From assembly GCA_951406725.2 (NCBI GenBank), contig OX597817.1, forward strand, positions 24,242,001-24,306,000: a DNA stretch of 64,000 bases. The letters run 5' to 3'. The notes beneath the pieces are model-generated. The model ran no database searches, was not told where the DNA came from, and was given only the letters and a program-made list of their open reading frames with translations. This stretch comes from Octopus vulgaris (taxonomy: Eukaryota). Numbering within the stretch: position 1 is the stretch's first letter; each line of letters starts with the position of its first letter. Both the position numbers and the translations under genes were made by a program. Shown one piece after another: positions 1 to 64,000 of the stretch.

Positions 1-90
1 TAGACACTATGAAGGTTTGAAAGAAATCCTGTAATTTGACAGCAATGTTCAGTGTCAAGATGTCTTGAATTATTGAGAGTTCTTTCTTAC

Positions 91-343
91 CAATCACTGC
101 ATGTTCCGGAATGTAAATGTTTTCTGGTAACCATGTCAAGATGACTACAAGCACCATCAAGGGAGGAAATTGCGCACAAGATTCTGAGATGGAGTGCATT
201 TTCAATCTGATGCCATCTCCTTGACTGCTTCTTTGGGAAGCTGATATTGATTGATACATATATTATTACTGTGCCATGCAATTCATTGCAATACAATATA
301 AGGCAATGAAACCGACAGTCAACATAATCAGTAGGAATTTTTC
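91..343 (-). CDS. Candidate exon of an unidentified host gene, possibly a first coding exon with a signal-peptide-like stretch
   Basis: Strong donor GATTG|gtaaga at 90 and a weaker tag| acceptor at 344. The sequence is non-repetitive. ATG at 259 or 199 gives ...MHSISESCAQFPPLMVLVVILTWLPENIYIPEHAVI plus a phase-1 intron; a second frame is open across the whole exon. Confidence 0.4.
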
Positions 344-1006
344 CTATTTTTATATTAGAAATAGACAAATGTCCTTTTCCTTAAAAATAAATTGTCTTGA
401 TAATGATTTATTGCCAAAATAACCCTCCCAAGATTAAAATTTATATTTTCAGAAATATTTTACCTATTTCTTTTGACATATAATTACCTATGTATTTGCT
501 TGTCTGTCCGTTTGTCTATGCACCTAAGTGTTTGCAAACGTGTGTATGTGTGAGTGTGCATATGTATAAATGTATATGTATTTATGTATGTGTGTGAGAG
601 AGAGCATTCTCTGGAAACTTCTTTGCAATGTCGGTGGTAGTAACACTATGAGAAGTTGCCAATATTAAAATTATTTCTAGCTGACAGAATAATTGTTTTG
701 GAGAGTAAGCTGTATATCAGTAACAAAGCAATATCTGTGTGTTGGTATGTGTAAATGTGTGTACATGCATGTATGATTTGAGAATCAACAGGTAAGATTT
801 TAATATAAATAATATTCAGAATCATAAATTCTATATGTTTAAGTAAACAACATGAGATTAATAAAAGTAAATACTCCCAACTTGAATTGAACTAAGTACA
901 TCTTGGAAAGTATCAAACATGGGCAAGAGAACCCCTGGAGGGTATTGTTAGCCCACGAATGTCAAAAGGGCCCAATGAGAATTTTGGGTGCTAAGAGGTT
1001 GTAGAA

Positions 1007-1423
1007 GGCGGCGAGCTGGCAGAATCATCAGCACGCCGGGTGAAATGCTTTGTGGCATTTCGTCCACCAGTACTTTCTGAGTTCAAATTCCACCGAGGTC
1101 TACTTTGCCTTTCATCCTTTCAGGGTTGATAAATTAAGTACCAGTTACGCACTGGGGTCGATATAATCGACTTAATCCGTTTGTCTGTCCTTGATTGTCC
1201 TTTCTGTGTTTAGCCCCTTGTGGGTAGTAAAAAGAAGTAGTATTTCATCTGCCGTTCTGTTCTGAGTTCGAATTCCGCCGAGGTTGACTTTGCCTTTCAT
1301 CCTTTCGGGGTCGATAAATTTAGTACCAGTTATGCACGAGGGTTGATGTAATCGACTTAATCCCTTTGTCTGTCCTTCTTTGTTCCCTCTATGTTTAACC
1401 CCTTGTGGGCAATAAAGAAAGTA
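1007..1423 (+). mobile_element. tRNA-derived SINE (family A) with its 3' part duplicated in tandem
   Basis: GGCGGCGAGCTGGCAGAA head. The GCCTTTCATCCTTTC(A/G)GGG core occurs twice. TSD-like taagag(g/a)ttgt flanks. Other copies occur in the window. Confidence 0.8.
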
Positions 1424-1734
1424 ATAAGAGATTGTGATGTATTATAGAAATACAATAACTAATCTGGGTACAATAGTTATATTTTACTCATATTTTCAGG
1501 TCATTGCTGGGATTAAAACATGCATAAGACACTGTGTTATCAGGAAACATAACTGATAATACACCAAGATCCAATATCAGTTCATTTTATAACTCCTCAA
1601 CTTCTTCAGTAATTTCCATATAAATTTAAGATATGAAACCCTAACCCATGCAAATATTAAAGATAAGACACATGATGGATAAGGTACTATGTAAATATAG
1701 AGTAAACCATTACACAAAATTACGTATGCATCAT

Positions 1735-2395
1735 GATCATCATCATCATTTAACAACCATTGTCCATGCTGGCATGGGTTGGACTGTTTGGACAGAGCTG
1801 GCAAACTGGGAAGCTGCATCAGACTCCAGTCTTATTTGGCATGGTTTCTATGGCTGAATGCCCTTCTTAATGCCAACCACTTTACAGAGCATGCTGTGTG
1901 CTTTTACATGGGACCACACGGACACTTTTATGTGGCGCTGTACAACACGGGTGATTTTACACACTCTTACATGGCACCAAATGTGTGCTTTTATGACACT
2001 TTTATATTACACAGCATGGGTGCTTTTACATGGCCCCACAAGCACACTTTCATGTAGCACCACACGGTCACTTTTAAGTGGCACCACACAGGTACTTTTA
2101 CATGGAACCACATGCATATTTTTATGCAGCATCACATAAACGCCTTTATGTGACATCACACAAGTACTTTGACATGGAACCACATGCACACTTTTATGTA
2201 GTTCCACATGTGCACTTTTGTGGCACCACATGGGTGCTTTTTCATGGAACCACATGCACATTTTTATGTAACACTACATGAGCAATTTTATGTAACACCA
2301 CATGGGTGCTTTTATATGGCATCACATGCACACTTTTATGTAGCACCACATGACCACTTTTATGTGACACTGTCACAAGTGCTTTACACCACCAG
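1735..2395 (-). repeat. Degenerate RTE 3' tail plus a ~21-bp minisatellite (ttttayrtggcaccacatgsry)
   Basis: (CAT)n tail and CCATGCTGGCATGGGTTGGAC match the RTE tail at 63.2 kb; about 20 short units lie at 1900-2395. Confidence 0.75.
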
Positions 2396-2569
2396 AAGAA
2401 TCAGTCTTAAGACTTCTGTTGTGGAATATTGAGAAATATATCCCTTCATTAAGAGACGGTGTGAGAAAATATTTGAGTTCGGATTATTGTGGAAAAGGAG
2501 GAGATAGGAAATATGAAGGGAAATGTGAAAATGAAAGTAAAAATAAGACATATAAAGACATTGTACTTG

Positions 2570-3890
2570 CAGTTCCGTTATTCAGTGGAGCCCTAACGTT
2601 ATGCATATTTGGGATATAATTTTCACAATAATTTGCCAGTCCTAGAAATGTTTGTACTGTCGCTATATAAGTTGGAGGAGGCTTATTTTAAATTGTGTCT
2701 GCACTTGATGGGTCAGGTAGTCGTCCATTTTTGTCAATAATTTGTCTTGAATAGCTTATTTCCGGTAAGAAAAATCCACACTTGTTTTCGCTCACACTAT
2801 CTGCTGAAAAATCGTTGTTGCAACTTTTAAACCAAATGGTAACCTGTTATATTTATACAGTCATTTATATGTGTTGATTGCTTGGTATTTCGAGCATTCA
2901 TTGTCTACTCTAATTTGTAAGTACACGTCAAAGAGATCCAAATTAGAAAATATCTTTCCACCGTTTAACTTCACAAAAATATCCCCCAGAGTAGGTAGCG
3001 AATAGTGGCACATTTTAAGACATTCGTTTAATCAGTGGAAAAATCAGCACACACTCTGATTTTATTTCATTTTGTCTCAATACACACAGTTGGTGCTGCC
3101 CATTTAGAATATTCCACTTAGTGGGTAACTTCAATTATTTCTAGTTTCTCCGGTTCTTCATTGACTTGCTTCATCGCTATGATGGGTACCATTCATTTTG
3201 GTCTAAATATTGGTATGGCGTTATCATACCTTTTTCTTATCCATCCAATTTTTACATTCTTCCTTGATTATTTCTTCATATCTTCTGAAATATGCAGAAA
3301 AAGTAATACCTTCTTCTGGGTTATAACTAAATTCTGCAATTGCGTTTGCTATGCTGTCTGGCGAGAATGAGCCTGAAGTATTTTTGGACTTAAACATTAA
3401 TTCCAGCAACAGTTGGTATTGTTGCCGAAATTGCTGCTGTAACTGTTGTTGCCGTTGCTAATGCAACTGCACCACGGAGGCTAATAAGTATTCCATGTTA
3501 ACTAATTTTTCTTTGATTTGTATCACAAGGAAAAGCTAATGTCTGACGTAAGCTTCGAATAAACTTGTCGCCTCTTTTGTAAGTAGATATCCTCTTCACC
3601 TCGTTTATAAGTGGATACCCTAGTTGCCACTTTTGTATCCTTCTATACATTGGATGTACAGATTTCACAAAGTGGGGATAGACACAACTGTCTTCACGTA
3701 ATGTACTTCAAATTACTCTACTAAACAGGATACTCCAATAAATACAAACTCTCAAAGATTTGAACGACTTCCACAAACTTTCACGACTCATACGATTCCT
3801 CTTGTCTCAATGAATTTGCTACTTTTTATATGCGTTTGGCTAGTCCATTCTTCCAATCCCACAGGGGTGTCAATTACTCTCGCCTCAACA
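2570..3890 (-). mobile_element. Decayed Gypsy-type LTR retrotransposon (LTR, gag fragment, RT fragments)
   Basis: Minus-strand fragments IRVCADFST, IFVKLNGGKIFSNLDL, YNRLPFGLK and FLGLANY; gag-like FSYNPEEGITFSAYFRRYEE; TGT...ACA LTR-like block at ~3634-3890 next to a TGGCAAC PBS-like motif. Confidence 0.75.
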
Positions 3891-4460
3891 ATATGTATGT
3901 ATGTATGCATGCATGTATGTATTTGAACAACAGACTCAAGGGAATATTTAACAAATACATTTATATTGACATTGTGATATTGTCATTAAATATATATTTC
4001 AATATTTGGAAGTCGTACTGAAAATTTTATTGATATCATGGATTTCAACTTTGATCTTATGTGGCCATCTCACATATTTCACAGTCCGATTACATTGATA
4101 TTGACTCAGACGATATTAGTATTGAAGAATTTTTTACTTTAGATACCATCAATATTTACTATCATTTGGAGATTAAGTGAATTTGTTATAAAGGATAGAT
4201 TTGACCTTATTTATACAAATCTCTGATAGAATTACTGTAAAAGGTTTCCTCTGAACTGGGATTAATAGCAAACTTGCACTATTTCACTGCTTAGAATGTG
4301 TGAAAAATGATTCAGCATTCTGATAAAATTTAGATGAATTTTTCACAGAGGCTTACTGTATTTTTAGATACTGACAAAACGGTTGAAGTAAATACAGTAG
4401 AAGAAAAGACAAAATAACACATAGAAAAATACCTATTTATTGTGTTAGAAAGGAAAATTT

Positions 4461-4691
4461 ATGGAAAAGGAATTATGTGAGAATGAGGTTAAATGTAAAA
4501 GGCAATCTAAAGGAACTGATATTCCTGATGAGATGACAAAAGAGATAAGACGAAAAAACTTGAAAGCCAGACACTGTGATATCTGCAGTAAATCATTGTC
4601 TGTTATTGGTGTCTTAACTGAACACAAATGCATACATATAGGAGAGATGTCATATTGCTATGGAAATTGGCAAACAATTCTCTTCAAATGA
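4461..4691 (+). pseudogene. Truncated C2H2 zinc-finger gene fragment
   Basis: HCDICSKSLSVIGVLTEHKCIHIGEMSY is CxxC-x12-HxxxH with a degenerate HTGEKPY linker; the frame then decays into microsatellite. Confidence 0.6.
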
Positions 4692-4873
4692 CATTTGTAG
4701 CAGAACAATATATATGTGTATGTGAGTGAGTGTGTGTATGTGTGTGCGCGCGCACGCATGTCTGAGTATGATGATGGTTGCTCCTGTCAGTTTTCACATG
4801 AGTGTTTGAAGAAGAGAACTTAAAGTTAAAGAGAGTAATAGAAAGAAAGAAAAAGAAATATTTGTATGTAAAT

Positions 4874-4904
<31 letters not shown>

Positions 4905-4996
4905 TATATGCATATTTATGTATACATATATATTTATATATGCATGTGTATATATATAATATATAAATATGTGTGTGTGTATTATGTGTGCATATA

Positions 4997-6067
4997 TCCC
5001 AGCTTAGTTTTTCTAATGCTCGTTGCTTAGTTTTTCTTGGAGGGCTGGCCGTGATCTAGTAATCTCAAGATTAATCAGCCGAAATTACTACGATGATCCG
5101 GTTCTTGACTGAAGACTGAGGGTTTCGAATGTCCTGTCCGTGTTTATTGTATCGTTTTCTTGAGTTATACGTTCTTGTCCATGTTGTATTTTTCTACATA
5201 CCTTAACATATATTCCAGGCGCCACGTACCCTCTTAACATTAATGTGAGCACATATTCTTAATAACTGGTACGACTCTTTGTTTGTCTCTCTCTCTCTCT
5301 CTCTCACTTTTACTTGATCTGTCCCCTTCTCTCTCTACTCATCCTCTTTTTCTCTTCTCTTTCCTCTGATTCTTTGGTCTAATCTTCCACTACCCTCCTA
5401 TTTCTTTGTCTCGCTCTGCACTCACAGGTCGCTCTTCGACACCCATCCCTTCTCCTCTCTGATTCCTTCTTTCTCTCTCTTCTCTCTCTTTGTTGCGTTT
5501 GTCCCTCCTCTCTCTCTCTCTCTCTCTCTCTCCGTTGCTTCTCTTTCTTTTCTTTTCTCTCTTCTCTGTCACGTGACTGCCGGCCGAAATCTGCCTTTCA
5601 GCTTCTGACCAGCGTCGTGTTAACATCGTTGTTTTTCGTCCGCCGCTATAGGCATCGCCGATAAGGCTCCTTTCCTTGCGCCAGAGAAAAAATTTGTTTG
5701 CTTGTTATCAGTCGTAAGACACTTGTTGTTGTTTTCACCGTTAATGCTTCTGTATTTCATGTTTCTGTATTCCATTATTTTTTTGTTTTTTTATATTCGT
5801 CCCTTTTGCTGTCCTGGTGTCCGTATGCATTCGATCCTTCTTCCAGGAAATCTAATCTCCCAGCTTAGTTTTTCTAATGCTCGTTGCTTAGTTTTTCTTG
5901 GAGGGCTGGCCGTGATCTAGTAATCTCAAGATTAATCAGCCGAAATTACTACGATGATCCGGTTCTTGACTGAAGACTGAGGGTTTCGAATGTCCTGTCC
6001 GTGTTTATTGTATCGTTTTCTTGAGTTATACGTTCTTGTCCACGTTGTATTTTTCTACATACCTTAA
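4997..6067. mobile_element. Non-coding element with 210-bp direct terminal repeats (4997-5206, 5858-6067)
   Basis: The repeats are near-identical (one mismatch seen), with period 861 bp, a CT-rich interior and TA-rich flanks. Confidence 0.7.
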
Positions 6068-6551
6068 TATATATATATATATATAAATAAATAAATAAAA
6101 GAAGAGTGTATAATTGCAATAAAATCACAATTATAATGGAGAAGGTTATAAGAATCCTTACACACCTAGAAATAGTAGGCAGTCGAAGCTGCTGAAAAGT
6201 CATTATAAACACTCATATTACATCTCATCAATCATAAAAGCTGTTGACGACTGACATGATGCAAAAATTCAAAATTTAAATAAAAATAAAATTTTAGTCT
6301 TCTATTGCAATTTCAAAGTTAGGAACCAAAAATGGATCGATTCTTCTCTTCAGGAGAACGTTTCTGTACATAGGAATTAACGCAAAAAAGCATATTTTGG
6401 GGCTTAAGATTTGCCCCGACAAGCAAGAGTAATGTGTCAACGTCTATCTACACATTTCAAATTCTGAATTCAAACGTTATGCAAAACGCTTATAAGAAGA
6501 GGCCAGTTCAGCAAGCCACAGCGGAAAAAATGGATATGAGTGAACAATAAA

Positions 6552-6876
6552 TAATAATAGAGGAATGAATGTAAAAATACATTATGCAAGATATATCGTA
6601 AACAATTGAAAATTATTTGCAAAATATCAGTGGGCAGAACATACAATCAAAAAGTTTTTCATAAAAATTTTTAACGGCTTTGACTCATATTTCTAGGCGT
6701 GTAAAGGTTTTTATGACACGCTCCGTTATAATATGAATTTTTCACAATTATACACTCTTCTTTTATGGATAAAATTTTTGATTGCATGTTCTGGCCACTG
6801 ATATATTCGTAAATAATTTTGAACTGATTACGATATATCCTGCATAATGTATTTTTACATTTATTCCCCTTTTATT
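6552..6876. mobile_element. Degenerate MITE or foldback element with ~115-bp inverted arms
   Basis: aatgtaaaaatacattatgcaagatatatcgtaa... is the reverse complement of ...ttacgatatatcctgcataatgtatttttacatt. Confidence 0.7.
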
Positions 6877-7110
6877 GGGTTGTCCGGAAAGTTCGTGCTG
6901 ATTTTTAAAGGAAAGAAAAAGGTCAATAAATACTTGCCATTACATTTTTAATCAACCAAATATGAACCATTTTGTTGCACAATGCATCTCCATCTTCCCT
7001 TTAACTTGGAAATACCCTCTTCCTAGAATTGAGGTGGTTTCCTGGCAAATAATTCATCAAGGTATCTTTTTACGTCATCCAAGGAATTGAAATTTTTACT
7101 ATTAAGACTG
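6873..7110 (-). mobile_element. Mariner transposon 3' end (TIR plus transposase C-terminus)
   Basis: SLNSKNFNSLDDVKRYLDELFARKPPQF*EEGISKLKGRWRCIVQQNGSY; terminus TATTGGGTTGTCCGGAAAGTT. Confidence 0.8.
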
Positions 7111-7200
7111 TGAGTGGATTTGGTAGACGGAAACTGAAAGAAGCCCGTCGTATATATATATATATATATACGACGAGCTTCTTTCAATTTCCGTCTACAC

Positions 7201-7235
<35 letters not shown>

Positions 7236-7441
7236 GTGTGTGTGTGTATATGTTTGTGTGTCTGTGTTTGTCCCCCCAACATCGCTTGACAACCGATGCT
7301 GGTGTGTTTACGTCCCTGTAACTTAGCAGTTCGACAAAAGAGAACGATAGAATAAGTAGTAGACTTACAAAGAATAAGTCCTGGGGTTAAAGGCAGGTGC
7401 TCCAGCATGGCCGTAGTCAAATGACTGAAACAAGTAAAAGA
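7108..7441 (+). mobile_element. SINE family B (abundant tRNA/CORE-like SINE with an internal microsatellite), 5'-truncated
   Basis: GTGAGTGGATTTGGTAGACGGAAACTGAAAGAAGCCC...GCTCCAGCATGGCC..AGTCAAATGACTGAAACAAGTAAAAG is shared with about 10 other copies in the window. Confidence 0.85.
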
Positions 7442-7457
7442 ATGGAAGTGTAAAAAA

Positions 7458-7488
<31 letters not shown>

Positions 7489-7521
7489 CTTTATTTTAAG
7501 CAGCAGAAAATTCAACAAAAT

Positions 7522-7559
7522 CTGTTACTCTGAGTTTCTCGTTGCCGTTCATCAGACAG
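7522..7559 (-). ncRNA. Minimal type I hammerhead ribozyme motif
   Basis: CUGU-CUGAUGA-ACG GCAA CGA-GAAA-CUC A GAG-UA^ACAG: intact core, 4-bp stem I, GUA site, and one mismatch closing stem II. Confidence 0.7.
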
Positions 7560-8689
7560 TTGAATTTTCTGCTGCTTAAAATAAAGCATATTACTCTACC
7601 ACTGGTATTTGAGTACTCTTTTTCCACCTTGTTTCACATTTATGTGTTTACTCCGGTATATATATATATATATATATTCATGTATATATGTACATATGAA
7701 CACATGTATATGCATGTATATATGTACATATGAACACATACACACATGGCGCACACATATAAATATATGCATGTATATTTTCTTTTATTTTATACACTAT
7801 TTTATCGAAGTTTGTTCTTATTAACGATTTTCCATATTTCCTTATTAATCATTTATATATTGTTTAGAACAATAATATTCCTAAATTGATAAAACTAATA
7901 AGAGAAATCAAGCTTGAATATAGTTGTTTTAATATAACATGAGAAAGAAATTCCATTCCAGCTTTACACATACATATGCATGCACACACACAGACACACA
8001 CACACACAAATGCATGGCTGTGCACACAGCCACCAAGACATGCATACATGAATGTGTATCTATTTTTTCCTTGTGGTTTTAGCTGAAAGTTAATAATTGC
8101 GAAGGTATTACAAGACTTCAGTAAATGTTAATAGTCTTTTTTTACTTATTCTGATTCATCTGCTTTGGCTGTATTTTTCCAATTGCACTTAGCTAGATGA
8201 CATACTGAGTTGCTTTTTTAATGAATTGTCCTTGAGCTGACTTATACATATTTATCTTTAAAGATAAAATCAGAAGCAGCTGAAATATGGTACAGATTAA
8301 ATTTATACTTTTATTAATGATAGTATATCATGTTTACTGATATATATACAACAAAGTATAGCTGTGAATAATGCTTTCCTATTCCTAATAACATAAAGAA
8401 AGAAGGATAGAAATAGAATATGGAAATGATAAATAGTAAGTCAGGTGCACAAATGATAATATACGTAATGTAGTTGGTAAAAAGTTTCAGTTAATTAGGA
8501 TTACTGCTGCAGTGTGAGGGGAAATATAGGTCTCTATGAATAATTTTGATCAAATCTACTCAAAACAAAGGAATAAAAATTCTGAAAATTAATTAAAATG
8601 TGAATTACACTTGCAGTATGAATGTGAGAAGATAACGATATTAACTCAAGGACTAACATTAATTTGATTTTATATTTGAAAATTATATG

Positions 8690-9017
8690 CTTCCGTGCCG
8701 GTGGCATGTAAAAGGGCACCATTTGAGCGTGATCGTTACCAACGTCGCCTTACTGGCACCTGTGCCGGTGGCATGTGTAAAAAGATTTGAGCAAGGTCAT
8801 TGCTAGTACCGCCTGACTGGCCCCTGTGCCGGTGGTACATAAAAAGCACCCACTACACTCTCGGAGTGGTTGGCGTTAGGAAGGGCATCCAGCTGTAGAA
8901 ACTCTGCCAGATCAAGATTGGAGCCTGGTGCAGCCATCTGGTTCGCCTGCCCTCAGTCAAAATAGTCCAACCCATGCTAGCATGGAAAGCAGACGTTAAA
9001 TGATGATGATGATGATG
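8690..9017 (+). mobile_element. RTE LINE 3' tail
   Basis: GTGCCGGTGGCA repeats, CACTACACTC..GGAGTGGTTGGCGTTAGGAAGGGCATCC and a (GAT)n end, as after the RT ORF at 63.1-63.25 kb. Confidence 0.85.
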
Positions 9018-9341
9018 CATGCTTTGGTCTTGTTAAATCTTGTCCTCAAAGAAAATCCTTCCTCGATGGTTGCCATGTTTAGTGATTGAGTATCACAATT
9101 TAAAGGAACAAGAAATTGACATTGCAACATAAAGTAAGGGTTGTGGGGAGTCTCTTAGGGGTACCATCCACATGAAATGCAATAGCTGAGTGTATGCCAA
9201 CATGTTTAATGTAATGAGACAAGAATTTTCAATGAATTATAATATTTTTCAGTGAAGAGAATGGTTGCATCAGCGTAATGGCAGATGTTTATCAGATTTA
9301 ATTAAGGCAAACCCAACATTTTAACTAATTGAAATTTGAAT

Positions 9342-9800
9342 TCATCATCATCGTTTAACGTCCGTTTTCCACGCTAGCACGGGTTGGACGGTTCGACCAG
9401 GGTCTGGGAAGCCAGGGGCTGCACCAGGCTCCAGTCTGATCTGGCAGAGTTTCTACAGCTAGATGCCCTTCCTAACACCAACCACTCCGTGAGTGTAGTG
9501 GGTGCTTTTTACGTGCCACCGGCAAAGGTGCCAGGGGGACCCGGCATCGGCCACGATCAGTTGGAGCTTTTAACGTGCCACCGGCACAGAAGCCAGCCAA
9601 GGCGGCGCTGGCAACGGCCACGTTCGGATGGTGCTTTTTATATGCCACCGGCACGGAAGCCAGCCAAGGCGGCGCTGGCAACGGCCACGTTCGGATGGTG
9701 CTTTTTATATGCCACCGGCACAGAAGCCAGTCGGGGCGGAGCTGGCATCGGCCACGTTCGGATGGTGCTTTTTATGTGCCACTGGCACAGGTATCACAAC
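9342..9800 (-). mobile_element. RTE LINE 3' tail with ~5 tandem 62-69-bp units
   Basis: Reverse complement of the RTE tail; GTGCCACCGGCA recurs at ~9513, 9574, 9643, 9710 and 9776. Confidence 0.85.
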
Positions 9801-10397
9801 TACTATTTCCATTGATATTTATTTTGATGTTCATGTTCTTGACTCAACAGGTCTCCTCAAGCACAGCGGGACGTTCTGGGATCCAGGGTACTTTGAATGG
9901 GCAATTACGAATAGATTACCTATAGTACATATATTTATCTAATCTAATCTTTGACAGTGGTAATGCTGGATATGTTTCAGTATTTTTTAATCTCATTAAT
10001 AAAGTATAATCGTTAGCAGTGCTTATCAAATCTAATGACTGATTATCACTATATTAATATAGAGGAATTGCCATGACAATTTTGCATAATAAATGAAATC
10101 TGTTTATGAACCCTATTTTGGCCTGCATCCATGCAATAAATATATATATCTAGAGAATATTACAAACAAAAACAGAAGCTAAAAATGACAAAAGCATGAC
10201 AAGACTACAAATCCAAATTATTATGCTGCAGAAGCAAGAAAGAAAAGTCACTATTTCCTGCAATTGTCTTTATCAAGACAATAGAAAAAGGCAATGTGCA
10301 TTTTTCAAGACATAGAAAAATGCAATGTGCTGTTATCAGAGAAGAAGCATGTGACCAAATATATTCCATTCCATTTCATATACATACATATATATAT

Positions 10398-10430
<33 letters not shown>

Positions 10431-10584
10431 GTAATATAATAAATAAATAAAATATATGCATATATACATACATATATGTACATACTTACATCTACATGTA
10501 TATATACATATGCATGTATATTATTTATTTATTATATTACTATATGACCGAACGCACGCGTTATTTCTCTATTTCTCTTCTCCA

Positions 10585-10615
<31 letters not shown>

Positions 10616-10879
10616 GCATTAGTTTCCTTTTTCTCCTTTTATCTGTTTTGCCAAAAGGCACCTATCCAAAATGCTAATGTTGCTTTATCTTCCTTTGCAA
10701 TGTTATTACATGGACCTGGTGCATCTCTTTTATTTATTGTTTTTGTCACTGCTTTTGCTTGCGATTTACCTTGGATGCAAAATAATGATTGGGGTTAATT
10801 ATTTAGAGAAGCAAAGAAAGCAAAAATGTGTTTATCTGGTTAGTTATTTAGCTTACAAACATGTATACTACTTACTCTT

Positions 10880-11283
10880 TACTCTTTTACTCTTTTACTT
10901 GTTTCAGTCATTTGACTGCGGCCATGCTGGAGCACCGCCTTTAGTCGAGCAAATCAACCCCGGGACTTATTCTTTGTAAGCCCAGTGCTTATTCTGTCGG
11001 TCTCTTTTGCCCAACCGCTTAGTGACGGGGACGTAAACACACCAGCATCGGTTGTCAAGCAATGCTAGAGGGACAAACACAGACACACAAACATATACAT
11101 ACACATATATATACATATATACGACAGGCTTCTTTCAGTTTCCGTCTACCAAATCCACTCACAAGGCATTGGTCGGCCCGAGTTTATAGCAGAAGACACT
11201 TACCCAAGATTCCACACAGTGGGACTGAACCCAGAACCATGTGGTTGGTAGGCAAGCTACTTACCACACAGCCACTCCTCCGC
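10880..11283 (-). mobile_element. SINE family B, full length
   Basis: tRNA-like head GGAGTGGCTGTGTGGTAAGTAGCTTG...GGTTCAGTCCC on the minus strand, plus the shared body and tail. Confidence 0.85.
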
Positions 11284-11747
11284 CTTACATGCATATACTA
11301 TATACAGTTATATGCATACATACACACAGACATATATACATACATAAGTATAATGTTGGCTTTTTGAAGAAAGAGCAAAAGAAACTGCAGCACATTCTTG
11401 AAATCCTACGTATTAGAGGAACAGAGAAGGTTTGTAAGAGGTTATTTAGATGGATAGATGTACACATTTGGGTGTGTTCATCAACAGATCAACAAACACA
11501 TTATTAATTCAACCACATATTTACAAATACCGGGAACCCTCTTAATGCAAAACGTCTTGTTGCTTTATCAGCAACCAGCTTGAAATCTCTTAAGACAAAC
11601 TTAAATAAAACTAAAAGAAATGACATCTATACATACATGGCTATATTGTCACTGATAATATATAGTAAAGTGGAAATATATTTCAAAGTGACAGTCAGAT
11701 CAGATTGGAGCCTGGTGCAGCCTTCTGGCTTCCCAGATCCCAGTCAA

Positions 11748-12069
11748 GGTTTTGTAAAGTAAGTTTGTTCCTTCTTGAGCTATGCCTGGTTCATAAGGGC
11801 CGGTTTCCCAGTTTCCTTGGTGTATATAGGTTCCCCACCTGGATGGGACGCTGGTCCGTCACAGGTGGGCTGCAAGATGCAGGAGGAAAGAGTGAGGGAA
11901 AGTTGTGGTGAAAGAGTCAGCAGAAGTTCACCATTACCTTCTGCCGGAGCCGTGTGGAGCTTAGGTATTTCGCTCATAAACACACACACATCGCCCAGTC
12001 TGAGATTCGAACCTGCGATCCCTCGATTGCGAGTCTGCCGCCCTAACCACTAAGCCATGTGCCTCCACT
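11748..12069 (-). mobile_element. tRNA-derived SINE (family D) inserted into an RTE tail
   Basis: 12-bp TSD GATCCCAGTCAA at 11736-11747 and 12070-12081; A box TGGCTTAGTGG and B box GGTTCGAATC. Confidence 0.85.
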
Positions 12070-12229
12070 GATCCCAGTCAAACCGTCCAACCCATGCTAG
12101 CATGGAAAGCGGACGTTAAACGATGATGATGAGGATGATGACTGTCTGTGTGTGATGCTATCTACACCTACAGTAAAAATCCTGTTCTTTTTATCTAGAA
12201 AAATTGAAGTAAATGCAGATTAACACACA

Positions 12230-12950
12230 GGAAGACTGAGCTACAAACTTAGCACATTGCTTGTTTGCCAATGATCTGAAAATGCACACCAAGAATGTCA
12301 ATCGTATGAAGGAAAGCCTTCATACCAATGCATAGTTACAAATTTCTCAGAGAATACAAGGATGGTGTATATCCGGGATAAATGCTCTTGCAGTGCCATA
12401 AAACAAAGGAGAACTATAAACCAATTTACTAACATTACAATCAATGGTCTGACAATATATATATGATGTTAGCTGTATAATGGTACAGGTGCTTGGGAGT
12501 GGATAGAAATATTTCCAGTGTGGTAATCTGCAACAAAGATGGCATAGTTAGAAAGGATAATACCTATTTCTTTACTACCCACAAGGGGCTAAACACAGAG
12601 GGGACAAACAAGGACAGACAAACTGATTAATCGATTATATCAACCACAGTGCGTAACTGGTACTTGATTTATCGACCCCGAAGGGATGAAAGGCAAAGTT
12701 GACCTCGGTGGAATTTGTACTTAGAACATAACAGCAGATGAAATACGTCTATGCATTTCACCCAGCGTGCTAATGTTTCTGCCAGCTCGCCGCCTGAGAG
12801 AGGATAATACCAGAATAAAGAAAATATTGTCCTCAGACCCTTTTGCATGCAAACAATCACTAGCCTACAATTTGTTGGCTGTACCAGTCATGACACTAAC
12901 GCACTAATATTTGGGCTGCTTGAGTGGGTGCTAAATGGGATTAAGTCTTC
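12230..12950 (+). mobile_element. Highly decayed non-LTR RT fragment interrupted by a family A SINE (12563-12794, minus)
   Basis: LAHCLFANDLKMH resembles the HLLFxDDLK RT motif; the SINE is flanked by aga(a/g)aggataatacc. Confidence 0.45.
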
Positions 12951-12959
12951 TTCTTTAAG

Positions 12960-13400
12960 TATCATGCCCAGAATGTAGGACAAAGGCAATCATGTCCTAC
13001 CAGAATTCTCGGTTCTCTGTTTACTGAAACAGTTCCACTTTCTGGTGTTAAATGCCACTTTCTTTCAACTAGTTCATCAAGCTTGACATCCATTATCATC
13101 CTTCTCTTTCCTCTGCTTCTTTTTTCCTTCAATCTTTCTGGTCATCTCTAAATTCTCTAGGTTCTCTTTCCCCATCACACAACTGAGGAATCTCATTTAC
13201 TTGGCCTTTATTTCTCAAGGCAGTTTCCTATTTATGGCAGCCTGGATATTATGGATAGTATGGAGAATATTGTGGATAGCATGGACATTTTCTCCATACT
13301 ATCCACCAATATTCTCCTTAAGAACCACATTTCACAGTCCTCCAAGCACTTTCTCGTTTCTGGTGTCGTAGATCATTCCCCACTTCAAACATCAAAATAG
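12960..13400 (-). mobile_element. Decayed RTE-clade LINE C-terminal fragment
   Basis: Minus-strand FLSCVMGKENLENLEMTRKIEGKRSRGKRR matches the RTE C-terminal G.IEGKR.RGR motif. Confidence 0.55.
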
Positions 13401-13492
13401 GGTAGACATGGCTATGAACCTGAAACCAAGGCAAAAATCAAACCCAACTAGTAAAAAACCATGGAAATCCAAGTTAATTCAATGAAGCAACT

Positions 13493-13843
13493 CTCTTTTT
13501 ATTTGTGTCAGTCATTTGACTGTGACCATGCTGGAGCACTGCTTTTAGTTGAGCAAATCGACCCCAGGACATATTCTTTATAAGCCTAGTACTTATTTTA
13601 TTGGTCTCTTTTGCCAAACCACTAAGTTAGGGGGATGAAAACACACCAGCATCAGTTGTCAAACAATGTTGGGGGACAATCACAGACACACAAACATATT
13701 CACATACAAACATATATATATATACATATATACGATGGGCTTCTTTCAGTTTCCATCTACCAAATCCACTCACAAGGCTTTGGTCGGCCCGGGGCTATAG
13801 TAAATGACACTTACCCAAGGTGCCACACAGTGGGACTGAACCC
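13493..13843 (-). mobile_element. SINE family B
   Basis: Same body as 10880-11283. Confidence 0.8.
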
Positions 13844-13845
13844 AT

Positions 13846-14011
13846 CCTAAAAAGAGGTGTTCCAAGAATGCTTCCGTCAATGGAAACAACACTGGATAAA
13901 GTGTGTGGCTTCAGAAGGAGACTACTTCAAAGGAGATTAAATGCTGAATTGATGTGTGTTGTTGTTTTCACTTTAGGGCACCAGTGTTGACACTTTAGAT
14001 TAGATCTCGTA
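13846..14011 (+). mobile_element. Mariner 3' end
   Basis: EVFQECFRQWKQHWIKCVASEGDYFKGD* is a typical mariner transposase C-terminus. Confidence 0.75.
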
Positions 14012-14193
14012 AGCAGCCACAGTCAGTATGTCTTTTTCATGGCAACAATCACAGATTTAAAGTGTAATGTCTTAGACAGTAATGACGGTTATGCCTTTCC
14101 TGACTGTCTTAGCTGTTCAGGTTAAAAGAAATGGCTGCATCCAGATACTGAAATTGTGTTGCAATATCAGTGTGATGGAAACTTACTACTCTA

Positions 14194-14566
14194 CAATGGC
14201 CCAGTGGTTAGGGCAGCGGACTCGCGGTCGTAGGATCACGGTTTCGATTCCCAGACCGGGCGTTGTGAGTGTTTATTGAGCGAAAACACCTAAAGCTCCA
14301 CGAGGCTCCGGCAGGGATGGTGGTGATCCCTGCTGTATTCTTTCACCACAACTTTCTCTCACTCTTACTTCCTGTTTCTGTTGTACCTGTATTTCAAGGG
14401 CCGGCCGTGTCACTCTCTGTGTCACGCTGAATATCCCCTAGAACTACGTTAAGGGTGCACGTGTCTGTGGAGTGCTCAGCCACTTACACGTTAATTTCAT
14501 GAGCAGGCTGTTCCGTTGATCAGATCAACCAGAACCCTCGTCGTCGTAACCGACGGAGTGCTTCCA
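14194..14566 (+). mobile_element. tRNA-derived SINE with a family D head and an alternative tail
   Basis: TGGCCCAGTGGTTAGGGC..GGTTTCGATTCCC head shared with 47637; actcta on both flanks. Confidence 0.8.
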
Positions 14567-16573
14567 CTCTATTGTACAATCTTTTATTAGTGCAACAAAC
14601 TTTGGTATGCAATCATTGCAGCATTATTTATTTTTTTGGATTCATGTTATGGTATGTTTTAGAAATTTGTCAGGATGTGGGGAAAGACATATGATGTTCA
14701 ATCTAATTTTCTCTGAATTTAATTGCCTTGACAATGTTTTTTCTCCTATTTTGTCAAATTGAAAATTGTAATCGTTTGCATTTTTTTTTTTTCATTTAGC
14801 ACAGTTGTAGTAAATAAACTGTTTTAATGAGAAATTTATCTTATAGCTGTGTTGTACGTATGGTGCTTGATATTTTTATAAGTGGTGACATAGCAAATTG
14901 CATTGTAATTTCAAATGAGACAGTAACAGTTATATAAGTCAAGTATAAAAGCACATTAAAATAGATCAAGTCAATGAGATAGCCTGTATAAAGTAGTTCA
15001 ACCTGTTCAACATAGCAGCCAAATCGCTCTCAAATAACACTACGTTTAACTTTTAAATTGAAAAACCTGAGAGCACATTAGATGAAATAGTCTGAGATAA
15101 ATTATACATGAAAAGTGAAAACTATAATGCCTGGACCATCTATTTGAATAAGGAGCTAAACAATTCAGGGCTAAACAAAAATAACTATATGGATGAACGT
15201 TTCAATAACTAAGTGAAGATACTACCAAGAATCAATTAGTTCTCACTGATATTTTCTGATGTGTCAATGACTTTTTCATTTAGAGAGAAATTTTTGCAGT
15301 ATAATATGATAATTAGTGAAACAGGGCAATAAAACTTTCAAAACCTGTGACAAAAAGTAATTTATTCTACTTTGGTTTTGCAGGTAAAGTTATTTCCTGA
15401 GCCTAAAAATGTTCCAGTATTTGACAGTAATAAATTTTCCTATTAGAAACATTTTGATGAGGTTGTTGTTGTTGTTGTTATTATTAGTTTGCTTTTTTCT
15501 GAATTCAAGCAAAGGAAATGTCCTTTGGGATAGAGAAAGTCTAAATCAAGAACTATTTGGACTTATACTGTTTATGATTATTCATAATGTTTTCTTATTT
15601 TTATAGTAAATGAAAAAGTACAAGGAACACCACAATTATTTTATCACCCCTTTCTCCACCTCCTCTTCATCATCATCATCATCACCACAACCACCGCCAC
15701 CACCACCATCATCGCTGTCATGATTATTGTTGCAGTCATCACTATCATCAACAGCTTAATTCTCCTCTTCCTCCTCTCCCCATCCCCTCCTCCTCCTCAC
15801 TCTCCTCCCATCATCCTCCCCTCATCCTACCTCCTCCTCCCCCCCTCCTCTCCTCCTCCCTCCCTCCTCCTCATCATCATCTAATAACGTCCACTTCCCA
15901 TGCAAGTTTGACTGGAACTGGCAAGCCAGAGAGCTGTACCAGGTTCCAGTCTGATTTGGCTTGGTTTCTACAGCTGGATGCACTTCCTAATACCAACCAC
16001 TCAAAGAGTGTAAGGGGTGCTTTTTACATGCCACTGGCACTGGTGTCATTTACATGACACTGGCAATAGGCATGACTATGATGAGTCTTCTCAAGCACAG
16101 CATATTGCCAAATGTCTCAGTTACTTGTCCTTAGCTTAAAAATGGATTATCGTGAATTTTGAAGAGAAATCATGAAACCACATACGATTTCATCATTGCA
16201 ATGATTATTCTGTCAATTTTCTGTCTCAGAAATAACAACCTTATCCTTATCATTTTCCAGTGAATCTTGCACCAGTTAGTGCATATGTTCTCTTAACTGA
16301 CGAATTTATACACCATACCATGCTAACTTAAAAAAGAAAGACTTGCTGGTTAAAGTAATCTTAGATACAACGTCAGGGAAAATAAAAAAAAAGGAAGAGA
16401 TTATCATAGCTTAGAACATTTTTGATCAGAAATCTATTCAATCAGAAATGAGTTGGGCTTAAAAATTAATAAATGCTTATTACTACATTGTGAATGTACA
16501 TGCACAAGTATACACATACATACATACGTGACTACATATACACACACACTCACACACAGACATATACATACAT

Positions 16574-16625
<52 letters not shown>

Positions 16626-19600
16626 GAAAAAGACAATGATAAATGGGAGAAATAAAAAAGACCCTTGAAAGACTTTCAATCAATCAAACTCTGCACAACT
16701 ATTAAAAGTAAAAGAAATAGAAAATATCGATCATACTCTGTATAATATTAATGGTAATCTCAATTGTAAGTGACTCATGAGCTTTTAATGCTCACTTTCT
16801 CTCACATCTTTTCTACAACGTTTCTTTTTTTAAAAAAAAAGAAAAGTAAAGTCGATCGTTTATATAGTTCCTAAATGTTTTAGATGACCATGTAGTTTTA
16901 TCCAAAGTTGCGGTGCATTGATAAGCTCCAGTTTAGAACGAAATAAATTTTAATTTCTCTGCATCTACTTACAAAAAAAAATGGAAAACAAATAAGAATG
17001 AATTATATAGAAGTATAATAAAATAAATATACGAAAAAAAACTCTCCCCACCTTTTATGTCTTAGTAAATCCTTTTTTTCTCTCTGCCCCTTAAACTAAA
17101 AATAACTGTAAATGGCAACAGAGGTGGTCCACAGTCAAATTTCACGTGTGTGTATAGATATATATACATATATATATATTTATTATTTATTTATTATTTA
17201 TGTATAGAGTGTTTGAAGTGGTGTACAGATATTGTATATTGAGAAAAAAGGAGGCAGTCAGAAATTTTGATAATTCTGTATTAGTGTTTCCATTCATTTT
17301 TTTTAACTCGTCAAATCAAAATCAACATGATGAAAACAGAATGTTTCATTGTTCATTTATAAGAGCCAAATGCTTTTTTGCTTTGCTAGGGAGAGGAGAA
17401 TATTATTTTTGTTGTTTTTGAAAAACGGATGAGAGTGAGAGAGAAAGAAAACCAAAGGGGGGGGGATAGACAGAGAGAGAGATAGGTTTCTTTTCAATTT
17501 GATGTGGTCAATTCATTGAAATTTCATTACAAAGCATTTTTCTTTTCCCTTTATCTTTTCTTCCTTTTTTTCTTTTCCTTATATAACTATCAGCATATTT
17601 GAAAATGAACATATTTTCTCACAAGGGCTAGTGAAAGTGGGATGGGAAAATAGGAAAAAGAGGGCAGGGTACAGTCATCACTGAAATATAAATAAGTCCT
17701 ATAAAAATGTATATTCCTTTACACTTGTATAGTGAAGTCCCATATTCTGTGTAATTCCATGTTTTGCATGAAAAAACATTAAATATTAGTACAATATTCA
17801 TAAATAAGGAAAATAAAGTCAGAATATAAGAAATAATCGGGTCCTGTTTATTATTCAATCTATTCTCTATCAACATTTAATCAAACGTCATAAATTAGTT
17901 TTGCATATATATTGTATATTTAGCTGGAGGTCACTCTGTAGGATATAAATTATATAATAAAGCAGGGCCTGCTTAAATATATATTTTTTTGAGTATCTTT
18001 CATCCTTTTGTAGGATTTCTTTTTGTTTTCCTTGCTTGCTTGGATAGGATAATTTAAAAGAAATCTTTTTATGAATTACTTTGCCAAATAGTTGTGACTG
18101 GGGTTATTTATTTTTATGTGAATATCCAGGAAAAGTAATTCATTGCAACTGGATTCTGTCATGCATTTGATGGATGAGTGAAGTATGTTGAGTATATTAT
18201 TAAATATTTGTAGGTCTTCATTTGATTTGTCCCAAAAGATGAAGTAGACATCGAGGAAGTGTTTCTACATTTTAATGATGTATTTCTTGTAATTCTGATT
18301 AGAAACCTTCTCTACTTCCTCAAAAACCTTTTCTTCCAAATATCCCATGGCTAGATTAGTATTTGAGGGTGCAAACTGTGTCTCCATAGCTATACCCTTT
18401 AACTGTCAATATGTTTTATTATTGAAACTAGAGGTATTTTCTTCTAATACCAGAAGTGATGAACTCAGTTTTGAAGCTTTCATTTATCTGTATTCTATGT
18501 TTCTCTATCCAGCGTTTAACTGCTTCCAGATCCAAAGTATGAGGTATATTCATATAAAGATTGAAGACATCAAATCTTGTAAGTATAGTACCTTCTGGAA
18601 CAGTGGGTGGAATGGGCTGGAGGAAATCTATGCTGTCCTCTATACAGCTGGGTATTAATAGGTAGAAAGGTTTTAGGAGTATGTCCAAAAAATGACAGCT
18701 GTTGTGTTGGTGTTTGAGGTCCTGCAAATATTGGTCTCAGTTTGAGGTCAGTAAATCTTAGTATCTTTATGTATCGGTTCCTCTGTTCATTTATAGTTCT
18801 CTGTATTTCAGGGTTTTTGTGGATTTGAGGTAATCTGTAGGAATTGCTCTCTTTGATTACAGATTTGCATAAATAATCTTTCTCCTTGTCTGTGAAGAAA
18901 TCTTCATATTCATTAATTAGTGTTTTGATATTATTCATTATTGCTTTTCCTGGGTGTCTTGGTTCTTCCTTGTAGTAAGTTTGGTCTGTTAGAACTGCCA
19001 ATATCTTATCTTTATAGTCTTCTTTGTCCATGATTACTATTGCCCCTCCCTTAGCGGCTTCTTTTAGGGGATGATTGAATTGTCATTCTTCAGTGTTAAT
19101 AAGGCTTCCTTTTTTTTTCTTCATGAAGGTTTTCTTTTTGCTTTTACAAGTACTTGGGGAAAATTTCGAAATTGTGTCTATATATGCATCTAAATGTTTG
19201 TCCTTTCCCTTGTAGTGGGTGAAGTGGGATTTATTTCTGACAATTGATTTATCATTTATATCCTCATTGCTGAAGAATTCTATGAGCCAAAGGTGGCAGT
19301 TAAAATGCTCAATATCAGCTTTTAGTTTAATGGGATTAGCGGTGGGTGTCAGGGTAAAACCGAAACCTTTTAATTGGAGTTTCATCTCATTCTTTTTGAG
19401 GTTTCTATTTGACAAATTTAATGATCTTTGGGTTTATATGTTCTGTGTGCTCATTAAAATTTCCAGTTGCATTGGATCTGGTGCACAATTGTGATATGTT
19501 CTCCCTAAAAAAGGATTGTATTGTTGTTTCCATTTCTTGTTGTTTCTGGGGTTTTGATTCCCCCATAGATTGTTCATATTCTTTGTACATATTTTGTTGT

Positions 19601-20524
19601 CTATAGGTTCTGTCTTCTTCACATCTATGTTTATTGGGCCTTTCAGGATGCATCGGATCGTTGGTTATAAATCGTGGATTTCTTGAGTTTCCATGATGAT
19701 TCTTCATATTATAGTTTCTGTGTTGTCCGTATTTTATTCGTCTTTCTTTCCATGCATTCATCCATCTAGGGTACTTGGCATTATGGTTTGACAATTGTAT
19801 GTATGTTACTTGTCTTTCCTGTCTTTTCCCCCATGTATTCGTCCATCTATTGTATTTGATATTATGGGCTGATGGTTGACTTCTATATTCCATGTATTTG
19901 TTTATTGCAGTGTTGTTTTGGTATTGCAGAATATGTTCTTGGGTAACTAAAGGTTAAGTACCTTGGTCTGGTTCTTCTAGATTTGGTGTCTATGTTTGTT
20001 TTTTTATTTCCTTGTATTTTTTTGTTGTTGTGGTTTCGTTTTCATAATGGATTTTTCTCCATAGATTTTTTTTTCATAGCTAGTGAATCACTCTTTTTGT
20101 TTTCCCACATTTTTATGGATTCTTCTTCTTTCTGCTCTGTCTTCTTTCCGTAGTTGTTGTAATTTTTCGTGACTTTGATTGTCACTTCATTCAGCGATTT
20201 CATCAAACATAAATGCATCAATTGTTTTGAATTTCTCTTCATGTCATATTTTTTGCGATTGGAGAAGAGAAATTTTTGCTTCTAGTCAGCATGAAGCTAA
20301 GATTGCCCATACTGTCGTTTCTTCCAGTGATTCGCCTCTTATTTCTTTAAGAAGAAATTTTTGGGGAAGAATTGGGTTTTCTTTGCTTCACTAATTTTGG
20401 TAGGTGTTGGCTACAATGGAACGAAAAAAGAAAGAAAAGAGAAAGAAAAACAGAAAATATGCTTCATAACGAAATTTCAATGAATTGACCACAATCACAT
20501 CAAATTGAAAAGAAACCTCTCTCT

Positions 20525-20562
<38 letters not shown>

Positions 20563-20788
20563 ATTAATCAATATAGGGTGGCAAAAAAATTTTGTAGAAT
20601 TCTTTTGCCACCAGCGGCCTAGTAGGAAAAAAATTAAATAGTCATAAACCATTTTTACGTTCAACATCACAATCAAGGAGCGGCCATAATAGGCCATTCA
20701 CCCACTAGAAATAACAGCCAAAAGCTTTAACCGCAAAATAACATTAATACCGTAAACCAGGAGAAAATTGAAAAACTTTTACCCTGTA

Positions 20789-20895
20789 ATTTCTTAGACG
20801 ATGCACCGTTTCATCTACCGTTTAATGGTAAACTAACCTGATTAAATTAAATCAAGCCAATCCACCATAGGCCCTTAGACTCATAAGTAAGAAAT
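20789..20895 (-). ncRNA. Second copy of the same hammerhead with a mutated core (CUUAUGA)
   Basis: Matches 21485-21591 except for the G5>U change at position 20885. Confidence 0.75.
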
Positions 20896-21484
20896 AGCCA
20901 AATCGGAACAGATATTTTTCACGAGGCATACCTCTTGCTACCTCGGCAATATCTGACCTAAAATTTTCAAATCGTCGCACTCGCGCCAAATTTATCGGCA
21001 GCAAATAAATATAAGCCACCGATTCATTTACGGAACTAACCAGAAAATTCATAATTAATCAATATAGGGTGGCAAAAAAATTTTGTAGAATTCTTTTGCC
21101 ACCAGCGGCCTAGTAGGAAAAAATTAAATAGTCATAAACCATTTTTACGTTCAACATCACAATCAAGGAACGGCCATAATAGGCCATTCACCCACTAGAA
21201 ATAACAGCCAAAAGCTTTAACCGCAAAATAACATTAATACCGTAAACCAGGAGAAAATTGAAAAACTTTTACCGCTGGTGGCAAAAGAATTCTACAAAAT
21301 TTTTTTGCCACCCTATATTGATTAATTATGAATTTTCTGGTTAGTTCCGTAAATGAATCGGTGGCTTATATTTATTTGCTGCCGATAAATTTGGCGCGAG
21401 TGCGACGATTTGAAAATTTTAGGTCAGATATTGCCGAGGTAGCAAGAGGAATGCCTCGTGAAAAATATCTGTTCCGATTTGGCT

Positions 21485-21591
21485 ATTTCTTACTGATGAG
21501 TCTAAGGGCCTATGGTGGATTGGCTTGATTTAATTTAATCAGGTTAGTTTACCATTAAACGGTAGATGAAACGGTGCATCGTCTAAGAAAT
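21485..21591 (+). ncRNA. Type I hammerhead ribozyme with an extended stem II
   Basis: AUUUCUUA-CUGAUGA-GUCUA..[long hairpin]..UAGAU-GAAA-CGGU GC AUCG-UC^UAAGAAAU: 8-bp stem I, full core, GUC site (cut after 21583). Confidence 0.88.
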
Positions 21592-22124
21592 TACAGGGTA
21601 AAAGTTTTTCAATTTTCTCCTGGTTTACGGTATTAATGTTATTTTGCGGTTAAAGCTTTTGGCTGTTATTTCTAGTGGGTGAATGGCCTATTATGGCCGT
21701 TCCTTGATTGTGATATATATATATATATATATATATCCTCTCTCCATCCTTTATGAAATTTTCTCCTCTTTCTTGATTGTCCTGAAACCTCTCTCTTTGT
21801 CTATTCCCCTTTGCTTTTCTTTCTCTTTCCCCCTCTTTTTCTAAAAAAGCAAAAACAATATTCTCCTCTTTTAAACAAAGCAAAAAAAGCCACCGCTTCA
21901 CATAAATGAACAACAAAACGTTCTGTTTTTACCATTTTTGGTTTTGATTTTGTGTTGCTGAGTTCAAAAAACAAATGAAAATGCTAATAAAAAATTATCC
22001 AAAATTCTGACTGCCTCCTTTTTTCAACACACATACACACATATATATGCATACATATATATGCATACATGTATATATATACATATATATATGTATGCAT
22101 GTATGTATGTATGTATATTATGTC

Positions 22125-22677
22125 AGGTCACTTTTGAGTGCTACTGGTAACATGTAATCCAGTACAACCTGTTGCATGGTCGGGTCGTCGTCGACTAAAC
22201 CGGCAATCCCACCAAGCTTGCTTGGTGAGGAGGGTGTTTATTGGACATCCTGCGGGATGAAAAACAAAACCCGTCAAAGGGCGGAGAAACTCTTGAGAGT
22301 CAACGGCCATCCAATAAATGGCTTAAGGCTGTATCATGCGCGGGGACATAGAAATAATCGGCATGAATACCCGATCGCGTAGTTAAACCATTGGGAGTGA
22401 AGGACTCCTAGCATTTGTTAGGGCATCCTTCTAGGAGAAGGTAACTCGAGTAACTGGGATAACTCTGAAATAAAACCTGCGGCTCAGTGGTTACTGATGA
22501 TGTTGACTTGTTCTTCTTTTCGGATTATGACTACTGTTGCTTAGTGAGTGGGATTGACTCAGTGCACAGCCTTTCCTCACTTTAAAAAAAATCTTCATGC
22601 ACAGGCATTGCATGATAACAACATTGATTAAGCTTTGTGCAATGGCCATACTCGCTAACAAGGGGGCATCCACCATG
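22125..22677 (+). mobile_element. Interspersed repeat resembling an RTE 5'UTR-derived non-autonomous element
   Basis: GC-richer block between microsatellites; GGGCATCCTTCTAGGAGAAGGTAACTC resembles RTE 5'UTR motifs as I recall them. Confidence 0.35.
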
Positions 22678-22748
<71 letters not shown>

Positions 22749-22810
22749 GCCATGATAGATCGTTAGCTCCTACACACATTTTTTTCTCTCCTTGTTTTTT
22801 TTTCTGTGTA

Positions 22811-22848
22811 TCTTTCTGTTGAAGAGCGTAGGCTCGAAACATAAAAGA
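22811..22848 (+). ncRNA. Degenerate minimal hammerhead motif
   Basis: UCUUU-CUGUUGA-A-GAGC GUAG GCUC-GAAA-CA-UA^AAAGA: stems I and II are perfect, but core A6>U and stem III are broken. Confidence 0.5.
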
Positions 22849-23416
22849 CTTGTTCTATTTCTATTCCTGAGCGCCATACTAATACATTTGTTTGTTTGTA
22901 CTCCACCTACCTTCGTCTTTTGTTTATTTTCGTAAACCTTCCCATTATATATATATATATATATATATAGATAGATATAGATATGTACGTGTATATATAA
23001 ATGTGTATGTGTATGTGTGCAAAGGCATATGGTCTTGTAGTTAAGGCATTGCACTCATGATCACTAGATCATAGATTCAATTCTCAAACTAGGCAGTGTG
23101 TTGTGTTCTTGAGCAAAACACTTCATTTCACTTTGCTCTGCAAGTGGGAGAATGGCAGAATCATCAGAACATTGGCAGAGATGCTTTATAGAATATCTTT
23201 CAGATCTATACATTCTTAGTTCAAATCCCAGCTGCCTGGAGAAGACAATGTCTCAAGTCTAATCATGGTAGTCAAAGCTCCAATAATCTAATTAACAATA
23301 GTAGGGGAGAGTATGAGCCCCCACTAAGGTTGTATAGAGACTGCTAGAGAAGATTGACTTGCACAGGACCTGCCCAGGGATAGTCCATTGCTAGACTGTG
23401 TATGTGTGTGCATATG

Positions 23417-23447
<31 letters not shown>

Positions 23448-23490
23448 ATGTATGAATATATATATATATATAATATATGAGAAGAAAAAG

Positions 23491-23827
23491 GCCCCCCTTC
23501 AATCATGAATGACCATGGTATTGCACCTAGAAAGTTCCCCTCCAAGGCACAAGTTCAGACAAGGTTGTTTTGTTTATGGAAGACCAGCAGTCACCCATGC
23601 AAACCAACTGCCCGTCTCCATGTCACATGTTATCCAAGGGAAAGGCAAAAACCAGTACAGCTTGCCACCAGTGATATTGCAACTCATTTCTACAAGTGAG
23701 TGAACTGGAAAAATGTGAAATAAGTTGTCTTGCTCAAGAACACAACACACAATCTGGTCCAGGAATCAAACTCACCACCTCATGATCGTAAGCCCAGCAC
23801 TCTAACCACTAAGTTATGCACATTCAC
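23491..23827 (-). mobile_element. tRNA-derived SINE family E
   Basis: Reverse complement of 33021-33349. Confidence 0.75.
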
Positions 23828-24485
23828 ATATAATATATGATATATATTATTAAATTAAAATATAATATATAAGAGCTACTAATAGTTTCTTGCCATTAAG
23901 ACATGTGGATAGGCAGGTTTTTCTAATGTGCTTTGTGTCTCTAAACAATCTTTGGGCTCTGAGTACATGCTTTTGTTCTCTTTGAAAACTGCTTACTCTA
24001 ATTTTATTTCTTTTCTTCCCTTTCTTTTTTCCTTTTTTATTCCCCCTTAATCTTCACATTCCACTTTTTGGCATCAACCTTCTCATTGTTTCTCATGTAC
24101 CAAAGTACTGATATTCAAATAGAACAAACCATGTGCTCACATCCTGAATATTGTTTGGAGAAACATGTCATATTTTTAAAACACCTACTTATCCACGTGT
24201 CTTAATGGCAAGAAACTATAAGTAGCTCCTATTTTAATACAGTATACATTAAATTATATTTATCTCTAACTAGATGGAGTACATTTTTTTATATTACCTT
24301 AACAGAGCAGCAAACTATATCTTATATTAAACTTTTAATACTTTTTGATAGTTTATAAAAAATAAATAAATATAAAAATATAAATATAAAAAAATAAAAA
24401 ATATTAAAAAAATTTTAAAATAAAAAAAATAAATAATAATAATTAAATAAAATAATAATAAAAAAATATATATATTTATAATTTA

Positions 24486-24882
24486 CTAGCAGTATCACCC
24501 GGCGTTGCTCAGGTTTGTAAGGGAAATAACTATATAAGCATTTTTAGAGATGTAAAGTATAATAGCCCTCTCAATATGGCTAACCACAAAGGTGGGGGTG
24601 TTACTGTAGCTTTTTACGTTCTGAGATTTAATAATAAATTTTTAGAGAGTTACTTCCCTTATATATGCCAAAAATGCATTAAAAATGGGAAAAATTGATG
24701 GTAAATTTTTTTAAAATCGTAGACTCATCATAGACGCGCGCTAAAACCCAGAAGGGCTCGATATGAATCACGACTATAAGATACCCGCTTTTGGTTAAAC
24801 TGCACCGCAAAATGTGGGAGTAGTTAGGAATCTAAATCGTAGGAGACAGACACTCACACAACCTCACTTTTATATATAAAGA
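24486..24882 (-). mobile_element. Non-autonomous Helitron
   Basis: Minus strand reads A|TCTTTATATATAAAAG ... CCTGAGCAACGCCGGG hairpin ... CTAG|T: TC and CTAG termini inserted at an AT site with no TSD. Confidence 0.85.
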
Positions 24883-25066
24883 TAAGTTTAAATTATTAAT
24901 TTAAATAATGAAAAAATTATTTTAAAATTTTAACTTTTATTTAAATATTTTAATTGGATTTTTATATTTTATATTTTTTATATATATTTTTTAATTAATT
25001 TTATTTCTATGTATTGGCTTATGATTTTCACTGTTTGATTTGCCTAATATTGGTTTTATCTCTAAT

Positions 25067-25105
<39 letters not shown>

Positions 25106-26006
25106 GTAGAAAATATTTTAGTGGGGAAACATGTGGTGGATATAAATAGAGAAAGAAAAAAGATGAAAAAAACTGAGAAGATTTGTTTTACAGGATTTAA
25201 GAGTATGTTTGAGACATGATAATAAAGATATTACGTAATTTTGTATAAATAAGGTTTTGTTCTTTTAACATATATGCATATGTATGTATATATGTATTTA
25301 TGCCATGCTGTGGGTTCTCAGTTTCGTGGTGGTATTGTAGGGATACTGTTGTGACATGTGGTATGTCTTAGGAAGAGACAGATTAAAGAAGAAAGAATTA
25401 GAAAGACAGGAATCTACTCAAGCACAGAACTGAGCCTAAAAAGAAGAAAAGCAATGCTGACTTCAGCAGGATTTAAAATTAGAGAGTAGAGATCCACAAG
25501 AATTGATGTTGATGAGGATAATGGTAGTACTTCTGTTACTGCTGCTGCTGATAATATGTGCATGTGTGTATATGTATGTGTGTGCATTTGAAACAATTGA
25601 TTTGTTCTGTAATAATTTACTCAACATCTAGTGCATGTCACCATGATGGCATTCTCTATCATTGAAAGAAGCAATTTCAGAAACACCTGCTCTGTAATTC
25701 TAGCCATCAACACTAAGTGCTTCTGCATGGTTGTTCAGTCTGCTAGAAATAGCAACTACATCATTTTTGATGATACCTTACTACCATAAGAAATATGAAA
25801 CATGGCACAGTGTATTCCCAGAGATATAAAAAAATTTGATTGTGTGCTTCTGATCATAGATCTGTTTAATTCAAATTGATCTGAAGTGAATCTAACAATT
25901 TACAATCCTTATCTCTCTCCTCATAAAATTTGATTTGTTTATGAAACAGAAAAAGTCTTGCCTGTTATCTACCATAAACCCTTCAATTAGTCCATGGTCA
26001 TTAATC

Positions 26007-26438
26007 TGTAGTGACACCGTCTTGGAAATCTCCAGTATGCATGTGCAGAGTTGGAATCTTCCAGAAGGCCTATCCAGAAGTTCCCTCATGCGCATGTGCA
26101 GAAAACTAGCAGCAGCAAAATTCTCTTGTATCTCTCTTTTTGATGCTAGCAGCTGAATGATACAGATGTGTCTCCAGGAGCTCTCTTAAGCTGCTACCTC
26201 GTGGTGCATCCCTGCTATGCTTGAATGAGCAAGATTGACTCACTCCACTAGACTACTGCTGATAAGCTCCTAGGTTGCCGATTTGCCCAGAGGAATGAAA
26301 TGTTTATATTGCAAATCAAAGAATAAATATTTATACTGTTGAAGTTAATGGAAAATCTTGACTCTTTCTTCAATTAATATTTGATGTAAAGGATGCGAGC
26401 AGCACCTATCCAGTGCGGAAATCTCTCATCCTGTTACA
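26007..26438 (+). mobile_element. Solo LTR
   Basis: TGTAG...TTACA termini, 4-bp TSD AATC, internal AATAAA; an inverted homolog lies at 49285-49714. Confidence 0.85.
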
Positions 26439-26915
26439 AATCTATGACTAATTGCACTGTAATTTCATTAATTTAGAATGAGCACCTGCTTAGTATCATA
26501 CCAAAACTATAAGCTATAATTCACATTAAATATACGTTCCAAACTTATGACATACAACATACAGAATAAGTCCTTTGTCTTTCTAGCATTATGAATTGAA
26601 AAAAATCTAGTATTTCATTTTCTTGATCTAGTGAAAGAGACTATTCCTTGCCCCCCTCACAGGCTATCCAAAATAGATGAGATTCATGTATTTCTCTTGA
26701 ATATGGAAAAACTGCTCAATTAGTATTTGAAGGGAGTCAGATGAGCTGAATGGCAATATGGTTAAGAGGTTCTTTTTGCAGGATCGTTGCTAGGTTTGAC
26801 TGCACTGCATAACTTTTTGGTCAAGTTTTTCCCACTACAGCTCTGATATGACAAATGCATTGTGAGTGAAAATTGATGGAACAGAGACTACTCAGAAATG
26901 TGTCATATGCATTCA

Positions 26916-27060
26916 TACAAGGTCTGACCAAAAACATATTGGGACTGGTGCTGTTAAAGGAAAATTACAATTTGGCAATTAATCTCCTTTGAAGTAGTCC
27001 CCCTTCTGAAATCATACACTTTATCCAGAATCGTTACCATTGATGGAAGCATGGCTGTTT
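26916..27060 (-). mobile_element. Mariner 3' end
   Basis: FWIKCMISEG..DYFKGD* on the minus strand; related to 13846-14011. Confidence 0.6.
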
Positions 27061-27383
27061 TCAAAAAGTGTTTGTCTTTCTCATAAAAATCAAAGAGATA
27101 TTTTACGGCTGAAACCCATTAATCTTTCTGTGATGACCACACTCTACGCACTTCACTTCCAAACACTGCTATAAACAACAGAAGTATGTGAGAACGTTAT
27201 AACTTAAGCTGCATAGATGACAGAATTCAAGTACTCTGCAACAGCCCTGAATTCAAGTACCATAGCAACAGCCACAATACTTTTTGATCAGACAACACAT
27301 AGGTAGGTAGATAGATATACATAAATATGTATATATATGTACACGCACACACACACACACACACATATATATACACACACATT

Positions 27384-27416
<33 letters not shown>

Positions 27417-27664
27417 GAGTACATGCTTGGGTATAAGTCTTTGGTTTCACAAATATTTGCTTTGACATTGCTTGAGTTGTAAAGGCATATTTAAGTTCAC
27501 TTTAACTAAAAAATATCTAACAACATGGTAGCTTGGTGTGTAAGAACGTACAACAAAGAAACTTACTCTGAAACAGATAAGAAACGGTGTAAGGAAGAGC
27601 ATCCACGCATAATATGATACCTCAAAAATTCCTCCCTGAACCATGCAAGCATAGAAAAAGTTAA

Positions 27665-28058
27665 CTCTTTTACTTGTTTCAGTCATTTGACTGCGGCCAT
27701 GCTGGAGCACCGCCTTTAGTCGAGCAAATCAACCCCGGGACTTATTCTTTGTAAGCCCAATACTTATCCTATCGGTCTCTTTTGCCGAACCGCTAAGTAA
27801 TGGGGACGTAAACACACCAGCATCGGTTGTCAAGCAATGCTAGGGGGACAAACACAGACACACAAACACACACACATACATACATATATATACATATATA
27901 CGATGGGCTTCTTTCAGTTTCCGTCTACCAAATCCACTCACAAGGCATTGGTCGGCCCGGGGCTATAGCAGAAGACACTTGCCCAAGATGCCACGCAGTG
28001 GGACTAAACCCGGAACCATGTGGTTGGTTAGCAAGCTACTTACCACGCAGCCACTCCT
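27665..28058 (-). mobile_element. SINE family B, full length
   Basis: Same as 10880-11283. Confidence 0.85.
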
Positions 28059-30189
28059 GGTGATAACAATGATAAACGAAATTGATAATGACTTTGCAGT
28101 CATTAGAGTGCCAGACAAATTGCCTTGTAGTATTTACTTTCAACACTTTTCATTCTCTATTCAAATCCTACCAAAGTAAACTTTGTTTTTGTTAGTCAAT
28201 ATTTGTCAATATCAGAAAACAATATTTTTACTCAGGTCTATGAGTGCAAGTTTTACTTTTGTCTCAAATGCATGCAGCTCTTTTTTTTTTAACCATTTTT
28301 ATCATAATGAAAAATAAATTCTTGTTAGATAGTGGCGTCTTTTCGAGCACTGAAACTGAATTCTGATGTTTCAGTTTCACTTATCTATTTGGGAGTGGAG
28401 AGGAGGAATTTCTTTGAAGTTGTTTAACGAAACCTTGGGAAATTATCCTGATCATTTTTGTTTAATCATTCTTTAGCAAGATTGTTCGAGAGTCAGACAA
28501 ATTGCTTTACGGTGGCAATAAATAGAATCACTACAAATTGACTTCAAATCTTGCTCATTTCATCTTTATCTTCCTATGTTGATAGAATAACTGCCTGTCA
28601 AATACTTAGGTTGATATAAATAATTATACACACTCTCCTAAACATTTCTGGCCTCATGCACACATTTGAAACCATTATGTTCATGAGGCTTTCAATTTGA
28701 ATTCCATCATGATTGCTCTAAGGCCTTTTCTCAATGTATGTGTATACTCACAGCATGGCTGTGTGGTTAAGAAGTTTCTTCCCAACCACATTGTTTCACG
28801 TTCTCTCTCACTCTGTGGAACCATGAGGAAATACCTTCTAATATAACTTCAGGCTGACAAATGAATTTGGTTGGCAAAAACTGAAAAAGTGCTGATATAT
28901 GGGATTAATGTGTGTGGTGGTAGTGGTGGTGGTAGTTTTTGTGTGTGTGTGTGTTTGAGTCTCCCTATTTTGACATCACATGTTAGAAGTGTAACAAGTG
29001 TCATTGTCACACAAGCAATGTCTTTTGTTTCCAATCTTTCATGTAAATATGTTTAGTCACGAGAAAGTATTACTTTGCTGGGGAAACAGATGAGGATTAG
29101 CAAGAAGAAAGCCATCAAGCAATAGAAAATCTGCCTCAATGAATTCCATACAAGCATAAACAAATGGACGTTAAAATGATGATGATGATAAGCGCAATGA
29201 CACATGATGATGACGACAACAATGATGTTGATGATGATGATGACAGTACTTTATCTTATCAATTCACATCTCTGTGGCAACTGTAAAACCCCAAACCTTC
29301 ATCATCATCATCGTTTAACGTCCGATATCCATGCTAGCATGGGTTGGACGATTTGACTGAGATCTGGCGAACCAGATGGCTGCACCAGGCTCCAATAAAT
29401 CGATATAAGATCTAGAAATACTTTAAACATTATTGCTCAAACAAGTCTACAATCTCCTGGGATGTTTCTTTAATGACATTTGTTGTTGTCTAGATCCAAG
29501 TCACAGCTGATGAAGCAGATCAATGATCAAAAAGCTTCTAGTAATGTCTATCACATCTTTTACTCAGATGCACAATATCTAGGGCAAAATCATTTCATAT
29601 GTCCATCATTTTTTAAAAGACAATAGGGCATAATTGAAACGGATGTTCTCCTATTTCCTGCAGGTCAAGCAATCATGTGGGTTCTGCCTTGGTTTGCTTT
29701 AAAAAAAAATTGAGACATTAGTGTTGGTAGTGGTCTTGTCACTATTGAAGTTGTTATTGATTAAGCTGATATTCTTACATGTAATTAACAAGGTGAGTGA
29801 TTTATGAGAATTGTCTAAGCAATATAGAAACACATCATGGACATTGGCAGGATTTAGGCTTTATTTCGTTATTGAAATATTCACCGGAACTTTGACATCA
29901 ACTGTTCTTGTCTTTACTTCCATAATAAACTAATGCTAGCTTGAAGTCCTATAGAAATTACTAAAGATCTGATCCCTCACCCTGTTTTATGACCAATACA
30001 TACATGACTTGCTTACCACCCCATCTATAAACACACAACATCCCATTTAACTCTAGCTCTCCTATCTAACACACAGCTGCACAAATATTCCAATCACTTG
30101 AATCCAGGTCACCAAATTTTGTCTATATAAAATATCTACCAGTATGCACTTTGCCCTTCTTAGCATCAACAGCAAAGAACATCATATTC

Positions 30190-30465
30190 TTTTATTCTTT
30201 TACTTGTTTCAGTCATTTGACTGTGACCATGCTGGAGCACCACCTTTAGTCAAAGATATCAACCCCAAGACTTATTGTTTGTAAGCCTAGTACTTATTCT
30301 ATTGGTTTCTTTTGCCAAGCTGCGAAGTTACAGGGACATAAACACACCAACACCATTTTTAAAGCAGTGGTAGGGGACAAAAAAAGATACAAATACATAC
30401 ATACATACATACATACATACATACATAGATATATACATATATATATATATATATGTATATATATA

Positions 30466-30510
<45 letters not shown>

Positions 30511-30612
30511 GTACATATGACAGCTTCTTTCAGTTTCCATCTACCAAATCCACTCACAAGGCTTTGGTTGGCCTGAGGCTATAGTAGAAAACACTTGCCC
30601 AAGGTGCCAAGC
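30190..30612 (-). mobile_element. SINE family B
   Basis: Shared body with an expanded internal microsatellite. Confidence 0.8.
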
Positions 30613-32980
30613 AAAAAAAAAGAATACTAATTTTATGTATATAGCTCTATCACATTATTCACAGTAGCATATATAGAATGTATAACAAAGAAATTAGTGT
30701 CATTCATATACATTTTAGGTATCACATGTGGTCATAACAAAGAAATAATGTTAGCACATAAAAAAGGCATCAAATCCAATGTGAATTCAGTCAGAAACTG
30801 CAATTGTCCCACAATAAACTACAAATACAAAAACACATTTCCCATTATCTCTGGATTTCATCCGGACCAGATCCACAGACAACCTACTGAACAAATGAAA
30901 AATGCTCAAAATGAAAAGAAATCACCTGAAAATCCAAAGGAAATAGTTTGGTCTCAGCAACTTTCATTTCTCAAAGCCAATGGCAATACATGCATAATTA
31001 CCTTCAGATATGTAGGAATGTGTACAGCATCCTAGAAACACAACTATAGCATACTCTGAAACCATCATTTTCCCTATTCAGTTAACAGGAACATAAGGAC
31101 CAGATGCACAAGATTAGTAACAGTATCAATGACCTTGTGTTAGGATGCAGACCAACAATAATACACAGAGAAAGGACAACTGTTATACAGCTCATTAAAG
31201 TGATGCAAATAGTTTACTATTTAGTTGCTTTCTAAATACTCTGGTTATTTACACAAAAAATAGAACATGTCTTTAAAGATGTGGCGATTCCTATGCAGCC
31301 TTATAGCTAGATTCTCTGTAGCCAATAGAGGATAGATGAAAGATAGTTAAAGCTGAGAAATGGTTTTAGAAATTATATTTGATATATGAAAATGTAAGTA
31401 TGGACAGTGATAACAGTAATTTAATTATAATACTTCTCTTATTTTCTTCTACATACCTTCAAAGTGAAGACCACTTCTTGAGTAGTTTTGCCATAATTCA
31501 AAGTGGTTACATCAAATTTATACTTTCAAAGGTCATGAAGTACAGGTGTGAAGTTGATAGTTATTCATACGTAGAAAAATTTATGTTTCATACACAACGT
31601 AAATAAAAGTAAAATTTATATAAATCATGTTGAAAAAAAGAGAAAATATTATATGTATGTTCCAAAATCAAATTTTCTTTCGTATATCACACCTGGTACA
31701 AGTGGATAATGTTTCTAAGGTAAAAGCAGAAAAAATAGATAAATAAACATACTTTGTATGGCAAACTGGCTGAAAATGCGATTCAGCAACCTGACTGCTC
31801 ATTCATCTTAAATGTGTCTTGTACTTTAAGACAACTTAAATGTGAGAGAAGTGGACAAAAAAAACTGATTCTGTTTTAGGGTATTGCTAATGAGTTCTGG
31901 TTGGGAAGAGGGCAAAGCATAAGTTTGCTGTCATTCTGCAAAGGCAAGAATATAGAGCAAAAAGAAGATTCTCTTGAGTTTTATGACTAAAATGACTAAG
32001 AAAATATTCTTTCCCATCACCTAATAACTCTAGTGAAAACTATGAACTATAAAATCTTTAACTGATGCATAAAACATTGAAACTACTTGCTATGTGTTAT
32101 TTATAATGTTCAACCAATCTAATCTAAAATCTAGATGTACAAATTTTCTTTCCAAGATGGCAAACGATGAAGTGATCTTTCCTGCTTGAAAACTAGGAAT
32201 GAAAAGAAAATCTTAAAAATTTACTTCATTTGTTAACTGAGAATACTGGAAAAAATTTGCTCACTTCCAAGGAAAGAAAATAAACAGCAAAATGTAAAAA
32301 ATTGTACAAACTCTTTAGAGATAATACTGTAGAATCAACAACAAAACCCAAGTCTCTATGCACGATCCAAGACTTGAACTGCTAGAAATAGCAACCAAAT
32401 TACTTTCAGTTCACACTGTAACATCTTATAAGAGGAAAGAATGTAGCAGATAATAAAATAAAAATCAAAATATGTTAAATCTAATAAAAAGAAAAACAAA
32501 TATGATTGTAATTTCAAGAATGTCTTTCATCATTTTAATTTCAAGAATGCATTTGGCCAGGAGAGGCTTTGAACCAAACTATAATTAAAATTATCTGCTA
32601 TTGTTATTGTTTAAGCCCAGGTTAGCTCTAATGTAGCAGATCTGTGATCAAAGGCATTCCAGCTTGCCGGTCTCATTTTTACATATGTTTAAAACTGCTT
32701 TGTTAAATGCACTCTTTCTATTTTTAAGATAAATGGGTACAATTTGATAGATATTTGATAGCTATTTCTAACATATTATGTGGCGATGTAAAAGTTCTAT
32801 TTTGACCGAAATATCAATTAATGCGACTAATCCTATCGGGGGCGGGGGGGGGGAGCATAAATTGGTTTAATTGTTAATGTAAGTCATTTGTCACTTTACT
32901 TTCAATGTTTTTCTCACATTTTGCCAGTAACAGTCTTGCTTATATAAAGACATTTATTCATTAACTAAATTTTACTGAAT

Positions 32981-33020
<40 letters not shown>

Positions 33021-33023
<3 letters not shown>

Positions 33024-33349
33024 GCATGGCTCAGTGGTTAGGGCGTCGAGCTTACGATCGTGAGGTTGTGAGCTCGAATCCCGGACCGGGCTGCGTGTTG
33101 TGTTCTTGAGCAAGGCACTTTATTTCACGTTGCTCCAGTTCACTCAGCTGTAGAAATGAGTTGCGACGTCACTGGTGCCAAGCTGTATCGACCTTTGTCT
33201 TTCCCTTGGGTAACACTGGTGGCGTGGAGAGGGGAGGCTGGTATGCATGGGCGACTGCTGGTCTTCTATAAACAACCTTGCCCGGACTTGTGTCTAGGAG
33301 AGTAACTTTCTAGGTGCAATCCCATGGTCATTCATGACCGAAGGGGGTC
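33021..33349 (+). mobile_element. tRNA-derived SINE family E
   Basis: GGCGCATGGCTCAGTGGTTAGGGCG...GCTCGAATCCC head; near-identical copy at 42655-42976 and an older copy at 40113-40460. Confidence 0.85.
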
Positions 33350-33526
33350 AGAATATATATAAATAGATGAGTGTATTTTTCCCTTGTTAACAATTAACAC
33401 GGGAAAAATAGGTAAATAGTTACCAGGGTAGCAAAATATCACACAAGTAGAGGTTGTAACCCCTTGTTATTAAAGGTAGAAACTTGCAGTTTACGTTAAA
33501 CTCCATTTATTTATTTATGTATATAT

Positions 33527-33905
33527 ACTCTTTTACTTGCTTCAGTCATTTGACTGCGGCCTTGCTGGAGCACCACCTTTAGTCGAGCAAATTGACCCCG
33601 GGACTTATTCTTTGTAAGCCCAGTACTTATCCTATCGGTCTCTTTTGCCGAACCGCTAAGTGACGGGGACGTAAACACACCAGCATTGGTTGTCAAGCAA
33701 TGCCAGGGGCACAAACACAGACACAAACACACACACATACATATATACGACAGGCTTCTTTCAGTTTCCGTCTACCAAATCCACTCACAAGGCATTGGTC
33801 GGCCTGAGGCTATAGCAAAAGACACTTGCCCAAGATGCCATGCAGTGGGACTGAACCCGGAACCATGCAGTTGGTTAGCAAGCTACTTACCACACATCCA
33901 CTCCT
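33527..33905 (-). mobile_element. SINE family B, full length
   Basis: Same as 27665-28058. Confidence 0.85.
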
Positions 33906-33908
33906 GCA

Positions 33909-33952
<44 letters not shown>

Positions 33953-34033
33953 ACCATCTGGTTCGCCAGACCTCAGTCAAATCATCCATCCCATTCTAGC
34001 ATGGTAAGCAGACGTTAAACAATGATGATGATG

Positions 34034-34071
<38 letters not shown>

Positions 34072-34115
34072 GAAAGTATTGTAGTTCACTTGAAGCATTG
34101 TGCATTGTTTGTAAA

Positions 34116-34394
34116 GAATATAAAGTTTTGAATGGTACAACAATGCACTATAATAATGACAATGGGCTATTCACCTGTTGTAATTTTGGTATCCATAGTC
34201 TGATATGATATTTCGGAATAATATTCCTTCTTCAGATATTCTTAGATGGAGTAGCGGTGACTCCATCTTAGAATATCTGAAGAAGGAATATTATTCCGAA
34301 ATATCATATCAGACTATGGATAGCAAAATTACAACAGGTGAATAGCCCATTGTCTATATTATAGTGCATTGTTGAACCATTCAAAACTATATTC
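34116..34394. repeat. Near-perfect ~137-bp-arm palindrome carrying a hammerhead on each strand
   Basis: Arms fold around the 7-nt loop AGCGGTG (34253-34259). Confidence 0.9.
34273..34309 (+). ncRNA. Minimal hammerhead ribozyme motif (mirror copy at 34203-34239, minus)
   Basis: AUAU-CUGAAGA-A-GGAAU AUU AUUCC-GAAA-UA-UC^AUAU: palindromic AUAU stem III and an AUC site. Confidence 0.7.
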
Positions 34395-34733
34395 GACTGG
34401 CTTCTGTGCCGGTGGCACATAAAAATCACCATCCGAACGTGGCTGATGCTAGCGCCGCCTTGACTGGCTTCTGTGCCAGTGGCATGTTAAAAGCACCAAC
34501 TGATCGTGGCCGATGCCAGACTCCCCTGGAACCTGTGCCGGTGGCACGTAAAAAGCACCCACTACACTCGCAGAGTGGTTGGTGTTGGCAAGGGCATCCA
34601 GCTGTAGAAATACTGCCAGATCAGACTGGAGCCTGGTGCAGCCCCTGGCTTCCCAGACACCGGTCGAACCGTCCAACCCGTGCTAGCGCGGAAAACGGAC
34701 GTTAAACGATGATGATGATGGTGATGATGATGA
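34395..34733 (+). mobile_element. RTE LINE 3' tail
   Basis: Three GTGCC(G/A)GTGGCA units, the conserved tail and (GAT)n. Confidence 0.85.
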
Positions 34734-35451
34734 TATATGGTTAAATTTCAAGCGTGATTCTGGTTGGAAGCCATTTTTAATTTGAATGGCAGAAGTTGAT
34801 TGTTATTACTGTAAGGTGGGCTGCAATTGGTTGAGGAAGGTCGCACAATGTCATGGTTTGATGTTGGTATATAGGTAACAGTTAGCTGGAAAATACCGCA
34901 TGGTGAACAGGAAACTGACCATGTGGAGGACTGGAAATAGACCATGTGGCAATTAGAAATCAGTTAGGTTGTTGGCAGAGAACAAAGAAGAGGCAACATG
35001 TGCAAGTATATAGTTCTTTTTGTGGGTGTGTAGATGCACTCATATAGTTTTGCATGCCTGTGTATATTGATGTGTGTGCATCTGTACATGGGTGTGCATG
35101 TTCACATCTATGCATACACACACACACATGCACATACATGCAAATTCATTCATGAGTATATATGTGCAAAACAAATGCTGGGGATTATATATATATATAT
35201 AATCGTGTATATAATTATATAATATTTTGTATAATTTACCTAAAAAGGTTTTTTTCAATGTACTGACTACTTGGTAAAATTATTAATTGATTAACTTTAC
35301 CCTATATTATTATTAAAATTATGATTTACTCCATGATTGAAACTGCTGTTTTTCTGCCGGATAGGTCATAACACACACGTAGGTATAAAAGACAAATAAA
35401 TATGTATCATATTTGGCTGTATTTTTTTGGGAGTGCAGTTAGTTAGTTAAT

Positions 35452-35778
35452 TTTTTTGGCTCAAAAAGCAAAAAGCAAGGCCATGTAGGGGGACATGGAA
35501 TTATGTACAGGGTGGTGTTCATGTAAAGAGTTCAGGCCACTTGTGGTCAAGGGAGACTTTGAACCGAGCGGTTGTCGGTATCTTCACTATCTCGTCTGGC
35601 AGCTTATTCCATGGATCCGCAACTCGGACGGAGAAAGCCCCTCTCCTTCGATCGCGATGAAATTGTCGCAGATAGAGCTTTTCAGAATGACCCCGCAGCC
35701 GACGCTCTGGAGCAGGAGTGAAGAACAGCTCTTTCGAGAGGTTACACTTTCCGCTTATGATGTTGTGAGCAATGCTTG
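35452..35778 (-). mobile_element. CR1-type LINE 3' end
   Basis: RRLRGHSEKLYLRQFHRDRRRG.FSVRVADPWNKLPDEIV matches the CR1/L2 ORF2 C-terminal RGH..KL...FS.RV...WN.LP motif. Confidence 0.8.
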
Positions 35779-35826
35779 ATCACATACATATTTAATCCTA
35801 ACACTTGCAAATTTATAACTCAGAGT

Positions 35827-35888
35827 ATCACACTGAGGAGAATAATAGGTAAATATAATTTACTTTAAATTTGAAACACGTTGGTGAT
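35827..35888 (+). ncRNA. Hammerhead ribozyme-like motif with an extended stem II
   Basis: AUCACA-CUGAGGA-GAAU..AGGUAAAU AUA AUUUACUU..AUUU-GAAA-C AC G-UU^GGUGAU; one mismatch at the base of stem I. Confidence 0.55.
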
Positions 35889-36054
35889 TAACCGGTCGTG
35901 TGAATTCATCATTTTCTTTTAACCTACATAAAAAGTGTATTATTGTCTCGGAGATTTTTAAGGTAGTTGAAAAGACATTAGCATCTATTTCTAATTCAGT
36001 ACATGGCGAGGCACTTAGCTGATCCCTGATTATAATTATGTATATAATTATAGA

Positions 36055-36093
<39 letters not shown>

Positions 36094-36104
36094 GTATATA
36101 TATG

Positions 36105-36505
36105 TGACCGCATGTGTATTGTTGCCGATTTTTTTTCCTCCGGCTTCCCTTCATTGGATCTTTCCTTTTTCTATGTTTCTGACAAAGATCCCCGCTTGAA
36201 ATATTAAATTCTCCTTCTTTCTTTCCTTTCCTGAGCATCCAATAACACTATACTTGCTTCACATCCTCGCATTGTTGTGTTTTTTCTTCGTGTTTTCATA
36301 TTTGGTGTTGGCGATTTTTTTCCTCTGTCTTTCTTTCTCTGGTTCTTTCCTTCTCCTATATTTCCGACAAAGAGCTCCGCTCGAAACGTTAAACCCTCCT
36401 TCTTTCATTCTTTCCTGAGCGTCCAATAATACTATATTTGTTCCACGTCCTCGCGTTGTTGTGTTTTTTTGTGCTTTCTTGTTTGGATTAACTTTATATT
36501 TATAT
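36105..36505 (+). repeat. Tandem dimer (~185-bp period), each unit with a decayed hammerhead
   Basis: CTGACAA-AGATC CCC GCTT-GAAA at 36179 and CCGACAA-A-GAGC TCC GCTC-GAAACGTT^AAAC at 36364. Confidence 0.65.
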
Positions 36506-37950
36506 CTATATTGTTTCTGAATACCCTTTCTCAACAAGTCTTTACTCTCATTATTTCTTTAGGAAGATAGACTTGATTATGGTTTAATAAATATTTGTAT
36601 AATTTCGTTGCTCACCCAGCTCACCAATAATGCAGTAGGCCTATGGTTAAAGACATTCCAACTATGATCATCTTATCTTTGTTTTCAGACATATTTATGT
36701 AGGACTGCACTGTTAAATATACCCTTCCTATTTCTATGACATCAAATTAAGATTTGAAAAGAATTTCATCGCAAAGGTAAAACAACCATATAAAAACATG
36801 GCCAACTTGTTAAGAAGTTTACTTTACAGTCTTGAGGTCTTGGGCTTAATTCTGATACATTATGGCACCTTAGAAAAATGTTTTCCATCTCAGCCTTCTA
36901 CTAACGTAAGCCTTGTGACTAAAAGTGAGTTGACAGAGACTGTGTAGAAGCCCATTGCATGCACTATATACCTGTAATTTACACAGCAATCCTTGTTACA
37001 TAATAATTTGGCTGTAAGAATTGCTAAAATATCTTCACAATTTCCACGAAAATTATAAAAGTATATATATATATATATAAATAAATGAAAGAATTATCCA
37101 AATTATCCATACTAGGATAATTCATTCAACTACTTATATATATATATATATATATATAAAATCAGGTAAAGAGTTGAAAGAGAACAACTTAAATCTAGTT
37201 TACTGTAAAATGTGACATTAACAGTTGATGATAGAACGATTAGAAATAAATGTCAATACAATACATTCCCCTATAATCCTTTCAGAAATAACTAAATTTA
37301 CAGGATCAACCAAGCAGAAATATATGGAGTAGGTATGTTAAGAAAGGAAGATATTTCTTTTAGATCTAAATAAAATTACCTTGAATATTTGCTTGAAAAT
37401 AAACTGAATAATTTAGTAAGTGGAGTACTTATCCCTTTTAGCATCACTACATAACAAATAGCACAATTGCTGAAGACTTGTTAAACTTCGAAATAAAAAC
37501 TATAACAAAATCTGATTAAGAGATAAAAGGAATAATTATAAAACCATAAAAATGACACCTGAAACCAATTATAACAGCAATAAAGTTGTAAATTTGAATG
37601 GTGATAATTATGATGATGATGACATTGATAACCATTATTAATTATGATAACTACAAATGAATAATGCAAGTGGTACTGCTATTATCATTAACATCTAATT
37701 GTAGCTATTTATATAGTTTTGTTGATATTTCAGGCTTGCATCATCATCGTCGTCGTCATCATCATCGTTGTCATCATCATAGTTAACATAATTATCATCG
37801 CCACCCACACTGCTGTCATTATTGTCATCAGTATTGTCATCAGCATCATTTATTATAAAACAGCAAATTACTATAAAACCTATGTTAATAATTTAGAACA
37901 AAAATTTGTGATTATGTTTTTGTTTAGTACAGCTTTTGTAGTTATTAATG

Positions 37951-37981
<31 letters not shown>

Positions 37982-38882
37982 CAAAGATGCTGAAAATTTC
38001 ATTTGAGTGTAGAGAGAAAGAGAAAGGGCAATTATGTCGTTGATCACAGAGTAAAGTCCTTCCGTCAAGAATTAGTTAACTTTCTAGATAACAGAGATAA
38101 ACAGAACAAGCAAGGGCTAGATAGAAGTGTGTGTGCGTGTGTGTTCATGGCGGGGATGGGGGAGAAAGACAAAGTGGGAGATGTGGAACAAGGAAAAGAG
38201 AGAGATAGCGATGTGTCATGATGTGGGCAGAAACGGCAAGTGAGGTGTAGTACGAAGACCACCTCGATGTTCGTTGGCACTTGCGGCAGAAACGGAAGAC
38301 ACCACTATTTAACAATCTTTATTAATTTGATAAAGATAAGCTTGAAATCCATATCAGTTAAAAAAAAAAAGCAGCAAAAACAACAAAAAAAGCAGTAAAC
38401 ACAATAATATAAAATATAAAATATAAAGGAAAACTGAAATTAAAATTCATATAAAAAAAAACCCCCTGCTGTGTTTCAGCTCAATATTTATGATTGCATT
38501 GCAGTGTTGCAAAAGCAAGGGGTAAGGAGTGAAGGAAATGCTGTGTATGTTCAGTTATTATTCTATTATTATTCAATGAGAACTTTTCTCCATAAAGTTG
38601 GATGATAAGAAGAAAAACAAAAAAATATCTAAAAGAAAATATATATATATATAATGTAATGTCATCCTGACATTGAGATAAAAAAAAAAAAAAGATATTT
38701 TATATCATGAAATCTTAAAGCAAACACTCTCAGCATAAATTCGTTCAGTTTGTTGTTGTTGTTGTTGGTGTTGTTGTTGTTGTTCTTCTTCTTCTTCTTC
38801 TTCTTTTTCATTATCCGCTTCCTCATTTTCTTCTTCTCATCCCCCTCCTCTTCCGCCTCCTCCTCCTCCTGACAACCACCAC

Positions 38883-38913
<31 letters not shown>

Positions 38914-38919
38914 TCCTCT

Positions 38920-39230
38920 TCATCACAGGTTTTGTTGGAGCTCCTGGAGTCTTGCATGAGTAGCAGGCTTACTACCGCAAGCCTATGATACCATGCTATC
39001 TATTCTTTTCAGCTATCTAATACTTTCCTGATTATTCTGGCTGTGCCAAAGAGGCAAACTTTTTGTAACAGTCCTACTGAGTACACTGTTCCAATTTCTT
39101 TTATATTCTGCTTGATGTCTTCTGATACTGTTCCCAAAGACCCAACAATAATTGACACTATCTTCACCTTCTTCATTTTCCATAGCTGGGCAATTTCGTA
39201 CTTAAGAGGGTTGTATCTTTACATCTTCCT
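38920..39230 (-). mobile_element. R4/Dong-type (restriction-like endonuclease) LINE 3' end
   Basis: RYNPLKYEIAQLWKMKKVKIVSIIVGSLGTV...LQKVCLFGTARIIRKVL*; it ends in a (GAT)n tract. Confidence 0.8.
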
Positions 39231-39332
39231 TCTTGACTTAATCATGGGTCAAAGGGGCATACAACATCAACTATATAACATATGTGGTGCACCTTGTCCA
39301 CCTCTATTAGGTCTGTTATTATTATTATTACT

Positions 39333-39370
<38 letters not shown>

Positions 39371-39400
39371 CATCATCGTCGTCATTGTTATTATTATTAT

Positions 39401-39958
39401 TGAGTGAGAGAGCAGTGCATGCCATCAAAATGACACTGGGGTAAAATATACGAAGCTCAGTATACCCATCATAGCTACTCGTCTGATAAAGGTACACGAG
39501 GAACATGCATCACAACCATATGTGTGTGACATAGTGATCTCATATCATGATAAACAGTGCATGATCTTGCAGGTGGGGCCCAGTTAGAACTTTCTTCCTG
39601 TTAAGTAGCCCATTCTGCTCAAAAGGTCCCTGAATAGGGTTTGTTTTAAAGATGATGAACAAAACATTCATGTTTCCAGAGGGAAATTATTCAAACCCCA
39701 AAGAATTCTTCTCAACATATGGCTATGATGCTTCCCCACTACTTCTGCTCGTGATCAGAGATGCACATATCACCAGCCTCTAAGGGACATGCTCAACTGG
39801 TTAAGGTCAAACAACTGACAAGCAAATCTGTGATATTGAGCAGAATATTTACAATAGCTCAACTTTTATACCAAGACAAAGCAATGTACTTGATAAAACT
39901 TCCAATCAGTTAAGATCAGAAGCCATGAGAGCCACTGCCTGATACTGCATCAGGGCAT
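39401..39958. repeat. Unclassified interspersed repeat between (TTA)n and (ACT)n tracts
   Basis: Complex-sequence block sharply bounded by trinucleotide microsatellites, with no coding signature. Confidence 0.4.
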
Positions 39959-42034
39959 TTACTACTACTACTACTATCACTACCACCACCACCACCACCA
40001 TCACAAGTACCACCATCACCACAAATATTTGTCTAGCCAAGCCAGTAAGAGCATGTTTAAGTGATTGTTCATCCTATTGGAAATAACAGTAAAATAGCCA
40101 TCAAATAGTGAAGGTGCATGGTTCAGTGGTAAGAACTTACAATCATGAGGTTGTGAGTTCAATTCCCAGACCAGGCTGCATGTTGTGTTCTTGAGCAAGA
40201 CACTTTATTTCACATAGCTCCAGTTCACTCAGCTGTACAAATGAGTTGCGACATCACTGATGCCAAGCTGTATTGGCCTTTGCCTTTCCCTTGGATAACA
40301 CTGGTGGTGTGGAGAGGAGAGGGGAGGCTGGTATGCATGGGCGACTGCTGGTCTTCTATAAAAGCAACCCCCGGTTGTGCATTCGCTGGTGAGGCAACTT
40401 TCTGCCCAGATTTGTAACGCAAAGGGGAACCTCTTAGGTGCACCCATGGTCATTCGTCACTGACAGAGTTGTTTATAATTTATTGTTTATCCATCAAATT
40501 ATACCATATAGTCTTGAACAAGAAAACCAGGTGAGATACACAGGAGAATGTACCTTTAGGTACAAAATATCCTAAAGAAAGAAAACTAGTTATGGCAGGA
40601 GTATGTTTCACCAAAAGTCTGTTAGATCAAGGCTGACCTGGAGCTAAAAATACGGTCACAATAACAAGGATGTACGTACTGATATGTTTGCTTGTGTATA
40701 CCTGTATGGATTCTTATGCATTCAAACAAAGAAAGATGTACCTGATTTGTCTTTAAGTTTTACTCGTGCTTATAATTGTACAACTGACTATCTCAGAGGA
40801 GATATTTCTGGATTGTTTTAATATATGAATTAAAACTATGAAGTACAACATAATACTGAAATGTTACTCTTTCATAAAACACCACCAAGAATAACAATTT
40901 AATTAGTTAAGTTATTGAAGACACAAAACAGAAACAGCTGTTCCATATCAAATTCTTTAAAAGTTCTAACCATTTATCTTAATGTTGGCTGAAACAATTT
41001 CTTGTTGTTTGTTGTTTTGTCGCCTTGAAGATATTCTAATGGCAGATATTTGATAATCAACTAACACAATATCATTGCAGTTATTTTGTTTCTGATTAAC
41101 ATTAGCTATTGGTATGTTTCATTTCTCATATGCAATGGTAAATCACGAAAAGAAGGAAGTAGAGAATGAAAATGGTGAAAACGTAATTATAGGAAATGGA
41201 AGAAAGGAAGTAATTTTGGAAGATGATAGTAAAGAAATAAAGAAATAAAGACAGTAAGGATTATTGAATAAAAATAAATGAAAATGAATAATATAATAAA
41301 CTACAGGGAAACTGAAACAATCTTGAAAATGAAAGAAGGAAAAAGGAAGAAATATGAGTAAAAATGTACTTTTATAGTTTTGAATTGACCGAAAGTTATC
41401 TGTTACATTAGATCTATGTTTGTGTTGTATGGAAGTGATTTGATAATAGGGTTTGGTTCCAGTTGGAAAGCCTCTGCTTATTAATAAAACAACTATGATT
41501 TAGTAATCCAATTATTCTGCAATATATTTGTTGAACAGCAGTTAAGTGAGTATCAGTATATTTAATTTTGGGCGCATTAAAATTTCTATAGAGAATAAAG
41601 CATGCAACCCTTATGCAAAATTTTTTTTTTTGAACTCGTGTACGGATCCAAATTTTATGTATGGAAATTAATTACTTAGATCAATGTTACAATGTTTTAT
41701 AATAAATATTGTAGAGGACGTTGAATTGGCAGGGCTATTAGAGCACCGGATAAAACTGCTTAGCAGTATTTGCTTGTGGTCCTATAGATTCATCATCATC
41801 ATTATCATCATCATCATCATGTGACATCTGCTTTCCGTGCTGGCATGGGTTGGGCGGTTTGACAGGAGTTGGCTAGTACTTATTCTAGCAATCATTTTTG
41901 CTGAATTGCTAGGTAAAAGCACCAACATCGGTTGTGAAGCAATGTGTGTGTGTGTGGGTGGGGGGGCAAACACAGACACAAACATATACACACACACATA
42001 CATTCATATATATATATACATATATATGTGTGTG

Positions 42035-42424
42035 TTCTTTTATTCTATTATTTGTTTCAGCCATTTGACTGCTGTCATGCTGGAGCACCACCTTTAGTTG
42101 AGCAAATTGACCGCAGGAACTTATTCTTTGTAAGCCTCATACTTATTCTATCGGTCTCTCTTGCCAAGCTGCTAGGTGACAGGGACGTAAAGACACCAGC
42201 ATCGGTTGTCAAGCAACGTTGGGGGGAAAAAACACAGACACAAACATATATATATATGTACGATGGGCTTCTTTCAGTTTCTGTCAACCAAATCCACTCA
42301 CAAGGCTTTGGTCAGCCCAAGGCTATAGAAGACACTTGCCCGAGATGCTGCACAGTGGGACTGAACCTGGAACCATGTTGTTGGTAAGCAAGCTACTTGC
42401 CACATAGCCACTCCTGTATGTGTG

Positions 42425-42459
<35 letters not shown>

Positions 42460-42976
42460 GATGGGCTTCTTTCAGTTTCCATCAACCAAATCCACTCACA
42501 ATGCTCTGGTTGGCCCTAGGTTATAGTAGAAGACACTCACTCAAGGTGCCACACAGTGGAACTGAACTTGGAACCATGTGGTTGGTAAACAAGTTACTAC
42601 ACAGCTAGTTATCCAATTATGAAAATAATAATAAATAAATACAATATATTTTTAGGCTCAGTGGTTAGAGCGTCAAGCTTACGATCGTGAGGTTGTGAGC
42701 TCGAATCCCGGACCGGGCTGCGTGTTGTGTTCTTGAGCAAGGCACTTTATTTCACGTTGCTCCAGTTCACTCAGCTGTAGAAATGAGTTGCGACGACACT
42801 GGTGCCAAGTTGTATCGACCTTTGTCTTTCCCTTGGATAACACCGGTGGCGTTGAGAGGGGAAACCGGTAGGCATGGGCGACTGCTGGTCTTCCATAAAC
42901 AACCTCGCCCGGACTTGTGTCTAGGAGGGTAACTTTCTAGGTGCAATCCCATGGTCATTCATGACTGAAGGGGGTC
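42035..42976. mobile_element. SINE cluster: family B (42035-42415 minus, 42458-42603 minus) and family E (42655-42976 plus)
   Basis: Matches to other copies in the window. Confidence 0.8.
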
Positions 42977-43580
42977 TTTATATGTATAGAGGGAGAGAGA
43001 ATCATATTCACACATATACATAGATATATTCATACACATATAGGCATTGCTATTTGATTGAGAAACTTGCATCTTCTTCTGCATTATTATCATTACTATG
43101 AACGTGCTATGAGTTAGCACCTTGGGTAAGTGTCTTCTGCCATTGCCCCAGGCCAACCAAAACTTTGTGAATGGATTTGATAGACTGAAACTGAGGGACG
43201 TCTGTCATATATCTGTGTATATATGTACATGTGTGTGCATGAGTGTATTTGTGGCTGTGTGTACTGTTGTTTTCATTTCACAAGATGGTTGTAAATGAGC
43301 CTCACCATCATACAAGCATTGCTGTTCAATCCCATTCTTCTGGGAAAAATATGTCAGACCATAGGGTAATAATACCTTGCCTGTGAAAGATGTGAGCTGG
43401 TTACATGAAAGGCATGTGAAAGGCATCCATCCATAGAAAAATCTGTATCATCATATTCTACATGTGTATGGAAATAATTATTATCACATACACACACATG
43501 GAAAAACATCAACTTACGGCAACTAATTTATTATGAGCTTGTTATCATTTCATTTTAAATATCCTGAAAATCACAAATAA

Positions 43581-43629
<49 letters not shown>

Positions 43630-44126
43630 ATGTGTGTATGTGTGTGTAGTTTTAAATGCATATGTATATATGTCTGGTAGTTAATAATCTGTTTATGTTA
43701 TCTAATAAATTATCTAGAATATTAGATATATAGAACTGTAAATTAATTTAGTAAATATCTAATAGCATATAGGATAATCATAATAAATCTAAATTTTACT
43801 TCTGAACAGCTCTTAATTTTTGTAATTTTAAAAATCTGAACCAATTAAAAATTCCATAATAACATGTGGCCTGTTTGCCTCATCAATACACAACACAAGA
43901 AACTCATTACTCCTATTGGCAAAACAAATTATGCAGAAAACATGCAAATGATATTTTCTGAGTCCACATGTACACATTTTTAGATATCATGAGTGAAATA
44001 TATCAAGTTTGTAAGTGAGTATACATATATGAATATGCAGATATGTATCTTTTTCTCTCTTTCTCTCTCTCTCTTACTCACTCTATATCTATATATCTAG
44101 CCTTCTATCGATATACATATATGTAA

Positions 44127-44495
44127 TAGGCTCAGTAGTGGCAGTGTGGTAAGTAGCTTGCTTACCAACCAAATGGTTCCGGGTTCAGTTGCACTGTGTG
44201 GCACCTTGGGCAAGTGTCTTCTACTATAGCCTCTGGTCGACCAAAGCCTTGTGAGTAGATTTAGTAGATGGAAACTGAAAGAAGCCCATCATATATATAT
44301 ATGTTTGTGTGGCCGTATTTGTTGCCTCACCAGATGCCAGTGCGTTTACATCCCCATAACTTAGTGGCTTGGCAAAAGAGGCCAATAGAATAAGTACTAG
44401 GCTTACAAAGAATAAGTCCTGGGGTCAATCTGCTCGACTAAAGGTGGTGCTCCAGTATGGCTGGAATCAAATGACTGAAACAAATAAAAGAATAA
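44127..44495 (+). mobile_element. SINE family B
   Basis: GTGGTAAGTAGCTTGCTTACCAACC head through AATGACTGAAACAAATAAAAG tail. Confidence 0.8.
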
Positions 44496-46769
44496 ATGAA
44501 TACTAATGAAAAGAAGTAGCGATTCTTCCTGAGTAATAGGCTCATTAGGTCGGTTTCCAGATCCTGTGATGTATACTACAGTAGTAGTAGTAGTTACTGT
44601 TGTTGTTGTTCATCTGCAGCTGAGCTCTGATTGAGAATACCTATGATCCAAAATGTTTCTATCACAACCATCTTCTAGTTTATCATTATACTGTTGAATG
44701 ATCTGTGGGGTATTTGGTTGATAATTTTAGCAAGCCATGCTGGATTGCAATTGGTGTATTTCAATGCTTTCAGCAATAGAAGTACAATAAAATTTACAAA
44801 TATTTAAGAAGTTATTAGTTCTGAGTTCAATTTTTAACTTTCTGCAATTCTTCAATGACCTTGTGTGGATAAGTTTTATCTGTCATTGACTGAAGTTAAT
44901 AAAACATTTGAAAGAAATAAAACCTCTAAGAACCATTATGATGCAAAATGGATTAGCACTTTTTCATATAATACATAGAACTATTAACTTTAGAAAAGTT
45001 AGAGAGATCCATTACGAGGATTTTAGCCATAAGAATACCTTATCCTAGAATTGTTCTTGTACATGTGCTCACAATGAATGTATGCATGAATGTTAAAAGA
45101 GAGAGGACAATTCTTGCTAGGAAATAGTTTGAAGCTGTGGGATGGCGTCAGCAGCTGGAGAGCTGACCGGAACTTGGGGCTGACTAGAAGAGGAAGAGGC
45201 AGGAGTGACGCGCACGCAAGCAGGGAAGCATTGGGCCTTTTCGATCAGGGTAGCCGACAGAGCTGGACATGTGAGTGCTTTGTCAAGGTAGGGGAAAAGC
45301 AGCTGCTAATTCTAGCGTTTGGGTTGGGCCACGTGGAAGGGTGCATTACCAATGGAGAGAAGATAGGTGTCCTTATTTCAAATTTCCCGCATACACCACA
45401 GAAGCAAACTATAGTTAGTTGAAAGTAAAGAATAGATTTAATAAAATCACATGATGACTATGTGTCTCAAAATATGGAGAAGTAATCAGTTTATAAATGA
45501 ATGTAGAGTAACCATTGAATTAATACTTTCAGTTGCGTTTATTTTCTATAATGGTTGTTCCAAGAAATTTAGTTGTAGAGTTTGTTTTCTTTTCTAATTG
45601 ATATCTCTTCTAATATCTTTTATATGATTTGAAAATGAAAGGGAAAAAGTTACTGTTTTATTTATATTTTCAATTAAATAGATTGTGTATTTTTTTTTTT
45701 TTCTGAGACTCCTTTGATGAAAGATAAACCTTGAAGCAAACTTCAGTAAAAGCCAAACTTCAATACAAAAGCTTTTAATTTTCTTTTTAAGTTAAATTTC
45801 ACATTATGTAGAATTTTTAAAATATTGAAATAAAAATACACAGCAAGATCTTGAATCTAACAACTTATAATAAATAAAATTACTTTCAAAATTGTGAAAA
45901 TGGCTTTAGATAATTAAAGTAACATGTTAATTTATGAATGCTTTCTGCGTATTGACAATTACTGGACTGCATTGATGCAGGTAGGGAAAAGGATTTTTCA
46001 GATAAGTTACATTTCAGAACCTCATGCCATCATCCCTAAGGCATAGAACAAGTTGGATATTTTCTCTGAAACAAACAAATAGGTAAATATACATAACTTC
46101 AAGGCACAATATAATACTTGGTTCTGAATTAACTCCATGATGCTCTCACTTATTCTAGGATTTAAAATATTTAATTTTGAATAAATGTCTTGGACCACAA
46201 ATTCCTCTAAATAATATAAATAATAGAATTCCTAAGATTACAAGAAAAATATATTGAAACAAAAGAACTCAATTAACTTTATAACGAATAAAATACTTCA
46301 TGACAGAAAATATTTGTAAGTATTTTGAATGAAAATAAATGGTAAAACATGCACCTTCTTTACAAAATCTACAAAAGAAAGGAAAAGTCAGAAAATTTAA
46401 GAAGATATGCATGTTGATTGTGTGTGTGAGTGAGCATCTGTTTGTGTGTATATGTATATCTATCTATAAGTATATTTATTTATATTTATTTATATCAAGG
46501 GCATTACTACTAGTTTTGACTTTAAGAGTCCCTAATAGTGTGATGCATTTATGTTGTAGTAATGCCCTTAATATAAATATATATATTTAAAGAGAATAAT
46601 TAGAAGTTTTCACACTGACTACTTGATAAATTCTTATAAAGAATTTATCCTATTTTAAATTTTATAAGCATATATATATGTGTGTGTATACATACACACA
46701 AACATGCATGCACACACAAACACATATATGCGCATAAGTATACATGCATGTATGTGTAGACAGACAGAC

Positions 46770-46823
<54 letters not shown>

Positions 46824-47636
46824 GTAGACAGAGGGACTGACAGACAGTAGAGCTGTGAGAAAAGTAAGTAAAGAAAACTGAAGAAACTTAGTAAATAATG
46901 AAATAAAATTCAAATAGAAAAGTAAAATGACTAGAAGGGAAGAAAATAAAAATTGAATGAAATAAAACGAAATAAAAGTGATAATGAAAATAAAATAAAC
47001 AAGTACAAAAAAGACTTCAACTGGTTGAGTAAGAGGTTTCATGCTTCATCTGCTGTAGAGATTTTATTTAATTAATCATTGATTTATTATGAAAACACAA
47101 AATTCTGAAAAATGAGATGCAATTTCAAGGAAATTGGCAACAAAAGTGATGTGGTTACAACCAGCAGTCAAAGCTCTGGCACAGTCTTGGCTTACTCAAA
47201 GCTTATTGCTTTTTTATAGCACTGGTTATAAAAACATTAGGTCTTTTTTTTTTTTTTGCTTCTACCTGTCTCTTTACACAGACATAAAAACCTGATGTTT
47301 CAGGGAAGAAGAACAAGTTTTTAATAGCTGTAACTTTCTTAATGATATCAACGTTCTCCAGAACAATGAAGTTGCTATTAATGATCATGATGTCCATGAT
47401 GTCTTGCATCAAAAGGAGGTTATATATGGAGTTGAAGAAAGAAGGAGACTGTGTAATTGCACATACATGCATTTCTTTAAAGCAGGTATGGGCAATTTCC
47501 TGTGAGGAGCCAGTCACATGAGACATGGCTCATTATCAAGTCACTAAAAATATTCAAGGTAATTTTTTTGGTTAAACTCCAGTTTCAGACCCTGGCACAC
47601 AAATGGTAAAAAAATAGTGTAATATGTGTAAAAAAA

Positions 47637-47930
47637 GTGGAGGCACAATGGCCCAATGGTTAGGGCAGCAGACTCATGGTCGGAGGATCGCAGTTTCAAT
47701 TTCTAGACCGGGCGTTGTGTGTGTTTATTGAGCGAAAACACCTAAAGCTCCACGAGGCTCCGTCAGGGGGGTGGTGCCGACCCCTGCTGTACTCTTTCAC
47801 CCCAACTTTTTCTCAATCTTTCTTCCTATTTCTTGCGTAATGCTACGATGAACTGGCATCCCGTCCAGCTGGGGGGGAACACATACACCACAGAAATTGG
47901 GCCCATGAGCCTGGCTAAGCTTGAAAAGGG
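47637..47930 (+). mobile_element. tRNA-derived SINE family D
   Basis: Head matches 14194; tail GATGAACTGGCATCCCGTCCAGCT..GGGCCCATGAGCCTGGCTA matches 59215. Confidence 0.8.
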
Positions 47931-48646
47931 TGTATAAATAGATAAAAAATAATGTGTAAAACAACATGTAGTAGACGAATATGAAGAAAAAAGTTTGTGC
48001 CAACAAATGGAAAAGTGGTGAGAGAGGACTTGGAACATTCTCGATGTGAATTTTCTGAGTTCTCTCCCTACACCCCACTTCATCAGCATGCATCTTTTTT
48101 CTTCATATTTGTTTACTACACGTTGTTTTACATATATTACACTACTTTTTTTACCATTTTTTTTTGCCCAATTCTGAAACTGAAGTTTAGCCATTTTTTT
48201 TTATTAGCTGTCCATTCAGAAAGTCTCATGGGCTGCAGGTTGTTCATGGCTGCTTTAAAGTGTAACAAGTGTGAATCTGAATGGTTATAATTTGGATTTA
48301 AAGCCAGAATGTCTTTATGTCTTCAGTAGTGTAATACTGATTCTTTTTCATATTTGTTCAATTGTACATATTACAAGTACATTAATCTTTTTTATCCTTT
48401 ATTTATTTCAGTCATTAGACTGTGGCCATGCTGGGGCACTGCATTGAAGAAATTTTTTAGTCAAATGTATATGTTTCATTTTGTTTTAAAGCTGGTTTTT
48501 AAAGTCTGCTACTTTTTCTATCAATTTCCTTTGCCAAACCACTAAGTTCTAGGCAATGTAAACACATCAACACTGGATGTCAAGCAGTAGGGACAAACAC
48601 AAACAGGCACACACATGCAGACGTGCACACACACACACACATACAT

Positions 48647-48685
<39 letters not shown>

Positions 48686-49284
48686 ATGGGCTTCCCTCAG
48701 CTTTCATCTACCAAATCCACTCATAAGGCTTTGATCAACTCAGATTATTGCAAAAGGTACCATGCAGTGGGACTGAACCCAGAACCATTTGGTTGGGAAG
48801 CAAGCTTTTTACCAGAGCTATACCTTTGCCTATATGTTAAACTAACATCAAACTTATAAGAACTTTTCAGGCACTGTACCATAATACCTATAATTCTATT
48901 GTCATCATCATTTTCATTGGGATTTTGGTCCATGCTAGTATGGATTAGACAGGATTTCTTGAGCAAGTTTTTAAGGCTCAAACCATTATTTATTTATTTT
49001 TTAGTAAGGTCCTTTCTTCCATATCTTTTCACAATTAACTGGTAAGCTGCAGAGGTTTTCATTTATGTGGGACAGACAAATTCAGTGTTGCCCAGTTTCA
49101 ATATGAAGCAAACACACGTGGACATACAGACACACATACACAGTCAGGAATACTTTTGCATCTTCCCTTCCAGAAACATTCAATTTTCTTTGACCGTGAG
49201 ATCTAAATGGCCAAATTGTATCTCAGGTTCAGATGGAAGCAACTCAGCTGTAACTAGACATGAAGGGGTATCTGGAAAAGTGCT

Positions 49285-49714
49285 TGTAACAGGATGAGAG
49301 GTCCCAACAGTGGATGGGTGCAGCTCACATCCTTTACATAAAATATTAATCGAAGAAAGAGTCAAGACTGCTGATTAACTTCAACAGTATAAATAATTAT
49401 TTCTTGATCCGCAATATATACATTTCTTCTTTCTGGGCGAATCGGCAGCCTAGGAGCTTATCACAGTAGTCAAGTGGAGTGAGCTAAATCCTGTCCGTTC
49501 AAGCAGAGCAGAGATATGCCATGAGATAGCAGCTTGAGAGAGGTGCTAAAACACGTCTGTCTTGTTCAGCTGCTGGCATTCAATGGAGCGATACGAGGGA
49601 ATTTCGCTGCTGCTAGTTTTCTGTGCATGTGCATGAGGGAACTTCCGGCAGGCCTCCCGGAAGAATCCAACCCTGCATATGCATGCTGGAGATTTCCAAG
49701 ATAGCGTCACTACA
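49285..49714 (-). mobile_element. Solo LTR (same family as 26007-26438)
   Basis: TGTAAC...CTACA termini with 4-bp TSD TGCT. Confidence 0.85.
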
Positions 49715-50273
49715 TGCTCAAGTAGATGCTGTGTAAATAGCTTTCAAGGTTTTTGTTGATTATGTGTAAACCTGTTTTAATCAAGTAAGTTTTGAGGAAC
49801 CTAAAAAGACTGTGAATAAAGTATTCATGAGATTCCTTTTTTTTTTTACTCATGTGTTACATGCATTCTCAAGCTTTTATATAACTTGAATATTCCAATT
49901 TGTCTCACCCACTAGAAATTTAATGATTTCCTTTGTTTGTATTGAGATTACATTTTCCATCAACACTTTTTATTTTTCTGACAGTTGGCGTCAATTTACA
50001 GTTGGTCTGTTTGTTTTGGGGGGATTAGTCACATCTTCATTAATTCTAGCTCAGCAGATTTCTGTATTTCCACAGGATAATTATTTGCAGCTACTGTGTT
50101 AGCTGATACAAAGATTGTTATAAATGACCTTAATGTTGAGCATATTAAGTTTATTAAAAAACCCTTTGAACTGCTCTTTCTTAGCCATCAGAAATTGTAC
50201 ACCCACTCATTCTGCAAATCATCATACAAACTTTTAGCTTTCTCTTTAACAACTGTCATGTTTATAGGCATGC

Positions 50274-50306
<33 letters not shown>

Positions 50307-50921
50307 AACCCATTGGTGGATATAGCTGCTTCCTTCTATTCTAAGTAAACACACACTCATACAAACACAGACATAAAGCTAATTCTCAGACAGACACAGA
50401 GCAGACCTTGGGGTGAGAGTGGAAGTCACTAAGACACTGAAATAGTTGTGAATAGCTACAAAAGAGCTTTCATTCAACAAACAGATGACTGATTATTTAA
50501 CCTGCATGTAAAGCAAACAATCGATTACTTCGTTGGTTAGATATTTAACCAAGTGACAAACCATAAAGAAGTGGAATTGAACCTATGCAATAATGACTCT
50601 CCCATGTCACAACAGCTTATATACATATATATATATATAATTTAAAAATAGGATAAAATCTTTATAAGAATTTATTAAGTAGTCAGCGTGAAAAAACTCC
50701 AATTTGTAAAAATTATTAATTATTCCCTTTAAATATATTTATTTATATTAAGGGCATTACTATACATAAATGCCTCATGTTACGAGGGACTCTTAAAATC
50801 AAAACTACCATAATAAATACATTTTACCGAACGCGAGGGAATGCAACTCTTGAAGTGAGCAATCTTAAAAACAGATTCAGCTGCAGATCATATGATTTCA
50901 TAAATAGTGCACAAATATATG

Positions 50922-50965
<44 letters not shown>

Positions 50966-51080
50966 GGGTAGGCTGGTTTATGTGGTTACCCTGGGTTCCT
51001 CACTCATAAGGGGCAACCCCATAAATCAGCCTACCCCACTATAATATTAACTACTCTACATATTAGAGCATCTTTTAGAA

Positions 51081-52310
51081 GTAGTGGCACACTTGAAGCC
51101 TTACAAAAAATTGCAGGCACACTACACAGAAAATGCTAAGAAATATAATGCAAAATGTAAAGAAATACAGAAATAACTGAAAAAAGGGTATATACCTTTA
51201 TTTTGCTCTGATGAGAAGTATGAACCTGGCATGTCTTGACAATGTCTTCAATGTTGAGACGTATGTATGATAAGCAAACACTCATTTCCTTGTCAATAGA
51301 CTGAAGATTTGTTCACTTTTTGCACTTGATGTTGGGGAGAGTGGAAAATCCTTATTCACATAAATGGGATGTTGAACATTTTTGGATATTGACTGGTATT
51401 CTTCTCTGATTGGAATCCAAAATTTTTCAAGACTAGATTCCTTATATTTAATCTTCAGTCCACCATTGGTGGATATAGCTGCTGCTTCTTCAGTTAATGT
51501 TAAACTAGCAACATCTGAAATTTTTATGAATGGATTTTGAATCCAAGCATATTGTTCAGTGTTAAATGATGGAAAATAATAATTTAATTTATTTTCCAAA
51601 TTTGTCAAATGTTCAAGTATTAAAAAGAAGATATCATTTATGCAAGTTCTACTTATCAAAGGAAACATTTCCAGATTACCCTCAGAAGCTCTTTTCTTCC
51701 AGATAAGTAGTTTTTTCTGAAATACTTTCATTTTATCAGTAGATGTCAAAACATTTTCTTTATTACCTTGCATGCTAGTATTCAAAATATATCAGCCAAA
51801 TACACTAATCTGCTAATCCAAAATTTACATCGAAGGAGCTCACAAAAGTAGTTTTGTTTCATTTCTTAAAAAAAATTCAGTAGCTCTTGTTGTAGCTTAT
51901 ACACACAATTAAGTACTTTCCCCTTTGAAAGCCACTGTGTGCAAAAGCAGGATTTTGTGTTGTAAATCTATATCAATGCAAAACTGTTCAAATAAACGTG
52001 ACTTTACTGGTCTTGTTTTTATATAATTTACAATCTCAACAGCTTGATTCCAAACTTCTCTTAATTTGTCTCCTAATGTTTTTGCCATCAATGCTTCTCT
52101 ATGAAGAAAGCAGTGAGTTATGATGACATTTTCATTTTGATGTTTTACAAAAGATGTAAGATCCTTAACACAGCCTACCATTGATGGAGCTCTATGTGTA
52201 CAAATACCGACATACAACTTCCATGATATTTGCCATTTGCACTGGTAAATATTCAAAATATTGGAAACATCTTTGCCTTTTATGATCGCATTAAATTCTT
52301 ACCAACTTAA
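51081..52310 (-). mobile_element. Decayed hAT (Charlie/Buster) transposase
   Basis: VGICTHRAPSMVG, THCFLHREAL, RLFEQFC, LLLHT..WLSKG and NTSMQG are Buster/ZBED8-type motifs, now frameshifted. Confidence 0.88.
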
Positions 52311-52509
52311 ACAGAAGAGTTTCAGGTGATTCCAAAGTCGTCTGGAGGTCGTGGTTGAAGCCACTGGCGATTTTATTGAATAAATTTAGTCTTTAGTATT
52401 TCAAGATAATATTTTAATGTAATTTTGGTGAATATATGTTAAAATGAGGTGTCAGTTTTATTTTCCTTATAGCATAGTTTAGACGAGTATATATTCACCT
52501 CACCCTGTT
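52311..52509 (+). mobile_element. Tc1-like 3' end
   Basis: SRLEVVVEATGDFIE* followed by a CACCCTGT terminus. Confidence 0.55.
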
Positions 52510-52517
52510 TGTATATA

Positions 52518-52553
<36 letters not shown>

Positions 52554-52931
52554 TATATATATAATATATATATACTCTTTGACTCAGTCATATATATGAC
52601 TAAAATAAGAAACAAAAAAGCAAAAGTTTTCGTATCATTCGAAAAAACATTTATGTTAAAGAATATAAGCAGACAATCATATACATACATATATGCATAC
52701 ACACATACATAGATATATACACACAAATATATATATATATATGTATGTATGAAGTTCTTAACTACACAGACATACCTAACCCCCAGCATAACTTTCAAGT
52801 AATTATCAACTTTCTTACAATAAATGTTTAACTCTATATCTTTGTTCAGTTAATCTCTTATTTTTATACATTTTGGAATAGACATATTAATATTCATAAA
52901 TACGTATAACGACATACATATAAATTTGAAG

Positions 52932-52963
<32 letters not shown>

Positions 52964-53344
52964 CATACATGGATATATATGTATACTTAAATATATATCT
53001 ACATATACATATATACAGTATCAGATATATACCTATATACATATAATAGATACATATATGAGTCTATACATCTATATATCCATAATGCATTCAAAGAAGA
53101 ATAGAAATTTAAAATGAAAAACATTACAAGGGCAAACTGAATTCAGTGTACAGTTTTTTACAAATTTATATATTATTTTCTCTGATCAACTGCCATATAT
53201 ATATATATTTGACCATTGATGCTGTCAGCATATGACAAATATGAGGGGGAAAAAACTGAAATTAAAAAATTTCAAAATCATGTTATTGTTTCAGTAATTT
53301 CTTTTGAAAACTGATGACTAATGTGTCTGGTCTGTATGTCTTAC

Positions 53345-53398
53345 TTAAATTTATGATCTCTCTCCTCGAACACTTTTCTGCCATATTTTCTTTGTACA
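53345..53398 (-). other. Candidate 54-nt exon
   Basis: cattttcaatcag| acceptor and |gtaaga donor; contains ATG-AEKCSRREIINL. Confidence 0.3.
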
Positions 53399-53899
53399 CT
53401 GATTGAAAATGAAGCTCAGACAGAGACAAGAAATTAGTAAGGGTGGGAGAATACAGGAGAGAAGAGTTCTTAGCATGTTTGTATGTCTGATTATATAGGT
53501 TGCAAAGCAGAGGGTGGAAGAAATGCAAAAGTTTTTATACAAATGGAATCCATATATTATTTCTGAAATATATTATATTCTGTGTCAGAATATAAATTTT
53601 TGTTTGTTTGTTTGTTGTATGGCAAATAAATAAAGGCAAAAAAGAAAAAAAGAGATTAATAATAGTAATAATAATTTTGAAAAGACTATAAACAAATGAA
53701 GAACAGTTTTATTGAAGTTGATAACGAAATTCATCTCAGTAATATAAAGAATTCTTTTGGGAGATAGATGCAAAGATAGTTTAACAGAACAAAAGCTGTA
53801 CCATGTTTGGCTTGAAAACAAAGTGAACAAACCCGACCAAAAATAAATATAAATACTGTCTTTTTCTCACTGTTTCCTTTATACAAGCACAAGTGTGTC

Positions 53900-54024
53900 T
53901 GTATGTACACACACACACACACACACATATATATACACATGCACACACACATACACATATGCATACACATATATATATATACATACAATAGTATTCATAT
54001 GTATGTGAACCTATATATATACAC

Positions 54025-54099
<75 letters not shown>

Positions 54100-54706
54100 T
54101 GTGTGTATATATATGTATATATATATATATATACATATATATGTATATATGTATATACATATATATATGTATATGTATATACATATATATATATGTATAT
54201 GTATATACATATATGTATATGTATATACATATATATATATGTATATATATATATGTATATGTATATACATATATGTATATATATATGTATATGTATATAC
54301 ATATATGTATATATATATATATATATGTATATGTATATACATATATGTATATGTATATATATATATGTATATGTATATACATATATGTATATGTATATAT
54401 ATATATGTATATGTATATACATATATGTATATGTATATATATATATATGTATATGTATATACATATATATATATATATACATATGTATATGTATATACAT
54501 ATATGTATATATATATATATATATATGCATATGTATATACATATATGTATATGTATATACATATATATATATGTATATGTATATATATATATATGCATAT
54601 GTATATACATATATGTATATGTATATACATATATATATATGTATATACATATGTATATACATACATATATATGTATATGTATATACATATATATATATGT
54701 ATATAA
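53900..54706. repeat. ~800-bp compound (TA)n/ATATGT/ATAC microsatellite
   Basis: Directly visible; it generates the long YI/YICI pseudo-ORFs. Confidence 0.97.
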
Positions 54707-55483
54707 ATGCATAAATTCGTATGTGTAGTGAATGTGTGTGTTCATGCTTGTGTGTTCTGACCAGCTTGAGGTTAACATTAAAAGCCAATACAACACATTT
54801 AAAATGGAGTGAAAAGGAACAAAAGAGGGAAAGGGTAAGGAGTTGGGTGGTGAATAATTTTTGAGTTCATTTTTCTCTGCCAATGAAAGTCATCATAAAA
54901 GACAACTAATTATGAAATCCTTGGAGAAATCATAAAAATAAAAAAAAAACAAGTAAATAAATGAATAAATAAGGAAAAAGTAATAATGAAAAAAAAAAAA
55001 TTTATTCCTTGAATTTAATTTGAAGAAAAATAAAAACAAAAATTAGAATATAAAACAACCTAAGGTAAAAAACAACAAATGACAGAACATAATAAAATTT
55101 CTTATCCCCCCCCCATCACCCCCTCGTACGCATAAAGAACAGAATTTTCTGCTTCCTTCAGTCTGGTGTTAAACTGTTTTTTTTAACAATCTTCAAGATG
55201 ATGCTTTATTCTGCCATCCTATATCTTTCATTTTCTTTTATTTATAATTTCTCATCCATAAGCTGAAAGAAAACAAGAAAATGAACATCAGCAACACAAT
55301 AGTGAGACGTAAAGAAATACATTAAGAAATTGCAATAAACAATAACAGATGCCAGATGAGGGTGGCGAGATATCAGTGCAACGATATTGCAATGGAAGAG
55401 ACATAAAGGGAGCATCTACAAGGTCACATACACTGCTTGAAATAGCAGTCAAATCTCACTTTTTTCAATCATCTAGCCACGTA

Positions 55484-56038
55484 GGGAAGCGTAGAACCCA
55501 TGATGCCACTTTCTTTTTTATCAGACCAGCAAAGTTGGTGAAACAAAGAAAGTTTCTTGAACCATTAACATGGCTTGAATTTTAACTATGGAGTTAACTT
55601 CGTTAAAGATACTCTGGGACTAGGTGGTGTTAAACTAGGTGACAGATTAAATTTATTGTTCAAGAACTTAATACAATGGGACAAATAACACCAGGCTTCA
55701 ACAATTTTGTCAATCTGCTGTATTTCATTTTATAATCCTTGAAGAGATGAAATGCCAAGTGGGGAAGCATAGAACTTATGATACCACTTTCTTTTTTATC
55801 AGACCAGCAAAGTTGGTGAAACAAAGAAAGTTTCTTAAACCATAGACCTAGCTTGAATTCTAGCTATGGAGTTAACTTCGTTAAAGGTACTCTTGAACTA
55901 GGTGGTGTTAAACTAGGTGATAGATTAAAGTTATTGTTCAAGAACTTAGGACAATGGGACAAATAACACCAGGCTTCAACAATTTTGTCAATCTGCTGTA
56001 TTTCATTTTATAATGCCTGAAGGGATGAAATGCAAAGT
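55484..56038. repeat. Tandem duplication, 278-bp period
   Basis: GGGAAGC(G/A)TAGAAC starts at 55484 and 55762; scattered substitutions between copies. Confidence 0.9.
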
Positions 56039-56455
56039 TGATCTTGGCACAATTTGAATTCACAGTGCAGAGACTAATAACAAATATGCAAAGCACTTTA
56101 TCGTTCACTCTAGTGACTATATCATTTTATCTACTGTGAGACCTGTTGCACAGGGTTGCATTCAGAGCACAGTGAGCTGTCTAAAAAGAAGTCAGGAGAG
56201 TCATGGCTAGAATAATTTTGATCATAAGTCTATTTGATAAAGCTTTACTTGGGGATAACCAACAAGAGCATTCAATAGTGCTCAATGTTCATGTTTTAGT
56301 TCAAACAGTTTTAGTTATGATCTTTTGCTCTTTTGCAAAAAGATCTCTACCAGTTCTGCCAATTTTCCTTCTTTCCATTAGCACTCTTGTGAAAAAAAAA
56401 AGCCTTCACATTTGCTTCCTACTTTGCATCTAACTCCACACTGTATACATAATAT

Positions 56456-56681
56456 ATTTCTTTATTACTCTCAAGGGGCTAAACATAGAGGGGACAAACA
56501 AGGACAGACAAAGGGATTAAGTCGATTACATCGACCCCGGTAACTGGTATTTAATTTATCGACCCCGAAAAGATGAAAGGCAAAATTGATCATGGCAGAA
56601 TTTGAACTCAGAACATAACGGCAGATGAAATACCGCTAAGTATTTCGGCCGGTGTGCTAAGGTTTCTGCCAGCTCGCCGCC
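56456..56681 (-). mobile_element. SINE family A
   Basis: Reverse complement of 1007-1240; another copy lies at 57297-57529. Confidence 0.85.
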
Positions 56682-57976
56682 TTATACACAATATAGATAT
56701 GAAATATAGATCTCCAAAATGATCTTTTCCACTCCACTGGGTTAATTGTAATGCATGCAATATTATACTAAGCGTGAAATTACGTCTAAACATTTCATCC
56801 TATAAGGTAATCAGCAACAATAATCTTGTGCTTATTACTCTCAAGCAATGTCTCCCAGTAATAGACTTTTTGTTTACAAATCATTTCAATCTATTTCTCT
56901 TAATACTGTGTCACATTCCCAAGAAGAACAATCCATCTGATACTGACAACTACCATCTTCTTTTACTTCCAGCATCTCAGCAGACAACACCTTAAGTCAC
57001 TTGCACTCTTCAAGCACCATCAGTACAGTTTTTGCTCAGCCAAATAAACTGGAGATCTACACTCTATGTCAATTATTAGTTCTTAAGAAGTTTGTTGAAA
57101 TCTACGTTGTTGTACTGAGTGTTTATCAGCAAAACATTTGATTTGAATGTTTCTTGTGTGTAAAACTTCCTTTCTGTTAGTATTGCCCCTTTTTATTGTC
57201 TTAGATCAGTGTCTTCCTGTCAGTTTGCACCATTGTATCATATGCTGATGTCCTCTTCATCCTCCTTGCCCCTTTTCTCTCTTTGATCCACATTCTTATT
57301 TCTTTATTGCCCACAAGGGGCTACACATAGAGGGGGACAAACAAGGACAGGCAAACAGATTAAGTCGATGAGATCGACCCCAGTGTGTAACTGGTACTTA
57401 CTTAATCAACCCCAAAAGAATGAAAGGTAAAGTCGACCTCGGTGGAATTTGAACTCGGAACATAGTGGCAGACGAAATACCACTAAGCATTTCGCCCAGC
57501 GTGCTAACGTTTCTGCCAGCTTACCGCCACCTCAACACTCATATGCTTCTAGATCTTACTTACCATCACACCCAGCAATGTCCACTCTTCCACATGTAAT
57601 ACCATTCTTTATTTCTTCCAAACCTTCTACACCTAAGCACCATATACATGCAACCTTGACATCTCATACTTAATCTATATTGACTTAATTAAATGATTCA
57701 ATTAAAATGAAACATTGTAAACATCTTCCAGTGGGATCAAGACAGTTATGTCTCATTAAAGACCACATAAACATCTAATCAATACACATATCAAGAAAGT
57801 ATGATTTCCCATCACACTCTGTACATGAACAACATGTAACTAGTTGTCTCAAGGCTGCTACAAATGTTAGGCCTCACCATCAAAAAATCCCTTCCAGTAA
57901 TGCTCAAAGTAAAAATGACAGCATAAACACTGGCTTTCCTTTCAAAACCAGAAAATACTTCATCCTTCATCAATTA

Positions 57977-58871
57977 CACTGTATAACACTGAAAACAAAA
58001 CAGAAATGAGAATAACCTTTTCTAGGGGTATTTTGTGGGTAGATCACGAATATAGCATCTGTTTCTTTCTGTGACCCTTCAGTTTCTTGTAAATTACCAT
58101 CTTACGTTAAATATACTGATGGTTCCACAGGAATTAAGTGCAATCAGGATTGGGCAAAAACTGACAACTCTAAAAGTTATGAACAGATTTTAATATAATT
58201 TTAATGGGGTATTCCTAAGGTATTTGTTAACCTAATCTATGAAAATTATAAAAGTACACTCAATATTTTTATTGCTTTATGGGTCCAAATCCGTGGTGTA
58301 TCTGACAAGAAACCACACTTCATCACCCAACCTGAACTTAATGATCTAGTTTGTGATCTAACACTAAGAACAAAGTGAAGTCCTGGCCTCACGTCTGCAA
58401 CAATGGAACCTGTTGGATAAAGATGTTCATATTACAATATTGAGGAAGCGTTCTGCAGATCTACAGCAATTTTTCACTTTGGAAAACAACTTGACTTATT
58501 GTAATGGTATCAGAGACCCATTCAATGCCCTTGAGCTGACCTATGAACCAAATGAGTGGAGGTTATTCATAGAGTGAGGTTATTTACAGCAGATTAATAC
58601 ATTATATATGATGTTAGCAAACAGGCCAGTTCATTATATATTTCGGAATTAATTACAATGGACGAATTTAATCTGATTTTGGGAGCAAAATGAATTTATG
58701 GTATTGTGGAAATTAGTATAAACAGCAAAGTTATTAAGTTGATAATTTACAAGAAAATGTGACGTGATGGGAAATTTTTGTTACAAAATTCAAATTTAGC
58801 ACAATCAACTTCATAATAAAATCTACATGAGAACTTGTTTTTTTCTTGACCCTAAAATTTGTTGTCCAGTG
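57977..58871 (+). mobile_element. Internally deleted Chapaev3-like (CMC) DNA transposon
   Basis: TIR-like CACTGTATAACA / TGTTGTCCAGTG; transposase fragments PHFITQPELNDLVCDL, LASRLQQWNLL and EPNEWRLFI. Family assignment is from recalled motifs. Confidence 0.7.
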
Positions 58872-59214
58872 GATATTCTATAATGTTCAGTTGAAATTCC
58901 TCCAAAACTACTGCTCGCTGCTTCATTAAACACTGGCATCCTAGAGTGAATCCAAAGAGAGATCACTTGACTGATTAACATGAACGCATTCCAGCTTCTG
59001 GCCAACTGAAATGCTGTCTCTTCTATCTACCTCTTTTACATCTTCAGGAGCTTCTTTTTCTTCAATCTGCTTTGACTTCTACTACTTTCTCTCAGGAACT
59101 CTTAACTTACTCATTTCTTCTCTTCTTTCTATCATTCTGTGTCCTGCACTGACCACTATAACCAATCTTTCCTCTCCAAAACATTAAAATATATAAATGC
59201 ACACTTTTAAAGTG

Positions 59215-59447
59215 TAGCCAGGCTCATGGGCCCAGTTTCCCAGTTTCAATGGCGTATGCGTTCCCTAGCTGGACGAGACGCCAGTCCATCATATCGTTAC
59301 TCATTTTTGCCAGCTGAGTGGTCTGGAGCAACATGAAATGAAGTGTTTTGCTCAAGAACACAACGCGCCACCCGTAACCAGGAATCGAAACCACAATCTT
59401 ACGATCATGATGCTGACACCCTAACCAATAAACTATGTGCCTTCACA
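59215..59447 (-). mobile_element. SINE with a family E-like head and a family D-like tail
   Basis: GTTGTGTTCTTGAGCAAAACACTTCATTTCA body plus the GATGGACTGGCGTCTCGTCCAGCT tail. Confidence 0.7.
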
Positions 59448-59469
59448 TCTCCAAAACATTAATCTATGA

Positions 59470-60110
59470 ACATTGGGCCTCACCGAGACAATGACTAGTG
59501 ACCGGGACCTTTGGAAATATGCTGTGCTTGAGAAGACTCGGCAAGCTCAAGTGAAGACCATAACCTTGTGGCCTATGCCAGGGGTTGGACACTAAACTCT
59601 GCTAGCAAACACCTGTTGAGGCAAGTGAAATCGAAATCAAATTCGATGACTGGTATCCATGTTAGTGGAGTGCTAACAGTACCATACAAGCGTGATCATT
59701 GCCAGAGCAACAAGCTGGCCTCTGTGCCGATGGCACGTAAAAAACACCATTCGAATGTGATCGTTACCTGCATCGCCTTACTGGTACTTGTGCTGGAGGC
59801 ACATGAAAAAACATTCAAGTGAGGTCGTTGCCAGTACCGCTGGACTGGCTCCTGTGCAGGTGGCACATGAAAAGCACCATTTGAGCATGCCGTTGCCAGT
59901 ACCACCTGACTGGCCCTCACGCCGGTGGCACGTAAGAGCACCTACTACACTCTTGGAGTGGTTGGCATTAGGAAGGGCATCCAGCTGTAGAAACTCTGCC
60001 AGATCAGATTGGAGTATGGTGCAGCCATCTGGTTTGCCAGATCTCAGTCAAATCGTCCAACCCATGCTAGCTTGGAAAGCGGACGTTAAAGGATGATGAT
60101 GATGATGATG
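59470..60110 (+). mobile_element. 5'-truncated RTE LINE (last codons plus 3'UTR)
   Basis: LGLTETMTSDRDLWKYAVLEKTRQ matches the end of ORF 61351-62451, followed by the tail and (GAT)n. Confidence 0.85.
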
Positions 60111-60270
60111 AAAGTGATGTAATGATTATGGTGGCATGATAATAATAAGGATAGGAGTAATGTTTAAATTGTTATTTAACCCTAGGTTAGTTTTGATCCT
60201 CCATGTGGCCTATGATTAAAGGCATGTCAACTCTGAATATTTTGTGCATAACTGACAGGAACAGCTTTAA

Positions 60271-60489
60271 CCCTTTAGTATTTAAACCGGCCATACCCGG
60301 CCAAAATGGCTAATCTGTTTTATGTTCAAACTGACCAGATCCAGGCTCTCACACCTACCCCACAATGTTATTCTACATTAAGTAATTGCACCATCAAGAT
60401 CTTGAAGATATGAGATAATGCATGATTAATTCAAATCAATGAGAATCAACAAGCATTATGTTTGATTGAATAATCTGAACACTAAAGGG
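60271..60489. mobile_element. piggyBac-type MITE
   Basis: TTAA|CCCTTTAGT ... ACTAAAGGG|TTAA. Confidence 0.8.
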
Positions 60490-61342
60490 TTAAGAGTATC
60501 AAAATACTGTCTTATCCAATGAGTCCTTTTGTTAACACAGCAGGATATTTTTGGAGACAGAGTTTAGGCTATTATTAAGAGGTGATCAAGTTAGGAGTTG
60601 TGTATGTCAGAAAGACTGACAGAATGAAAAATAGAGAGATAAATAGGTAAGAAAAACTGATAGAATTAAATGAAAGAAAATAAAAGGTGGTAAAGAGGGT
60701 GTAAGAAAAAGGAGTTAGTGAGAGAGAAAGAGAGAAAGAATATTAAGAAGTGAAAGAAAAGACTGATGTGAATGTATAAGTAAGTCGGTGAGAATGAATG
60801 AATGAATGAAGGTGAGATTGAAGAAAATAAAGATAACTGTGAGAATAAATTTTGGTGACTTTGAGAAGTGAAGAGACGAGAGAAAAGAGTGGAAAAAGAG
60901 AAAAATCAGGGAAAGATCAAGAAAAATGAGTAAAAGGGGGAACAGCAAGAAAGAAAGTAAAAAGAGAAAGCTTTAAACGAAAGTTAAATAGATGTCTTGT
61001 GGAAATGTCGAACCTGGGTTCTCATTCCTTAGGTATTTTTCGATGTTATTATCATTATTATTTTTTCCTTCTTTCTTCAAATTCTCTTCCATTTCTTGCC
61101 AAGTGTTTTCCGTACACCTAGGGCAGTGAAACACATTGCATGCATTCCCAGATTACACACGCAAATTCACAGGTAAAATATGTATTAAAAAAATTAATAA
61201 ATAAATAAATTCATGAATGGATGTTGTATCCACAGCGATAATGCTCTTCTCAGTACATGAGCTATTCCAGTTAACATGATTGTTTTGCACTTCCTGTGGG
61301 GATGGTAAGCCTGGTATCATTTTCTATTATTATTATTATTCA

Positions 61343-63256
61343 CTAGTAAGGTGAGGGTTGGCAATGAGTACAGTGAAGAATTCCGGGTAGAGGTAGGGGT
61401 CCACCAAGGCTCAGTCCTCAGCCCTCTCCTATTTATCATAGTCCTCCAGGCAATAACGGAGGAATTCAAGACAGGATGCCCCTGGGAGCTCCTCTATGCT
61501 GATGACCTTGCTCTAATTGCTGAGTCATTATCAGAACTGGAGAAGAAGTTCCAGGTGTGGAAGCATGGTTTAGAATCGAAGGGCCTTAGAGTCAACCTAG
61601 CTAAAACCAAAGTCGTAATAAGTAGAAAGGTAGACAAATCACAAACGCCTTCAGGTAGATGGCCCTGCTCGATCTGTAGAAAAGGTGTAGGTAGAAACTC
61701 TATAAGATGCACCAAATGTAAGCTATGGACACATAAGAGGTGCAGCAATGTCATAGGAAGGCTAACTAGGAAGATGGCTTTTGTATGTGGCAGATGCTCG
61801 GGAGCATTAACCTCTGAAAATCTGCAGAAAACAACTTCCGTCACTTTCCAGGGGGAAAAACTAGAAGTAGTTGATAGCTTCCGTTATCTTGGTGACCAAG
61901 TCAGTAGTGGGGGTGGGTGTGCTGAATGTGTAACGGCTAGAGTAAGAATAGCCTGGGCAAAGTTTAGGGAGCTCTTACCTCTGTTGGTGACTAAAGGCCT
62001 CTCGCTCAGAGTAAAAGGCAGACTGTATGATGCATGTGTACGAACAGCCATGCTACATGGCAGTGAAACATGGGCCGTGACTGCTGAGGACATGCGTAAG
62101 CTCACGAGAAATGAAGCTAGTATGCTCCGTTGGATGTGTAATGTCAGTGTTCATAGTCGACAGAGTGTAAGTACCTTGAGAGAAAAGTTGGACCTAAGAG
62201 GCATCAGATGCTGTGTGCAAGAGAGACGATTGCGCTGGTATGGTCATGTGGCGAGAATGGATGAAGATAGGTGTGTGAAAAAGTGCCACACCCTGGCAGT
62301 TGAGGGGACCTGTGGAAGAGGTAGACCCAGGAAAACCTGGGTCGAGGTGGTGAAGCACGACCTTCGAACTCTAGGTCTCACCAAGGAAATGACCAGAGAC
62401 CGAGACCTATGGAAGTATGCTGTGCGTGAGAAGACCCGGCAAGACCAGTGAGAACAATCAAAATCAAATCGTATATCAGAAAGCAGGGGTTAAGTGACCC
62501 ATCCGTTCGTGTCTGCTGTCAGTCTCATCTGGCACCCATGCCGGGCCGTTTGCCAGCTCTGCCTGGCCCCCGTGTCGGTGGCACGTAAAAGCACCATCCG
62601 TTCATGTTCGTTGCCAGCCTCGCCTGGCCCCGTGCCGGTGACACGTAAAAGCACCGTCCGTTCATGGCCGTTTGCCAGCTCTGACTGGCCCCATGTCGGT
62701 GGCATGTAAAAGCACCATCCGTTCGTGTCCGTTGCCAGCCTCGGCTGGCCCCCGTGCCGGTGACACGTAAAAGCACCGTCCGTTCATGGCCGTTTGCCAG
62801 CTCTGTTTGGCAACCGTGTTGGTGGCACGTAAAAGCACCATCCGTTCGCGTCCGTTGCCAGCCTCGGCTGGCCCCCGTGCCGGTGACACGTAAAAGCACC
62901 GTCCGTTTCGTGGCCATTTTCCAGCTCTGTCTGGCACCGTGTCGGTGGCACGTAAAAGCACCATCCGTTCATGTTCGTTGTCAGCCTCGGCTGGCCCCCG
63001 TGCCGGTGACACGTAAAAGCACCGTCCGTTCGTGGCCGTTCGCCAGCTCTGTCTGGCACCTGTGCAGGTGGCACGTAAAAAAAAAACACCCACTACACTC
63101 GCGGAGTGGTTGGCGTTAGGAAGGGCATCCAGCTGTAGAAACACTGCCAGATCTGACTGGGCCTGACGAAGCCTTCCAGCCTCACAGACCCCAGTTGACC
63201 CGTCCAACCCATGCTAGCATGGAAAGCGGACGTTAAATGATGATGATGATGATGAT
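61343..63256 (+). mobile_element. Young 5'-truncated RTE-clade LINE
   Basis: Uninterrupted RT C-terminal half, tandemly repeated 3'UTR and a (GAT)n tail. Confidence 0.92.
61351..62451 (+). CDS. Reverse transcriptase, C-terminal half (RTE clade), with an internal PHD-type finger
   Basis: GVHQGSVLSPLLF, LLYADDLAL, GLRVNLAKTK, FRYLG, RRLRWYGHV and RGRPRKTW motifs; there is no true start because the element is truncated. Confidence 0.92.
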   Translation: MRVGNEYSEEFRVEVGVHQGSVLSPLLFIIVLQAITEEFKTGCPWELLYADDLALIAESLSELEKKFQVWKHGLESKGLRVNLAKTKVVISRKVDKSQTPSGRWPCSICRKGVGRNSIRCTKCKLWTHKRCSNVIGRLTRKMAFVCGRCSGALTSENLQKTTSVTFQGEKLEVVDSFRYLGDQVSSGGGCAECVTARVRIAWAKFRELLPLLVTKGLSLRVKGRLYDACVRTAMLHGSETWAVTAEDMRKLTRNEASMLRWMCNVSVHSRQSVSTLREKLDLRGIRCCVQERRLRWYGHVARMDEDRCVKKCHTLAVEGTCGRGRPRKTWVEVVKHDLRTLGLTKEMTRDRDLWKYAVREKTRQDQ

Positions 63257-63331
63257 GTCCCTGCCTGGAATCAATGTCGGAATCTTGCGGTTAGTAGCCC
63301 ATGCTCTTAACCACTATGCCATATGCCCACA

Positions 63332-63860
63332 GTTATTCATATAGTGAGGTTATTTACAGCATAAAAGTGGTTCTGTTGCACATTGGGAACACATGCCTTC
63401 TGTTCCAATTGCTCACTCAGTCATTTTAAGAGAGACATATGTGAACCTCACTTTTATTCTAAACTGCATAAGTTACAAGGAGCATGAGTGGCTAATTTGT
63501 GGACTTGAAAGTAGTCGCCCTACTTAATGGGCTACAAACTGGATATATCAAGTCTATGTGCTTCCTTTGCAAGTAGGACAACAGGGCCAGATCAGAACAT
63601 TATGTATGCTCAGAATGGCCAACTCAAGAAACTATGACACCTGGATGCCTTAATGTAAATCATGAGCCTCTAGTTAAGGAGAAAATCATTTTTCCACCAC
63701 TGCACATAAAACTAGGCCTAATGAAGCAATTTACCAAAACACTGCAACATAACAAGCCATGTTTCCAGTACCTCAAGGCGATCTTCCCTAAAATAAGTGA
63801 TGCCAAGATCAGAAAGGGGATATTTGTAGGCCCTCAGATTCATCAACTTATAGCTGATGA
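63332..63860 (+). pseudogene. Chapaev3-like transposase internal fragment
   Basis: KVVLLHIGN, EHEWLICG.LKVVALLMGLQTGYIKSMCFLC and IIFPPLHIKLGLMKQFTK..FPKISDAKIRKGIFVGPQI, with frameshifts and stops. Confidence 0.8.
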
Positions 63861-63931
63861 GGACATATGGTGTAGTGGTTAAGAGCATGGGCTTCTAACC
63901 CCAAGATTCTGAGTTCGATTCCAGGCAGTGG

Positions 63932-63981
<50 letters not shown>

Positions 63982-64000
63982 TTGAAAAATACCTTAGGAA
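63861..64000 (+). mobile_element. tRNA-headed repeat, right arm (inverted left arm at 63257-63330 plus ~61010-61342)
   Basis: A box TGGTGTAGTGG, B box GTTCGATTCC, then (AAT)n and AAAAATACCTTAGGAA; reverse-complement pieces lie on the left. Confidence 0.75.

Follow-up and report, generated by a model that had tools for sequence, protein, structure and literature searches.

The window analysed here, a 64,000-nt stretch of the Octopus vulgaris genome, contains a non-coding insertion built of two arms of one repeated unit. Throughout, an arm denotes a stretch of the unit that keeps a single orientation, the ribozyme strand is the strand that reads CUGAUGA...GAAAC, and c1 is the first base after the predicted ribozyme cut. 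The left arm (20560..21273, minus strand) is 714 nt or 1.45 monomers long, and the right arm (21272..21714, plus strand) is 443 nt or 0.90 monomer long. The arms meet head-to-head, their 5′ ends overlapping by 2 nt at 21272..21273; the left arm begins at c14, 13 nt short of the predicted cut, and the right arm at c179-180. A TA tract lies on either side, the left one at 20547..20561, preceded by a (TC)n run, and the right one at 21713..21736. Each arm adjoins its (TA)n tract with a different position of the unit. The left arm finishes at site A, the “long” 3′ end (c~236; 20560..20577, minus strand), a putative start of reverse transcription with internal copies at 21051-21068 (minus) and 21312-21329 (plus). 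The right arm finishes at site B, the “short” 3′ end (c~131; 21702..21714, plus strand), a putative second start 105 nt from site A, with internal copies at 20666-20678 and 21156-21168 (both minus). The 105-nt “tail” between the two sites (20562..20665, minus strand) includes a GGUGGC/GCCACC hairpin at 20577-20612.

In the alignment, a full copy of the unit occupies 20561-21051 and is followed by unit positions 1-223 again at 21052-21273 (99% identity), while the inverted part (21272-21714) runs from unit position 57 to 1 and then from 491 to 106 at 99-100% identity. An earlier note on this DNA had described the layout as X-Y-Z-X-Y followed by inverted X′-Z′-Y′; the alignment bears out this order, except that the last Y′ is partial. 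The 491-nt monomer of that note is indeed the period of the first copy, but it includes one extra base in a T run, and the unit of the family measures 490 nt. The hairpin halves that it listed lie where it had placed them or close by, for example AUCGGUGGC at 21357-21365 and GCUGCCGAU at 21378-21386. The copies within the insertion differ from one another at three or four positions, and they contain no open reading frame of 100 amino acids.

Directly left of the insertion's TA tract is a decayed Penelope-like element (PLE; 18091-19525 and 19991-20378, minus strand) with ~70% DNA identity to F1, one of the intact PLE families described below. Its reverse transcriptase (RT) motifs are split over several frames, and Pfam searches of its fragments returned nothing useful. 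We considered this fossil as the parent of the unit and set the idea aside, as such pairing is rare (8 of 118 loci) and TA is targeted by both. Elsewhere in the window, a frame of 380 codons (61309-62451, plus strand), in which an internal cysteine cluster accompanies RT-like motifs (YADD), is presumably a fragment of an RTE-type LINE, and two decayed frames at 51282-52298 (minus) and 63577-63882 (plus) are what we take to be fragments of DNA-transposon transposases (hAT-like and other). GC-richer tandem repeats with a ~57-nt unit (TTTTACGTGCCACCGGCACG-like) lie inside dispersed repeats at 9378-9942 and 62525-63213.

The right arm carries an intact type I hammerhead motif (21486..21590, plus strand). 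Stem I pairs 21486-21492 with 21584-21590; the core CUGAUGA (21493-21499) leads into stem II, which pairs 21500-21504 with 21563-21567 and encloses a 58-nt hairpin insertion; GAAA (21568-21571) and stem III (21571-21574 with 21579-21582) complete the motif. The cut is predicted after C21583, between 21583 and 21584, which is the site that the earlier note had correctly named, and self-cleavage there would follow from the established hammerhead consensus. A second copy in the left arm (20790..20894, minus strand) has the core CUUAUGA, the result of a G5-to-U change at 20885 that was overlooked in the earlier note and occurs in that single monomer only; this copy is predicted to be inactive. At gathering and E-value thresholds, Rfam reported no hammerhead and only sub-threshold hairpin matches, probably because stem II holds the 58-nt insertion. 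Other ribozyme classes were sought through Rfam only, and a search of the antisense strand of three arms for CUGANGA found no match.

Folded as a circle, the ribozyme strand of the monomer reached −138 kcal/mol (z −4.5) and the other strand −86.5 kcal/mol (z −2.7). The strand bias in folding that had been proposed is thus strong, but the other strand also has structure. Forcing the ribozyme to form cost ~18-22 kcal/mol in all 13 monomers folded, so that the stable circle is predicted to mask the ribozyme.

To examine the constraint on the ribozyme we compared 375 parsed monomers. Inherited changes within the hammerhead were found at N7 (U, A, C, G), at N17, in the stem III loop and in stem II, whereas changes in conserved core bases or in stems I and III were confined to single monomers. 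N17 is C or A across the family, giving the cut triplets GUC or GUA, both of which are permissive under established hammerhead rules. The inherited changes in stem II were G.U to A-U and A-U to G-C, which keep the pairing, and haplotype L079 was the sole one with an A.A mismatch at the outer stem II pair. When the pairs were those predicted for a single monomer, 10 of 102 inherited variants broke a pair on the ribozyme strand, compared with 50 of 135 singletons (p 1e-6); the corresponding values for the opposite strand were 15 of 102 and 34 of 135 (p 0.05). Covariation in the consensus fold was modest, with 20 further pair types that arose nearly all via G.U and a two-sided change in 1 pair among 150, in a structure derived from the same alignment. 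These results show that the type I hammerhead is under selection, since inherited changes occupy free positions or keep stem II paired. Selection on the structure and a strand-biased fold are therefore both found in this family.

The unit is not confined to the window. In the assembly searched (2.8 Gb, 227 contigs), a monomer search gave 826 first-look candidates; scoring 40 of these gave 192 matches, and the full-length ones among the matches listed were 96-100% identical to the unit. Exact patterns, whose counts are lower bounds, detected at least 2,512 ribozyme 3′ halves genome-wide, and ends directly against TA repeats numbered at least 968 for site A and at least 482 for site B, the site B pattern missing the second subfamily described below. 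Reversed control patterns had no match genome-wide, so that the motif and end counts are not due to chance. The locus in the window is one of roughly a thousand recent insertions of the 490-base unit, in agreement with the recent insertion that the earlier note had read from the near-identity of the copies; the unit is multi-copy in the genome, not single-copy. Representative monomers are 483-498 nt long with a GC content of 35-37%, an arm holds up to 9.4 units, and the longest stop-free frame in three multi-unit arms is at most 78 codons. A second subfamily is ~10% diverged, and most of its listed copies are 98-100% identical to one another, which shows that it is itself young.

We also looked for the unit outside this assembly. 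The exact ribozyme pattern had no match in metagenome contigs or in viral contigs. Contigs from sequencing runs under three other organism labels cover the unit, and two of them span the head-to-tail junction. In one run (X17, organism label C), the contig depth summed over the unit was ~1e5 in 1,288 contigs; depth is not copy number, and this value may reflect a much larger expansion in a related organism. The assembled contigs of four sequencing runs gave a fragmentary cover of the unit, with some pieces extending into TA flanks, and are uninformative on expression or on a circle.

To determine how the arms are arranged, we mapped 119 insertions in three samples: 40 insertions chosen by similarity to the unit of the window (sample 1), 41 insertions in 40 chromosome-1 stretches chosen for an A or B end without a listed partner (sample 2), and 38 insertions of the second subfamily (sample 3). 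Samples 1 and 3 were picked by BLAST score and favour young, long arrays, and sample 2 was picked for possession of an A or B end. After leaving out one insertion at a contig end (L002) and one apparent duplicate (L212, of L211), 117 remained. Two arms were present in 89 of these, and all 89 were head-to-head. An A end was paired with a B end in 82 of the 89; no A+A and no B+B pair was found, and the remaining 7 have one end elsewhere or unreadable (the latter in L030). The same rule was obtained separately in the second subfamily (32/34) and among the ends that had been picked as apparently unpaired. The outer ends were narrowly placed, at c231-243 for site A (mostly 233-238) and at c126-136 for site B (mostly 131-132), giving the A-to-B spacing of 105 nt. 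By score, 28 insertions were single-armed, and several of them retain 8-20 nt of the opposite end as a stub (L040, L101, L107, L206, L207). An apparent A+A pair on C1 (L087) was resolved as two separate A+B insertions. TATATA was present within 15 nt of both ends in 103 of the 117 insertions, and target duplications of 14-15 bp could be read in three (L042, L067, L088), such duplications being unreadable in pure TA tracts.

The earlier note had proposed a single cDNA with a template switch. As the general route, this is contradicted by the lengths of the arms: in 32 of 82 insertions the B arm exceeds the A arm in length, and the lengths are compatible with fold-back in only 13 of 82. The two different fixed outer ends, together with these two counts, indicate two priming events. 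We nevertheless weighed a fold-back or template switch after one priming, in which the second arm copies the first cDNA and site B is the point of resolution. The 13 insertions that fit by length agree with it, as do the 14 of 83 in which both 5′ ends lie within 10 nt of each other and the mirror-shared variants seen in L058 and L064; in addition, the accessible text of PMC3846280 proposes self-priming from junction palindromes for the head-to-head repeats of PLEs. However, a B arm longer than its partner is impossible for a copy of the first arm, most junctions (which are mostly blunt or have an overlap of 1-7 nt) join unrelated unit coordinates, and several of the 13 are merely two arms that both stopped near the cut. 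Fold-back is refuted as the general route and very unlikely to be the explanation of this family, though it may account for a minority of insertions.

The arrangement of the ends is also that of PLEs in the same genome. Among the PLE candidates that we scored (150 of 6,136 GIY-YIG and 150 of 4,265 RT matches) are three intact families, F1, F2 and F3, with frames of 775, 775 and 781 codons and mutual identities of 45-55%. F1 and F2 have RT and GIY-YIG domains by Pfam, and F3 was recovered through the GIY-YIG search; all three contain a CX4CXXC linker, of the type described for Neptune and Nematis. They target TA tracts, and one long and one short end were found in 10 of the 10 two-armed insertions with both ends readable. 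Their tails are ~30-45 nt long, compared with 105 nt in the unit. No homology between F1-F3 and the unit was detected by blastn, no conserved hammerhead was detected in F1-F3 by a loose pattern, and folding of their tails revealed no obvious structure in common. Site A and the long end of F2 resemble each other in a short CACCC(T)ATAT stretch, which was set aside as too weak.

Several further features of these PLEs were observed. In three young intact families, an ORF1 lies upstream of the RT frame and overlaps it (L120:3858-6185, L131:3824-6151, L143:3126-5471), and a run of CCA-UUUUUU(A/U) is conserved at the overlap and resembles a −1 frameshift site; a frameshift-separated ORF1 has already been noted for PLEs in the accessible part of PMC8557442. 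In one case (L133:1589-1944), a small A+B insertion of the unit abuts the end of a 5′-truncated F2 element across a short TA tract, and the pair is probably one insertion into the TA flank of the other.

Further results bear on whether the unit belongs to such an element, as the pseudo-LTR (pLTR) of an autonomous hammerhead-bearing PLE whose truncated insertions would be the arrays. Homology to pLTRs was reported in 24 out of 57 retrozyme families from Xenopus that were matched to known transposable elements, nearly all of them PLEs (bioRxiv 10.64898/2026.07.22.740005), and the candidates that we scored are only a fraction of the GIY-YIG and RT matches; both leave room for this explanation. 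On the other hand, the arms lap the 490-nt unit up to nine times and never run into an ORF. A PLE-like coding match was present near the unit at 8 of 118 loci, always outside the insertion, and inside the insertions at none of the 118; all 40 loci taken for an A or B end contain the retrozyme only. None of the 118 loci is a terminal repeat of a PLE ORF, the case that the earlier note had set against its own reading. A present-day pLTR is thus highly improbable, while the unit may have an ancestral origin from one.

The unit is very probably a non-LTR retrozyme mobilised by PLEs. The first part of this description, already suggested in the earlier note, agrees with one type I hammerhead per unit, tandem monomers of 483-498 nt, a GC content of 35-37%, under the 45-50% limit of such elements, the lack of coding capacity and the 14-15-bp duplications, beyond the 4 bp that target duplications of this class exceed. 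The second part, which that note had also put forward, agrees with the head-to-head arms (89/89), the A+B pairing (82/89), the TA target (103/117) and the same rule in F1-F3 (10/10). A PLE-type enzyme is strongly implied as the mobiliser by these sequence patterns, and F1-F3 are candidates.

To investigate where copying stops, we compared the 5′ ends of 199 arms with the positions expected from exposure. Between −1 and +30 of the predicted cut there were 46 ends compared with 13.8 expected (p 4e-13), and between −1 and +2 there were 7 compared with 1.6 expected, while the 30 nt beyond had 4 ends compared with 12.2 expected. The pile-up was seen in each subfamily sample (35/130, and 13/70 in the second subfamily), and in one insertion (L045) both arms start exactly at c1. 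The stop rate at the cut was ~10% per lap, with no difference between the first lap and later ones (p 0.75). From the sharp edge, there seems to be a physical end of the RNA at the cut, trimmed later at the join, and the pile-up may be taken as an indirect sign of ribozyme cutting in the germline. In RNA-seq of Poseidon, ribozyme-cut ends were not detected (PMC11167929).

The arms also record how many templates were used. More than one monomer was copied in 129 of the 199 arms, the longest being 4,608 nt (up to nine monomers), which supports the earlier claim that reverse transcription went on beyond a full round; the cut site was crossed without a gap in 404 of 406 passages. Discordance at 48 diagnostic columns was 0.6% within arms and 0.8% between the arms of an insertion, compared with 24% (24.3%) between insertions. 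In young insertions, the arms matched in 24 of 24 cases, compared with 172 of 676 cross pairs (25%). The variant spectrum was two-peaked, with 388 variants fixed in an insertion, 216 single and 24 partial; the second subfamily had 28 fixed, 127 single and 19 partial. Partial sharing inside one insertion involved 42 columns. Sixteen variants private to one sampled insertion were fixed in first and later laps, and we report this number (which includes three from L094) rather than the raw 21+8, because in L090 four of the supposedly private variants are those of the second subfamily, and six from L094 may be due to sparse sampling. Private variants were restricted to later laps in 2 cases, both at palindromic junctions, and to first laps in none. 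Within single arms of L070 (2572-5958) and L093 (1496-4968), variants alternate with a period of two units, which could be due to a dimer circle or to a later tandem duplication.

This periodic sharing is also what a satellite would show if it were amplified and homogenised at the DNA level, by unequal crossover or gene conversion, and carried the ribozyme as a relic, and local tandem amplification is favoured in bioRxiv 10.64898/2026.07.22.740005. The insertions are dispersed, however, with fixed ends on TA tracts, target duplications and 5′ ends piled at the cut, and the variant spectrum has two peaks; we regard a satellite as the least credible of the explanations weighed.

A covalent monomer circle would most simply account for the clonality and the gap-free laps, and we consider it probable that one RNA circle is copied by a PLE enzyme that primes from both (TA)n target ends. 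Clonality alone does not require a ribozyme-made circle, because hammerhead-free PLEs also give clonal tandem and two-armed copies: across full 4,271-nt tandem units and inverted arms of F2 (L128, L130, L131, L132), 15 variants were shared and 8 unshared. PLE enzymes may thus have a repeat-making route of their own. This is one of the points in favour of a linear template, where the same retrozyme would be inserted by the same two-start PLE reaction from an incompletely cleaved RNA, one to two or more units long, its 5′ end at the ribozyme cut, with the polymerase jumping back onto the repeat and failing about once in ten. A linear template gives a direct account of stops at the cut on every lap, unprocessed RNA was the dominant substrate in vitro (PMC11167929), and partial sharing patterns do occur within insertions. 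Yet it predicts variants found in later laps only or in first laps only, of which we saw 2 and 0 compared with 16 fixed in both, a test that is weak if the parent arrays are themselves young and clonal. From a plain monomer, moreover, the jump at the end would have no homology to use, and 404 of 406 passages are gap-free. We consider the linear template unlikely.

The preferred reading, a circle primed from both target ends, can be set out in six steps. A tandem copy would be transcribed, and the hammerhead, which is present as a motif and under selection, would release the 490-nt monomer. Ligation would then close the monomer into a circle, in which the ribozyme is predicted to be hidden by the most stable fold. 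Next, a PLE protein, probably a dimer, would nick the two strands of a TA tract ~14-15 bp apart, a step based on the observed target and the three 14-15-bp duplications. One DNA end would prime the RNA at site A and the other would prime the same RNA at site B, in keeping with the pairing of the ends. Each polymerase would lap the circle by strand displacement with a stop at the ribozyme site in ~10% of laps, presumably when the circle is re-cleaved there. Finally, the two cDNA ends would be joined, mostly bluntly or via an overlap of a few bases, as at the junctions that we mapped.

A more specific form of this model can be offered only tentatively. In it, one enzyme dimer would hold one RNA circle and give each of the two cut ends a start of its own, A or B, and the polymerases would chase each other until the hammerhead reopens the circle. 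The unit would mimic structurally the start-site geometry of hammerhead-free two-ORF PLEs, with hairpins shrinking the 105 nt to ~40, without shared sequence, and the clonal tandem and inverted copies of the PLEs themselves would likewise come from circular RNA.

Priming by both target ends on an RNA is known from L1 twin priming, which gives an inverted head-to-head product and a target duplication. There the second start varies and the arms are not known to overlap, whereas in the unit both starts are fixed and both arms are longer than a whole unit in 39 of 82 insertions. Hammerhead viroids and viroid-like satellite RNAs are small, highly paired circles in which the ribozyme is masked in the stable fold; in contrast to them, the unit is genome-encoded and has a ribozyme core on one polarity only.

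The closest known elements are the non-LTR retrozymes of metazoans. The accessible text of PMC7229834 defines these, demonstrates their circles for three animals and names PLEs as the probable agent of mobilisation; the elements described there from coral, mussel and axolotl resemble the unit in being non-coding, low-GC tandem repeats with one type I hammerhead each, in their many dispersed copies, and in the proposal that circles are copied by PLE or LINE enzymes. The 490-nt monomer is larger than the 150-450 nt given in that text and lies inside the range of 51-972 nt of the vertebrate survey in bioRxiv 10.64898/2026.07.22.740005. The unit differs from known non-LTR retrozymes in the 58-nt stem II insertion, with which Rfam misses it, and in a ribozyme that is absent from the best predicted fold (a penalty of ~20 kcal/mol), whereas the ribozyme is free in most metazoan circles according to the same portion of PMC7229834. 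The bioRxiv study reports co-occurrence of retrozymes with PLEs and kinship with pLTRs, leaving the mechanism to be worked out; between the unit and F1-F3 no such kinship was detected. Inverted arms, fixed paired ends, clonality per insertion and stops at the cut site are not described in the accessible parts of either source.

Among EN+ PLEs (PMC8557442 and PMC3846280, both in their accessible parts, and Poseidon, PMC11167929), the likeness lies in the inverted, 5′-truncated copy joined head-to-head, a tail confined to one end, targets of (TA)n or AT-rich sequence, partial tandems, and two internal starts independent of extended target homology. For Poseidon of Anolis, work in vitro placed the tail between two internal starts, found both strands cut and extended, and predicted a dimer (PMC11167929). 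The unit differs in having no protein, a tail of 105 nt instead of 30-40 nt, multi-lap arms and a footprint of ribozyme cutting in the genome. Non-autonomous PLEs of Chlamys such as MRC1 are, like the unit, multicopy, head-to-tail and PLE-mobilised, but as PMC8557442 describes them in its accessible part they generally resemble their helper at the 3′ end and belong to a clade without canonical hammerheads; compared with the helpers examined here, the unit is the opposite on both counts. The origin of the tandem and inverted repeats of PLEs and of their one-sided tail is stated as open in PMC11167929 and in the accessible part of PMC8557442, and that of PMC5680766 has nothing specific to add.

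Retrozymes and PLE tails are thus already known as kinds. This family stands apart through its tail of 105 nt, its long stem II, a ribozyme that is predicted to be masked and the lack of kinship to the helpers examined, together with a quantitative record of paired starts, clonality and cut-site stops that we did not find in print. A literature search, with Dfam, Repbase, subscription journals and supplements outside its scope, found neither this family nor a retrozyme with paired fixed ends described before; the family could be listed in the supplements of PMC7229834 or of the bioRxiv study.

The structure of these insertions provides mechanistic evidence on the copying of retrozyme circles by PLEs, a hypothesis raised in the accessible text of PMC7229834. 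To judge from the long stem II, standard searches for ribozymes may count too few of such elements. The family is also compact material for tests: its RNA is 490 nt long, both starts are mapped, the target is TA, and three intact enzymes are candidates. An RT that rolled round a small circle and inserted it from both ends at TA tracts would be of interest for retroelement-based insertion tools.
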